From the NCBI RefSeq assembly GCF_044704955.1, contig NC_091984.1, positions 197,408,001 through 197,472,000 of the forward strand: a stretch of DNA of 64,000 bases. Reading direction: 5' to 3'. Shown one piece after another: positions 1-64,000 of this stretch (positions are counted from its first letter, which is position 1; every line of letters begins with the position of its first letter). Under the pieces are notes generated by a model. It had not been told where the DNA came from. It saw only the letters and a list, made by a program, of their open reading frames with translations, and searched no databases. A program made the translations under genes and the position numbers. Source of the DNA: Pristiophorus japonicus (Eukaryota).

Positions 1-3000
1 TCCAATATCGCGCCTCTCGGTCAGTGCGGGTCCAGTATCGCGCCTCTCGGTCAGTGCGGGTCAGTATCGCACCTCTCGGTCAGTGCAGGTTCAGTACCGC
101 ACCTCTCGGTCAGTGCAGGTCCAGTATCGCGCCTCTCGGTCAGTGCGGGTCCAGTATCGCGCCTCTCGGTCAGTGCGGGTCAGTATCGCACCTCTCGGTC
201 AGTGCGGGTTCAGTACCGCACCTCTCGGTCAGTGCGGGTCAGTATCGCACCTCTCGGTCAGTGCGGTTCAGTACCGCACCTCTCGGTCAGTGGCGGTTCA
301 GTAACCCACCTCTCGGTCAGTGCGGGTTCAGTACTGCACCTCTCGGTCAGAAGGGTCAGTACCGCACATCTCGGTCAGTGTGGGTTCGGTACCTCACCTC
401 TCGGTCTGTGCGGGGTCGGTATCGCACCTCTCGGTCAGTGCGGGTTCGGTGCCGCACCACTCGGTCAGTGCAGGTTCGGTGCCGCATCTCTCGGTCAGTG
501 CGGGGTCGGTATCGCACCTCTCGGTCAGTGCGGGTTCGGTGCCGCACCACTCGGTCAGTGCGGGTTAGGTGCCGCACCTCTCGGTCAGAAGGGTCTGTAT
601 CGCACCACTCGGTCAGTGCGGGTTCAGTACGGCACCTCTCGATCAGTGCGGGTTCAGTATCTCACCTCTCGGTCTTTGCGGTTCGGTTTCGCACCTCTCG
701 GTCAGCGCGGGTCGGTTTTGCACATCTCGGTCAGTGCGGTTCAGTACCACACCTCTCGATCAGTGCGGGTTCAGTATCCCACCTCTCGGTCAGTGCGGGT
801 TCGGTATTGCACCACTCGGTCAGTGCGAGTTCAGTATCCCACTTCTCGGTCAGTGCAGGTCGGTAACGCACCTCTCGGTCAGCGCGGGTTCAGTATCCCA
901 CCTCTCGGTCAGTGCGGGTTCAGTATCCCACCTCTCGGTCAGTGCGTGTCAGTACCGCAACTCTCGGTCAGTGTGGGTCGGAATCGCACCGCTCGGTCAG
1001 TGTGGGTCGGTATCGCACCTCTCGGTCAGTGCGGGGTCAGGATCGCACATCCCGGTCAGTGCGGGTCAGTATCGCACATCCCGGTCAGTGCCGGTTCAGT
1101 ATCCCACCTCTCGGTCAGTGCAGGTTCAGTACTGCACCTCTCGGTTAGTGCGGGGTCAGTACCGCACCTCTCGGTCAGTGCGGGTCCAGTATCGCGCCTC
1201 TCGGTCAGTGCGGGTCAGTATCGCACCTCTCGGTCAGTGCGGGTTCAGTACCGCACCTCTCGGTCATTGTGGGTTCGGTACCGCACCTCTCGGTCAGAAG
1301 GGTCTGTATCGCACCTCTTGGTCAGAAGCGCACCTCTCGGTCAATGGTAGTTCGGTATCCCACCTCTCGCTCAGTGCGGGTTCAGTACCGCACCGCTCGG
1401 TCAGTGCGGATTCAGTACGGCACCTCTCGATCAGTGCGGGTTCAGTATCCCACCTCTCGGTCAGTGCGGTTCGGTTTCGCACCTCTCGGTCAGCGCGGGT
1501 CGGTTTTGCACATCTCGGTCAGTGCGGGTTTAGCACCGCACCTCTCGGTCAGCGCGGGTTCAGTATCCCACCTCTCGGTCAGCGCGGGTTCAGTATCCCA
1601 CCTCTCGCTCAGTGCGGGTTCAGTCCCGCAACTCTCGATCAGTGCGGGTTTAGTACCGCACCTCTCAGTCAGTGCGGGTTCATTACCGCACCTCTCGGTC
1701 AGCGCGGGTTCAGTATCCCACCTCTCGGTCAGTGCGGATTCCGTTCCGCATCTCTCGGTCAGTGCGGGTTCAGTCCCGCACCTCTCGGTCAGTGCGGGTT
1801 CAGTACCGCACCTCTCGGTCAGAACGGGTTCAGTATCCCACCTCAGTCAGTGCGGGTCAGTACCGCACCTCTCGGTCAGCGCGGGTTCAGTATCCCACCT
1901 CTCGGTCAGAAGGGTCAGTGCCGCACCTCTCGGTCAGTGCGGGTTCGGTACCGCACCTCTCGGTCAGTGCGGGTTCGGTACCGCACCTCTCGGTCAGTGC
2001 GTGTTCGGTATCGCACCTCTCGGTCAGCGCGGGTTCAGTATCCCACCTCTCGGTCAGAAGGGTCAGTGCCGCACCTCTCGGTCAGTGCGGGTTCGGTACC
2101 GCACCTCTCGGTCAGCGCGGGTTCAGTATCCCACCTCTCGGTCAGAAGGGTCAGTGCCGCACCTCTCGGTCAGTGCGGGGTCGGTACCGCACCTCTCGGT
2201 CAGTGCGGGTTCAGTACCGCACCTCTCAGTCAGAAGGGTCAGTACTACACCTCTCGGTCAGTGCGCGTTCAGTATCGCACCTCTTGGTCAGTGCGGGTTC
2301 AGTATTCCACCTCTCGGTCAGTGCGGGTTCGATACCGCACCTCTCGGTCAGTGCGGGATCAGTATCCCACCTCTCAGTCAGTGCGGGTCAGAATCGCACC
2401 TCTCGGTCAGTGCGTGTTCGGTACCGCACCTCTTGGTCTGAAGGGTTCAGTATCACACCTTGTGGTCAATGCGGGTCAGTATCGCACTTCTCGGTCAGTG
2501 CGGGTTCGGTATCCCACCTCTCGGTCAGTGCGGGTTCAGTACCGCACCTCTCGGTCAGTGGCGGTTCAGTATCCCACCTCTCGGTCAGTGCGGGTTCAGT
2601 ATCCCACCTCTCGGTCAGTGCGTGTCAGTACCGCAACTCTCGGTCAGTGTGGGTCGGTATCGCACCTCTCGGTCAGTGCGGGGTCAGGATCGCACCTCTC
2701 GGTCAGTGCGGGTCAGTATCGCACATCCCGGTCAGTGCCGGTTCAGTATCCCACCTCTCGGTCAGTGCGGGTTCAGTACTGCACCTCTCGGTCAGTGCGG
2801 GGTCGGTACCGCACCTCTCGGTCAGTGCGGGTTCGCTACCACACCTCGCGGTCAGTGCGGGTTCGGTACCGCACCTTTTGGTCTGAATGGTCAGTACCGC
2901 TCCTCTCGGTCAGTGCGGGTTCAGTACCCCACCTTTTGGTCTGATGGGTTCAGTATCGCACCTCTCGGTCAGTGCGGGTTCGGTATCCTATCTCAGTCAG

Positions 3001-6000
3001 TGCGGGTTTAGTACCGCACCTCTCGGTCAGTGCGGGTTCAGTATCCCACCTCTCGGTCAGTGCAGGTTTAGTACCGCACCTCTCGGTCAGTACGGGTTCA
3101 GTACCGCACCTCTCGGTCAGTGCGGGTTCAGTATCCCACCTCTCGGTCAGTGTGGGTTCAGTATCCCACCTCTCAGTCAGCGCGGGTTCAGTATCACACC
3201 TCGGTCAGTGCGGGTCAGTACCGCACCTCTTTGTCAGCGCGGGTTCAGTATCCCACCTCGGTCAGTGCGGGTCAGTACCGCACCTCTCGGTCAGTGCGGG
3301 TTCGGTACCGCACCTCTCGGTCAGAAGGGTCATTACTACACCTCTCGGTCAGTGCGCGTTCAGTATCGCACCTCTCAGTCAGAAGGGTCAGCACTACACC
3401 TCTCGGTCAGTGCGCGTTCAGTATCGCACCTCTTGGTCAGTGCGGGTTCAGCATCCCACTTCTCGGTCAGTGCGGGTTCGATACCGCACCTCTCGGTCAG
3501 TGCGGGATCAGTATCCCACCTCTCGGTCAGTGCGGGTCTGAATCGCACCTCTCGGTCAGTGCGTGTTCGGTACCGCACCTCTTGGTCTGAAGGGTTCAGT
3601 ATCACACCTTGCGGTCAATGCGGGTCAGTATCGCACTTCTCGGTCAGTGCGTGTTCGGTACCGCACCTCTCGGTCTGTGCGGGCCGGTATCACACCTCTC
3701 GGTCGCTGCGGGTCAGTATCACACCACTCGGTCAGTGCGGGTCAGTATCACACCTCTCGGTCAGTGCGGGTTCGGTATCCCACCTCTCGGTCAGTGCGGG
3801 TTCGGTATCCCACCTCTCGGTCAGTGCGGGTTCATTACCGCACCTCTCGGTCAGTGGCGGTTCAGTATCCCACCTCTCGGTCAGTGCGGGTTCAGTACTG
3901 CACCTCTCGGTCAGTGCGTGTCAGTACCGCACATCTTGGTCAGTGTGGGTTCGGTATCGCACCTTTCGGTCAGTGCGAGTTCGGTGCCGCACCACTCGGT
4001 CAGTGCAGGTTCGGTGCCGCACCTCTCGGTCATTGTGGGTTCGGTACCGCACCTCTCGGTCAGAAGGGTCTGTATCGCACCTCTTGGTCAGAAGCGCACC
4101 TCTCGGTCAATGGTAGCTCGGTATCCCACCTCTCGGTCAGTGCGGGTTCAGTACCGCACCGCTCGGTCAGTGCGGGTTCAGTACGGCACCTCTCGATCAG
4201 TGCGGGTTCAGTATCCCACCTCTCGGTCAGTGCGGTTCGGTTTCGCACCTCTCGGTCAGCGCGGGTCGGTTTTTGCACATCTCGGTCAGTGCGGGTTTAG
4301 TACCGCACCTCTCAGTCAGTGCGGGTTCAATACCGCACCTCTCGGTCAGCGCGGGTTCAGTATCCCACCTCTCGGTCAGCGCGGGTTCAGTATCCCACCT
4401 CTCGGTCAGTGCGGGTTCAGTCCCGCACCTCTCGATCAGTGCGGGTTTAGTACCGCACCTCTCAGTCAGTGCGGGTTCATTACCGCACCTCTCGGTCAGC
4501 GCGGGTTCAGTATCCCACCTCTCGGTCAGTGCAGATTCCGTACCGCATCTCTCGGTCAGTGCGGGTTCAGTCCCGCACCTCTCGGTCAGTGCGGGTTCAG
4601 TACCGCACCTCTCGGTCAGAGCTGGTCAGTACCGCACCTCTCGGTCAGCGCGGGTTCAGTATCCCACCTCTCGGTCAGCGCGGGTTCAGTATCCCACCTC
4701 AGTCAGTGCGGGTCAGTAACGCACCTCTCGGTCAGCGCGGGTTCAGTATCCCACCTCGGTCAGTGCGGGTCAGTACCGCACCTCTCGGTCAGTGCGGGGT
4801 CGGTACCGCTCCGCTCGGTCAGAAGGGTCAGTACCGCACCTCTCGGTCAGTGCGGGTCGGTACCGCACCTCTCGGTCAGTGCGGGGTCGGTACCGCACCT
4901 CTCGGTCAGTGCGGGTTCGGTATCCCACCTCTCGGTCAGTGCGGGTCCAGTAATGCACCTCTCGGTCAGAAGTGTCAGTACCGCACTTCTCGGTCAGTGT
5001 GGGTTCGGTACCTCACCTCTCGGTCAGTACGGGTCGGTCTCGCACCTCTCGGTCAGTGCCGGTCGGTATCGCACCTCTCAGTCTGAATGGTTTAGTATCA
5101 CATCACTCGGTCAGTATCACACCGCTCGGTCTCAAGGGTCGGTATCACACCTCTCGGTCAGTGCGGGTCGGTATCACACCTCTCGCTCTGTGCGGGTCGG
5201 TACCGCACCTCTCGGTCAGTGCGGGGTCGGTACCGCACCTCTCGGTCAGTGCGGGGTCGGTACCGCACCTCTCGGTCAGTGCGGGTTCGGTATCGCACCT
5301 CTCGGTCAGTGCGGGGTCGGTACCGCACCTCTCGGTCAGTGCGGGTTCAGTATCCCACCTCTCGGTCAGTGCGGGTTCGATACCGCACCTCTCGGTCAGT
5401 GCGGTTCGGTTTCGCACCTCTCGGTCAGCGCGGGTCGGTTTTGCACATCTCGGTCAGTGCAGGTTTAGTACCGCACCTCTCAGTCAGTGCGGGTTCAATA
5501 CCGCACCTCTCGGTCAGCGCGGGTTCAGTATCCCACCTCTCGGTCAGCGCGGGTTCAGTATCCCACCTCTCGGTCAGTGCGGGTTCAGTCCCGCACCTCT
5601 CGATCAGTGCGGGTTTAGTACCGCACCTCTCAGTCAGTGCGGGTTCATTACCGCACCTCTCGGTCAGCGCGGGTTCAGTATCCCACCTCTCGGTCAGTGC
5701 AGATTCCGTACCGCATCTCTCGGTCAGTGCGGGTTCAGTCCCGCACCTCTCGGTCAGTGCGGGTTCAGTACCGCACCTCTCGGTCAGAGCTGGTCAGTAC
5801 CGCACCTCTCGGTCAGCGCGGGTTCAGTATCCCACCTCGGTCAGTGCGGGTCAGTACCGCACCTCTCGGTCAGTGCGGGGTCGGTACCGCACCTCTCGGT
5901 CAGTGCGGGTCGGTACCGCACCTCTCGGTCAGTGCGGGTTCGGTACCGCTCCTCTCGGTCAGAAGGGTCAGTACCGCACCTCTCGGTCAGTGTGGGTTCG

Positions 6001-6229
6001 GTACCTCACCTCTCGGTCAGTATGGGTCGGTCTCGCACCTCTCGGTCAGTGCCGGTCGGTATCGCACCTCTCAGTCTGAATGGTTTAGTATCACATCACA
6101 CGGTCAGTATCACACCGCTCGGTCTGAAGGGTCGGTATCACACCTCTCGGTCAGTGCGGGTCCGTGCGGGTCGGTATCACACCTCTCGCTCTGTGCGGGT
6201 CGGTACCGCACTTCTCGGTCAGTGCGGGT

Positions 6230-9200
6230 TCGGTACCGCACCTCTCGGTCAGTGCGGGTCGGTACCGCACCTCTCGGTCAGTGCGGGGTCGGTACCGTAC
6301 CTCTCGGTCAGAAGGGTCAGTACCGCACCTCTCGGTCAGTGCGGGTTCGGTACCGCACTTCTCGGTCAGTGCGGGTTCGGTATCGCACCTCTCGGTCAGT
6401 GCGGGGTCGGTACCGCACCTCTCGGTCAGTGCGGGTTCAGTACCGCACCTCTCAGTCAGAAGGGTCAGTACTACACCTCTCGATCAGTGCGCGTTCAGTA
6501 TTGCACCTCTTGGTCAGTGCGGGTTCAGTATCCCACCTCTCGGTCAGTGCGGGTTCGATACCGCACCTCTCGGTCAGTGCGGGATCAGTATCCCACCTCT
6601 CGGTCAGCGCGGGTTCAGTATCCCACCTCTCGGTCAGTGCGGGTTCAGTCCCGCACCTCTCGATCAGTGCGGGTTTAGTACCGCACCTCTCAGTCAGTGC
6701 GGGTTCATTACCGCACCTCTCGGTCAGCGCGGGTTCAGTATCCCACCTCTCGGTCAGTGCGGATTCCGTACCGCATCTCTCGGTCAGTGCGGGTTCAGTC
6801 ACGCACCTCTCGGTCAGTGCGGGTTCAGTACCGCACCTCTCGGTCAGAGCTGGTCAGTACCGCACCTCTCGGTCAGCGCGGGTTCAGTATCCCACCTCTC
6901 GGTCAGCGCGGGTTCAGTATCCCACCTCAGTCAGTGCGGGTCAGTACCGCACCTCTCGGTCAGCGCGGGTTCAGTATCCCACCTCGGTCAGTGCGGGTCA
7001 ATACCGCACCTCTCGGTCAGTGCTGGGTCGGTACCGCACCTCTCGGTCAGTGCGGGTCGGTACCGCACCTCTCGGTCAGTGCGGGGTCGGTACCGCTCCT
7101 CTCGGTCAGAAGGGTCAGTACCGCACCTCTCGGTCAGTGCGGGTCGGTACCGCACCTCTCGGTCAGTGCGGGGTCGGTACCGCACCTCTCGGTCAGTGCG
7201 GGTTCACTATCCCACCTCTCGGTCAGTGCGGGTCCAGTACTGCACCTCTCGGTCAGAAGGGTCAGTACCGAACATCTCGGTCAGTGTGGGTTCGGTACCT
7301 CACCTCTCGGTCAGTACGGGTCGGTCTCGCACCTCTCGGTCAGTGCCGGTCGGTATCGCACCTCTCAGTCTCAATGGTTTAGTATCACATCACTCGGACA
7401 GTATCACACCGCTCAGTCTGAAGGGTCGGTATCACACCTCTCGGTCAGTGCGGGTCCGTGCGGGTCGGTATCACACCTCTCGCTCTGTGCGGGTCAGTAT
7501 CGCACCTCTCGGTCAGTGCGGGTCAGTACCGCACCTCTCGGTCAGAATGGTCAGTATCGCGCATCTCGGTCAGTGCGGGTCCGGTATCCCTCCTCTCGGT
7601 CAGTGTGGGTCCGCTACCGCACCTCCCGGTCAGTGCGGGTCCAGTATCGCGCCTCTCGGTCAGTGCGGGTCAGTATCGCACCTCTCGGTCAGTGCGGGTT
7701 CAGTACCGCACCTTTCGGTCAGTGGCGGTTCAGTATCCCACCTCTCGGTCAGTGCGGGTTCAGTACTGCACCTCCGTCAGAAGGGTCAGTACCGCACATC
7801 AGTGTGGGTTCGGTATCTCACCTCTCGGTCTGTGCGGGGGTGGTATCGCACCTCTCGGTCAGTGCGAGTTCGGTGCCGCACCACTCGGTCAGTGCAGGTT
7901 CGGTGCCGCACCTCTCGGTCATTGTGGGTTCGGTACCGCACCTCTCGGTCAGAAGGGTCTGTATCGCACCTCTTGGTCAGAAGCGCACCTCTCGGTCAAT
8001 GGTAGTTCGGTATCCCACCTCTCGGTCAGTGCGGGTTCAGTACCGCACCGCTCAGTCAGTGCGGGTTCAGTACGGCACCTCTCGATCAGTGCGGGTTCAG
8101 TATCCCACCTCTCGGTCAGTGCGGTTCGGTTTCGCACCTCTCGGTCAGCGCGGGTCGGTTTTGCATATCTCGGTCAGTGCGGGTTTAGTACCACACCTCT
8201 CAGTCGGTGCGGGTTCAATACCGCACCTCTCGGTCAGCGCGGGTTCAGTATCCCACCTCTCGGTCAGCACGGGTTCAGTATCCCACCTCTCGGTCAGTGC
8301 GGGTCAGTATCGCACCTCTCGGTCAGTGCGGGTTCAGTACCGCACCTCTCGGTCAGTGGCGGTTCAGTATCCCACCTCTCGGTCAGTGCGGGTCAATACC
8401 GCACCTCTCGGTCAGTGCTGGGTCGGTACCGCACCTCTCGGTCAGTGCGGGTCGGTACCGCACCTCTCGGTCAGTGCGGGGTCGGTACCGTACCTCTCGG
8501 TCAGAAGGGTCAGTACCGCACCTCTCGGTCAGTGCGGGTTCGGTACCGCACTTCTCGGTCAGTGCGGGTTCGGTATCGCACCTCTCGGTCAGTGCGGGGT
8601 CGGTACCGCACCTCTCGGTCAGTGCGGGTTCAGTACCGCACCTCTCAGTCAGAAGGGTCAGTACTACACCTCTCGATCAGTGCGCGTTCAGTATTGCACC
8701 TCTTGGTCAGTGCGGGTTCAGTATCCCACCTCTCGGTCAGTGCGGGTTCGATACCGCACCTCTCGGTCAGTGCGGGATCAGTATCCCACCTCTCGGTCAG
8801 CGCGGGTTCAGTATCCCACCTCTCGGTCAGTGCGGGTTCAGTCCCGCACCTCTCGATCAGTGCGGGTTTAGTACCGCACCTCTCAGTCAGTGCGGGTTCA
8901 TTACCGCACCTCTCGGTCAGCGCGGGTTCAGTATCCCACCTCTCGGTCAGTGCGGATTCCGTACCGCATCTCTCGGTCAGTGCGGGTTCAGTCACGCACC
9001 TCTCGGTCAGTGCGGGTTCAGTACCGCACCTCTCGGTCAGAGCTGGTCAGTACCGCACCTCTCGGTCAGCGCGGGTTCAGTATCCCACCTCTCGGTCAGC
9101 GCGGGTTCAGTATCCCACCTCAGTCAGTGCGGGTCAGTACCGCACCTCTCGGTCAGCGCGGGTTCAGTATCCCACCTCGGTCAGTGCGGGTCAATACCGC

Positions 9201-10586
9201 ACCTCTCGGTCAGTGCTGGGTCGGTACCGCACCTCTCGGTCAGTGCGGGTCGGTACCGCACCTCTCGGTCAGTGCGGGGTCGGTACCGCTCCTCTCGGTC
9301 AGAAGGGTCAGTACCGCACCTCTCGGTCAGTGCGGGTCGGTACCGCACCTCTCGGTCAGTGCGGGGTCGGTACCGCACCTCTCGGTCAGTGCGGGTTCAC
9401 TATCCCACCTCTCGGTCAGTGCGGGTCCAGTACTGCACCTCTCGGTCAGAAGGGTCAGTACCGAACATCTCGGTCAGTGTGGGTTCGGTACCTCACCTCT
9501 CGGTCAGTACGGGTCGGTCTCGCACCTCTCGGTCAGTGCCGGTCGGTATCGCACCTCTCAGTCTCAATGGTTTAGTATCACATCACTCGGACAGTATCAC
9601 ACCGCTCAGTCTGAAGGGTCGGTATCACACCTCTCGGTCAGTGCGGGTCCGTGCGGGTCGGTATCACACCTCTCGCTCTGTGCGGGTCAGTATCGCACCT
9701 CTCGGTCAGTGCGGGTCAGTACCGCACCTCTCGGTCAGAATGGTCAGTATCGCGCATCTCGGTCAGTGCGGGTCCGGTATCCCTCCTCTCGGTCAGTGTG
9801 GGTCCGCTACCGCACCTCCCGGTCAGTGCGGGTCCAGTATCGCGCCTCTCGGTCAGTGCGGGTCAGTATCGCACCTCTCGGTCAGTGCGGGTTCAGTACC
9901 GCACCTTTCGGTCAGTGGCGGTTCAGTATCCCACCTCTCGGTCAGTGCGGGTTCAGTACTGCACCTCCGTCAGAAGGGTCAGTACCGCACATCAGTGTGG
10001 GTTCGGTATCTCACCTCTCGGTCTGTGCGGGGGTGGTATCGCACCTCTCGGTCAGTGCGAGTTCGGTGCCGCACCACTCGGTCAGTGCAGGTTCGGTGCC
10101 GCACCTCTCGGTCATTGTGGGTTCGGTACCGCACCTCTCGGTCAGAAGGGTCTGTATCGCACCTCTTGGTCAGAAGCGCACCTCTCGGTCAATGGTAGTT
10201 CGGTATCCCACCTCTCGGTCAGTGCGGGTTCAGTACCGCACCGCTCAGTCAGTGCGGGTTCAGTACGGCACCTCTCGATCAGTGCGGGTTCAGTATCCCA
10301 CCTCTCGGTCAGTGCGGTTCGGTTTCGCACCTCTCGGTCAGCGCGGGTCGGTTTTGCATATCTCGGTCAGTGCGGGTTTAGTACCACACCTCTCAGTCGG
10401 TGCGGGTTCAATACCGCACCTCTCGGTCAGCGCGGGTTCAGTATCCCACCTCTCGGTCAGCACGGGTTCAGTATCCCACCTCTCGGTCAGTGCGGGTCAG
10501 TATCGCACCTCTCGGTCAGTGCGGGTTCAGTACCGCACCTCTCGGTCAGTGGCGGTTCAGTATCCCACCTCTCGGTCAGTGCGGGT
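6230..10586. repeat. Higher-order tandem duplication within the satellite, period 2193 bp
   Basis: Identical ORF translations are offset by exactly 2193 (6452/8645, 6697/8890, 6988/9181, 7458/9651, 7949/10142). Confidence 0.92.
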
Positions 10587-11640
10587 TCAGTACTGCACCT
10601 CTCGGTCAGAAGGGTCAGTACCGCACATCAGTGTGGGTTCGGTATCTCACCTCTCGGTCTGTGCGGGGGTGGTATCGCACCTCTCGGTCAGTGCGAGTTC
10701 GGTGCCGCACCACTCGGTCAGTGCAGGTTCGGTGCCGCACCTCTCGGTCAGAAGGGTCTGTATCGCACCTCTTGGTCAGAAGCGCACCTCTCGGTCAATG
10801 GTAGTTCGGTATCCCACCTCTCGGTCAGTGCGGGTTCAGTACCGCACCGCTCAGTCAGTGCGGGTTCAGTACGGCACCTCTCGATCAGTGCGGGTTCAGT
10901 ATCCCACCTCTCGGTCAGTGCGGTTCGGTTTCGCACCTCTCGGTCAGCGCGGGTCGGTTTTGCATATCTCGGTCAGTGCGGGTTTAGTACCACACCTCTC
11001 AGTCGGTGCGGGTTCAATACCGCACCTCTCGGTCAGCGCGGGTTCAGTATCCCACCTCTCGGTCAGCACGGGTTCAGTATCCCACCTCTCGGTCAGTGCG
11101 GGTCAGTATCGCACCTCTCGGTCAGTGCGGGTTCAGTACCGCACCTCTCGGTCAGTGGCGGTTCAGTATCCCACCTCTCGGTCAGTGCGGGTTCAGTACT
11201 GCACCTCTCGGTCAGAAGGGTCAGTACCGCACATCAGTGTGGGTTCGGTATCTCACCTCTCGGTCTGTGCGGGGGTGGTATCGCACCTCTCGGTCAGTGC
11301 GAGTTCGGTGCCGCACCACTCGGTCAGTGCAGGTTCGGTGCCGCACCTCTCGGTCAGAAGGGTCTGTATCGCACCTCTTGGTCAGAAGCGCACCTCTCGG
11401 TCAATGGTAGTTCGGTATCCCACCTCTCGGTCAGTGCGGGTTCAGTACCGCACCGCTCAGTCAGTGCGGGTTCAGTACGGCACCTCTCGATCAGTGCGGG
11501 TTCAGTATCCCACCTCTCGGTCAGTGCGGTTCGGTTTCGCACCTCTCGGTCAGCGCGGGTCGGTTTTGCATATCTCGGTCAGTGCGGGTTTAGTACCACA
11601 CCTCTCAGTCGGTGCGGGTTCAATACCGCACCTCTCGGTC
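10125..11640. repeat. Higher-order repeat within the satellite, period 606 bp (~2.5 copies)
   Basis: Identical ORFs at 10142/10748/11354 and at 10400/11006. Confidence 0.92.
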
Positions 11641-12229
11641 AGCGCGGGTTCAGTATCCCACCTCTCGGTCAGCGCGGGTTCAGTATCCCACCTCTCGGTC
11701 AGTGCGGGTTCAGTCCCGCACCTCTCGATCAGTGCGGGTTTAGTACCGCACCTCTCAGTCAGTGCGGGTTCATTACCGCACCTCTCGGTCAGCGCGGGTT
11801 CAGTATCCCACCTCTCGGTCAGTGCGGATTCCGTACCGCATCTCTCGGTCAGTGCGGGTTCAGTCACGCACCTCTCGGTCAGTGCGGGTTCAGTACCGCA
11901 CCTCTCGGTCAGAGCTGGTCAGTACCGCACCTCTCGGTCAGCGCGGGTTCAGTATCCCACCTCTCGGTCAGCGCGGGTTCAGTATCCCACCTCAGTCAGT
12001 GCGGGTCAGTACCGCACCTCTCGGTCAGCGCGGGTTCAGTATCCCACCTCGGTCAGTGCGGGTCAATACCGCACCTCTCGGTCAGTGCTGGGTCGGTACC
12101 GCACCTCTCGGTCAGTGCGGGTCGGTACCGCACCTCTCGGTCAGTGCGGGGTCGGTACCGCTCCTCTCGGTCAGAAAGGTCAGTACCGCACCTCTTGGTC
12201 AGTGCGGGTCGGTACCGCACCTCTCGGTC

Positions 12230-15200
12230 AGTACCGCACCTCTCGGTCAGTGCGGGTCCAGTACTGCACCTCTCGGTCAGAAGGGTCAGTACCGAACATC
12301 TCGGTCAGTGTGGGTTCGGTACCTCACCTCTCGGTCAGTACGGGTCGGTCTCGCACCTCTCGGTCAATGCCGGTCGGTATCGCACCTCTCAGTCTCAATG
12401 GTTTAGTATCACATCACTCGGACAGTATCACACCGCTCGGTCTGAAGGGTCGGTATCACACCTCTCGGTCAGTGCGGGTCCGTGCGGGTCGGTATCACAC
12501 CTCTCGCTCTGTGCGGGTCAGTATCGCACCTCTCGGTCAGTGCGGGTCAGTACCGCACCTCTCGGTCAGAATGGTCAGTATCGCGCCTCTCGGTCAGTGC
12601 GGGTCCGGTACCCTCCTCTCGGTCAGTGTGGGTCCGCTACCGCACCTCCCGGTCAGTGCGGGTCCAGTATCGCGCCTCTCGGTCAGTGCGGGTCAGTATC
12701 GCACCTCTCGGTCAGTGCGGGTTCAGTACCGCACCTCTCGGTCAGTGGCGGTTCAGTATCCCACCTCTTGGTCAGTGCGGGTTCAGTACTGCACCTCTCG
12801 GTCAGAAGGGTCAGTATCGCACATCTCGGTCAGTGTGGGTTCGGTACCTCACTTCTCGGTCTGTGCGGGGTCGGTATCGCACCTCTCGGTCAGTGCGGGT
12901 TCGGTGCCGCACCACTCGGTCAGTGCAGGTTCGGTGCCGTATCTCTCGGTCAGTGCGGGGTCGGTATCGCACCTCTCGGTCAGTGCGGATTAGGTGCCGC
13001 ACCTCTCGGTCATTGTGGGTTCGGTACCGTACCTCTCGGTCAGAAGGGTCTGTAGCGCACCTCTCGGTCAATGGTAGTTCGGTATCCCACCTCTCGGTCA
13101 GTGCGGGTTCAATACCGCACCGCTCGGTCAGTGCGGGTTCAGTACGGCACCTCTCGATCAGTGCGGGTTCAGTATCTCACCTCTCGGTCAGTGCGGTTCG
13201 GTTTCGCACCTCTCGGTCAGCGCGGGTCGGTTTTGCACATCTCGGTCAGTGCGGTTCAGTACCACACTTCTCGATCACTGCGGGTTCAGTATCCCACCTC
13301 TCGGTCAGTGCGGGTTCGTACCGCACTTCTCGGTCAGTGCGGGTTCGGTATTGCACTACTCGGTCAGTGCGAGTTCAGTATCCCACTTCTCGGTCAGTGC
13401 AGGTCGGTAACGCACCTCTCGATCAGTGCGGGTTCATTACCGCACCTCTCGGTCAGCGCGGGTTCAGTATCCCACCTCTCGGTCAGCGCGGGTTCAGTAT
13501 CCCACCTCTCGGTCAGTGCGTGTCAGTACCGCAACTCTCGGTCAGTGTGGGTCGGTATCGCACCTCTCGGTCAGTGCGGGGTCAGGATCGCACCTCTCGG
13601 TCAGTGCGGGTCAGTATCGCACATCCCGGTCAGTGCCGGTTCAGTATCCCACCTCTCGGTCAGTGCGGGTTCAGTACTGCACCTCTCGGTCAGTGCGGGG
13701 TCGGTACCGCACCTCTCGGTCAGTGCGGGTTCGCTACCACACCTCGCGGTCAGTGCGGGTTCGGTACCGCACCTTTTGGTCTGAATGGTTAGTACCGCTC
13801 CTCTCGGTCAGTGCGGGTTCAGTATCCTATCTCAGTCAGTGCGGATTTAGTACCGCACCTCTCGGTCAGTGCGGGTTCAGTATCCCACCTCTCGGTCAGT
13901 GCAGGTTTAGTACCGCACCTCTCGGTCAGTGCGGGTTCAGTACCGCACCTCTCGGTCAGTGCGGGTTCAGTATCTCACCTCTCGGTCAGTGCGGATTCCG
14001 TACCGCATCTCTCGGTCAGTGCGGGTTCAGTCCCGCACCTCTCGGTCAGTGCGGGTTCAGTACCGCACCTCTCGGTCAGAGCTGGTCAGTACCGCACCTC
14101 TCGGTCAGTGCGGGTCCAGTACTGCACCTCTCGGTCAGAAGGGTCAGTACCGAACATCTCGGTCAGTGTGGGTTCGGTACCTCACCTCTCGGTCAGTACG
14201 GGTCGGTCTCGCACCTCTCGGTCAATGCCGGTCGGTATCGCACCTCTCAGTCTCAATGGTTTAGTATCACATCACTCGGACAGTATCACACCGCTCGGTC
14301 TGAAGGGTCGGTATCACACCTCTCGGTCAGTGCGGGTCCGTGCGGGTCGGTATCACACCTCTCGCTCTGTGCGGGTCAGTATCGCACCTCTCGGTCAGTG
14401 CGGGTCAGTACCGCACCTCTCGGTCAGAATGGTCAGTATCGCGCCTCTCGGTCAGTGCGGGTCCGGTACCCTCCTCTCGGTCAGTGTGGGTCCGCTACCG
14501 CACCTCCCGGTCAGTGCGGGTCCAGTATCGCGCCTCTCGGTCAGTGCGGGTCAGTATCGCACCTCTCGGTCAGTGCGGGTTCAGTACCGCACCTCTCGGT
14601 CAGTGGCGGTTCAGTATCCCACCTCTTGGTCAGTGCGGGTTCAGTACTGCACCTCTCGGTCAGAAGGGTCAGTATCGCACATCTCGGTCAGTGTGGGTTC
14701 GGTACCTCACTTCTCGGTCTGTGCGGGGTCGGTATCGCACCTCTCGGTCAGTGCGGGTTCGGTGCCGCACCACTCGGTCAGTGCAGGTTCGGTGCCGTAT
14801 CTCTCGGTCAGTGCGGGGTCGGTATCGCACCTCTCGGTCAGTGCGGATTAGGTGCCGCACCTCTCGGTCATTGTGGGTTCGGTACCGTACCTCTCGGTCA
14901 GAAGGGTCTGTAGCGCACCTCTCGGTCAATGGTAGTTCGGTATCCCACCTCTCGGTCAGTGCGGGTTCAATACCGCACCGCTCGGTCAGTGCGGGTTCAG
15001 TACGGCACCTCTCGATCAGTGCGGGTTCAGTATCTCACCTCTCGGTCAGTGCGGTTCGGTTTCGCACCTCTCGGTCAGCGCGGGTCGGTTTTGCACATCT
15101 CGGTCAGTGCGGTTCAGTACCACACTTCTCGATCACTGCGGGTTCAGTATCCCACCTCTCGGTCAGTGCGGGTTCGTACCGCACTTCTCGGTCAGTGCGG

Positions 15201-15965
15201 GTTCGGTATTGCACTACTCGGTCAGTGCGAGTTCAGTATCCCACTTCTCGGTCAGTGCAGGTCGGTAACGCACCTCTCGATCAGTGCGGGTTCATTACCG
15301 CACCTCTCGGTCAGCGCGGGTTCAGTATCCCACCTCTCGGTCAGCGCGGGTTCAGTATCCCACCTCTCGGTCAGTGCGTGTCAGTACCGCAACTCTCGGT
15401 CAGTGTGGGTCGGTATCGCACCTCTCGGTCAGTGCGGGGTCAGGATCGCACCTCTCGGTCAGTGCGGGTCAGTATCGCACATCCCGGTCAGTGCCGGTTC
15501 AGTATCCCACCTCTCGGTCAGTGCGGGTTCAGTACTGCACCTCTCGGTCAGTGCGGGGTCGGTACCGCACCTCTCGGTCAGTGCGGGTTCGCTACCACAC
15601 CTCGCGGTCAGTGCGGGTTCGGTACCGCACCTTTTGGTCTGAATGGTTAGTACCGCTCCTCTCGGTCAGTGCGGGTTCAGTATCCTATCTCAGTCAGTGC
15701 GGATTTAGTACCGCACCTCTCGGTCAGTGCGGGTTCAGTATCCCACCTCTCGGTCAGTGCAGGTTTAGTACCGCACCTCTCGGTCAGTGCGGGTTCAGTA
15801 CCGCACCTCTCGGTCAGTGCGGGTTCAGTATCTCACCTCTCGGTCAGTGCGGATTCCGTACCGCATCTCTCGGTCAGTGCGGGTTCAGTCCCGCACCTCT
15901 CGGTCAGTGCGGGTTCAGTACCGCACCTCTCGGTCAGAGCTGGTCAGTACCGCACCTCTCGGTCA
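12230..15965. repeat. Higher-order tandem duplication within the satellite, period 1858 bp
   Basis: Identical ORFs offset by 1858 (12482/14340, 12811/14669, 13071/14929, 13426/15284). Confidence 0.92.
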
Positions 15966-18900
15966 GTGCCAGTTCAGTATCCCACCTCTCGGTCAGTGCG
16001 GATTCCGTACCGCATCTCTCGGTCAGTGTGGGATCAGTATCCAACCTCTCGGTCAGCGCGGGTTCAGTATCCCACCTCGGTCAGTGCGTGTTCGGTACCG
16101 CACCTCTCGGTCTGTGCGGGCCGGTATCACACCTCTCGGTCTGTGCGGGCCGGTATCACACCACTCGGTCAGTGCGGGTCAGTATCACACCTCTCGGTCA
16201 GTGCGGGTCGGTCTCGCACCTCTCGGTCAGTGCCGGTCGGTATCGCACCTCTCAGTCTGAATGGTTCAGTATCACATCACTCGGTCAGTATCACACCGCT
16301 CGGTCTGAAGGGTCGGTATCACACCTCTCGGTCAGTGCGGGTCGGTATCGCACCTCTTGGTCAGTGCGGGATCGGTACCACACCTCTCGGTCAGTGCGGA
16401 TTCCGTACCGCATCTCTCGGTCAGTGCGGGTTCAGTCACGCACCTCTCGGTCAGTGCGGGTTCAGTACTGCACCTCTCGGTCAGAGCTGGTCAGTACCGC
16501 ACCTCTCGGTCAGCGCGGGTTCAGTATCCCACCTCTCGGTCAGCGCGGGTTCAGTATCCCACCTCAGTCAGTGCGGGTCAGTACCGCACCTCTCGGTCAG
16601 CGCGGGTTCAATATCCCACCTCGGTCAGTGCGGGGTCGGTACCGCACCTCTCGGTCAGTGCGGGTCGGTACCGCACCTCTCGGTCAGTGCGGGGTCGGTA
16701 CCGCACCTCTCGGTCAGTGCGGGTTCACTATCCCACCTCTCGGTCAGTGCGGGTCCAGTACTGCACCTCTCGGTCAGAAGGGTCAGTACCGAACATCTCG
16801 GTCAGTGTGGGTTCGGTACCTCACCTCTCGGTCAGTACGGGTCGGTCTCGCACCTCTCGGTCAGTGCCGGTCGGTATCGCACCTCTCAGTCTGAATGGTT
16901 TAGTATCACATCACTCGGTCAGTATCACACCGCTCGGTCTGAAGGGTCGGTATCACACCTCTCGGTCAGTGCGGGTCCGTGCGGGTCGGTATCACACCTC
17001 TCGCTCTGTGCGGGTCAGTATCGCACCTCTCGGTCAGTGCGGGTCAGTACCGCACCTCTCGGTCAGAATGGTCAGTATCGCGCCTCTCGGTCAGTGCGGG
17101 TCCGGTATCCCTCCTCTCGGTCAGTGTGGGTCCGCTACCGCACCTCCCGGTCAGTGCGAGTCCAGTATCGCGCCTCTCGGTCAGTGCGGGTCAGTATCGC
17201 ACCTCTCGGTCAGTGCGGGTTCAGTACCGCACCTCTCGGTCAGTGGCGGTTCAGTATCCCACCTCTCGGTCAGTGCGGGTTCAGTACTGCACTTCTCGGT
17301 CAGAAGGGTCAGTATCGCACATCTCGGTCAGTGTGGGTTCGGTACCTCACCTCTCGGTCTGTGCGGGGTCGGTATCGCACCTCTCGGTCAGTGCGGGTTC
17401 GGTGCCGTATCTCTCGGTCAGTGCGGGGTCGGTATCGCACCTCTCGGTCAGTGCGGGTTAGGTGCCGCACCTCTCGGTCATTGTGGGTTCGGTACCGTAC
17501 CTCTCGGTCAGAAGGGTCTGTATCGCACCTCTTGGTCAGAAGCGCACCTCTCGGTCAATGGTAGTTCAGTATCCCACCTCTCGGTCAGTGCGGGTTCAGT
17601 ACCGCACCGCTCGGTCAGTGCGGGTTCAGTACGGCACCTCTCGATCAGTGCGGGTTCAGTATCTCACCTCTCGGTCAGTGCGGTTCGGTTTCGCACCTCT
17701 CGGTCAGCGCGGGTCGGTTTTGTACATCTCGGTCAGTGCGGTTCAGTACCACACCTCTCGATCAGTGCGGGTTCAGTATCCCACCTCTCGGTCAGTGCGG
17801 GTTCGTACCGCACTTCTCGGTCAGTGCGGGTTCGGTATTGCACCACTCGGTCAGTGCGAGTTCAGTTTCCCACTTCTCGGTCAGTGCAGGTCGGTAACGC
17901 ACCTCTCGATCAGTGCGGGTTCATTACCGCACCTCTCGGTCAGCGCGGGTTCAGTATCCCACCTCTCGGTCAGTGCGGGGTCGGTACCGCACCTCTCGGT
18001 CAGAAGGGTCAGTACCGCACCTCTCGATCAGTGCGGGTTCGGTACCGCACCTCTCGGTCAGTGCGGGTTCGGTATCGCACCTCTCGGTCAGTGCGGGTTC
18101 GATACCGCACCTCTCGGTCAGTGCGGGATCAGTATCCCACCTCGGTCAGTGCGGGTCAGTACCGCACCTCTCGGTCAGTGCGGATTCCGTACCGCATCTC
18201 TCGGTCAGTGCGGGTTCAGTCCCGCATCTTTCGGTCAGTGAGGGTTCAGTACCGCACCTCTCGGTCAGTGCGGGTCAGTATCACACCTCTCGGTCAGTGC
18301 GGGTTCGGTATCCCACCTCTCGGTCAGTGCGGGTTCGATATCCCATCTCTCGGTCAATGCGGGTCAGTACCGCACATCTCGGTCAGTGCGGGTTCGGTAC
18401 CGCACCTCTCGGTCAGTGCGGGTTCAGGTATCCCACCTCTCGGTCAGTGCGGGTTCGGTACCGCACCTCTCGGTCAGTGCGGGTTCGGTACCGCACCTCT
18501 CGGTCAGTGCGGGTTCAGGTATCCCACCTCTTGGTCAGTGCGGGTTCGGTACCGCACCTCTCGGTCAGTACCCCACCTCTCGGTCAGTGCGGATTCAGTA
18601 CCGCATCTCTTGGTCAGTGCGGGTTCAGTACCCCCCCTCTCGATCAGTGCGGGTCGGTATAGCACCTCTCGGTCAGTGCGGATTCAGTATCCCACCTCTC
18701 GGCCAGTGCGGGTTCAGTAATCACACCTCTCGGTCAGTGCGGGTTCAGTACCGCAGCTCTCGGTCAGTGCGGGTTCAATACTGCACCTCTCGGTCAGAGC
18801 TGGTCAGTAACGCACCTCTCGGTCAGCGCGGGTTCGATATCCCACCTCTCGGTCAGCGCAGGTTCGGTATCCCACCTCTCGGTCAGTGCGGGTTTAGTAT

Positions 18901-21318
18901 CGCACCTCTCGGTCAGTACCACACCTCTCGGTCAGTGCGGGCTCGGTATCCCACCTCTTGGTCAGTGCGGGTTCAGTACCGCACCTCTCGGTCAGTGCGG
19001 GTTCAGTACCGCACCTCTCGGTCAGTGCGGGTTCAGTATCCCACCTCTCGGTCGGTGCGGGTTTAGTATCCCACCTCTCGGTCAGCGCGGGTTCAGTATC
19101 CCACCTCGGTCAGTACCGCACCTCTCGGTCAGCGCGGGTTCAGTATCCCACCTCGGTCAGTGCGGGTCAGTACCGCACCTCTCGGTCAGTGCGGGGTCGG
19201 TACCGCACCTCTCGGTCAGTGCGGGTTCGGTACCGCACCTCTCGGTCAGTGCGGGTCGGTACCGCACCTCTCGGTCAGTGCGGGGTCGGTACCGCACCTC
19301 TCGGTCAGAAGGGTCAGTACCGCACCTCTCGGTCAGTGCGGGTTCGGTACCGCATCTCTCGGTCAGTGCGGGTTCGGTACCGCATCTCTCGGTCAGTGCG
19401 GGTTCGGTATCGCACCTCTCGGTCAGTACCGCACCTCTCGGTCAGTGCGGGTTCAGTACCGCACCTCTCAGTCAGAAGGGTCAGTACTACACCTCTCGGT
19501 CAGTGCGCGTTCAGTATCGCACCTCTTGGTCAGTGCGGGTTCAGTATCCCACCTCTCGGTCAGTGCGGGTTCGATACCGCACCTCTCGGTCAGTGCGGGA
19601 TCAGTATCCCACCTCTCGGTCAGTGCGGGTCAGAATCGCACCTGTCGGTCAGTGCGTGTTCGGTACCGCACCTCTTGGTCTGAAGGGTTCAGTATCACAC
19701 CTTGCGGTCAGTGCGGGTCAGTATCGCATTTCTCGGTCAGTGCGTGTTCGGTACCGCACCTCTCGGTCTGTGCGGGCCGGTATCACACCTCTCGGTCTGT
19801 GCGGGCCGGTATCACACCACTCGGTCAGTGCGGGTCAGTATCACACCTCTCGGTCAGTGCGGGTCGGTCTCGCACCTCTCGGTCAGTGCCGGTCGGTATC
19901 GCACCTCTCAGTCTGAATGGTTCAGTATCACATCACTCGGTCAGTATCACACCGCTCGGTCTGAAGGGTCGGTATCACACCTCTCGGTCAGTGCGGGTCC
20001 GTGCGGGTCGGTATCACACCTCTCGCTCTGTGCGGGTCGGTATCGCACCTCTTGGTCAGTGCGGGATCGGTACCACACCTCTCGGTCAGTGCGGGTCGGT
20101 ATCGCACCTCTCGGTCAGTGCGGGTCGGTATCGCACCTTTCGGTCAGTGCGGGTTGGTATCGCACCTTTCGGTCTGACGGGTTTAATACCACACCTCTCG
20201 GTCTGAGGAGTTTGGCACCTCTCGGTCTGTGCGGGTCGGTATGGCACCTCTGGGTCTGTGTAGTTCGCCACTGCACCTCTTAAATCTTTGCTGCAATGGG
20301 TTGCTTCTGGAACCCATTTTTTAAAAAGCTTGTGGCTCCACTTCAGCAATGAATGAGATTCTTATTTAAGCTGGTGCATTTTGATGATGCCATTAGAGTA
20401 CATAACCTCAACTAATTGGATCGAAATAGTAGGAAACTGATGAAACAACTACTTTAGGCATGTTGACAAATCTGACCATCAAAATCCATTCATACTTTTC
20501 AAATGACGTCTGATAAGAGTTGGTGTCATTAACAGGGTCTGTTCAAAACATCAGAGGGACTGGAGAATAGTGGGTAATGGAGAGGTTTCAGAACAGTAAT
20601 CCAAGTGCATGCTTAGCATGTGCAGTAAACAAACATCTTCAAACAGCGCGTCTTTCGTCCAAATACATTTGGAATCCTCAGTGACGAATGAAAACAAAAT
20701 CTTTGTCAATCTTGTTAATCCTTAATTAATTTTGATTATAAATAGCAATGTAATGGTTTCTGTCATTCCGTTTAAACCTAATACTTAAAATACCAGTCTG
20801 CTTTGGCACTGGGATTCCTCATGTGGAGGCATCAGCCTCTGAGTGTTTGGCACAATGTGCCTGTACATCATTATGTGAGAATGGATCTCCACAGGTCCAT
20901 TACACTTTCTTTGTCTTGAATACACTTACACATTTAATCTAATTTCCTGACAACCTCAATTAATGGAAGAGGTAGCAATTAAGAATTAATTAAAGATCCT
21001 GGCGTTATAGGGTATGTTAAATACCTGTAAATGTGAACCATGGAATGGTACCAATAAAGAACCCCAGTAACTCTGGAAAAAGTCTAATTACAGAGCTGCA
21101 CTTAATTTAATTAAAGACAAACTACATTGGTTGCATTTTAACCCCTTCATGACTGCAATGGTTTCAGTGCCTCAAAATACTATTTTTTTGTAAAGAATAA
21201 CAATACAGTTTTTTTTAGTTGATCCAGAGGTAACTGCAATATATGAACTGTTCTGTGCTCTATGCATTTTTGAACTCTTAATATAGAGGATACTGCAGAC
21301 AAAGTTTCAAAATACAAT

Positions 21319-21494
21319 GGTATTAAAATTCCATGGGGGCTCTCTGTCTCCTGCTGTATTCTTGGCAGGAGACCAGTGGAACCTCCAGAGAACCAGAATA
21401 AACAGCCACTTACACTATTTCTCCAGGGACCCCACCCATTTCCCACCGAGGTTAAAATGGGAGACCAGGAAAAGCCCCAAAGAATTTCAGGGCC
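21319..21494. mobile_element. Decayed short MITE-like element (PIF/Harbinger-type TIRs)
   Basis: Left end GGTATTAAAATTCCATGGGG versus the reverse complement of the right end, GGCCCTGAAATTCTTTGGGG. Resembles other TIRs in the window. Confidence 0.4.
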
Positions 21495-21561
21495 AATGTT
21501 CATTAAGCAAATGAAAGAGGCTGTACAAACACCTTATTTAGCCTGCCTGATTTCTCAATAG

Positions 21562-21693
21562 AAAGAAAAAAAGATGTGCATTTATACACCATTTATACAG
21601 CATCTTTCTTGACTTCAGGACATCCTATAGCGCTTTATAGCCAATTAAGTGCTTTTTGAAATGTAGTCACTATTGTAATGTAGGAACTGCGCA
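21562..21693 (-). mobile_element. Deu-domain SINE (SacSINE1/AmnSINE-like), 3' fragment
   Basis: GTAGTCACTATTGTAATGTAGGAA motif shared with the copies at 43735, 58430 and 61040. Confidence 0.75.
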
Positions 21694-21929
21694 GCAGGTC
21701 TCCAGTCGTCCTGGTTAACCCTTGCCACTGGATAAAGGCCTAGCTCTGTCAAGCCCGTGTGGTGGTTGATATGCAACGGTCGCCACACATTAAAAAAATC
21801 CATGCACGGGCATCTTTAACCCCTTCAACTGGAGTTCAGGACTGAAACATCGGATCCTTCATTGAAACATCTGTGAACTCATGGAAGCAAGTCATCCTCA
21901 TTCGAGGGATTGCCTATGATGATGATGAT
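21690..21929 (+). mobile_element. Non-autonomous RTE-derived element/SINE with RTE 3' tail
   Basis: Ends GGAAGCAAGTCATCCTC...GGATTGCCTATGATGATGAT, the same tail as the RTE at 53515. Homologous to the inverted copy at 52117-52460. Confidence 0.8.
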
Positions 21930-22897
21930 AACACCCACGAAGCTGGCTGACTGATGGAGTGGTAGCTGTTGGGGCTGATTTTGCACTCTGTCGACACTTG
22001 CTGAGCTGAAGGTGCAGTGTACCTGTCATCAGAGAGCAGCAGGCACTACCCACCCTTCCCCCTGAAAATGTAGATTGTGAGATTGAGGAGACAGCGTTAG
22101 CCGAGTCACCATACATGGGTGAGAAGAAGCAAATGGTGATGGCAGCCAAAGATACCTCTGTTGCAGGGATTCTGACCTCACCGCTCTTCCTTATGAAAGG
22201 AGATTTCTCTTTGATCATGATCATCTACATGAGTCATTTGTGCATCTGCAAAATACCCTCAAATATCTGACAAGCGGTATGGAGGAGTCAACTAGCTGGA
22301 TCAGCGCAATCATGGATAAATACTTCTCTGCAATGCAGTGCAGAGTAACTCCTGTGGCATCGGCCCGAGAACCTTCAGTGTTGCAGGTTCTAAGCACAAT
22401 GTCAGTGTTATTAATGAATGTTCAGGCTGCTGTGGTAGAGGCCTTGGGCTCGAATTTAAAAGAGGCTCTCTTGTCTAGCTGCTGCATGTTGGGTGATTGG
22501 ATTGAGAGGACCTCAAGGCAAAGATTCACAGACCTCATTGCTTCTTGGGGGTGTTCTCCCATGTGGATCAGCCAGTGAGAGAGTGCCCAGCAGCAGTGGG
22601 ATATCTGGGGTAGGCAGAGATGAGGCTGTTTTCTTGCTAGGTGATGCCACTTCGCACCCATCAGCCATCACTGTGTAAGTGACAGTGGATGTGGCAGGAA
22701 CAGCCTGTCACAGCTGCAGCACTCATGGCTGAATCAGTTGCAAGATCAGCAGCGAAGCAGTCCAAGGAGGCACAGAGCCACCCACATCACAGCTGTCTTG
22801 TCATTGAAACCCTACATGTAGCCAGCCTGCACGTGTATTGCTTTGACGGGGAAGTCATTTAGAAGAAGCATTAAGTTCGCTGTCAGGCATTGCATGG

Positions 22898-23142
22898 AAA
22901 CATAGAAACATAGAAAATAGGTGCCGGAGTAGGCCATTCGGCCCTTCGAGCCTGCACTGCCATTCAATATGATCATGGCTGATCATGCAACTTCAGTACC
23001 CCATTCCTGCTTTCTCTCCATACCCCTTGATCCCTTTAGCCGTAAGGGCCACATCTAACTCCCTTTTGAATATATCTAACGAACTGGCCTCAACAACTTT
23101 CTGTGGTAGAGAATTCCACAGGTTCACAATTCTCTGAGTGAA
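22898..23142 (-). mobile_element. CR1 (HER1-like) LINE, short 3' fragment
   Basis: FTQRIVNLWNSLPQKVVEA...GIKGYGEKAGMGY C-terminus, 3'UTR and (CTATGTTT)n tail. Confidence 0.95.
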
Positions 23143-24184
23143 ATTGCACACTTGGGCTGCTTGAAAGACGGCCCGAGATTCACGTCCGGGCTGGGAAGTC
23201 ACTAAATGTGGACTGCAGCTCCTTCAGCTATTCACGGTCATGTTTGCAGCAAGTGTTCAAACCTTAAACAAAGCAGCAGGAAAGTGACAGGAGCAGCAAT
23301 GAGTGGCAAATTGGGGGATGATGAGTACCTCTGTGAGCTTGGCAGGAGGGAGGGAGGAGGGAAATGAGAGTGCCCCTGACAAATGAGCACATGTAAAATA
23401 TGTTATTTGGCTTTGACAGTTGGAAATTAGAAGGGAACCGGACTTCAGAGAAACAAACCAATGGAGTGCAAAAGACAGGATTGTAGAAATATTACCAAAC
23501 AGGTGCAAAGGGATTAAAGGATCAAATCAAGGCTTGAAATTATTCTTCTTTTAATATATTTAGACGGATAATTACAAACTAATTTATATCATGGGTTAAT
23601 GTGAAAAGATTTAGGTACCTCAAATTCAGGTTTGCTGTGAATACTCAGGTATTTTAATCTAAAAAAAATTATATGACAGTCAAGGAATTCTATTACAATT
23701 TATTGAACAGAATCAATTATAGTGAAGTTTATTAGAGTGGTGTTTTGGAATTGTATAATAATAGATTATTCTATGAAATAGTATAATAAATGGGGTTCAC
23801 ATGTACACTGTGAGCTGCATTTAAATGATGTCTGTAGTCTTATACCTTAGACTAATTCAGTTCTACGATACAGAGCATTAGAAAGTACAAAAATCATTTG
23901 TTACAGATGTCATATGTTTAAAAACATTAACTTCAGTTAATGAATCCATTCAACAATAGCAAGTCAATTATAATTAGCTAATTATATAGTTAGTACTTTA
24001 TTAATAACAACATATCTGATATAGCTTGTTGGTTCTCTAATTGGAAGATGAAAGCATTTATTTTGTTGTTATCCAATTATGCTGGTTGCCTCTCAAAAGA
24101 TTTCCTCCTCCGTACTATTTACTGTTGTAAAATAAGGTCTTGCCGTTATTTGAGATAGCAAATACATCCAATATTATAATCATT

Positions 24185-24920
24185 GGGACTGAAATTCAGG
24201 TTGAAGGCTTCCCGCAGGCAATTGCCTCCGACCTGAAACACTTCTACCTGGTGGTCCCGGAGGAGCATGGGATTGTGGTGGGGAGGCCTTCTCGTCCCAC
24301 GCTGCGAAGCGCACTCCCGTCCTCCAGGTTCCCACGCAGAAGGTGCAATCAATCAGGGACAGTATTCCACAGCTTTCTCATTAATAGCAATGAGAACTCT
24401 GTATCTACGAGTTCTCATTGCTATTGATGAGAAAAGAAACACAAACACACTAAACACATAATAAAAAATAAAAAAACACATAATTAAAATTAATTGAAAT
24501 TAAAGTTAATAAATATCTTGGAGAAATTTTTTTTTCTGAGTTTAAAATTTTTTTTTTTAATTATGATTAAAAATAAATGTAACGTAGTGGGCAGGGTTTT
24601 AAAAAATAATATGTGTTTTTAAAATTTAATTTAATTATATTTTTGTATGTTTTTAAACTCTTACGCCTGTAAAAGTAGGCTATACGTCTGCTTTTATCAG
24701 GCGCAAGAATTTTGAGGACATTTGCTGGACAAGATATGGGTAAATTTCGCAATCTTGCCCTTGCAAATGTCCTCACACCTGCTATGCGTGAGATCTGTCA
24801 AGCTCCAACTTGACAGATCGGAAAAGCCGGTTTTCAGCGTATGCGCATTGTGCGCTGAAAAACGGCTTTTGTGATGCCTTCCCAGGTCCGTAGACACTCA
24901 GTAGGCTGGGATTTCCAGCC
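24185..24920. mobile_element. Non-autonomous DNA-transposon-like (MITE) element
   Basis: Left end GGGACTGAAATTCAGG matches the TIR at 40845. Weak inverted end GATTTCCAGCC. GC-rich ends with an AT-rich centre. Confidence 0.55.
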
Positions 24921-26629
24921 TGATGATAATTTAACATCCTGAGGTAGTTGGTCCCAAACATTCATTGCTAAGAAACATGACCAAGAGCAGCTGCCATTTT
25001 TCGGCCGTTTTCATCAATACTAAAGGCCCATAAAGATGCTTTTACATTCATTGAGTGTTGACTATGATACTCTTTAATATAAATTACCCAATTTCTGAAT
25101 TGGAGGTCCATATTTTCATGGATCTTTTGCACTGCCATCAGGTCACCAGTTTAAGGTAAAATCACAGAATAGGTTGCCTTTTTAGTAATGGTAAACACGG
25201 GTCTCCAGTGGTGGTTTGAAGAAAAGTTGATAGGAGAGAGCCGCACAGGTCTCTAAATTCTATTTCACTGGGCCCACTTCATATAATACAAAAGAAATAT
25301 GAGGGAGCACAGGAAACATCAGCCAGCAGACATTTTGTTGCATGTGGCAGTTGCTGCTCACGAACAGAAGAGAGCAGAAAAGGCTATGCTCAATGGAATG
25401 TGTTTATCAACCCCACCAACCTTTTGTGAAATAGCTGTACAACATTTGCAGAAGTCAGATGAGGCCTGGCTGGAATTCAACATTTCCACATTGTTATCTT
25501 CAGGGTCAGAATGACAACAAACCATCAGGACCTCTGAGGAACAAAAGGGAAAACATCCTGGTGTGATTGATTAAGACACGTCGACTGAATCTATGTATGT
25601 CACAGACTCCAGACTGTACAGTAGGGTGACAGGAGGAATCCTTTATCTTTAGAACTCCAATGCATGGAGCTATCTTCCACAGAGCCAACACGGATGAGAG
25701 TTGACGTGGCTCCTTTACAGCGTTATTTTTATCTGAATCCTATGAATCTCTCACTTATTTACACATTACTTTAGATTAGCTTAAGCAAAATATCACGGAT
25801 GCAATGTGAGCTAAACTGGAAGGGAAAACTGAGTTTGTGACCTTGTGGAAACTCAGCAGTGGCATGGAAGTTAATGCTGATACCATGGAAGGAGAAAAAT
25901 GTGCTGAATCGGGAAGGTATATATTTTTTAAATAGTCTTTGATGTGCTTGCCTTTGCTAACTTGCCAGAACTGAACTCTTCAGCATCTTGAGAAACTTCA
26001 CCAAAATAGAACATCGTGAATGACATTTGTCTAAGCACTGATTATCCATATTGACAGAACTATTGAATGAATGAATGACGTTTCTACTGCAGAACAATAC
26101 ATACCTTTAAAAAATATTTTGATTTTAATGAACTGATAAAATGTAGTGTTTATTCATCCTTTTACTATTTCTTAAGTAAGCAATGATGCCTAATCTTTTA
26201 CTTATTTTAACCACATTTCCCCAATCATTTTAAGTAAGTGTCTCCTCTTCACCTCTGTTTGGGATTATTTGAAGTCAAGTCAATCTTTAATGATTTGGAG
26301 AACTTCAGCTACTGGTTTTGCAGGCATTATGTTTTTTTTTTGCCAGATTTAAGGTCTAGATAGGAGTGGTCTCAAAAGGTTTTATTTTTAAATGTTAAAA
26401 TAATGCTCCTCTAGTTCAAATTGTAGATCATCGTTCTTCCACTATCAGAGTGATGGCTTTTTACCAATCAGCATTATGGCTACAATAATATTAATGATCT
26501 CTAATTAATAATTAAGGCAGGGATCTAGGATTTGCATCTAAACAACCAATCTACTGGTTTGGAGACACTATAATACATATTGTAAATGTTACTGAACTTA
26601 TTTGTTAGCTGTGACACAATCAATCAATA

Positions 26630-28978
26630 TAGAATCATAGATTCAAAGAATTGCTACAGCACGGAAGAAGGCCATTCGGCCCATCGAGCCTGTACCGGCT
26701 CTCTGCAAGAGCACTTCAGCTAGTCCCACTCTCCCGCCCTTTCCCCGTAGCCCTGCAAATTTTTTCCTTCAGGTACTTATCCAATTCCCTTTTGAAAGCC
26801 ACAATTGAATCTGCCTCCACCACCCTATCAGGCAGTGCATTCCAGATCCTAGCCACTCGCTGCGTAAAAAAGTTTTTTCTTATGTTGCCTTTGGTTCTTC
26901 TGCCAATCACCTTAAATCTGTGTCCTCGGGTTCTCGACCCTTCCACCAATGGGAACAGTTTCTCGCTATCTACTCTGTCTAGACACCTCATGATTTTGAA
27001 CACCTCCATCAAATGTCCTCTTAACCTTCTCTGCTTTAAGGAGAACAACTCCAGCTTCTCCAGTCTATCCACCTAACTGAAGTCCCTCATCCCTGCAACC
27101 ATTGTTGTAAGTCTTTCCTGCACCCTCTCTAAGGCCTTCACATCGTTCCTAAAAGTACGATGCCCAGAATTAAACATAATACTTCAGTTGAGGCCAAACC
27201 AGTGTTTTATAAAGGTTAATTATAACTTCCTTGCTTTTGTACTCTATGGGCCTGAACTTGGTGGCCTTACAGTCCGCTGCCGCCGAGTTTTTTGGGCTGT
27301 CTCCCCTTGGTGCCATTTTCCACTGGGCCTCCCACCGGCGGGGGAGGGGGAGGACAGCTGTGAACGGCCCGCTGACGGCCGCTAGTGCGAGCTGGCAGAT
27401 TCCTCCGGGTGGGAGTCGGCGGCAGCAGGGGGAAAGACTGCTGCATGGAGGCAGCTCTAACCCCAACGGTAAGTATGAAGTCCTGCAAAAAAAGGTTAGT
27501 GAACTTCTTTTATTTTTTTTCAGTAATTTATGTGGATGCGGTCCCCTGAAGGTCTTCCAGTGTTTATTTTGTGTAAATTTTTGTTTATGTGCTCCCCCCC
27601 CCCTCCCCCTGGGCCCGACTCAATCCTCGCCGGCACTTTGTCGCCGAGATTGGGAGCTCCCACCCGATGCCGCCCAGATTCACAGAGTAAGTCCCTTTTT
27701 TGCCGCTGGCCGGTCTTTCCAGGACTTTTTTACGAAACTCCCGCGCAAAGTACCGTCAGGTATCTCGATGGTCCTTTGGGCGGCACTTGGGTGGAACTTA
27801 GCTTCCACCAAGTTCGGGCCCTATGCCTCTATTTATGAAGCTGAGGATCCCATATGCTTTTAAACCGCTTTCTGAATCTGCCCTGCCACCTTCAACGATT
27901 TGCTCACATATACCCCCAGGTCTCTCTGATCAGGCACTCCCTTTAGAATTGTACCCTTTAGTTTATATTGCCTCTCCTTCTTCCTACTAAAATGTATCAC
28001 TTCGCACTTTTCTGTATTAAATTTCATCTGCCACGTGTCTGCCCCTTCCACCAGCCTGCCTATGTCCTCTTGAAGTCTATCGCTTTCCTCCTCCATGTTC
28101 ACTATACTTCCAAATGTTGTGTCATCTGCAAATTTAGAAATTGTGTCCTTATACACCCAATTCCAAGTCATTAATATATATCAAGAATAACAATGGTCCT
28201 AGTACCAACCCCTGGGGAACACCACTGTCTGAAAAACAACCATTCCATGCTGCCACTGTCCCTTTTATTCCTTCAATTTTGCTGGCAAGCCTCTTATGTG
28301 GCACTTTATCAAAAGCCTTTTGGAAGTCCATGTACACCACATCAACTGCATTGCCCTCATCAACCCTCTCTGTTACCTCATCAAAAAACTCAATTAAGTT
28401 AGTTAAACATGATTTGCCTTTAACAAGTCCCTGCTGGCTTTCCTTAATTAATCCATACTTGTTCAAGTGACTGTTAATTTTGTCCCGGATTATAGTTTCT
28501 AAAATCTTCCCCACTACCGAGGTTAAACTGATTGGCCTGTAATTGCTGGGCTTATCCTTACATCATTTTTTGAACAAAGGTGAACCATTTCAATTCTCCA
28601 GTACTCTGGCATCATCCTCGTATCTAAGAAGCATTGGAAGGTTATGGCCAGTATCTCCGCAATTTCCATCCTTACCTCCCGCAGCATCCTAAGATGCCTC
28701 CCATTTGGTCCTGGTGAGTTATCTACTGTAAGTACAGCCAGCCTTTCTAGTACCTCCTCTTTATCAATTTTATCCCAACCAGTATCTCAGCTACCTCCTC
28801 TTTCACTATGACTTTGGCAGCATCTTCTTACTTGGTAAAGACAGATGCAAAGTACTCATTTACTACCTCAGCCATGCCCTCTGCCTTCATGTCCTTTTTG
28901 GTCCCTAATCGGCCCACTCCTTTTCTTACTACCTGTTTATTATTTATATGTCTATAGAAGACTTTTGGATTCCCTTTA
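26630..28978 (-). mobile_element. Degraded CR1 LINE ORF2 (RT + 3'UTR), interrupted by a MITE at 27248-27821
   Basis: GKSCLTNLIEFFDEVT, DFQKAFDKV, SGVPQG, ISKFADDT and NFFTQRVARIWNALP motifs, with frameshifts and internal deletions. Confidence 0.95.
27248..27821. mobile_element. PIF/Harbinger-type (Tourist-like) MITE, 574 bp
   Basis: 17-bp TIRs GGGCCTGAACTTGGTGG / CCACCAAGTTCGGGCCC (1 mismatch). 3-bp TSD TAT at 27245-27247 and 27822-27824. Removing it restores contiguous CR1. Confidence 0.9.
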
Positions 28979-29509
28979 TCTTTTGCAGTCTTCAAAATAT
29001 AGTGGAAGCTTCTAAATGTGAATCCTCTTTCCTTTTATCCATTTGTTTCTCACATTCTGGAAAGTATAGAAAATGAGTTAGTGCTTCAGCAAATTATGAT
29101 TTTCAAGTGAATGTTCCCTTCAACAAGATGTTGTTTGGGTAAATACATTGCCTGCTATGATATTGCGGCAACAAGGGAAGGGAAGGAAGAGCCATAGTTT
29201 GGTCCGTTGGAGGTGCTGATTAGCTCATCATGATGGGGTGAGAGTGATGCAGTACATTGCACGAGACTCACACTATTGCTGCCGCTTCCAGGACTCTCTC
29301 AGCAAGCTGCCAACTGAATGTAAAGCCATCAGGGTCTCACTAAAACGACTTGCTGAAAGACCGCTTTTTAGTAGATCTTTCAGGCCTCGGGTCCTGGCAG
29401 GTCCAAGCAGATTTACATTGGGTTTTCAACCAGCTCCACCAAATGTATGATTGCAGGAACCAACAGCTCCAATGCAGAATGTAAAAGCAGCCTACAATCA
29501 CTCTCAGCA

Positions 29510-29775
29510 CGGTTAGCTAAAGGTGGGCAAAATTATCCTGGGATCCTGCTGCTGATCTCCATCCAGTGAGTCTAGTTGGAAAGGAGACAACTGTAAACAT
29601 TGGTTGAAGACAAGATTGGGTTCAGCTGAAATTCTCCAATTAGTCAAGTAGCCTGCCAGCACATCTTGTCTCATTCATAAAGAATGGGGACTTGAAGTCC
29701 CGTCAGATTGTTGCCTCTCGGAGAACTATACACCTGCATACTGTTGCACCTTCATGAGAGGAGGAGAGAAGAGGG
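29510..29775 (+). mobile_element. Ancient SINE-like repeat, 3' portion (head of a likely related copy at 59600-59730)
   Basis: Degenerate CCTGGGATCCTGCTGCTGATC...ATCCAGTGA...GCCTGCC...AAGAATGG...GAGAGGAGGAGAGAA. Recognised by similarity only; family not named. Confidence 0.45.
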
Positions 29776-29925
29776 GGGAATTTCAAAAAATATAATAGGC
29801 TGTTCATTAGCACTGAACATGAAGAACAAGTAGTTGGGGTTTATCCTTTGCTTCACAGCATCATCAAGGAGCAATCCAAGGCTGTAGAATGTTTGAGCCC
29901 AATTTATTCTGTCTATGACTTATTA

Positions 29926-30265
29926 AGAACATAAGAACATAAGAATTAGGAACAGGAGTAGGCCATCTAGCCCCTCGAGCCTGCTCCGCCATTCAATAAG
30001 ATCATGGCTGATCTGGTCGTGGACTCAGCTCCACTTATCCGCCCTCTCCCCGTAACCCTTAATTCCCTTATTGCTTAAAAATCTATCTATCTTTGACTTG
30101 AAAACATTCAATGAGCTAGCCTCAACTGCCTCCTTGGGCAGAGAATTCCACAGATTCACAACCCTCTGGGAGAAGACATTTTTTCTCAACTCGGTTTTAA
30201 ATTGGCTCCTCCGTATTTTGAGGCTGTGCCCCCTAGTTCTAGTCTCCCCCACCAATGGAAACAAC
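29926..30265 (-). mobile_element. CR1 LINE 3' fragment
   Basis: FPLVGETRTRGHSLKI...NLWNSLPKEAVEA and a (CTTATGTT)n tail. Same subfamily as 32397 and 36802. Confidence 0.95.
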
Positions 30266-31690
30266 TTGAAGTTAATGCTTGAAGTTCTCTCATGTCTTCC
30301 TCAGATGGTGGCAGTTTCTCCTGAACACTTGTCCACTTTCTGTAAACAATTCGAGGATTCAATAACTTCTTACCTTCAGACCTCTGTTCTCGTTTGCTCA
30401 TTCTTATGAGCCATAGGCAACACATTGAAAGGTGAAAGATTTTTGGTTCCCTGTTATCACGTTGAACCTATCTGATTAGTTTCTTAGATTTCTATTTACA
30501 TATCTGCAATCACTTTTGGTTGTTGCAGTTAGTCTTTTCATCAACCTCTGCACCAATATACTTTCTATTCTGAGTGTAGCTCTATACCTATAACTGTCTC
30601 CCAATTGAGGGTTTACCCGAGCTATCGTCATTAAGGATTTGCACCTTCAAACTTCCACTGCCGAGTAAATTTCTTATATTCTTCAGGGGTAAACTGGGTC
30701 ATCATCTGAAAACAGAAATTGTTATTGCATGCCTTGCAAAATGAACTTCAGATATTCTTATTGTTGTCATTCACTGTACCACAACTTTGGGTATGTATAT
30801 TGCATATTATCTTGGTTTCAGCGTCACTGGTTGCTCTCATAAGTGGATCTCAACTCCCCTAGATCATCTTTTTATGCTCAAAATTAATATACAAAATATG
30901 ACTCAGGGATCATAATAGACAACCTTCAATTTGTGTACTACTAAAATGCATCACATGTCACCACATGATCTTCCTCTCCTTGAAAGCCAGACTGAACATA
31001 TATTCTTACCAGACCAAGAACCAGAAAATTGTATTATTCATACAAGGATAAACGGTATAACACAATGAAAGACACACTTATTTATTCTCTTCCATACATA
31101 TAATAATACAAATGGCACTCACTTTCTCTTTAAAAGTAAACTTTAAACAGAGGATACTTGCTGTAACCCCAATCTACTCTAACTCCCTGGTTGAACAGGC
31201 ACGAAACTTTAAAAATACACAGCTGCTGACTGAAAGACTCTCACACACACTGCAGACTGATTCCTGACCTGACCCTTAGTTGTCGATCAAGGAAGACTGC
31301 AGCCAATCAGTGACTTTGTCCCCCTACTCAAAGGTCACAGACAGAGCTGTCAATCAATGACATCAAACGAAGACTGATGTGTTGATCTATGCCAAGGTGT
31401 TCTGAGGCAGCTCCTTTAAAGTCATCTTGAGACAAAATGTTGCCTTTCTCATGTCAATGTTAAATTGTTAGTCAATCTTTGACAGTGGCATAATAATCTT
31501 GACATTCAATATGACAGTTCTGATCAATGAAAACCCTGAATTTTTTACTGTTCTCAGCCTTACCAATTGGTACTTGTAAAGACTACTTCAGCCTACTCAT
31601 CTTGAGCTGAACTAATGGAAGAAGAAGAATAATTTATATAGCACCTTTAACACAGAAAAATAGAGCCATAAAGGGGAAAAAAACATGGGA

Positions 31691-31827
31691 ATCATCATCA
31701 TCATCATAGGCAGTCCCTCGGAGTCGAGGATGATTTGCTTCCACTCTAAAAGTGAGTTCTCAGGTAACTGAGGAATCCAATGTGGGACCTACAGTCTCTG
31801 TCGCAGGTGGGGCAGACAGTGGTTGAA
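31691..31827 (-). mobile_element. RTE LINE 3'-end fragment
   Basis: (ATC)n ATAGGCAGTCCCTCG tail; matches 53515-53640. Confidence 0.85.
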
Positions 31828-32396
31828 TACAGCCCACAATTACACTGGGTATTGGGAAATATTCTGTGTGATCTTGGATTATTAACCCCTCACCTACTGT
31901 TTCAAGCAACAAACAAGTTCAAAATTCAATACAGGCACAAATCAATTTTTGACACACTCTGATATCATCTGAGTGCTCAGTTTCTCAATAATGGTCATTG
32001 CCATCAAAATGCCATTAGTATAAAAAATAAACAAGTCCATTTCAGTCTTTGACTCTTGTTGGTCAGGTACTTCATAAGATAGCACCATCTTCTTTGCTCA
32101 CAGTTTCCATTATTCACCAAGCATCACATTTCTCAGTGAAAGCTTTAAGATCGGCATTCATTCTTGGCCTATTGAGAGATTTGTATATTCTTCTGAAGCA
32201 ACCTTATACTCTAATGTGGGTTAAATTAATAGACTGTATACGTCCTTTCTTAGTGATTTCAGAATGATGACTCATTGTTCCCTAAATAAGATGCTATTTT
32301 GAATATTAAGTTCCATCTGTAAAATGAACGAATGGAGCAATTGGTACTACGATCATTTTCTTGCTGTGTGACCAAGCATTCAATAAAGGTTTCTTC

Positions 32397-34743
32397 AGTC
32401 CCCTGGTCCTGATGAAATGCATCCCAGGGTATTAAAAGAGATGGCACAAGTTATAGCAGATGCATTCGTTATAATCTACCAAAATTCTCTGGACTCTGGA
32501 GAGGTACCAGCAGATTGGAAAGCAGCTAATATAACGCCTCTGTTTAAAAAAGGGGGCAGACAAAAGGCAGATAACTATAGGCTGGTTAGTTTAACATCTG
32601 TAGTGGGGAAAATGTTTGAAACTATCATTAAGGAAGAAATAGCAGGACATCTAGATAGGAATAGTGCAATCAAGCAGACGAAGCATGGATTCATGAAGGG
32701 AAAATCATGTTTAACTAATTTACTGGAATTCTTTGAGGATATAACGAGCAGGTGGATAGAGGTGTACCGATGGATGTGGTGTATTTAAATTTCCAAAAGG
32801 CATTCGATAAGGTGCCACACAAAAGGTTACTGCAGAAGATAAAGGTATGCGGAGTCAGAGGAAATGTATTAGCATGGATCGAGAATTGGCTGGCTAACAG
32901 AAAGCAGAGAGTCGGGATAAATGGGTCCTTTTCGGGTTGGAAATCGGTGGTTAGCGGTGTACCACAGGGATCAGTGCTGGGACCACAACTGTTTACGATA
33001 TACATAGATGACCTGGAAGAGGGGACAGAGTGTAGTGTAACAAAATTTGCAGATGACACAAAGATTAGTGGGAAAGTGGGTTGTGTAAAGGGCACAGTGA
33101 AGCTGCAAAGAGATTTAGATAGGTTAAGCGAATGGGCTAAGGTTTGGCAGATGGAATACAATGTCGGAAAATGTGAGGTCATCCACCTTGGAAAAGAAAA
33201 CAGTAAACGGGAATATTATTTGAATGGGGAGAAATTACAACATGCTGCGGTGCAGAGGGACCTGGGGGTCCTTGTGCATGAAACTCTTTTTGGAGTTCAC
33301 CTGCAAAACATAAAACATTAAACGGTGCCACCCGACCTGGGTGACACTCCAGACATTTACAAGGCCCTTTTTTTTCCCCCCCCTTTTTTTTGTTTTTTTT
33401 GTGTTTTTCTTTTTTTGGTTTTTTTTTGGGCACTAAAATCACAATTTTCCCCAGTGCCCCCTATAAAAGGGAAGGGGGACACTAAAAGCACCAGCAATTA
33501 AAACAAATTAAACTTAAAAACGTAAAATCAAATTAAAATTTGGTTGCCGGGCGTGATGATGCACTCCAGTCCCTCCGGTGCCCACCTCTCGCGGAAGGCC
33601 GCGAGCGTACCGGTGGACACCGCGTGCTCCATCTCCAAGGACACCCTGGACCGGATGTAAGAGCGGAAGAGAGGCAGGCAGTCAGGTTGAACGACCCCCT
33701 CGACCGCCCGCTGCCTGGACCGGCTGATGGCACCCTTGGCCGTGCCCAGGAGCAGTCCTACGAGGAGGCCTTCAGACCTACCCGCTCCCCTCCGCACAGG
33801 GTGCCCAAAGATCAGGAGAGTGGGACTGAAGTGCAGCCAGAATTTCAGGAGCAGCCCCTTCAAATAATGGAACAGGGGCTGCAACCTCGTGCACTCAATA
33901 AAAACATGGAACACGGACTCCTCCAGACCGCAGAAATTGCAGGCGGCCTGGGAGTCCGTGAACCGGCTTAAAAATTTGTTGCACGGCACTGCTCCGTGCA
34001 CCACCCTCCAGGCCAAGTCCCCGTCCTTGTGCATGAATCCCAAAAAGTTAGTTTGCAGGTGCAGCAGGTAATCAGGAAGGCGAATGGAATGTTGACCTTC
34101 ATTGCGAGAGGGATGGAGTACAAAAGCAGGGAGGTCCTGCTGCAACCAAACAGGGTATTGGTGAGGTCGCACCTGGAGTACTGCATGCAGTTTTGGTCAC
34201 CTTACTTAAGGAAGGATATACTAGCTTTGGAGGGGGTACAGAGACGATTCACTCGGCTGATTCCGGAGATGAGGGGGTTATCTTATGATGATAGATTGAG
34301 TAGACTGGATCTTTACTCATTGGAGTTCAGAAGGATGAGGGGTGATCTTATGGAAACATTTAAAATAATGAAAGGGATAGACAAGATAGAGACAGAGAGG
34401 TTGTTTCCACTGGTCGGGGAAACTAGAACTAGGGGGCACAGCCTCAAAATACGGGGGAGACAATTTAAAACCGAGTTGAGAAGGAATTTCTTCTCCCAGA
34501 GGGTTGTGAATCTGTGGAATTCTCTGCCCAAGGAAGCAGTTGAGGCTAGCTCATTGAATGTATTCAAATCACAGATAGATAGATTTTTAACCAATAAGGG
34601 AATTAAGGGTTACGGGGAGCGGGCGGGTAAGTGGAGCTGATTCCACGGCCAGATCAGCCATGATTTTTTTGAATGGCGGAGCAGGCTCGAGAACCTAGAT
34701 GGCCTACTCCTGTTCCTAATTCTTATGTTCTTATGTTCTTATG
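32397..34743 (+). mobile_element. 5'-truncated CR1 LINE ORF2 (RT), interrupted by a Tx1 element
   Basis: GKSCLTNLLEFF, SGVPQGSVLGPQLF, KFADDTK, the C-terminal domain and a (CTTATGTT)n tail. Highly similar to the copy at 36802-39243. Confidence 0.97.
33283..34022 (-). mobile_element. 5'-truncated Tx1-clade (L1-group) non-LTR retrotransposon: ORF2 C-terminal zinc-binding (zf-RVT-like) domain plus 3'UTR
   Basis: Open frame DLAWRVVHGAVPCNKFL...CNFCGLEESVFHVFIECTRLQPLF (CCHC) ending at the stop at 33528. Perfect 15-bp TSD GTCCTTGTGCATGAA at 33268-33282 and 34023-34037. The empty site is seen at 38523-38537. Confidence 0.9.
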
Positions 34744-34800
34744 AATCTGTAAGCTTTCATTATTTGCAGCATGTGATTCAATATTTGATTGTCGTTGCTC

Positions 34801-35065
34801 AGCTTTTATATAGCACCATGGAAGGCCTCAGGACATCCCAATGTATTTAACAACTAATGAAATAGTTTAAGTGTAGTCACTGTTCTAATGTAGGAAACAG
34901 GCAGCTAATTTGTGCATAGGCAAGGTCTCACAAACAGCAATGAGATAACGATCATATCATCTTTTTTCATGATTTTAGTTGAGGGATAAATATTGGCCAG
35001 GGCACCGGAGTGTACTCCCCTATTCTTCTTTGAATAGTGCCACAGGGATCTCTGGTGTCCACCTG
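34801..35065 (-). mobile_element. Deu-domain SINE fragment
   Basis: GTTGAGGGATAAATATTGGCCAGG...CTCCCCT...AATAGTGCCA Deu-domain motif. Confidence 0.8.
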
Positions 35066-35134
35066 TTCTAGAATGCAATGTCTTACAAATGTAACATCAT
35101 GGAGTCTTCGTTTAGCTTTATCTTTGTTGAGTTT

Positions 35135-35495
35135 TTTTACAACAACAACTTAACTTAACATACAATGCTGCTCAGATACAGGAGATGTCTGATTAGAGCA
35201 TAAAGTGAAAATCAGGAAAGGAGTTAGGAGGTTGAGCCAAAAGCATATTTTTTTTAGAAGGTTTTTGAAAGAAAGGAAAGAGGTGCGAAGGTACAGAGAA
35301 TTAGGGACAGACCTTGAGACGGTAAGGGTGCTCTGGTTGAACAAATGGTGAACCGATGCTGAAAAGGAGAGAGCAGGGATGGATGAGTAGCCGGGTGTTG
35401 AGGAGATGGGAAGCACATGCAGACATACAGCTGGAGGTGGCTGTTGCCTTAAGTTGGGGTGCAGTTATGCAGGGATTAGAAAGCAGGAACAAACA
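35135..35495 (-). mobile_element. Decayed L2 LINE 3' fragment
   Basis: (CAA)n tail and degenerate similarity to 41477-41800 and 44743-45100. Confidence 0.55.
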
Positions 35496-35498
35496 TCT

Positions 35499-35754
35499 TG
35501 GGGGCAAAATGCCCCATTTTTAGAGGCCCATTAGCGCCTCCAAGGGGTGCTAACGGGGCGAAAGAGAGTTCTCGACGGGGGTGGGGCGGGACGGGACTGG
35601 GGTGCTCCCAGGAAATTGCCCGGGAGTTTGCGGAGGTGCTGCCATGGCAGCGCCATGCCCTGCGAGTAGCATCCCGCGGGTAGCACCGGGTGCAGAAAGT
35701 CCCAGCCCTAGTTGGTTACCACCTCCAATTGGGGCACAGGACAATTTAGCCACC
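35499..35754. mobile_element. MITE-like element
   Basis: Left end GGGGCAAAATGCCCC...TTAGCGCCTCCAAGG is shared with 59730. Right end GACAATTTAGCCACC. Confidence 0.6.
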
Positions 35755-35779
35755 TTAAAATCAATATATTAGGGCATAG

Positions 35780-36320
35780 AGAGCTGATGGGATTTGTCAA
35801 GGTTAGTGGATAGTGGACAAGTCAGAGGACAAGACTTTGTGAGGGTGAGGACAAGGGCTCTGATATTCTTAATTAAATTTTGATTTTGCTCATGACACCT
35901 TTCCATGTGGGCTATAAAGATTTGACCATGATCAGCTGTGTCCCCTATGCCATACATCAGTACCTCAATTTCAGTGGTCTTTACATCTGGCAATTCCTCC
36001 ATTGTTTGATATTCTGACTCATCTGATTCACTGGATATAACATAAGTCATATGCAATGACTGTACTTAACAAATGGAGCACAAAAGCTATTTTTATCGGA
36101 ATTCTTTTCATCCTGACTGCAAACCAAAATCTATTTTTTTGTCATCCAAAGCACTTGAGGGTGGATGTTATGAATCAGTGCGCCCAAGATAGAACATTGC
36201 ATACCAGAAGGGCACTTGGGACTTTGGAGGAAAAGATCAGCACACTCAACATAGGGCACATTGACCTCCACATCTGAGTCACCAATCTACACTTCTGTTT
36301 GGCAATGTTCTGCATCGGGA
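35780..36320 (+). pseudogene. Possible highly decayed PIF/Harbinger (HARBI1-like) DDE transposase fossil
   Basis: Colinear degenerate motifs across frameshifts: GFVKVSG/IVDKS (cf. GFPxVxGxIDxT), GYKDLTMISCV..HQYLNFSGLY/SGNS (cf. GYxSxxxQxVxD...PGSxHD), NQCAQDRT..RRALGTLEEKISTL (cf. NxxHxxTRxxIERxFGxLKxRFRxL). Read by eye only. Confidence 0.4.
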
Positions 36321-36697
36321 GCACTAATTCAATAAAATCTGCCCCCGGCTACTTAACCTAGCTTAGATATGATGATATTTTCCTCAATGGTAGACATTGG
36401 ACGGTGACTTCTTGCAATTTTCTTTAAATCTCTAAGATCTGTGCAGGTAGTTCACATACCAGGCATATTGATGGTTGCCAGACTTGATACCCAAGGTACC
36501 ATGTTGGTTACTAAACCTATTGGCCTGCAAATTTGATGGCACCACAACCACTTTTCCAGTGCAAAGCATCTAATATGGTGGGCGTGGATGTTAATTATGC
36601 ACAGGAAGTACGCTGCCTTCATTATTGGCTCGGGCTGCTCTTTAGGCATTGAGGGTGCACAACAGAGCTATTTAAATCACTGACTACATTCTACCAC

Positions 36698-39697
36698 AGC
36701 CTAACCTATGTAAACTAGAGATGATCCAAACCCCGGCTGCCCGTGTCCTAAATCGCACCAAGTCCCGCTCACACATCACCCCTCACACATCAAAACGCAT
36801 GGGGTAGCCTTGAGGAGGAATTCATAGAATGCATACGGGATTGTTTCTTAGAACAGTATGTTACAGAACCTACAAGGGAGCAAGCTATCTTAGATCTGGT
36901 CCTGTGTAATGAGACAGGAATAATAAACGATCTCCTAGTAAAAGATCCTCTCGGAATGAGTGTTCACAGTATGGTTGAATTTGTAATACAGATTGAGGGT
37001 GAGGAAGTAGTGTCTCAAACGAGCGTACTATGCTTAAACAAAGGGGACTACAGTGGGATGAGGGCAGAGTTAGCTAAAGTAGACTGGGAACACAGACTAA
37101 ATGGTGGCACAATTGAGGAACAGTGGAGGACTTTTAAGGAGCTCTTTCATAGTGCTCAACAAAAATATATTTGAGTGAAAAAGAAGGGCGGTAAGAGAAG
37201 GGATAACCAGCCTTGGATAACCAAGGAAATAAAAGAGAGTATCAAATTAAAAACCAATGCGTATAAGGTGGCCAAGGTTAGTGGGAAACTAGAAGATTGG
37301 GAAAATTTTAAACGACAGCAAAGAATGACTAAGAAAGCAATAAAGAAGGGGAAGATAGATTACGAAAGTAAACTTGCACAAAACATTAAAACAGATAGTA
37401 AAAGCTTTTACCGATATATAAAACGGAAGAGAGTGACTAAAGTAAATGTTGGTCCCTTAGAAGATGAGAAGGGGGATTTAATAATGGGAAAGGTAGAAAT
37501 GGCTGAGACCTTAAACAATTATTTTGCTTCGGTCTTCATAGTGGAAGACACAAAAACCATGCCAAAAATTGCTGGCCACGGGAATGTGGGAAGGGAGGAC
37601 CTTGAAACAATCACTATCACTAGGGAGGTAGTGCCGGACAGGCTAATGGGACTCAAGGTAGACAAGTCCCCTGGTCCTGATGAAATGTATCCCAGGGTAT
37701 TAAAAGAGATGGTGGAAATTATAGCAGATGCATTCGTTATAATCTACCAAAATTCTCTGGACTCTGGGGAGGTACCAACGGATTGGAAAGCAGCTAATGT
37801 AACGCCTCTGTTTAAAAAAGGGGAGCAGACAAAAGGCAGGTAACTATAGGCCGGTTAGTTTAACATCTGTAGTGGGGAAAATGCTTGAAGCTATCATTAA
37901 GGAAGAAATAGCGGGACATCTAGATAGGAATAGTGCAATCAAGCAGACGCAACATGGATTCATGAAGGGGAAATCATGTTTAACTAATTTACTGGAATTC
38001 TTTGAGGATATAACGAGCATGGTGGATAGAGGTGTACCGATGGATGTAGTGTATTTAGATTTCCAAAAGGCATTCGATAAGGTTACTGCAGAAGATAAAG
38101 GTATGCGGAGTCAGAGGAAATGTATTCGCATGGATCGAGAATTGGCTGGCTAACAGAAAGCAGAGAGTTGGGATAAATGGGTCCTTTTTGGGTTGGAAAT
38201 CGGTGGTTAGTGGTGTGCCACAGGGATCGGTGCTGGGACCACAACTGTTTACAATATACATAGATGACCTGGAAGAGGGGACAGAGTGTAGTGTAACAAA
38301 ATTTGCAGATGATACAAAGATTAGTGGGAAAGCGGGTTGTGTAGAGGACACAGAGAGGCTGCAAAGAGATTCAGATAGGTTAAGCGAATGGGCTAAGGTT
38401 TGGCAGATGGAATACAATGTCGGAAAATGTGAGGTCATCCACCTTGGAAAAAAAAACAGTAAAAGGGAATATTATTTGAATGGGAGAAATTACAACATGC
38501 TGCGGTGCAGAGGGACCTGGGGGTCCTTGTGCATGAATCCCAAAAAGTTAGATTGCAGGTGCAGCAGGTAATCAGGAAGGCAAATGGAATGTTGGCCTTC
38601 ATTGCGAGAGGGATGGAGTACAAAAGCAGGGAGGTCCTGCTGCAACTGTACAGGGTATTGGTGAGGCCACACCTGGAGTACTGTGTGCAGATTTAGTCAC
38701 CTTACTTAAGGAAGGATATACTAGCTTTGGAGGGGGTACAGAGACGATTCACTCGGCTGATTCCGGAGATGAGGGGGTTACCTTATGATGATAGATTGAG
38801 TAGACTGGGTCTTTACTCATTGGAGTTCAGAAGGATGAGGGGTGATCTTATAGAAACATTTAAAATAATGAAAAGGATAGACAAGATAGAGACAGAGAGG
38901 TTGTTTCCACTGGTCGGGGAGACTAGAACTAGGGGGCACAGCCTCAAAATACGGGGGAGACAATTTAAACCGAGTTGAGAAGGAATTTCTTCTCCCAGAG
39001 GGTTGTGAATCTGTGGAATTCTCTGCCCAAGGGAGCAGTTGAGGCTAGCTCATTGAATGTATTCAAATCACAGATAGATAGATTTTTAACCAATAAGGGA
39101 ATTAAGGGTTATGGGGAGCGGTCAGGTAAGTGGAGCTGAGTCCACGGCCAGATCAGCCATGATCTTTTTGAATGGCGGAGCAGGCTCAAGGGGCTAGATG
39201 GCCTACTCCTGTTCCTAATTCTTATGTTCTTATGTTCTTATGTGCTCACTGACCTACAGTGACTCCCCATTAAGCAAAGCCTTGATTTCAAAATTCTCAT
39301 CCTTGTTTTCAAATCCTTCCATGGCCTCGTTCCTCCCTATCTCTGTAATCTCCTTCAGCCCCAGAACGCCCCGAGATATCCATGCTCCTCTAATTCTGCC
39401 CTCTTGAACATCGCTGATTATAATCGCTCAACCATTAGTGGCCGTGCCTTCTGTTCCCCAGGCTCCAAGCTCTGGAATTCCTTACCTAAACCTCTCTTCC
39501 TCTCCACCTCTCTTTCCTCCTTCAAGAAGCTCCTTAAAACCTACCTCTTTGACCAAGCTTCTGGACATCTGCCCTAATTTCTCCTTATGCGGCTCGGTGT
39601 CAAATTTTTAATCTCATAATACTCCTTGAGATGAAGCGCCTTGGGATGTTTCACTACGTTAAAGGCGCTATAACTACATGTTGTTGTTGTTGTTGTT
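36698..39697 (+). mobile_element. L2 LINE 3' fragment (36698-36783 and 39242-39697) split by a CR1 insertion
   Basis: ...GTCCCGCTCACACATCACCCCT | GTGCTCACTGACCTACA... joins as in the L2 at 44743-45915. (TTG)n tail at ~39680-39697. Confidence 0.85.
36802..39243 (+). mobile_element. 5'-truncated CR1 LINE ORF2 (end of APE domain + RT + 3'UTR), frameshifted
   Basis: EPTREQAILDLVLCN, PWITKEIK, KSPGPD, GKSCLTNLLEFF, KFADDTK and a (CTTATGTT)n tail. Confidence 0.97.
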
Positions 39698-39880
39698 ATT
39701 GACTAAAATATTTAACTGGGGGCACCACACTTGTTGAACTGCCCCAGTGCCTGACTCACCACATGATAAACTCGCCCAGGAACTCGTGGCATATTATCAG
39801 GTCTGGCTGAGCTTTGAGTTGTGTGGTTTCGCTTATGTACTGGGTTATGATACTATCACGCATTATGTTTTAAAAGTTTT

Positions 39881-40768
39881 GAGGCCGAAATTGGGCACTG
39901 CCCGAAACGAGTCGCACCTACCGTTTTGCCAGTGTTCTGTCCACCCCAATGCATGGGGCGGACAATCCGGAGAAATTCAGATGGTTGTGGCATTTTTTGG
40001 AGCCGAGCGGAAATGGCCTTATCATCGAGGCAGAAGTGTGGTCAGGTCGGAGTAGCCGTCACTAGCGGGACGGAAGTGTGGTCAGGTCGGAGTAGCCGTC
40101 ACGAGCGGGACAGAAGTGGGGTCGGGTTGGAGTGACCGACGCTGAAAGTGATCAGCTGATGACATCATTGCGCTGGTGCGTCACAACATCCCTCCCCATC
40201 AGTTAAAGGGGAGGGCTGCTGAAAACTCTGCAGCCACTTTAGTGGCAAACATTGGGCCACCAGGGAAGGATTCAGCCAGGTCAGTGGCCTGGCACCCAAG
40301 AGAGAGTGTCAGGCTGCCTGTTGGTGGCCCGGCCGAACCCGCGGCCATAATTGTCGGCCTGACCTGGCAGTCAGCCCATCAAAAAAATAATAACATGACG
40401 TCGCCGGCAGCGCCACCTCCCCTTTAAGGACAACCGCGCCGCCAAGCCACAGAAAGGGCACTGACAGAAAAAGCTGTTGGGGGCATTGACCAGCAGTGGC
40501 ACCACTATAGCGGGGCGCATCCAGAAAGGGGCAATTTCACGCGTAGCAATTTCGGGAAGGGGTCGCTGTTGGTCGGTAAGGGGTCGGCGCGAGCACGCTG
40601 TGGCGGGAAAACAGGTGGAACAGTCCCCGACACCACTCCAAATCTGAAGGTGGGCAATATCTAAAATGGCGGCTCCTCCACGGAGACTCGGCGACCAGTC
40701 CGTACCGACCCGTAGCCGCTGTTTTCAGGCAGCCATGGTCTTTATAGTAAAGGGGCAATTTTGGCCCC
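39881..40768. mobile_element. GC-rich MITE-like element containing an internal 40-bp tandem repeat
   Basis: TIRs GAGGCCGAAATTG / CAATTTTGGCCCC (11/13). Repeat GAAGTGTGGTCAGGTCGGAGTAGCCGTCAC..GCGGGAC x~2.5 at 40031-40134. Confidence 0.7.
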
Positions 40769-40844
40769 TTCGTCTCCAAACCCATTGGGTATTATACTGA
40801 AGTCACCCATTAATATAACTTCATATTTTCAAACACTTATTAAT

Positions 40845-41262
40845 GGGGCTGAAATTCAGGTGCACCAGAAAGCGGGCACACCTATGAGTTTTTAATTAGT
40901 GCTCATCGCTGGAACTCTTGGTGCGGTGAGTAAATCCATTTTCAGGACTTTGAAATTTTTTGATCCTTAGACTCAAAGCTAGGCTGACTGGCTGACAATG
41001 GGTCAGTTGGGCCATCCACCGCTGTCAATCAACGCGGCAGGGGATCGACGGATGGAGCTGAAAATGGATAGGTAACTAATTATTTTATTTTCATTTGGCG
41101 GTGTATTTACTTGGGCGGGATGAGGTCCAGGCCAAAAAATTCCCGACCTGAATTTCGATCAGGTCGGCCTGTTGACCCCAGAGCGGTGGCCATTCGATTT
41201 TTAGGAATGGCTGCCACAAACGGGCATTAACGGGTCTCTTTGAGACCCTGAATTTCGGCCCC
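40845..41262. mobile_element. PIF/Harbinger-type MITE, 418 bp
   Basis: 16-bp TIRs GGGGCTGAAATTCAGG / CCTGAATTTCGGCCCC (1 mismatch), with AAT/ATT flanks. Confidence 0.8.
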
Positions 41263-41476
41263 ATTATCTCTTCCTAAAGCAAACTGTTATCCTTCTTATG
41301 ACTTCTTGAGGTCTGTAGGATGCCACAAAGTCAAATTTTCTTTTTCAAATTAAAGACATCTAGCAAGTGTATTTAAATGTACAACTTTGCACCTCCCACA
41401 GGGCTAACTTTTTTAACCTCCCATGTGTCCCTGGCATATAGAGCTATGACATCTCTTCCCCAATCTATCTTTTCTG

Positions 41477-42025
41477 AACAACAACAATATGTATTTTTAT
41501 TGCATCTTTCACATAGTAAAACATCCCAAGGCGTTTTCACAGGAGGGTTATGAAACAAAATTTGACACAGCCACATAAGAAGATAATAGGGCAGATGATC
41601 AAGAGCTTGGTCAAAGAGGTAGGTTTAAAGGAGCGTCTTAAAGGAGGAGAGAGAGGTAGAGAGGCGGAGAGGTTTAGGGAGAGAATTCCAGAGCTTGGGG
41701 CCTAGGCAGCTGATGGCAAGGCTATCAATGGTGGAGTGATTAAAACCGGGGATGTTCAAGGCCAGAATTAGAGAAGTGCAGATATCTCGGAGGGTTCTGG
41801 GAGCCAATGTAGGTCAGTGAGCACAGGCCTGATGGGTGGGCGGAACTTGGTGCGAGTTAGGACACAGGCAGCAGAGTTTTGGATAACCTCAAGTTTATAG
41901 GGGATAGAACATAGAAGGCCAGCCAGGAGTGCATTGGAATAGTCAAGTCAAAGGCATGGATGAGGGTTTCAGCAGCAGATGAGCTGAGGCAGGGGCAGAG
42001 TCAAGCGATGTTCTGGAGATGGAAA
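41477..42025 (-). mobile_element. L2 LINE 3' fragment
   Basis: LGPKLWNSLPKPLRLSTSLSSFKTLL and a (CAA)n tail. Confidence 0.9.
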
Positions 42026-42039
42026 TAGATGGAAACGCT

Positions 42040-42200
42040 CCATACCTCTGCTTGTTGTCTTCATTACTTTCCTCTGGGGTCAGCCATGTTTTGAATATTC
42101 CCACTAAATCATAGTTCCCTACTCCCATAACAGTCTCCAGTTCTGGCATTATTCCTAATGCTTCTAGTGTTCATGCATACACATTGCGTTGTAGATTTGC
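42040..42200 (-). mobile_element. Old CR1-type APE endonuclease N-terminal fragment
   Basis: CVCMNTRSIRNN / ELETVMGVGNYDLVGIFKTWL, cf. the CR1 ORF2 start CxYxNARSIxNK..EL....YDxxxITETWL. Confidence 0.7.
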
Positions 42201-43131
42201 CTCCTTTGTTGGCCCCCAATGTCTGTCTGCTTCTAATATCTGGTTCCAGCATGTCTCTCTTATGGTTTGTGATATCAGCATTCGAAAGCTTAACAAGTTC
42301 ACATGGCATTCATCTGTCAGCTATTTTAGCAATTAATTTTAAGCTTTCGCATACTGATATCACAAACAGTAATTTCTGAATGTAAGTGCGGAGAGTGTTA
42401 AACAGGTTGTCCGGAGTTTTACATCTGGAAGTAAAAGCTCTTTGCAAGTGAGATTAAGGTAGCATGCGTTCTGCTGCCGCAGTCACAGGATGGTACAAAT
42501 GATAAAAGTCCTGGATTGGAGGGGTTATATGCCAGTTCAAGTACTCTCTGCTGTGAGCAAGTCATGTGGATTCGTGGCTAGCATGATGATGAACAGACTT
42601 TTAAAAACACACAGAGAAAAATAGGGAGAAAATGCTTTAAAAAGAGGAATTTTATACTTTCACCATATCCGCCCAATCTCAGTCTGCACAGACAGTTCTC
42701 TAGTGGCCACCCAGTCTTTCGAGTACCCAGATGTTATGCTATCAAAGCTGTTCACATGCCAATAAATCGAACAAAGAAGGACAGTAGCACTGCCAGGAGC
42801 TGATACCGGGGGAGGACTTGTTGATTTTCCTAGCTTTGTTTATGGCCTCAGGCCCAGTGGACAACAGTGAGACAACCTATTGTCAATCGGTTGGAATCTG
42901 TCTTTCACATCCTACACACAGCGCATCAGTAAAGAAATCCCAAAGCTCCACAGCCCATTGAAATGGAAGTTGTACTAAATTCCTGCATTTGTACTAGCTC
43001 CTCCCTTTTCAAACTCAGCTCCTTTTCATTCAGAAAGCAGCATCGTATGTCAGCTGAGCTGTAGGGGGAAACAAAAAAAACTTTTGCTTTTGTAACTGTT
43101 TTGCAAACAGGACACTTAACAGCAAAGGTTG

Positions 43132-43151
43132 TATATATATATATATATATA
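43132..43151. repeat. (TA)n microsatellite
   Basis: About 10 TA units. Confidence 0.9.
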
Positions 43152-43734
43152 AATATAATACAAAGTATAAGTCAGCAGGGGCAAAACGGAAGATAAAAGC
43201 TAAGTTCCAGAAATGTTAATGGGGTGAATTGCAGGATAAAATAGTTTGATATGAACTAATTGTGCTTTCTTGCATTGTCTTGCCCCTGTGGACATGTTTG
43301 TTTTCCTTAATTGCTCTAAAGAGTGCATGTGAATGCAGTCATTAGTGAAGAATGGAATTGTTCATGTGAACCTTAAACTGCATCCACCCGCACTTAGCCA
43401 AGAAAAGACCTGTCCACTTATATTGTTCATCGTTCCAAAGATCACTAGTAAAATGCAAATGAGCTGCAATGGTGGCTTTTGTATATCGTTCTTTTAAAGA
43501 GTATTTTGAAGGAAAAGTATGGTAAAGAGAGCTTGTACCTGGCCACCTCCCATTTTCCAATCAAAAGGCGCTTTAATGTTGCCTAGGAGTGTCCAGGGAG
43601 TGGGCAAATGGAAGCTCACAACTTTCATACTCCGCTCTTCCCTGTTTGCTTTGAAAATAAAATAAAAATCCTCCTCAAAATGCAGTTCTGATGAAGGGTC
43701 CAACCGCAAACAATAACATTTTTCATATAGTAAA

Positions 43735-44093
43735 AAGAAAGACTTGCATTTATATAGTGCCTATCACTACCTCAGGACATCCCAAAGCACTTTAAAGCCA
43801 ATGAAGTACTTTTGAAATGTAGTCACCATTGTAATGTAGGAAACGCGGCAGCCAATTTGCGCACAGCAAGCTCCCACAAACAGCAATGTGATAATGACCA
43901 GATAATCTGTTTTTAGCGATGTTGGTTGAGGGATAAATATTGGTCAGGACACTGAGGATTACTCCCCTGCTCGTCTTCGAAATAGTGCCATGGAGTGTCA
44001 GCCTAGATTTTTGTGCTCAAGTCTCTGGAATGGGACTTGAACCAACAACGTTCTAACTCAGTGGCGAGAATGCTACCCACTGAACCACGGCTC
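43735..44093 (-). mobile_element. tRNA-derived Deu-domain SINE (SacSINE1-like) with an internal deletion
   Basis: tRNA-like head (reverse complement GTGGTTCAGTGGGTAGCA...GGTTCAAGTCCC). Compared with the 58430 copy, the segment between GCCATGG and AGTGTCAGCC is missing. Confidence 0.85.
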
Positions 44094-44742
44094 ACACATT
44101 CCCCCAAAACATTCCAGGGCGCTTCACAAAACAATATTTGAGACCAAGCCATATAACGATATATTATGCTGAATCTTTCCAGCACTTTCTGTTTTTATTA
44201 AAGATATATTAGGTTACCAAAAGCTTGGTCAAAGAGGAAGGTTTTAAGGAGCGACGTAAAAGGAAGGAGAGAGATGAAGAGGCGGAGATGTTTAGGGAGG
44301 GAATTCCGGAGTTAAAACATTAACCCGCCTTTTCTCTTTTTTGATGTTAATGGACCCGCTGTTTAATTGGAGTATTCAAACTGTTTCCATTTTACACCGT
44401 TTACCATTCCTGGTGTTGCTGCTCCAGCCAAACCTTGTCGGAAGCTGGCAGAACTTAATTCTCATTAGTGATAGGGATGAAATCCAGCTTCCCGGTTTTA
44501 CATTTAAGTGTAGAATCAGTGGCAGCTTGTGAACTCTATGCAAATGTGAGTCTCCAGTGCACTCGGGTCTCCAGAGCCCCCACCACCACCCTCTCAATTC
44601 ATATTATAGAGTGCCAATGATAGCAGGAGTACTGCTCACCCACAGCCAACGGCACACACCCAATGTAAAGGTGCCTAAGCATTTTATGGATATTGTGACG
44701 GGAGACTTATTAACTAAAAATAAACATTAGTTTTTAAATTTT

Positions 44743-45915
44743 AACAACAACAACTTGTATTTATATAGCACCTTTAACAGAGTAAAATGTCTCAAGGCCC
44801 TTCATCATAGGCAGTCCACAGGGGTGTTATAAGACAAAACAATACATTTGACACCGAGCCACTTAAGAAGAAATTAGGGCAGATGAGCAAAAGCTTGGTC
44901 AAAGAGGTAAGTTTTAAGAGGAAAGAGAGGTAGACAGGCAGAGAGGTTTAGGGAGGGAGTTCCAGAGCTTAGGGCCCAGGCAGCTGAAGGCACAATGGTT
45001 GAGCAGTTATAATCAGGGATGCTCAAGAGGGCAGAATTTAAGAGGCGCAGACTTCTCGGTGGGGTTGTGAGGCTGAAGGAGATTACAGAGATAGGGAGGG
45101 GTGAGGCCATGGAGGGATTTGTGAACAAGGATGAGAATTTTGAAATCGAGGAGTTGCTTAACCGGGAGCCAGCAAGTAGGTCAGCGAGTACAGGGGTGAT
45201 GGGTGAGCGGGACTTGGTGCAAGTTAGGACACGGGCTGCCGAGTTTTGGATGACCTCAAGTTTACCGAGGATAGAATGTGGGAGGCCAGCTAGGAGTGCT
45301 TTGGAATAGTCAAATCTAGAGGTAACAAAGGCATGGATGAGGGTTTCAGCAGCAGATGAGCTGAAGCAGGGGCAGGGGTGGGCAATGTTACGGAGGTGGA
45401 AATTGCCAGTGTTAGTTATGCTGCGGATATGGAAGCACATTTCAGGGTCAAATATGATACCTAGGTTGCATACAGTGTGGTTCAGCCTCAGACAGATGCT
45501 ATGGAGAGAGATGTAGTCGGTGGTTAGGGACCGCAGTTTGTGGTGGGGACCAAAGACAATGACTTTGGTCTTCCCAATATTGAATTGGAGAAAATTCCTG
45601 CTCATCCAGTATTGGATGTCGGACAAGCAGTCTGACAATTTAGAGACCATGGAAGGGTCAAGAGAAATGGTGGTGAGGTAGAGCTGGGTGTCGTCAGCGT
45701 ACATGTGGAAACTGACGCCGTGTTTTCGGATAATATCGCCAAGGGGCAGCATATAGATGAGAAATAGGAGGGGCCAAAGATAGATCCTTGGGGGGCACCA
45801 GAGGTAACAATATGGGAGAAGCCATTGCAGGTGATTCTCTGGCTATGACTGGATAGAAAAGAATGGAACCCGGGAGTGCAGTCCCACCTAGCTGGACGAT
45901 GGTGGAGAGGCGTTG
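44743..45915 (-). mobile_element. L2-clade LINE RT fragment and 3' end
   Basis: SGAPQGS, FHMYADDTQLY, FNIGKTK, FHLRNIA, LIHAFVTSRFDYS, QNSAARV and a (CAA)n tail. Confidence 0.93.
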
Positions 45916-45988
45916 GAGCTTGCTGTGTTACCCGATGTAACATACTGAAAACCGAAGCCAAATGAAGCTTTGGGAATTTAAAATGTAA

Positions 45989-46178
45989 GGAAAATGCTGG
46001 AAATGCACACTGGTCTGTCAGCATCTGAAAGAGAAAATAAAGGTTAATATTTTGGATAGTGTCCTTTATCTGAACGTTTCATGGGTTAAAATGAAAGGTC
46101 CCACCCAAAGCATTGGCCTATATTTCTTCTTTATGATACTGACAGACCTGCTGTTCATTCCCAGCACTTTCTGTTTTT
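45989..46178. mobile_element. Palindromic Penelope-like-element-derived repeat (decayed)
   Basis: Inverted arms GAAAATGCTGGAAATG...GGTCTGTCAGCATC and GATACTGACAGACC...ATTCCCAGCACTTTC. Confidence 0.6.
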
Positions 46179-46664
46179 AAAACTAAAAACAATGTAATAC
46201 TAATAGCAAAAAAGCATGCATAAAAAATAAAATGAAGAAATTACATTCACTCATTCATTGGTTCTGAAGTATTTTGGGATATCCTGAAGATTTGCAAATG
46301 CACTAGATAAATGGAAAGGTTTTTTTTAATATGTGTTCTGTCCAATAGATTTCCCTCTCCCCATACATTGGGTAATGGTAACATTTCTACCTGGTTTCTG
46401 TCATGTATCCTACATGATTACTGCTTGTACTATTACAAGGTGTGCCACCTGAGGGCACTGCAGTGGGAGACTTGTAGGTTACCTGTACAGGTGTACCAGG
46501 CCGAGTATAAAAGGCAGACCACCATGTGTGACCCTCACTCTGGAGTTACATTAAATGGACTAAGGTCACGACAGTTCAGGCACAAAACATTGTCTCGTGG
46601 AGTCATTATTAGAACATCTGAAGACATAACAATTGGCGATGAGATTATGGACCTTCATGCGAAA

Positions 46665-47870
46665 ATGGCTAACCTTAGCATGTTGCAGCAGTTCGCTGAT
46701 GGTGATGATTGGGAAGCCTTTGTGGAGAGGCTCGATCATTTTGTCACAGCAAACGACCTGGCAGGGGACAATCTGGCCACACTGGCTGATAAGCGCAGAG
46801 CTATCCTGCTAACCAATTGTTAGCCCACCGTCTATAGCCTCGTCAGGGACTTGCTGGCACCAGCGAAGACAACGACCAAGACGTACAAGGAGCTTCTAAC
46901 GCTGATCCAAGAACAACTCAAGCCCAAAGAGAGCATCCTCATAGCCAGACCGACGGCCTGAAGGCCAGGAGATCACAAAATACGCTGCAGACCTCAGGAG
47001 GCTGGCAGCACCATGTGATTTCGGCGACCACCTCACCGAAGCGCTGCGGGATATCTTTGTCATTGGAAACGGTCATGAGGGCCTTCTTCATAAGCTACTA
47101 TCTGCGGATACCACAGTCACACTGCAGAAGGCCATCACCGTGAGCCAAGCATTCATGACCTCGACCTGTGGCTCTAGGCGGATGGCTCATCCTCAGGACT
47201 AAAACCTGGCAAGTACTGTGCACAGAGTGGTGCCTTTTAGAGGCTGGACAGTAGAACGTGAATCCTCTCAGGGGAGAGAGAACAGGCTCCCGAGTCCCTT
47301 AACTCAGAGTCCGCTGAGGGGAGCTAATCGAGTAGCACCATGCTGATGTTGCGAAGGGAATTACAGGGCTCACCAGTGCCGTTTTAAACACTATGTATGT
47401 AAAGGCTGCAGCACAAAGAGCCACCTCCAGTGAATGTGTAAAAGAAATATGACTCACTGTGCTGATGAAGAGTCTGCAGATGGCCATGAATCCAGCACAA
47501 ATTATGAAGCGATAGTTAGAGAGGCAGCTCAGCCCCACGATGAGGTATATAGCATGTTTACCTGCACCACCGAATGTTCTCCATGAGGATGGAAGTCGAG
47601 ATAAATGGCATTCCAGTCTTCATGGAAGTGGACACGGGGGCGAGCCAGTCAGTAATGAATCAAGAAGCATTTGAGCGGCTATGGGACAATCAGGCTGAAC
47701 GACCTAAGTTGGTCCCGGTTCAGGCAAAGCTGCGCACCTACACCAATGAACTCATCCCAGTCGTTGGTAGTGCGGATGTAAAGGTACTCCATGATGGCGC
47801 GGTGCACAGGTTGCCCCTGTGGATTGTTGCAGGCAATGGACCAACGTTACTCGGAAGAAGGTGGATGGAG
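46665..47870 (+). pseudogene. Gypsy gag (with Zn knuckle) and aspartic protease, disrupted by stops and frameshifts
   Basis: DDWEAFVERLDHFVTANDL...KRRAILL, EALRDIFVIG, a degenerate C..C....H..C knuckle, and MEVDTGASQSV...GPTLLGRRW. Confidence 0.9.
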
Positions 47871-47877
47871 GAGCTCC

Positions 47878-48907
47878 GTGGGGTACCGCAAGGTTCTGTG
47901 CTGGGGCCCCAGCTGTTTACATTGTACATTAATGATTTAGACGAGGGGATTAAATGTAGTCTCTCCAAATTTGCGGATGACACTAAGTTGGGTGGCAGTG
48001 TGAGCTGCGAGGAGGATGCTATGAAGCTGCAGAGTGACTTGGATAGGTTAGGTGAGTGGGCAAATGCATGGCAGATGAAGTATAATGTGGATAAATGTGA
48101 GGTTATCCACTTTGGTGGTAAAAACAGAGAGGCAGACTATTATCTGAATGGTGACAGATTGGGAAAAGGGAAGGTGCAACGAGACCTGGGTGTCATGGTA
48201 CATCAGTCATTGAAGGTTGGCATGCAGGTACAGCAGGCGGTTAAGAAAGCAAATGGCATGATGGCCTTCATAGCGAGGGGATTTGAGTACAGGGGCAGGG
48301 AGGTGTTGCTACAGTTGTACAGGGCCTTGGTGAGGCCACACCTGGAGTATTGTGTACAGTTTTGGTCTCCTAACTTGAGGAAGGACATTTTTGCTATTGA
48401 GGGAGTGCAGCGAAGATTCACCAGACTGATTCCCGGGATGGTGGGACTGACCTATCAAGAAAGACTGGATCAACTGGGCTTGTATTCACTGGAGTTCAGA
48501 AGAATGAGAGGGGATCTCATAGAAATGTTTAAAATTCTGATGGGTTTAGACAAGTTAGATGCAGGAAGAATGTTCCCAATGTTGGGGAAGTCCAGAACCA
48601 GGGGTCACAGTCGAAGGATAAGGAGTAAGCCATTTAGGACCGAGATGAGGAGAAACTTCTTCACCCAGAGAGTGGTGAACCTGTGGAATTCTCTACCACA
48701 GAAAGTTGTTGAGGCCAATTCACTAAATATATTCAAAAAGGAGTTAGATGTAGTCCTTACTACTAGGGGGATGAAGGGGTATGGCGAGAAAGCAGGAAAG
48801 GGGTACTGAAGTTGCATGTTCAGCCATGAACTCATTGAATGGCGGTGCAGGCTCGAAGGGCCGAATGGCCTACTCCTGCACCTATTTTCTATGTTTCTAT
48901 GTTTCTA
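47878..48907 (+). mobile_element. 5'-truncated CR1 LINE inserted in the Gypsy element
   Basis: GVPQGSVLGPQLF, KFADDTK and a (CTATGTTT)n tail. Near-identical to 55958-56751. Confidence 0.97.
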
Positions 48908-50769
48908 TCCCTCCAGCGATCGACGTCCCCTGCGCTCAGAGGCAAAGCAAGCCCCCACCTGAGGTTGGACCCGGCACCAGGGAGCAGGCCAGCACAACAC
49001 CCGAGGCACAGACCGCTCAGCACGACTGCGTGGAGATGATGCAGCTGAGACGACCCGAATGCACCTTCCAGACTCCAGTGGCAGGACTCCGGAGGAAGAA
49101 AATCGGACGCAGAGGTGACTTCCCAGCTTCGGTGGCGGAACCCGGGGAGAAGAGGATCACAGCAGTCGACAACAGGGATGGAAGAAAGATGGCGCCCAAA
49201 TCACGAGGTGAGGCGCTGAAGAAAAAGATGGCGGCGGCCAAATCATGAGGTGCAGCGCTGATGGAGCGACATGTGGCACCAAGCGAAGAAGAGGATTGGG
49301 GTAAAGATAGCAAGGCTCTCTTAAAGGAGGCCTGCAACTCACCACACTTAAAGGGACAGTTCCACACTCTCAATCAATGTAATAGCAACTGTGAGTTAGA
49401 TGTAAAATGTGTAATTGATGATCAGAGTTGTGTACATGCAATAAGCAAGGAAAAGTCACGCGATTGCGAGTTACAGGTTATTCACAATAAGTAATGAAAC
49501 GTTGTGCGATGTAGGATTTCAACCGCATTCAGTCAATGCGGCGGGCAAACACCCATCGGGAGCACACAGGTTCAGCGATCTACTCAATGCTGTAGCCTGC
49601 GTCCCTGGGACCAGAGTGATGCACCACGGAGTTGGCCACAAGCAGTTAATATACACAAGCAAGCGATCTCAGGAGGGCAACGGTATCGATACCCTGCCCC
49701 CGATCGGCTCCACCTCTCAGGCACCCGATGGCACCAACCGCCATGAGCCTGAAAGAGCAAACTGCGCTAAGGCACAGCCCACAGGCCCTATCACCACCAA
49801 GACTACACCCAGGAACGAAGGGTCACCCGCAACGGTTCTCCCAAATGGGACTGGTACCAGCCAGGATCCCAAACCAAATAACGCCCAGGCAAGCGAGTCA
49901 GCAGTTCCCTGTGCACTGCTAGACGACTGCTCCTCAGGGAGCAGCAGCTTCCCGGGGCACAAGGAGAGGACAGGGAGCTCACAGGCATCTGTGAACCTGC
50001 CTGATGCTAGATGCAACGGCAAAAGCCCTAAGAGCAGGCAACTTGAGCCAACCGGGTTCCCACTGCCAGCACTGGGCACTGCGCCGCTACCAGACTACCT
50101 GGACACCATCCAGCCATTCTGGCACTAGTTTGTCCTCATGCACCGGTGCTGACCCCATCACTGACTCCAAGTATATTCCAAGTATGTACCTCACCATTCA
50201 AATGTACTTACCTCACCATGATACCACAAATGCAACACGGTAAATGCAATTTTTTTTTTTGGACTTGAATGTATATGAATGGAATGAGTCAACGGCACAA
50301 TCTGAATGTGGGGGGGGGGAGAGAATGGAGTGGTCATGGACACACAAACAGAAACCACCAGCAACTCCACCGCCAAAGAAACACCACCTAATCACCCAAG
50401 ATGGAAACGACCCTCCAAGGGTCAACCAGATCGAGCTAAGCCCAGAGCACAGTCAATGCCAAGGCGATTTGCACTAAAGACTTGGAGGAGAGTGATGTCA
50501 TGTATCCTACATGGTTATTGCATGTACTATTACAAGGTGTGCCACCTGAGGGCACTACAGTGAGAGGCTTGTAGGTTACCTGTACAGCTGTGCCAGGCGT
50601 AGTATAAAAGGCAGGCCACCATGTGTGATCCTCACTCTGGAGTTACATTAAATGGAATAAGGTTACTACAGTTCAAGCACAACACATTGTCTCGTGGAGT
50701 CATTATTAGAGAATCTGAAGACATAACAGTTTCTGTCACATCATATTGCAGGGAGGGTCAATGATCCAG

Positions 50770-51030
50770 GAGCACTTTTATGCTGCAATCAGCAGATGAA
50801 TGTAAAAGATCTCGTGGCATGATTCAAAGAAGAGCAGAGAGTTTGTCTTGCAACCTGGCTGACATTCACCCTTCAACCAACATCACAAATCAACAGCTTA
50901 ACTGATAATTTATCTAATTTGCTCTCTCTGGGATCTTGATGCTGCTGCATTTTCTTACATAACATTGACCAACAAAAATTCATCTATTAGGAAGGACTTT
51001 GTGCCGTCCTAAGGATGTGCAAGGCATTAT
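50770..51030 (+). mobile_element. Decayed Deu-domain SINE
   Basis: GTAAAAGATCTCGTGGCATGATTCAAAGAAGAGCAG...CCTTCAACCAACATCAC. Confidence 0.65.
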
Positions 51031-51384
51031 TTAATTGGTAGAAGGTGACCAATCTACAGTCCAGGGCCCTGTGTGGCCTATGAACTGTGACAGTGTAATT
51101 CTTAAAGCCCTAGCAACTTTCCATTTGTGTTTATATTTCTTATTTGATGGTTGGCCCTGTTTGGATTTCATGGATCTGGAGATTTGGAAAGGGCTATGGC
51201 GTCATTGAAGGATAAATCCTAAGTCAGAACATTAGGAACAATTTGTATCCACAGCTTGATGTGTTAGCAATTTAATGTGCACATTTAATTAAACTTCATA
51301 TGTGGCCCTGAAGGTTCTATGATATGTACCTAAGTGGTTCAATAAGACAAAACACAACAGCAATCTCTTAGTCTCACAATAATG

Positions 51385-51650
51385 GGCTGGCCGTTCAGGG
51401 CTGAGATGAGGATATATTTATTCACTCAAAGGGTTGTGAATCTTTGGAATTCTCTACCCCTGTGGGCTGTGGATGCTCAGTTGTTGAGTATATAAAAGAT
51501 AGAGATCGATGGATTTTTGGATCCTAAGGGAATCAAGGGATATGGGGATAGGACGGGAAATGGAACTGAGGTAGAAGATCAACCATGATCGTATTGAATG
51601 GTGGAGCTGGCTCGAATGGCTGAATGGCCGTTTCCTACTCCTATTTCTGT
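51385..51650 (+). mobile_element. Older CR1 3' fragment
   Basis: GGGTTGTGAATCTTTGGAATTCTCTACCC...GAATGGCC...CCTATTTCT. Confidence 0.85.
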
Positions 51651-52015
51651 CAATAATTTGCAGTTATATAGTATCGTTAAAACATCCTAAGGTGCTTCAA
51701 AGAGACACAAGAAAAAAATGGGCACTGAGCTATCGAAGAAAATACTAAGAGGGTAAAGAGTTAGATTTTAGGGCAGGTCTTAAGAGAGGTGGCAAGGCAA
51801 AGGGCTTTAGAGATGGAGTTCCAGAGCATGGGGATTTGAATGCTGAAGGTATAGCTGCCAATGGTGGGATGGAGGGAATAGAGGAAGCATGTGAGTTTGG
51901 TGCGGGGGGTGGGGGGAGGGTTCAGCAACTGAGATGGTTACAGAGCTAGGGAGGGGTGAGACCATAAAGGAATTTAAACACAATTTGAAGCACTGGGGGG
52001 AATAGGAGCCAATGT
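51650..52015 (-). mobile_element. Decayed L2 3' fragment
   Basis: Similarity to 41477-41820. Confidence 0.55.
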
Positions 52016-52116
52016 AAAGCTTGGATTCCGCTGTTACTAAGGTATTATATTATGAGGCTGACTTTACGAGTTTGCATTATTGATGCCGGGTAGCTTTAAC
52101 TGTGTGTATTGAAATA

Positions 52117-52460
52117 TCATCATCATCATCATAGGCGGTCTGTCATATCGAGGATGACTTGCTTCTGCCCCAAAAAGGGATGAATTCACAGGTGTTTGAA
52201 TGAAGGACCTAATATTCCAGGTCCAAAACTACATATTGAAGGGTGGAAGATGCCCGTGCATGGATTTTTTTAATGTGTGGTGGCCGTTGCACACCAGCCA
52301 CCACACGGCTTGACAGAGCTAGGTCTTGGTTCAGTGGCAGGGATTAACCAAGACGACTGGAGACCAGCTCTGCTGCACAGACCTAGTGCGCACACAATCG
52401 CAGTTTGGGCTGGCCCGTGCTGCCCCTGGGCCCTCGCCTCTTCTGGCCCCAAGGCTCATT
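52117..52460 (-). mobile_element. Non-autonomous RTE-derived element
   Basis: (ATC)n tail; reverse-complement homology to 21690-21929. Confidence 0.8.
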
Positions 52461-53514
52461 GCCCACGATGTTCCATCCATTCATTTTAATGGGCCGAATA
52501 CTGGGGGCAGCATGCCTGCGATTTCCAGGTATGTGTAGCCAGTGGAAGAGGCTCCTCGCTGATAACCTACAGAGAATGACAGATATCCAGGAATTGTTAT
52601 AAAACAGTCATAAAATAAATTCAGATGCTGCGTAATCAATGACGGCATCACTGAAGTAATGGCTTTAATATTACGGTGATGTAAGAAATAGGATAATGAG
52701 CACAAGGAGATCAGGTCATCGGAACTTGAAGATTAGGTGAGTGTTTGAAATTAGGCTATATTATTGTTGACTTTATATTGTATAACATAAATAGTATGAA
52801 ATGATTTAATCACTTTTTCCTTCTTTTGATGCCAGCTGCTTCTCTCGGCCATCACTGAGTGCTTTTGTGCTCCATGTCACTGAAGCATGATAACATTCAC
52901 AATGAAGGACTAATGAATCTGACGTCATCACTTTAATGTGAACTTGCCCTGTGTATATATATTCAAATAGAGCAAAGAAAATGATAAAGGAAAAGCTTTG
53001 TGATCTATTGTTTTGTTTTTAGAAATAATTTCAGACACTTTAATTTCATCTATCTACAGCCTTTCCTCAACAGTGGATCTCAGCTACTCTGGTTAAATCA
53101 GCTTTAGTCCTGCACTGCTGAACTAGAAAATCACAAAACAGCAGCAACAGACATATAAGAATTGTAGTCAAGCTGATTCTATATGTTACATCCACAAAAG
53201 ATACAGAAAAAAGAATATTTCAGTGTAAAAAATCGTACAAAACTACCTTTTTGCTTCCAAAGCCTTCTGCCCTTTTAAAAAAAAGAATGTGTTGTGTAAA
53301 ATGCTTTGAGGAGCTCTTTGCGGGTTCCATGATAATGCCACACTCTGATGGTGCAGTTGTGGAAATGACCCAACTACTATTTAGTGGTATAGAGAAGATT
53401 AATGCCATGACCCTGCACTTTCAGTGCAGCACTTACCGTAGAAGCAATCATCCAACCAATCAAGAGATTTAAATAGTCAGTAACCCTTTTTGGTTGTCCC
53501 TACCTAGATGAAAC

Positions 53515-55095
53515 CATCATCATCATAGGCAGTCCCTCAAAATCAAGAAAGACTTGCTTCCACTCTAAAAGTGAGTTCTCAGGTGACTGTACAGTCCAAT
53601 GCGGGAATTACAGTCTCTGTCACAGGTGGGGTCGACAATGGTTGCAGGAAGGGGTGGGTGGGGAATCTGGTTTGCCGCACGCCCCTTCTGCTGTCTGCGC
53701 TTGATTTCCGCATGCTCTTGGCGATGAACTCGAGGTGTTCAGCGCCCTCCCGGATGCTGATAGTAGACTCCCAAAGTATGGAAAATGGTCCACGTTGTCC
53801 AAGGCTGCGCCATGGATTTTGATGACCGGGGGACAGTGCTGTGTTGCGGGGTCAGGTTGGTGGAGAACCTTTGTCTTACGGATGTTTAGTGTAAGGTCCA
53901 TGCTTTCGTACGCCTCGGTGAAGGTGTTGACGATGGCTAGGAGTTCGGCCTCTGAGTGTGCGCAGACGCAAGCGTCGTCCGCATAATGTAGTTCAATGAT
54001 AGAGGATGGGACGACCTTGGATCTAGCCTGGAGGTGGCGAAGGCTGAACAAGTTCCCATTGGTTCTATAGTTTAGGTCCACTCCAGCGGGGAGTTTGTTG
54101 AGAGTGAGATGAAGCATTGCAGCAAGGTAGAGCGAGAAGAGCATTGGTGCGATGACGCAGCCCTACTTGACCCCGGTCCGGATGTGGATTGGGTCTGTGA
54201 TGAATCCCTTGGTCAGGATCACGGCTTGGATGTCATCGTGGAGCAGGCAGAGGATGGTGACAAACTTTTGGGGGCAGCTGAAACGGAGGAGGAAGCTGCA
54301 TAGTCCCTCGCGGTTAACAGTGTCAAAGGCCTTTGTGAAGGTCAAAGAAGGCCATTGATGCTGTTCCCTGCATTTCTCTTGCAGTTGTCGCACCGTGAAG
54401 ATCATGTCCGTTGTACCCCTTAGTGGACGGAATCCGCATTGCGACTCTGGGAGGAGCTCTTCAGCCACAGGGAGAAGACGATTGAGGAGGATTCTTGTGA
54501 TGACTTTCCAGGCCAACAGCAGGGAGATTCCTCTGTAGTTAACGCAATCGGACTTGTCTCCTTTTTTGAAGATGGTCATGATTACGGCACCTCTGAGATC
54601 TCCCGGCGTGCTCTCCTCCTTCCAGATAAGAGCGATGAGGTCATGCATTCATGCCAATAGTGCTTCTCCGCTATACTTTAGTGCCTCGGTAAGGATTCCA
54701 TCTGCTCCTGTTGCCTTGTTATTCTTGAGCTGATGAATTGCCTTTTCTATTTCTTACAGGGCTGGGGTTTTGCTGAGATGGGGGCGGGTAGCATGCTGCG
54801 GGATGGAGTCGCGGGCACTCGCGTCGAAGAGAGTCTTGGTTAAGGAGGTCTTCGAAATGCTCCTTCCAGCGGGCACTAATTGCCTCGGCGTCCTTAATGA
54901 GTGCCTCTCTGTTCTTGCCAGCAGTGGGTGCTTGGGCTGTAGGTAGTTTTGACTGCACTGAAGAATCCTCGCACGTCCTAGTTGTCGGCCAGCTGCTGGA
55001 TCTCCTGTGCTTTCTCCACCGACCATCTATTCTTTAGGTTGCGGGTTTTTTGCTGGATCTCAGCCTTCAGCCGCCTGTAGAGCTGCCTGTAGATG
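53515..55095 (-). mobile_element. RTE-clade LINE, degraded RT region with an internal deletion
   Basis: NYRGISLL, LPESQCGFRP.RGTTDMIF, TKAFDTV, ELHYADDA and a (GAT)n tail. Confidence 0.95.
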
Positions 55096-55240
55096 AAACC
55101 ACTGGACATGCAGGAGTAAGCTAGCGTAGAACCAGGCAAGTTAGTCTGAATAAAGGTCGAGACTGCTGGGTCGAGTCCCTCAATCATGTTTGCTGGTCTG
55201 TAATTCCACGTTATTGTATGACAGTCTTATTGCAGTCTCG

Positions 55241-55347
55241 GGGGGCGGGGAGGTGTCGATCGGGGGGAGGTGTTGATTGGGGGAAGGTGTCGATCGAGGG
55301 GAAGGTGTCGATTGGGTGGGCGCGGGGAGGTGTCGATAGGGGATCGG
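55241..55347. repeat. G-rich ~17-bp minisatellite (GGGGAGGTGTCGAT core, ~5 units), probably inside a MITE-like element
   Basis: Repeated AGGTGTCGAT units. Confidence 0.75.
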
Positions 55348-55859
55348 CAGGGTGGAACGGTCCACATTCTTTTTGGCACCACGTTGTGCTGTGCGAGCTC
55401 AGCACATGGCGAGTGAAGCGCTGAGGCATTCAGAAATTAAGAATTTAAATAAATTATGTCCACCTTTGAATGCTCGTGACATGGGTTCCTGACACCAGTG
55501 GTACCATCTTATTCAATATGGCGGGTGACTCATTTTTGGATGGAAATGTGCCCTCCCTTCCTGCCCGCCGTATTGGGGGATCAGAAGGCTATTTAGCACC
55601 TGTAAAATGACCGCTGCACAGCCGAATTTCTGGGCTATGATGGGGCGAGTAGTCTCTTTCTGTGTTGTATACTTCCATGGTTCTGTCAGTGCCCAGCTCA
55701 TCGAACCAATGTGGTAATCAGTGCCCAGCATATCTAATCAATCCAGTAATTACTGCCGTGTGTAAATAACAGATGTGGTAACTAATGATCTATATGGTTA
55801 TCTGACAAAGTGTCAGCTTGGCTCAGTGAGTAAGAAGGTTCTGGAATCATGCCCACTTC

Positions 55860-57355
55860 TTTTGAAACACTAAAGGTTAGTATGCAGGTACAGCAAGTGA
55901 TCAGGATGGCCAATGGTATCTTGGCCTTTATTGCAAAGGGGATGGAGTATAAAAGCAGGTGGTAAAAACAGAGAGACAGACTATTATCTGAATGGTGACA
56001 GATTAGGAAAAGGGCAGGTGCAAAGAGACCTGGGTGTCATGGTACATCAGTCATTGAAGGTTGGCATGCAGGTACAGCAGGCGGTTAAGAAAGCAAATGG
56101 CATGTTGGCCTTCATAGCGAGGGGATTTGAGTACAAGGGCAGGGAGGTGTTGCTACAATTGTACAGGGCCTTGGTGAGGCCACACCTGGAGTATTGTGTA
56201 CAGTTTTGGTCTCCTAACCTGAGGAAGGACATTCTTGCTATTGAGGGAGTGCAGCGAAGGTTCACCAGACTGATTCCCGGGATGGCGGGACTGACCTATC
56301 AAGAAAGACTGGATCAACTGGGCTTGTATTCACTGGAGTTCAGAAGAATGAGAGGGGACCTCATAGAAACGTTTAAAATTCTGACGGGGTTAGACAGGTT
56401 AGATGCAGGAAGAATGTTCCCAATGTTGGGGAAGTCCAGAACCAGGGGACACAGTCTAAGGATAAGGGGGAAGCCATTTAGGACCGAGATGAGGAGGAAT
56501 TTCTTCACCCAGAGAGTGGTGAACCTGTGGAATTCTCTACCACAGAAAGTTGTTGAGGCCAATTCACTAAATATATTCAAAAAGGAGTTAGATGAAGTCC
56601 TTACTACTAGGGGAATCAAGGGGTATGGTGAGAAAGCAGGAATGGGGTACTGAAGTTGCATGTTCAGCCATGAACTCATTGAATGGCGGTGCAGGCTCGA
56701 AGGGCCGAATGGCCTACTCCTGCACCTATTTTCTATGTTTCTATGTTTCTAAGTCTTGCTACAGCTATATAAGGTATTGGTGAGGCCACACCTGGAATAC
56801 TGCGTAAGTTTTGGTTTCCATATTTACGAAAGGATATACTTGTTTTGGAGGCAGTTCAGAGAAGGTTCACTAGGTTGATTCCGCGGATGAGGGGGTTGAC
56901 TTATGAGGAAAGGTTGAGTAGGTTGGGCCTCTACTCATTGGAATTCAGAAGAATGAGAGGTGATATTATCGAAACGTATAAGATTATGAGGGGGCTTGAC
57001 AAGGTGGATGCAGAGAGGATGTTTCCACTGATGGGGTAGACTAGAACTAGAGGGCATGATCTTAGAATAAGGGGCCGCCCTTTTAAAACAGAGATGAGGA
57101 GAAATTTCTTCTCTCAGAGGATTGTAAATCTGTGGAATTCGCTGCCTCGGAAAGCTGTGGAAGCTGGGACATTGAATAAATTTAAGACAGAAATAGACAG
57201 TTTCTTAAAAGATAAGAGGATAAGGGGTTATGGGGAGCGGGCAGGGAAGTGGAGCTGAGTCCATGATCAGATCAGCCATGATCTTATTGAATGGCGGAGC
57301 AGGCTCGAGGGGCCGAATGGCCTACTTCTGTTCCTATTTCTTATGTTCTTATGTT
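55860..57355 (+). mobile_element. CR1 3' fragment (55860-55959 and 56752-57355), host of a second CR1
   Basis: GAGTATAAAAGCAGG | AAGTCTTGCTACAG is contiguous once the insert is removed. (CTTATGTT)n tail. Confidence 0.9.
55958..56751 (+). mobile_element. Young CR1 3' fragment nested in another CR1
   Basis: Intact frame GGKNRETDYYLNG...GYGEKAGMGY and a (CTATGTTT)n tail. Confidence 0.95.
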
Positions 57356-58429
57356 CTCCAGAGCCTTATCACATAATCATGGCAAACATTTCAGCGTAGT
57401 ACTGAAGGAATGCTGCCGTCCTATTTCTTATGTTCTTATGTTCATATATCTTTTGGATGAGATGTTAAACAGAGGCCCCATCTGCCTATTTAGATGGACA
57501 TAAAATATCCCATGGCAGTATTCAAAGAAGAGCAGGGGAGTTCTCCTGATGTCCAGGCCAACAATTATCCCTCAACCAGCACCACCAAAAACAGATGAAC
57601 TAGTCATTTAATTCACTGTTGTTTGTAGGACCTTGCTGTGCGCAAGGTGGCTGCTGTGTTTGCCCATATAACCACAGTGACTATATTTCAACAGTAATTA
57701 ATCAGCTGTGAAGCACTTTGGGATATCAAAGGTGCTATATAAATATGAGTTCTTTCTTTCTAATGCAGAAGCTGGGGACTACCACTATCTGACCTAGTCA
57801 TTGGCCCACATAGTTTACTTGCTGCATGTGACCAATATGGCTGAAACTTACCTGATCAGAGATATGAGGGTATTGCTGAAACAATAGCAGTGATGTGCTT
57901 GGCTATAATAGTGTTGTAAAATTCTTGGTACAATGATTCAGGCTTTTTTTTGTGGATTGATCTTTGTGGTACAGCTGTCATAGTTTAAACTAACAATTTA
58001 GGTCAGGATTTGTCATTTGATTTAAAGCCACTGAAAAAGTTAGAACAATATCCAAGATCAATAATAAATGGGAAGATTTGTGTTTACCATGTCAGCCTTC
58101 CTTTCAGGAATTCGTTTTCCTCCCTGCCAAAACAATCATTGGCCCGACATGCACGCATCTATATCGAATCCAACCCTGCTCGTGCTTTCGCCTGTGTGAG
58201 GGCCATGGTTGCATGGGTGTGGGGGCACTGAGTGAGGAGGTTGAGGACAGAGAGGAGGAAACTATGTGCACTGTCAGTCGATGCATAGGAAAGGAACAGC
58301 GACAGCTCAGCACATTGGAAGGAGAGCTCGACAGAGAGGGAGTGAGAGCAAATACCTGGGCTGAGACAGGGGATGGACACCATTCAGAGTCGGGACACTA
58401 GTTTAAAAATGAAATGTATTCATTTTGGC

Positions 58430-58857
58430 GTGGAACTAATGCTTTCATATAGCGCCCTTTACGAAATCAGGATGTCCAATAAAGTACTTTTTGAAGTGTA
58501 GTCACTATTGTAATGTAGGAAATGCAGCAGCCAATTTTGTGCACAGCAAGTTCTCACAAACAGCAATATGATAATGACCAAATAATCTGTTTTTTAGTGA
58601 TATAAGTTGAGGGATAAACAATGGGAGAACTCCTCTGCTCTTCAAATAGTGCCATAGCATCTTTTACGTCCAAGCGAGAGGGCAGATGGGGCCTCGATTT
58701 AATATCTTATCCGAAAGACAGCACCTCTGACAGGGCAGCACTGCCATAATATGCACTGGAGTGTCAGCCTAGATTTTGTGCTAAAGTTTCAGGAGTGGGG
58801 GTTGAACGTACAACCTTTTGACTCAGTGTGCTACCCATTGAATCACCGCTGACACCA
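58430..58857 (-). mobile_element. Near full-length tRNA-derived Deu-domain SINE (SacSINE1-like)
   Basis: Head, Deu domain (CTTTTACGTCCA..GAGAGGGCAGATGGGGCCTCG) and tail all present. Confidence 0.85.
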
Positions 58858-59729
58858 TAATGAAACGTAGGTGTCAAATAACATTCTACCTGTTTAACAT
58901 TAATAATATCTTGAATAATGGGAACTTTAATGACTACTGCATCACACAGAAATTCTTTTGGTAGTATGAAATTGGTAAATGATACAATTGACAACAATCG
59001 CAAATAGTAGAACTGCAAATACCAATACCAAACTGTAAAAATGCTGCACCAATCAGAAAAACCTTCACTGAATCAGTCAGAACGTTCCTGCGTTAGACTT
59101 TAGGCAGACACAAACAAAAAATGATAGGTAGCTGAAGACGAAGCTCTTCTAAATGGATGTTCAAATTGGCAAATATTGACATGTATAGAGGTTGGGATGG
59201 CATGGGCTGTGATATGAGCTATGAGGTCATATGTAGATGTATCCAAGCCATTCTCACAGTCGAAATAAAATCCTGATATCATTGACATTGCATTAATGCA
59301 TATCTCTTGGTATTTATTCTTGAAATAAATGCAAATGATGACTTTCTAATTCAGTTGTATTTTAGCATAAACCAAATTTAAACCGCTCAACAGTTGACAT
59401 CCAGTCCCGCCTGCAGGAAGCTACAGTTGAGTGAAATCTGAAGATCCTTGCTGGCCGGCCAGTAATCATTAATTGCTTGGAAAGACCTCAGGATTGAAAA
59501 GCTAATTCAAATTCTGAAACAGTCTGAATGGAGAAGCAGAGGCTAAATTCACATTCTAAAGACAAATGCAAGGTTTCCCTGAAGGCTCAGCGTGTTTATC
59601 CAGTAAACAGACGAAGAAGTTCCCAGGTTTGAGTCCTGTTTCTGCTGAATTATCTGACCTCAGCCAGGATGGTGTTAGGTTGCTACAGTTGGCCTCTGTG
59701 TCCCATTCGGGAGGAGAAAATAAGTCAGG

Positions 59730-60000
59730 TGGGCCAAAATTGCCCCTTTTTGTAGCCCCGTTAGCGCCTCAAGGCACGCAACGCCCCGCGATTAGCATCA
59801 CGGGCCGGCGCTCAACTGACGATGATGTCATCGCCGTGCGCGCCGGCCCCTCACTGCCCCACACCAATTCCTTTGCACCCCGTCTCCTCAATCCCACCTG
59901 ATATCGGCACATGCACTTTCAAGCAAAAATCACTGGGTAGGGATCAGGAATTTTCCCTTCCCTCCAAAACCCAAAGGGCACGGAGGCCAATTGTAGCACC
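59730..60000. mobile_element. MITE-like element following a SINE-like head (59600-59729)
   Basis: Left end GGGCCAAAATTGCCCC, shared with 35499 and with the reverse complement of the 40768 end. Confidence 0.6.
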
Positions 60001-60464
60001 ACAATGACGGAAGTCAGCCAACTCAACACAGAATAGGGCTTGAACCTGATCCCTTCTGGTCCATGTGACCTAATACCATAAACACACAGGGCAAGAGCCA
60101 CTTATTGATGTCTGTCAGAACCTGGGATTTTATTCTGAGGTTTTGGCACAATTAAGATTGGATTTACACCCTCAATATCAGATTGGCAGACAAAATGAAT
60201 CCCGATAACTATGCTGTCTTTTTGTTACCTTTTGCTTGGACAAAGGCCTTGGCAAAATGGCAGCTTAGTGCATCAAGCTTTTGATTCATTTTCTATGTAG
60301 ACTTGACTTGTCTGTGACAAATGCAGTTGATTTATCAAGTCAGTGTTAGATTTAAATATTCAGCAGCCTTTCCACCCTGGAAATGTTAAGTGGAAAACTT
60401 TGCCTAATTGCACGGTTAAAAAGCAACAATATCTGGGTGGATATTCAAATAATCATTCAGCTTC

Positions 60465-60690
60465 AGTGCACATATTTTCCTCAGTGATATACAAAACATT
60501 CTGCTCATTAGTGCTGTTTTCAGCGATAGGCAGAATTTTTGCTCGCTTTTACAGATGGACAGATAAGGTCTACATTATCAGCATAAACCAGGCAATTAAC
60601 ATAGTGGCCAGCAACATCACATCCCACGGCAGTTTCACATAGAGCTACATCAAGGTCATGCATATAAGCATCAAACAACATGGCTGAGAG
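60465..60690 (-). pseudogene. Ancient non-LTR RT fragment, RTEX/Proto2-like
   Basis: LSAMLFDAYMHDLDVALCETAVGCDVAGHYVNCLVYADNVDLICPSVKA, then after a frameshift KILPIAENSTNEQNVLYITEENMC. Confidence 0.65.
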
Positions 60691-61039
60691 ATTTTTTTTC
60701 CCCCTCACTTTATGCAGGTGGTAGATAGGAGGAGGAAGAGATAAAATGGAGATTGAGCATTTTAATAGGTTCCTGTGTATCTTGACCTGCTGCATACTTT
60801 ACTGTACTCTGCTGTAAAATTAGCCTGAGGTCCGAGAGTTCATCAAACAGCATTGTGGGAACACAAATAAATAAACGGAAATAACGTTTTTATTATTAAA
60901 GATGGAACTTTTGCAGTGTTTCAATTGGTATTAATGGAGATCAGCAGTGATGGTGTTAACTAATAGAGCATGTTGCAATATGAGAACAGCCAAAAAACTG
61001 GAGCAGTATTATCTTCCTGTGCAGTGTCATAAAGGGACA

Positions 61040-61240
61040 AAGAAGTTGCAGTTAAATAGAGTCTTTCATGACCTCGGGATGTCCGAAAACAGCCAATTAA
61101 GTACTTTTGAAGTGTAATCACTATTGTAATGGAGGAAACGTGGCAGCCAAATTGCATACAGCAAGGTCCTGCAAACAGCAATGAGGTAATCTGTTTTAGT
61201 GCCATTGCTTGAGGGATAAATATTGGCCAGGACTGCAGGA
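61040..61240 (-). mobile_element. Deu-domain SINE 3' fragment
   Basis: AGTGTAATCACTATTGTAATG...TTGAGGGATAAATATTGGCCAGGAC. Confidence 0.8.
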
Positions 61241-62128
61241 AATACAACTAAGGGATAAAACATTGTTAACGGCTACTGTGGGACAGCTTACAGAATTAAA
61301 CGGAAACACATCCAATTGATTTGGAGACCTAAAATCATCGGGAACAATATGACCAAACAGCATCCATAACTTGCTCTGAGAAGGCAAAAATAAGTCGCAA
61401 AGGTGGCTGAATCTCAAACATGCAATACAACGACGCTCTGGCTGAATATGGGAGCATCGGTGCCTACTGGTAATCACCTTAACTATATGGGAAACAGTCA
61501 TTTACCAAAGGCACATACACATACAAGTGGGCCACATCAGACATAATGCAGGCCTTTGCTTTCGTTTCTTCTTTTCTTTTGTTCCCATCACAGGCAAACT
61601 GCCGTTTGAGGCTATGCTTAGAATCACCAAGGATATGAATTTACAGATGCTGCAATATAAAGGCTGCAAGGATATAAGCATGTCAAATGTGTGCAGCAAT
61701 ATTTGAAGCCTTTTGTGTGAAGTGAATTTAAGGCAGCTACAGAGCCTATTTGTACTTTAAAAATGAACATTAAGCGCTGTGTATCTGCAACAGACAGTCC
61801 AAGAGAGAGAAGGCTGGAGTTCCGGTTCTGAATTATGGGTTGACATTCGGCAGGATAATCATGTCCGGTGGGTGTAGTTGCCCCACTCCAACCCTTCCCC
61901 AACCCCCCTCCCCCATCATTGTAAGGGTTGTGGGAGCCCATAAATCCTGTATTTCCGGATTTTCATTCTAAAAGTTGGAATCATTTATATTTTGTTAAGC
62001 AACTCTGATTTGTACTCGATTTCCTTCTATCCCCATCACTTTACATAATATATGATTTGCAGATTATTTGTAAATAATCCATGGTGACTTAAAGTATATA
62101 ACCAGGCTGCACCAAGTATCAAAATGTA

Positions 62129-62640
62129 GGGGTCGAAATTCGGTATCTACCTGTTTGGGGGTGATAACCGAGGAAGTCCCGCCCAGGCAGTGAAATTGGC
62201 GGCAATGTCGGGTGCTCCACTTCTTCTCGGGGCGGGACCGGGGCGGTAAGCACTCAGATTTTCCAGCGCTATGCGGCCTCTCTGCGTAGCGCTAGCGCGA
62301 GCACAGGACTCTCCCCTTCCATTAAAGGGGAGGGTACACGCGCACCTCCCCTTTATTTTTCGCCCTCGAGCGGAGTGCGGCCTGGTTCGCGACCTGTGAG
62401 GCTGGAGCTGACATCGCCCACAGCAGCCTCATGCAGCTACCCAAATTCTGCTGCGGGGTGACAATGGGTCGCTGTGCACGGCACTGCCCATTTGCGCCTC
62501 TGCTAAACACCTGCGAAATTTCACGGGAGCCGGGAGCGCCCCGCCCCCACTTTGGGCGAGAAATCGTTTGTCCCCTCCGGGGGCAAATAAATGTTTCATT
62601 TAAAACAAGGGGAATCAAACGCTTTGGGGCCATTTGGCCG
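62129..62640. mobile_element. GC-rich MITE-like element
   Basis: Left end GGGGTCGAAATTCGG. The internal CCCCTTCCATTAAAGGGGAGGG motif resembles 40190-40215. Confidence 0.6.
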
Positions 62641-62836
62641 TACAACAACAACTTGCACTTATATAGCCGCTTTAATGTAGTATAACGTCCCAGGGTGCTT
62701 GACAGATGCGTTATCAGACAAAACTTGGACACCGAGCCATATAAGGAGCTATCAGGACAAAGAGGTAGATTTTAAAGAGCGTCTTAATGGAAAGAGAGGT
62801 GGAGAGGTTTACGGAGGGAATTCCAGAGCTTAGCAC
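62641..62836 (-). mobile_element. L2 3' end fragment
   Basis: (CAA)n tail and KLWNSLRKPLHLS. Confidence 0.8.
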
Positions 62837-62849
62837 CGCATGTAATTAA

Positions 62850-64000
62850 TGACGCTCCAAGAGCAGAATGCCAACGCTCTTCTTGATCTTCCTCACTGCA
62901 ATGCTCCATCTCACGCTCAATAAGCTCCTTGCTGGAGTGGCATAGAACCAATGTGAACCAGTTCACTCTTCGTCGCCTCCAAGCTAGATCCAAAGTCGTC
63001 CCATCCTCTGTCATAGAACTACAGTACATGGACGACGCTTGCGTCTGCGCACACTCAGAGACTGAACTCCAAGCCATCGTCAACACCTTCACCGAGGCGT
63101 ACAATAGGCCTTAAACTAAACATATCCGTAAGACAAAGGTCCTCCATCAACCTGACCCCGCCACAAAGCACTCCCCCTCACCCCCCCACTCCCTCCACCC
63201 CCCCCCCCCCACCCCCCCAGTCATCAAAATCCACGGCGCAGCCTTGGACAACATGGACCATTTTCCATACCTCGCGAGCCTACTATCAGCAAGGGCAGAC
63301 ATTGACGACGAGGTCAACACCGCCTCCAATGCGCCAGCGCAGTCTTCGGTCGCCTGAGGAAGAGAGTGTTTGAAGAACAGGACCTCAAATCTGGCACCAA
63401 GCATGGTCTCCAGGGCTGTAGTGATACCCGTCCTACTGTATGGCTCAGAGACGTGGACTATATAACTCAAAGCACTGGAGAAATACCACCAACGCCGCCA
63501 CTGCAAGATCCTGCAAATCCACTGGGAGGATAGACATATCAAGGTCTGTGTTATCGATCAGGCCAACATCCGCAGCATCGAAGCACCGACCACACTCAAC
63601 CAGCTCTGTTGGGCAGGCCACACCGTCCGCATGCCCGACACAAGACTCCCAAAGCAAGTGCTCTACTTGGAGCTCCTACACAGCAATCGAGCCCCAAGTG
63701 GGCAAAGGAAACGTTTCAAGGACACCCTCAAAGCCTCCTTGATAAAGTGCAACATCCTCACCGGCACCTGCAAATCCCTGAAAAAGATCGCCCAAAGTGG
63801 AGGAAGAGCATCTGGGAGGGCGCTGAGCACCTCGAGTCTCGTTGCTGAGAGCATGCAGAAAGCAAGCGCAGGCAGCAGAAGGAACGTGTGGCTAATCAGA
63901 CTACCCACCCACCCTTTCCTTCAACCACTGTCTGTCCCACCTTTGACAGACATTGTAATTCCAGTATTAGACTGTTCAGTCACCTGAGAACTCACTTTTA
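62850..64000 (+). mobile_element. RTE-clade LINE, degraded RT C-terminal part, running off the right edge
   Basis: ELQYMDDACVCAHSE, LLYGSETWT and RMPDTRLPKQVLY. Homologous to 53515-54150. Confidence 0.93.

Follow-up and report, generated by a model that had tools for sequence, protein, structure and literature searches.

The insertion in the 64,000-nucleotide stretch analysed here (the window, to which positions without a contig refer) is best explained, and with high probability, as a truncated copy of a young Tx1-lineage LINE that inserts antisense at one fixed base of the reverse transcriptase (RT) coding region of one CR1 lineage, with its endonuclease leading the choice of site. That the family targets CR1 coding sequence in a site-specific manner is real, and we hold this with near certainty. 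What would set the site, how copies stack there and what the insertions mean for CR1 are claims of graded strength, which are treated below together with their alternatives.

The insert, its host and its family

The initial annotation had described a 740-bp insert lying antisense in ORF2 of a CR1 element between exact 15-bp duplications, and had pointed to an empty site in a sister CR1. Both descriptions proved accurate, and the features of the locus are as follows.

32397..33282, plus strand: 5'-truncated upstream part of the host CR1-type LINE, with the RT domain; 94% identity to the sister copy; RVT_1
33268..33282, plus strand: target-site duplication at the element 3' end; exact copy of GTCCTTGTGCATGAA
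33283..34022, minus strand: truncated Tx1-lineage LINE copy, 740 bp, 5'-truncated; corresponds to the 3'-terminal ~735 bases of the 7.19-kb element
33283..33527, minus strand: 3' UTR of the insert, 245 bp; A-rich low-complexity stretch; ends AAAAAGAGT; no poly(A) tail
33528..34022, minus strand: C-terminal 164 aa of ORF2, with zinc-finger-like motif and stop codon; matches the end of an intact ORF2
34023..34037, plus strand: target-site duplication at the element 5' end; exact copy of GTCCTTGTGCATGAA
34023..34743, plus strand: downstream part of the host CR1-type LINE, with a (TTCTTATG)n end; 96% identity to the sister copy
36801..39245, plus strand: sister CR1 copy, start approximate; empty target at 38523-38537

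The empty target of the sister CR1 is a third exact copy of GTCCTTGTGCATGAA, giving three matches in the window where 0.20 were expected, a number that none of 100 shuffles reached. Throughout the family, the duplication consists of a 14-bp core plus 0-2 bases, the extra bases of which can be microhomology, and the 15-mer of the window is probably this core plus one base. Aligned over 742 bp, the insert and positions 6451-7185 of a natural full-length copy share 97.2% identity, and the element 3' end, AAAAAGAGT, was identical in 30 of the 30 loci of a second sample. The zf-RVT-like frame that had been noted in the insert was likewise recovered, with 164 aa open on the minus strand up to a stop at 33528, its match to the domain being weak (E 1.8e-5; 25.7 bits, below the 27.5 cut-off).

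On the host side, the flank upstream of the insert matches RVT_1 (E 3.6e-20), and the host RT matches LINE proteins of birds (about 45-55%) and proteins of cartilaginous fish (60-65%). CR1 is the dominant LINE of birds. The host shows the CR1-clade features of an RT related to vertebrate LINEs and a 3' end made of short tandem repeats, (TTCTTATG)n; the RT matches themselves carry no CR1 label, and the name CR1 as used here is taken from the dominant bird LINE and the repeat end. Because the host starts only ~860 bp upstream of the target site (at 32397) and carries several indels relative to its sister, it was, judging from its sequence, probably already non-functional before the insertion.

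The natural full-length copy of the inserting element measures 7,185 bp. One intact copy has a separate ORF1 of 699 aa, carrying a weak CCHC knuckle (zf-CCHC, E 0.003, under cut-off), and a 1,299-aa ORF2 with Exo_endo_phos (E 1e-10), RVT_1 (E 5e-37) and zf-RVT (E 8e-5, under cut-off) matches. Exact matches to a 20-mer of its 3' UTR number 13,095 in the 5.92-Gb genome. The family is young and, since both ORFs were open in 13 of the 38 full-length copies recovered, likely still active. Membership of the Tx1 clade, as proposed from the truncated copy, is upheld by the full-length element, with its APE-RT-zf-RVT ORF2, and by its RT. ORF2 is 49% identical to that of Xenopus Tx1L (UniRef YTX2_XENLA) over 1,297 aligned residues, rising to 63% in the RT region. 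Tx1L ORF2 was the top-scoring named known element among the matches listed, reaching 1,076 bits (residues 1-900 as query) as compared to 270 bits for human L1 ORF2 (whole protein). In an RT tree built from 24 of the 120 matches listed, which was midpoint-rooted without an L1 outgroup, the element groups with Tx1L and with turtle, sturgeon and stingray proteins in a set of seven rows supported at 100/100, its nearest relative among these 24 being a stingray protein (74% over 301 residues), which makes a cartilaginous fish the likely source of the genome. Teleost relatives fall on the other side of this 24-match tree, for example Tetraodon Q76IM5, which we take to be a member of the Keno/Kibi/Koshi group.

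Target choice across the genome

Specific targeting of CR1 coding sequence had initially been proposed from one insertion, with heterogeneous 3' flanks in other copies named as the contrary outcome. Genome-wide, the flanks were found to be nearly uniform. Sample 1 took in every one of the 78 clusters formed by the first 100 listed matches on contig C1, with 80 stretches of 10 kb; its loci were picked by position alone. The samples used here come from this one contig, in part from a duplicated end region. Here, 128 of 140 units, the window included, ended at the target motif with at most two mismatches. Counted by locus, 68 of 78 ended at TTCATGCACAAGGA, and CR1 was directly observed there in 63 of 78 (55 at first and 8 after extending 14 loci), the remainder being five arrays with ends unreached or broken and ten off-target loci (nine plus L088). 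Sample 2, which covers all subfamilies and includes two previously analysed loci among its 30, had 28 loci on the motif, 14 with CR1 directly, 13 in tandem and 1 with a diverged CR1-like flank. All on-target insertions were antisense to CR1, and their flanks consisted of LINE RT sequence or a further copy of the element, not of Tx1D, Mariner, U2 snRNA or (TC)n/(TTC)n. For Tx1 families, target preference has been accepted when over 20% of flanks are of one type (PMC4494074), a share that CR1, at 63 of 78 loci, exceeds. A 28-mer from the 3' end of the window's subfamily gave 1,279 matches, of which at least 730 are joined to the 14-bp target; this is a lower bound, because the exact pattern misses any target variant.

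Away from the target, 8 of 11 flanks begin with TTC, five of these with TTCAT. One off-target copy (L206; contig C1, 7.43 Mb) ends at TTCAGG in sense orientation, in what appears by eye to be a LINE endonuclease-coding stretch. Of the 20 sequence runs of other species listed, none was of RNA; among four runs examined, two organisms have the empty CR1 site together with pieces of ORF2, and none of the contigs listed for the four runs spans an element 3' junction.

Insertions at the CR1 site are independent of one another, because no two of the 23 single insertions flanked by CR1 on either side have the same 5' end, the ends ranging from element position 1 to 7125, and because the duplications copy host variants: a 13-16-bp target duplication is present in 21 of the 23, and variant bases of the host recur in both duplication copies (L038, L041, L083). 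These data bear on the possibility that one or a few CR1-Tx1 composites were spread by the CR1 machinery or by segmental duplication and simply inherited their flank. Duplicated filled loci do exist locally, one scar being present in four copies, and a star-like tree of 40 filled and 21 empty hosts is compatible with a single filled clade (p-AU 0.12); the filled/empty label was clustered beyond 500 shuffles, partly through near-duplicates in the empty sample, which came from a duplicated chromosome end. However, inheritance of the flank is at odds with the 23 distinct 5' ends, each with CR1 on both sides and with the duplication intact. Furthermore, identity to the CR1 of the window is only 70-82% in 6 of the 40 filled hosts, so that hosts come from different CR1 subfamilies with host-specific duplications, chimeras headed by tRNA or 5S RNA sit at the same site, and the scar family has four copies only. 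Spread of composites is thereby largely refuted, and we give it almost no probability.

A CR1 with a 33-bp Tx1 scar was also considered as a spreading subfamily and rejected, its four copies belonging to one duplicated region. They lie in a >98% identical segment found at four places near the contig end (L112, L113, L115 and L118; contig C1, 0.2-3.3 Mb), where the CR1 and its scar are located in an LTR-retrotransposon-like RT gene and the segment adjoins a 21-bp tandem repeat.

Exact counts in the same upstream context gave 7,603 filled-type vs 29,315 empty CR1 sites. Upon inspection, 19 of the first 20 filled-type sites were true insertions and one was a native CR1 variant, while 20 of 20 empty sites were CR1; some of the 19 hold only 5-33 element bases, and seven fall in two apparently duplicated groups. 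We estimate the occupancy of this CR1 lineage, which carries CATGAA at the target, at about 20%. A second CR1 lineage, of about 70-72% identity, has CATCAG at this position and makes up 23 of the 44 sites spanning it in 1.22 Mb of sampled DNA, a count that includes two single-base variants and in which 8 of the 44 rows were picked by target pattern. For the CATCAG lineage, the one junction position searched yielded 0 junctions vs 138,159 exact empty sites. The window holds copies of this lineage at 47878-48903 and 55863-57357, both uninserted and with CATCAG at the homologous site.

Proposed insertion mechanism and stacked copies

The fixed site is likely due to the APE endonuclease recognising and nicking that CR1 sequence. 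Based on the anatomy of the insertions and on Tx1L biochemistry, as given in excerpts of PMC1950540, we infer a nick and priming model in which the endonuclease would cut the CR1 sense strand at GTGCATGAA^TC (CATGAA^TC). In the window, the first nick would then fall just after the 33268-33282 duplication, where the E codon of DLGVLVHES meets the S codon. The free 3' end at the nick would prime reverse transcription, and the second strand would be cut about 14 bases from the first nick. Element transcripts are predicted to carry no poly(A) tail and to run on into the duplicated target, and such read-through RNA could pair with the nicked primer, sharpening specificity. That RNA-primer pairing may contribute is suggested by a read-through insertion at L088 (with L163; contig C1, 273.46 Mb), the one 3' transduction of this kind seen, in which the element end, followed by the target and by 175 bases from the next unit, occupies a non-CR1 site with a 13-bp duplication of its own. 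CR1 would chiefly represent an abundant and dispensable landing site.

An alternative places the specificity in the RNA, with an endonuclease that loosely prefers TGAA and read-through target RNA that selects CR1 by pairing with the nicked strand. The missing poly(A) tail and the target following nearly every copy, so that read-through RNA matches the primer, agree with this, as do the transfer of target and neighbouring unit to the foreign site at L088 and the prevalence of TTC in off-target flanks. On the other hand, off-target sites sharing 1-5 bases still show 8-15-bp duplications and the same 3' end, and the Tx1L endonuclease is specific alone, nicking almost only its own target in vitro according to the same excerpts (PMC1950540). 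We therefore consider it unlikely that RNA leads, although endonuclease and RNA pairing can act together. Far less credible is near-random insertion at TTCA-like sites, with selection sparing the copies that fell in harmless repeats. This reading would accommodate the 10 of 78 off-target loci and the position of L206 at a different CR1-like sequence, yet selection cannot pick one base and one orientation inside dead repeats, and the CATCAG lineage, over four times as abundant, has no junction at the position searched. Moreover, with ~37,000 exact sites among the 2 x 5.92e9 positions available, each random insertion would have a chance of 3e-6 of hitting the target.

Returning to endonuclease-led insertion, the target duplication would regenerate the site, and later copies would therefore stack in front of earlier ones. 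Element arrays of >30 kb were found at the CR1 target, with their units separated by the CR1-derived 14-mer, and arrays were anchored in CR1 wherever their ends were reached. The 5' breakpoint was common to 21 of 31 adjacent pairs with a truncated 3' neighbour, eight of these 21 coming from one array, as compared to 4 of 780 pairs across loci. Divergence between neighbours with a common breakpoint is mostly about that of unrelated copies; of the 122 non-CpG differences separating them, 79 are variants that also occur at other loci. By their sequences, such neighbours appear to stem from different source lineages. In the simplest reading, new cDNA would often be joined by homology to the 5' end of the resident copy, and annealing there would produce the equal breakpoints. 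Thousands of junctions, together with stacked copies reusing a resident breakpoint, bear on how LINE 5' ends join. Duplication of a long 5' stretch of the neighbour by the upstream copy was mostly rejected, since in 6 of 8 pairs the first differences appear 17-240 bases away from the breakpoint.

Unequal exchange may add some identical units to the arrays. Plain duplicates occur in the L101 group, with 1-4 differences in 5.7 kb, and in one L077 pair, with 0. Higher-order repeats in which a short-short-full order recurs were observed at L042 and L107 (contig C1, 57.74-57.77 and 353.53-353.55 Mb), and their sequence suggests unequal exchange atop serial insertion. A further array, at L083 (contig C1, 256.52-256.53 Mb), consists of nine stacked ~290-bp units that all begin at element position 6892 and have different subfamily tails, its host being a diverged CR1 with a variant target. 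For repeat annotation, 7-kb arrays inside CR1 are a source of distortion in such genomes.

Possible consequences for CR1 and relation to known systems

The initial annotation had also suggested that the family may act as a hyper-parasite that inactivates CR1 copies. About 20% of the sites of one lineage are filled, but most sampled hosts were already truncated, and inactivation of CR1 is a conjecture. The CR1 match of 22 among 39 sampled hosts extends no further than about 1.1 kb upstream of the site, and the host in the window is truncated upstream too, so many insertions probably fell in dead CR1 copies. In its fuller form, the hyper-parasite reading holds that the family suppresses CATGAA CR1 by breaking its sources and through antisense read-through RNA, and that the CATCAG lineage persists by escape. 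Apart from the occupancy, it can draw on a cut within the conserved DLGVLVHES coding motif, on insertions that are always antisense while read-through occurs, on host and insert divergences of similar size and on the greater abundance of the unhit CATCAG lineage. Nonetheless, we find it doubtful, given hosts that were probably dead beforehand and about 80% of sites being empty; in addition, with about 30% divergence between the two CR1 lineages, escape is not required to explain the CATGAA/CATCAG difference. Equally improbable in our view is a LINE-on-LINE arms race in which a fifth of the lineage is broken, antisense read-through floods the cell and evolutionary shaping has made the CATCAG lineage dominant. 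Source CR1s may nevertheless bear a cost, or be silenced by antisense read-through. Having hit and unhit CR1 lineages side by side makes competition between transposable elements testable inside one genome.

Targeting of DNA transposons and LTR elements by Tx1 families is already known, the targets described being Tx1D, Mariner, Harbinger, LTR elements, U2 snRNA and microsatellites (PMC4494074, PMC6719617, PMC4640811, PMC3747384). A Tx1 family targeting CR1 was not found in the literature searched, partly present as excerpts and with Repbase, Dfam, subscription journals and the supplementary target figures of PMC4494074 outside its scope; within these bounds, the CR1 target is new. It adds a target class for site-specific LINEs, namely the coding region of an unrelated LINE clade, hit in a vertebrate at one base thousands of times.

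The closest parallel is Tx1L of Xenopus laevis, which resides in Tx1D. It belongs to the same lineage, has the same APE-RT-zinc finger layout and, as stated in excerpts of PMC4494074, PMC1950540 and PMC6719617, also uses one site inside another transposable element. The target of Tx1L is a non-autonomous DNA transposon, whereas here it is the RT-coding region of an autonomous-type LINE of another clade; likewise, the hairpin loop of the Tx1L endonuclease, TYVRVRDGHVSQS, differs from the shorter loop of the element, TWVRPGVGWS. With intact ORF2 copies 49% identical to Tx1L and with another target and loop, the two form a natural pair for examining sequence reading by APE. Keno, Kibi and Koshi, also of the Tx1 clade, share the sequence-specific insertion into multicopy DNA (PMC4494074, excerpts), their targets being U2 snRNA, (TC)n and (TTC)n instead of CR1. 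Zepp and ZeppL of green algae are L1-group LINEs that similarly enter LINE sequence and form arrays of truncated copies, and the consulted portion of PMC8226300 describes Zepp as targeting its own copies in one cluster per chromosome. In contrast, the element studied here enters an unrelated LINE, at sites that are dispersed and number in the thousands. Self-nesting of the Zepp type is absent: arrays grow at the regenerated CR1 motif, their units split by the CR1-derived 14-mer.

The crocodilian families Tx1-Mar, Tx1-8_Crp, Tx1-4_AMi, Tx1-9_AMi and SINEU prefer sites in Mariner, LTR and Harbinger elements and resemble the present family in having tandem insertions that sandwich the duplication, antisense insertion at one site and small-RNA 5' heads (PMC4494074, in the sections available). 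According to the same sections, their copies are old (85-87% to consensus) and no LINE target is named, whereas the element here is young, with open ORFs. The capture of small RNAs is alike in crocodilian Tx1/SINEU, but those families take up U1/U2 in the available account (PMC4494074) and the element here takes up pre-tRNA-Asp and 5S RNA. Pre-tRNA-Asp with its 3' trailer, or 5S RNA, is joined to the tail of the element or to its last bases, mostly at the CR1 target. Such chimeras were observed at L131 (C1, 11.27 Mb), L132 (C1, 199.09 Mb), L133 (C5, 282.80 Mb), L134 (C9, 18.10 Mb) and L104 (C1, 343.04 Mb), and are possible raw material for a CR1-targeting SINE. An existing tRNA-Asp SINE partner was considered and rejected, as most of the 99 matches are grouped on a single contig and resemble arrays of tRNA genes; the 20 matches inspected comprised three chimeras at the CR1 site, one off-target chimera and 16 that were neither. 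Many dispersed and ~1.97-kb tandem tRNA-Asp gene units are located on contig C23, at 14-64 Mb, and on small contigs.
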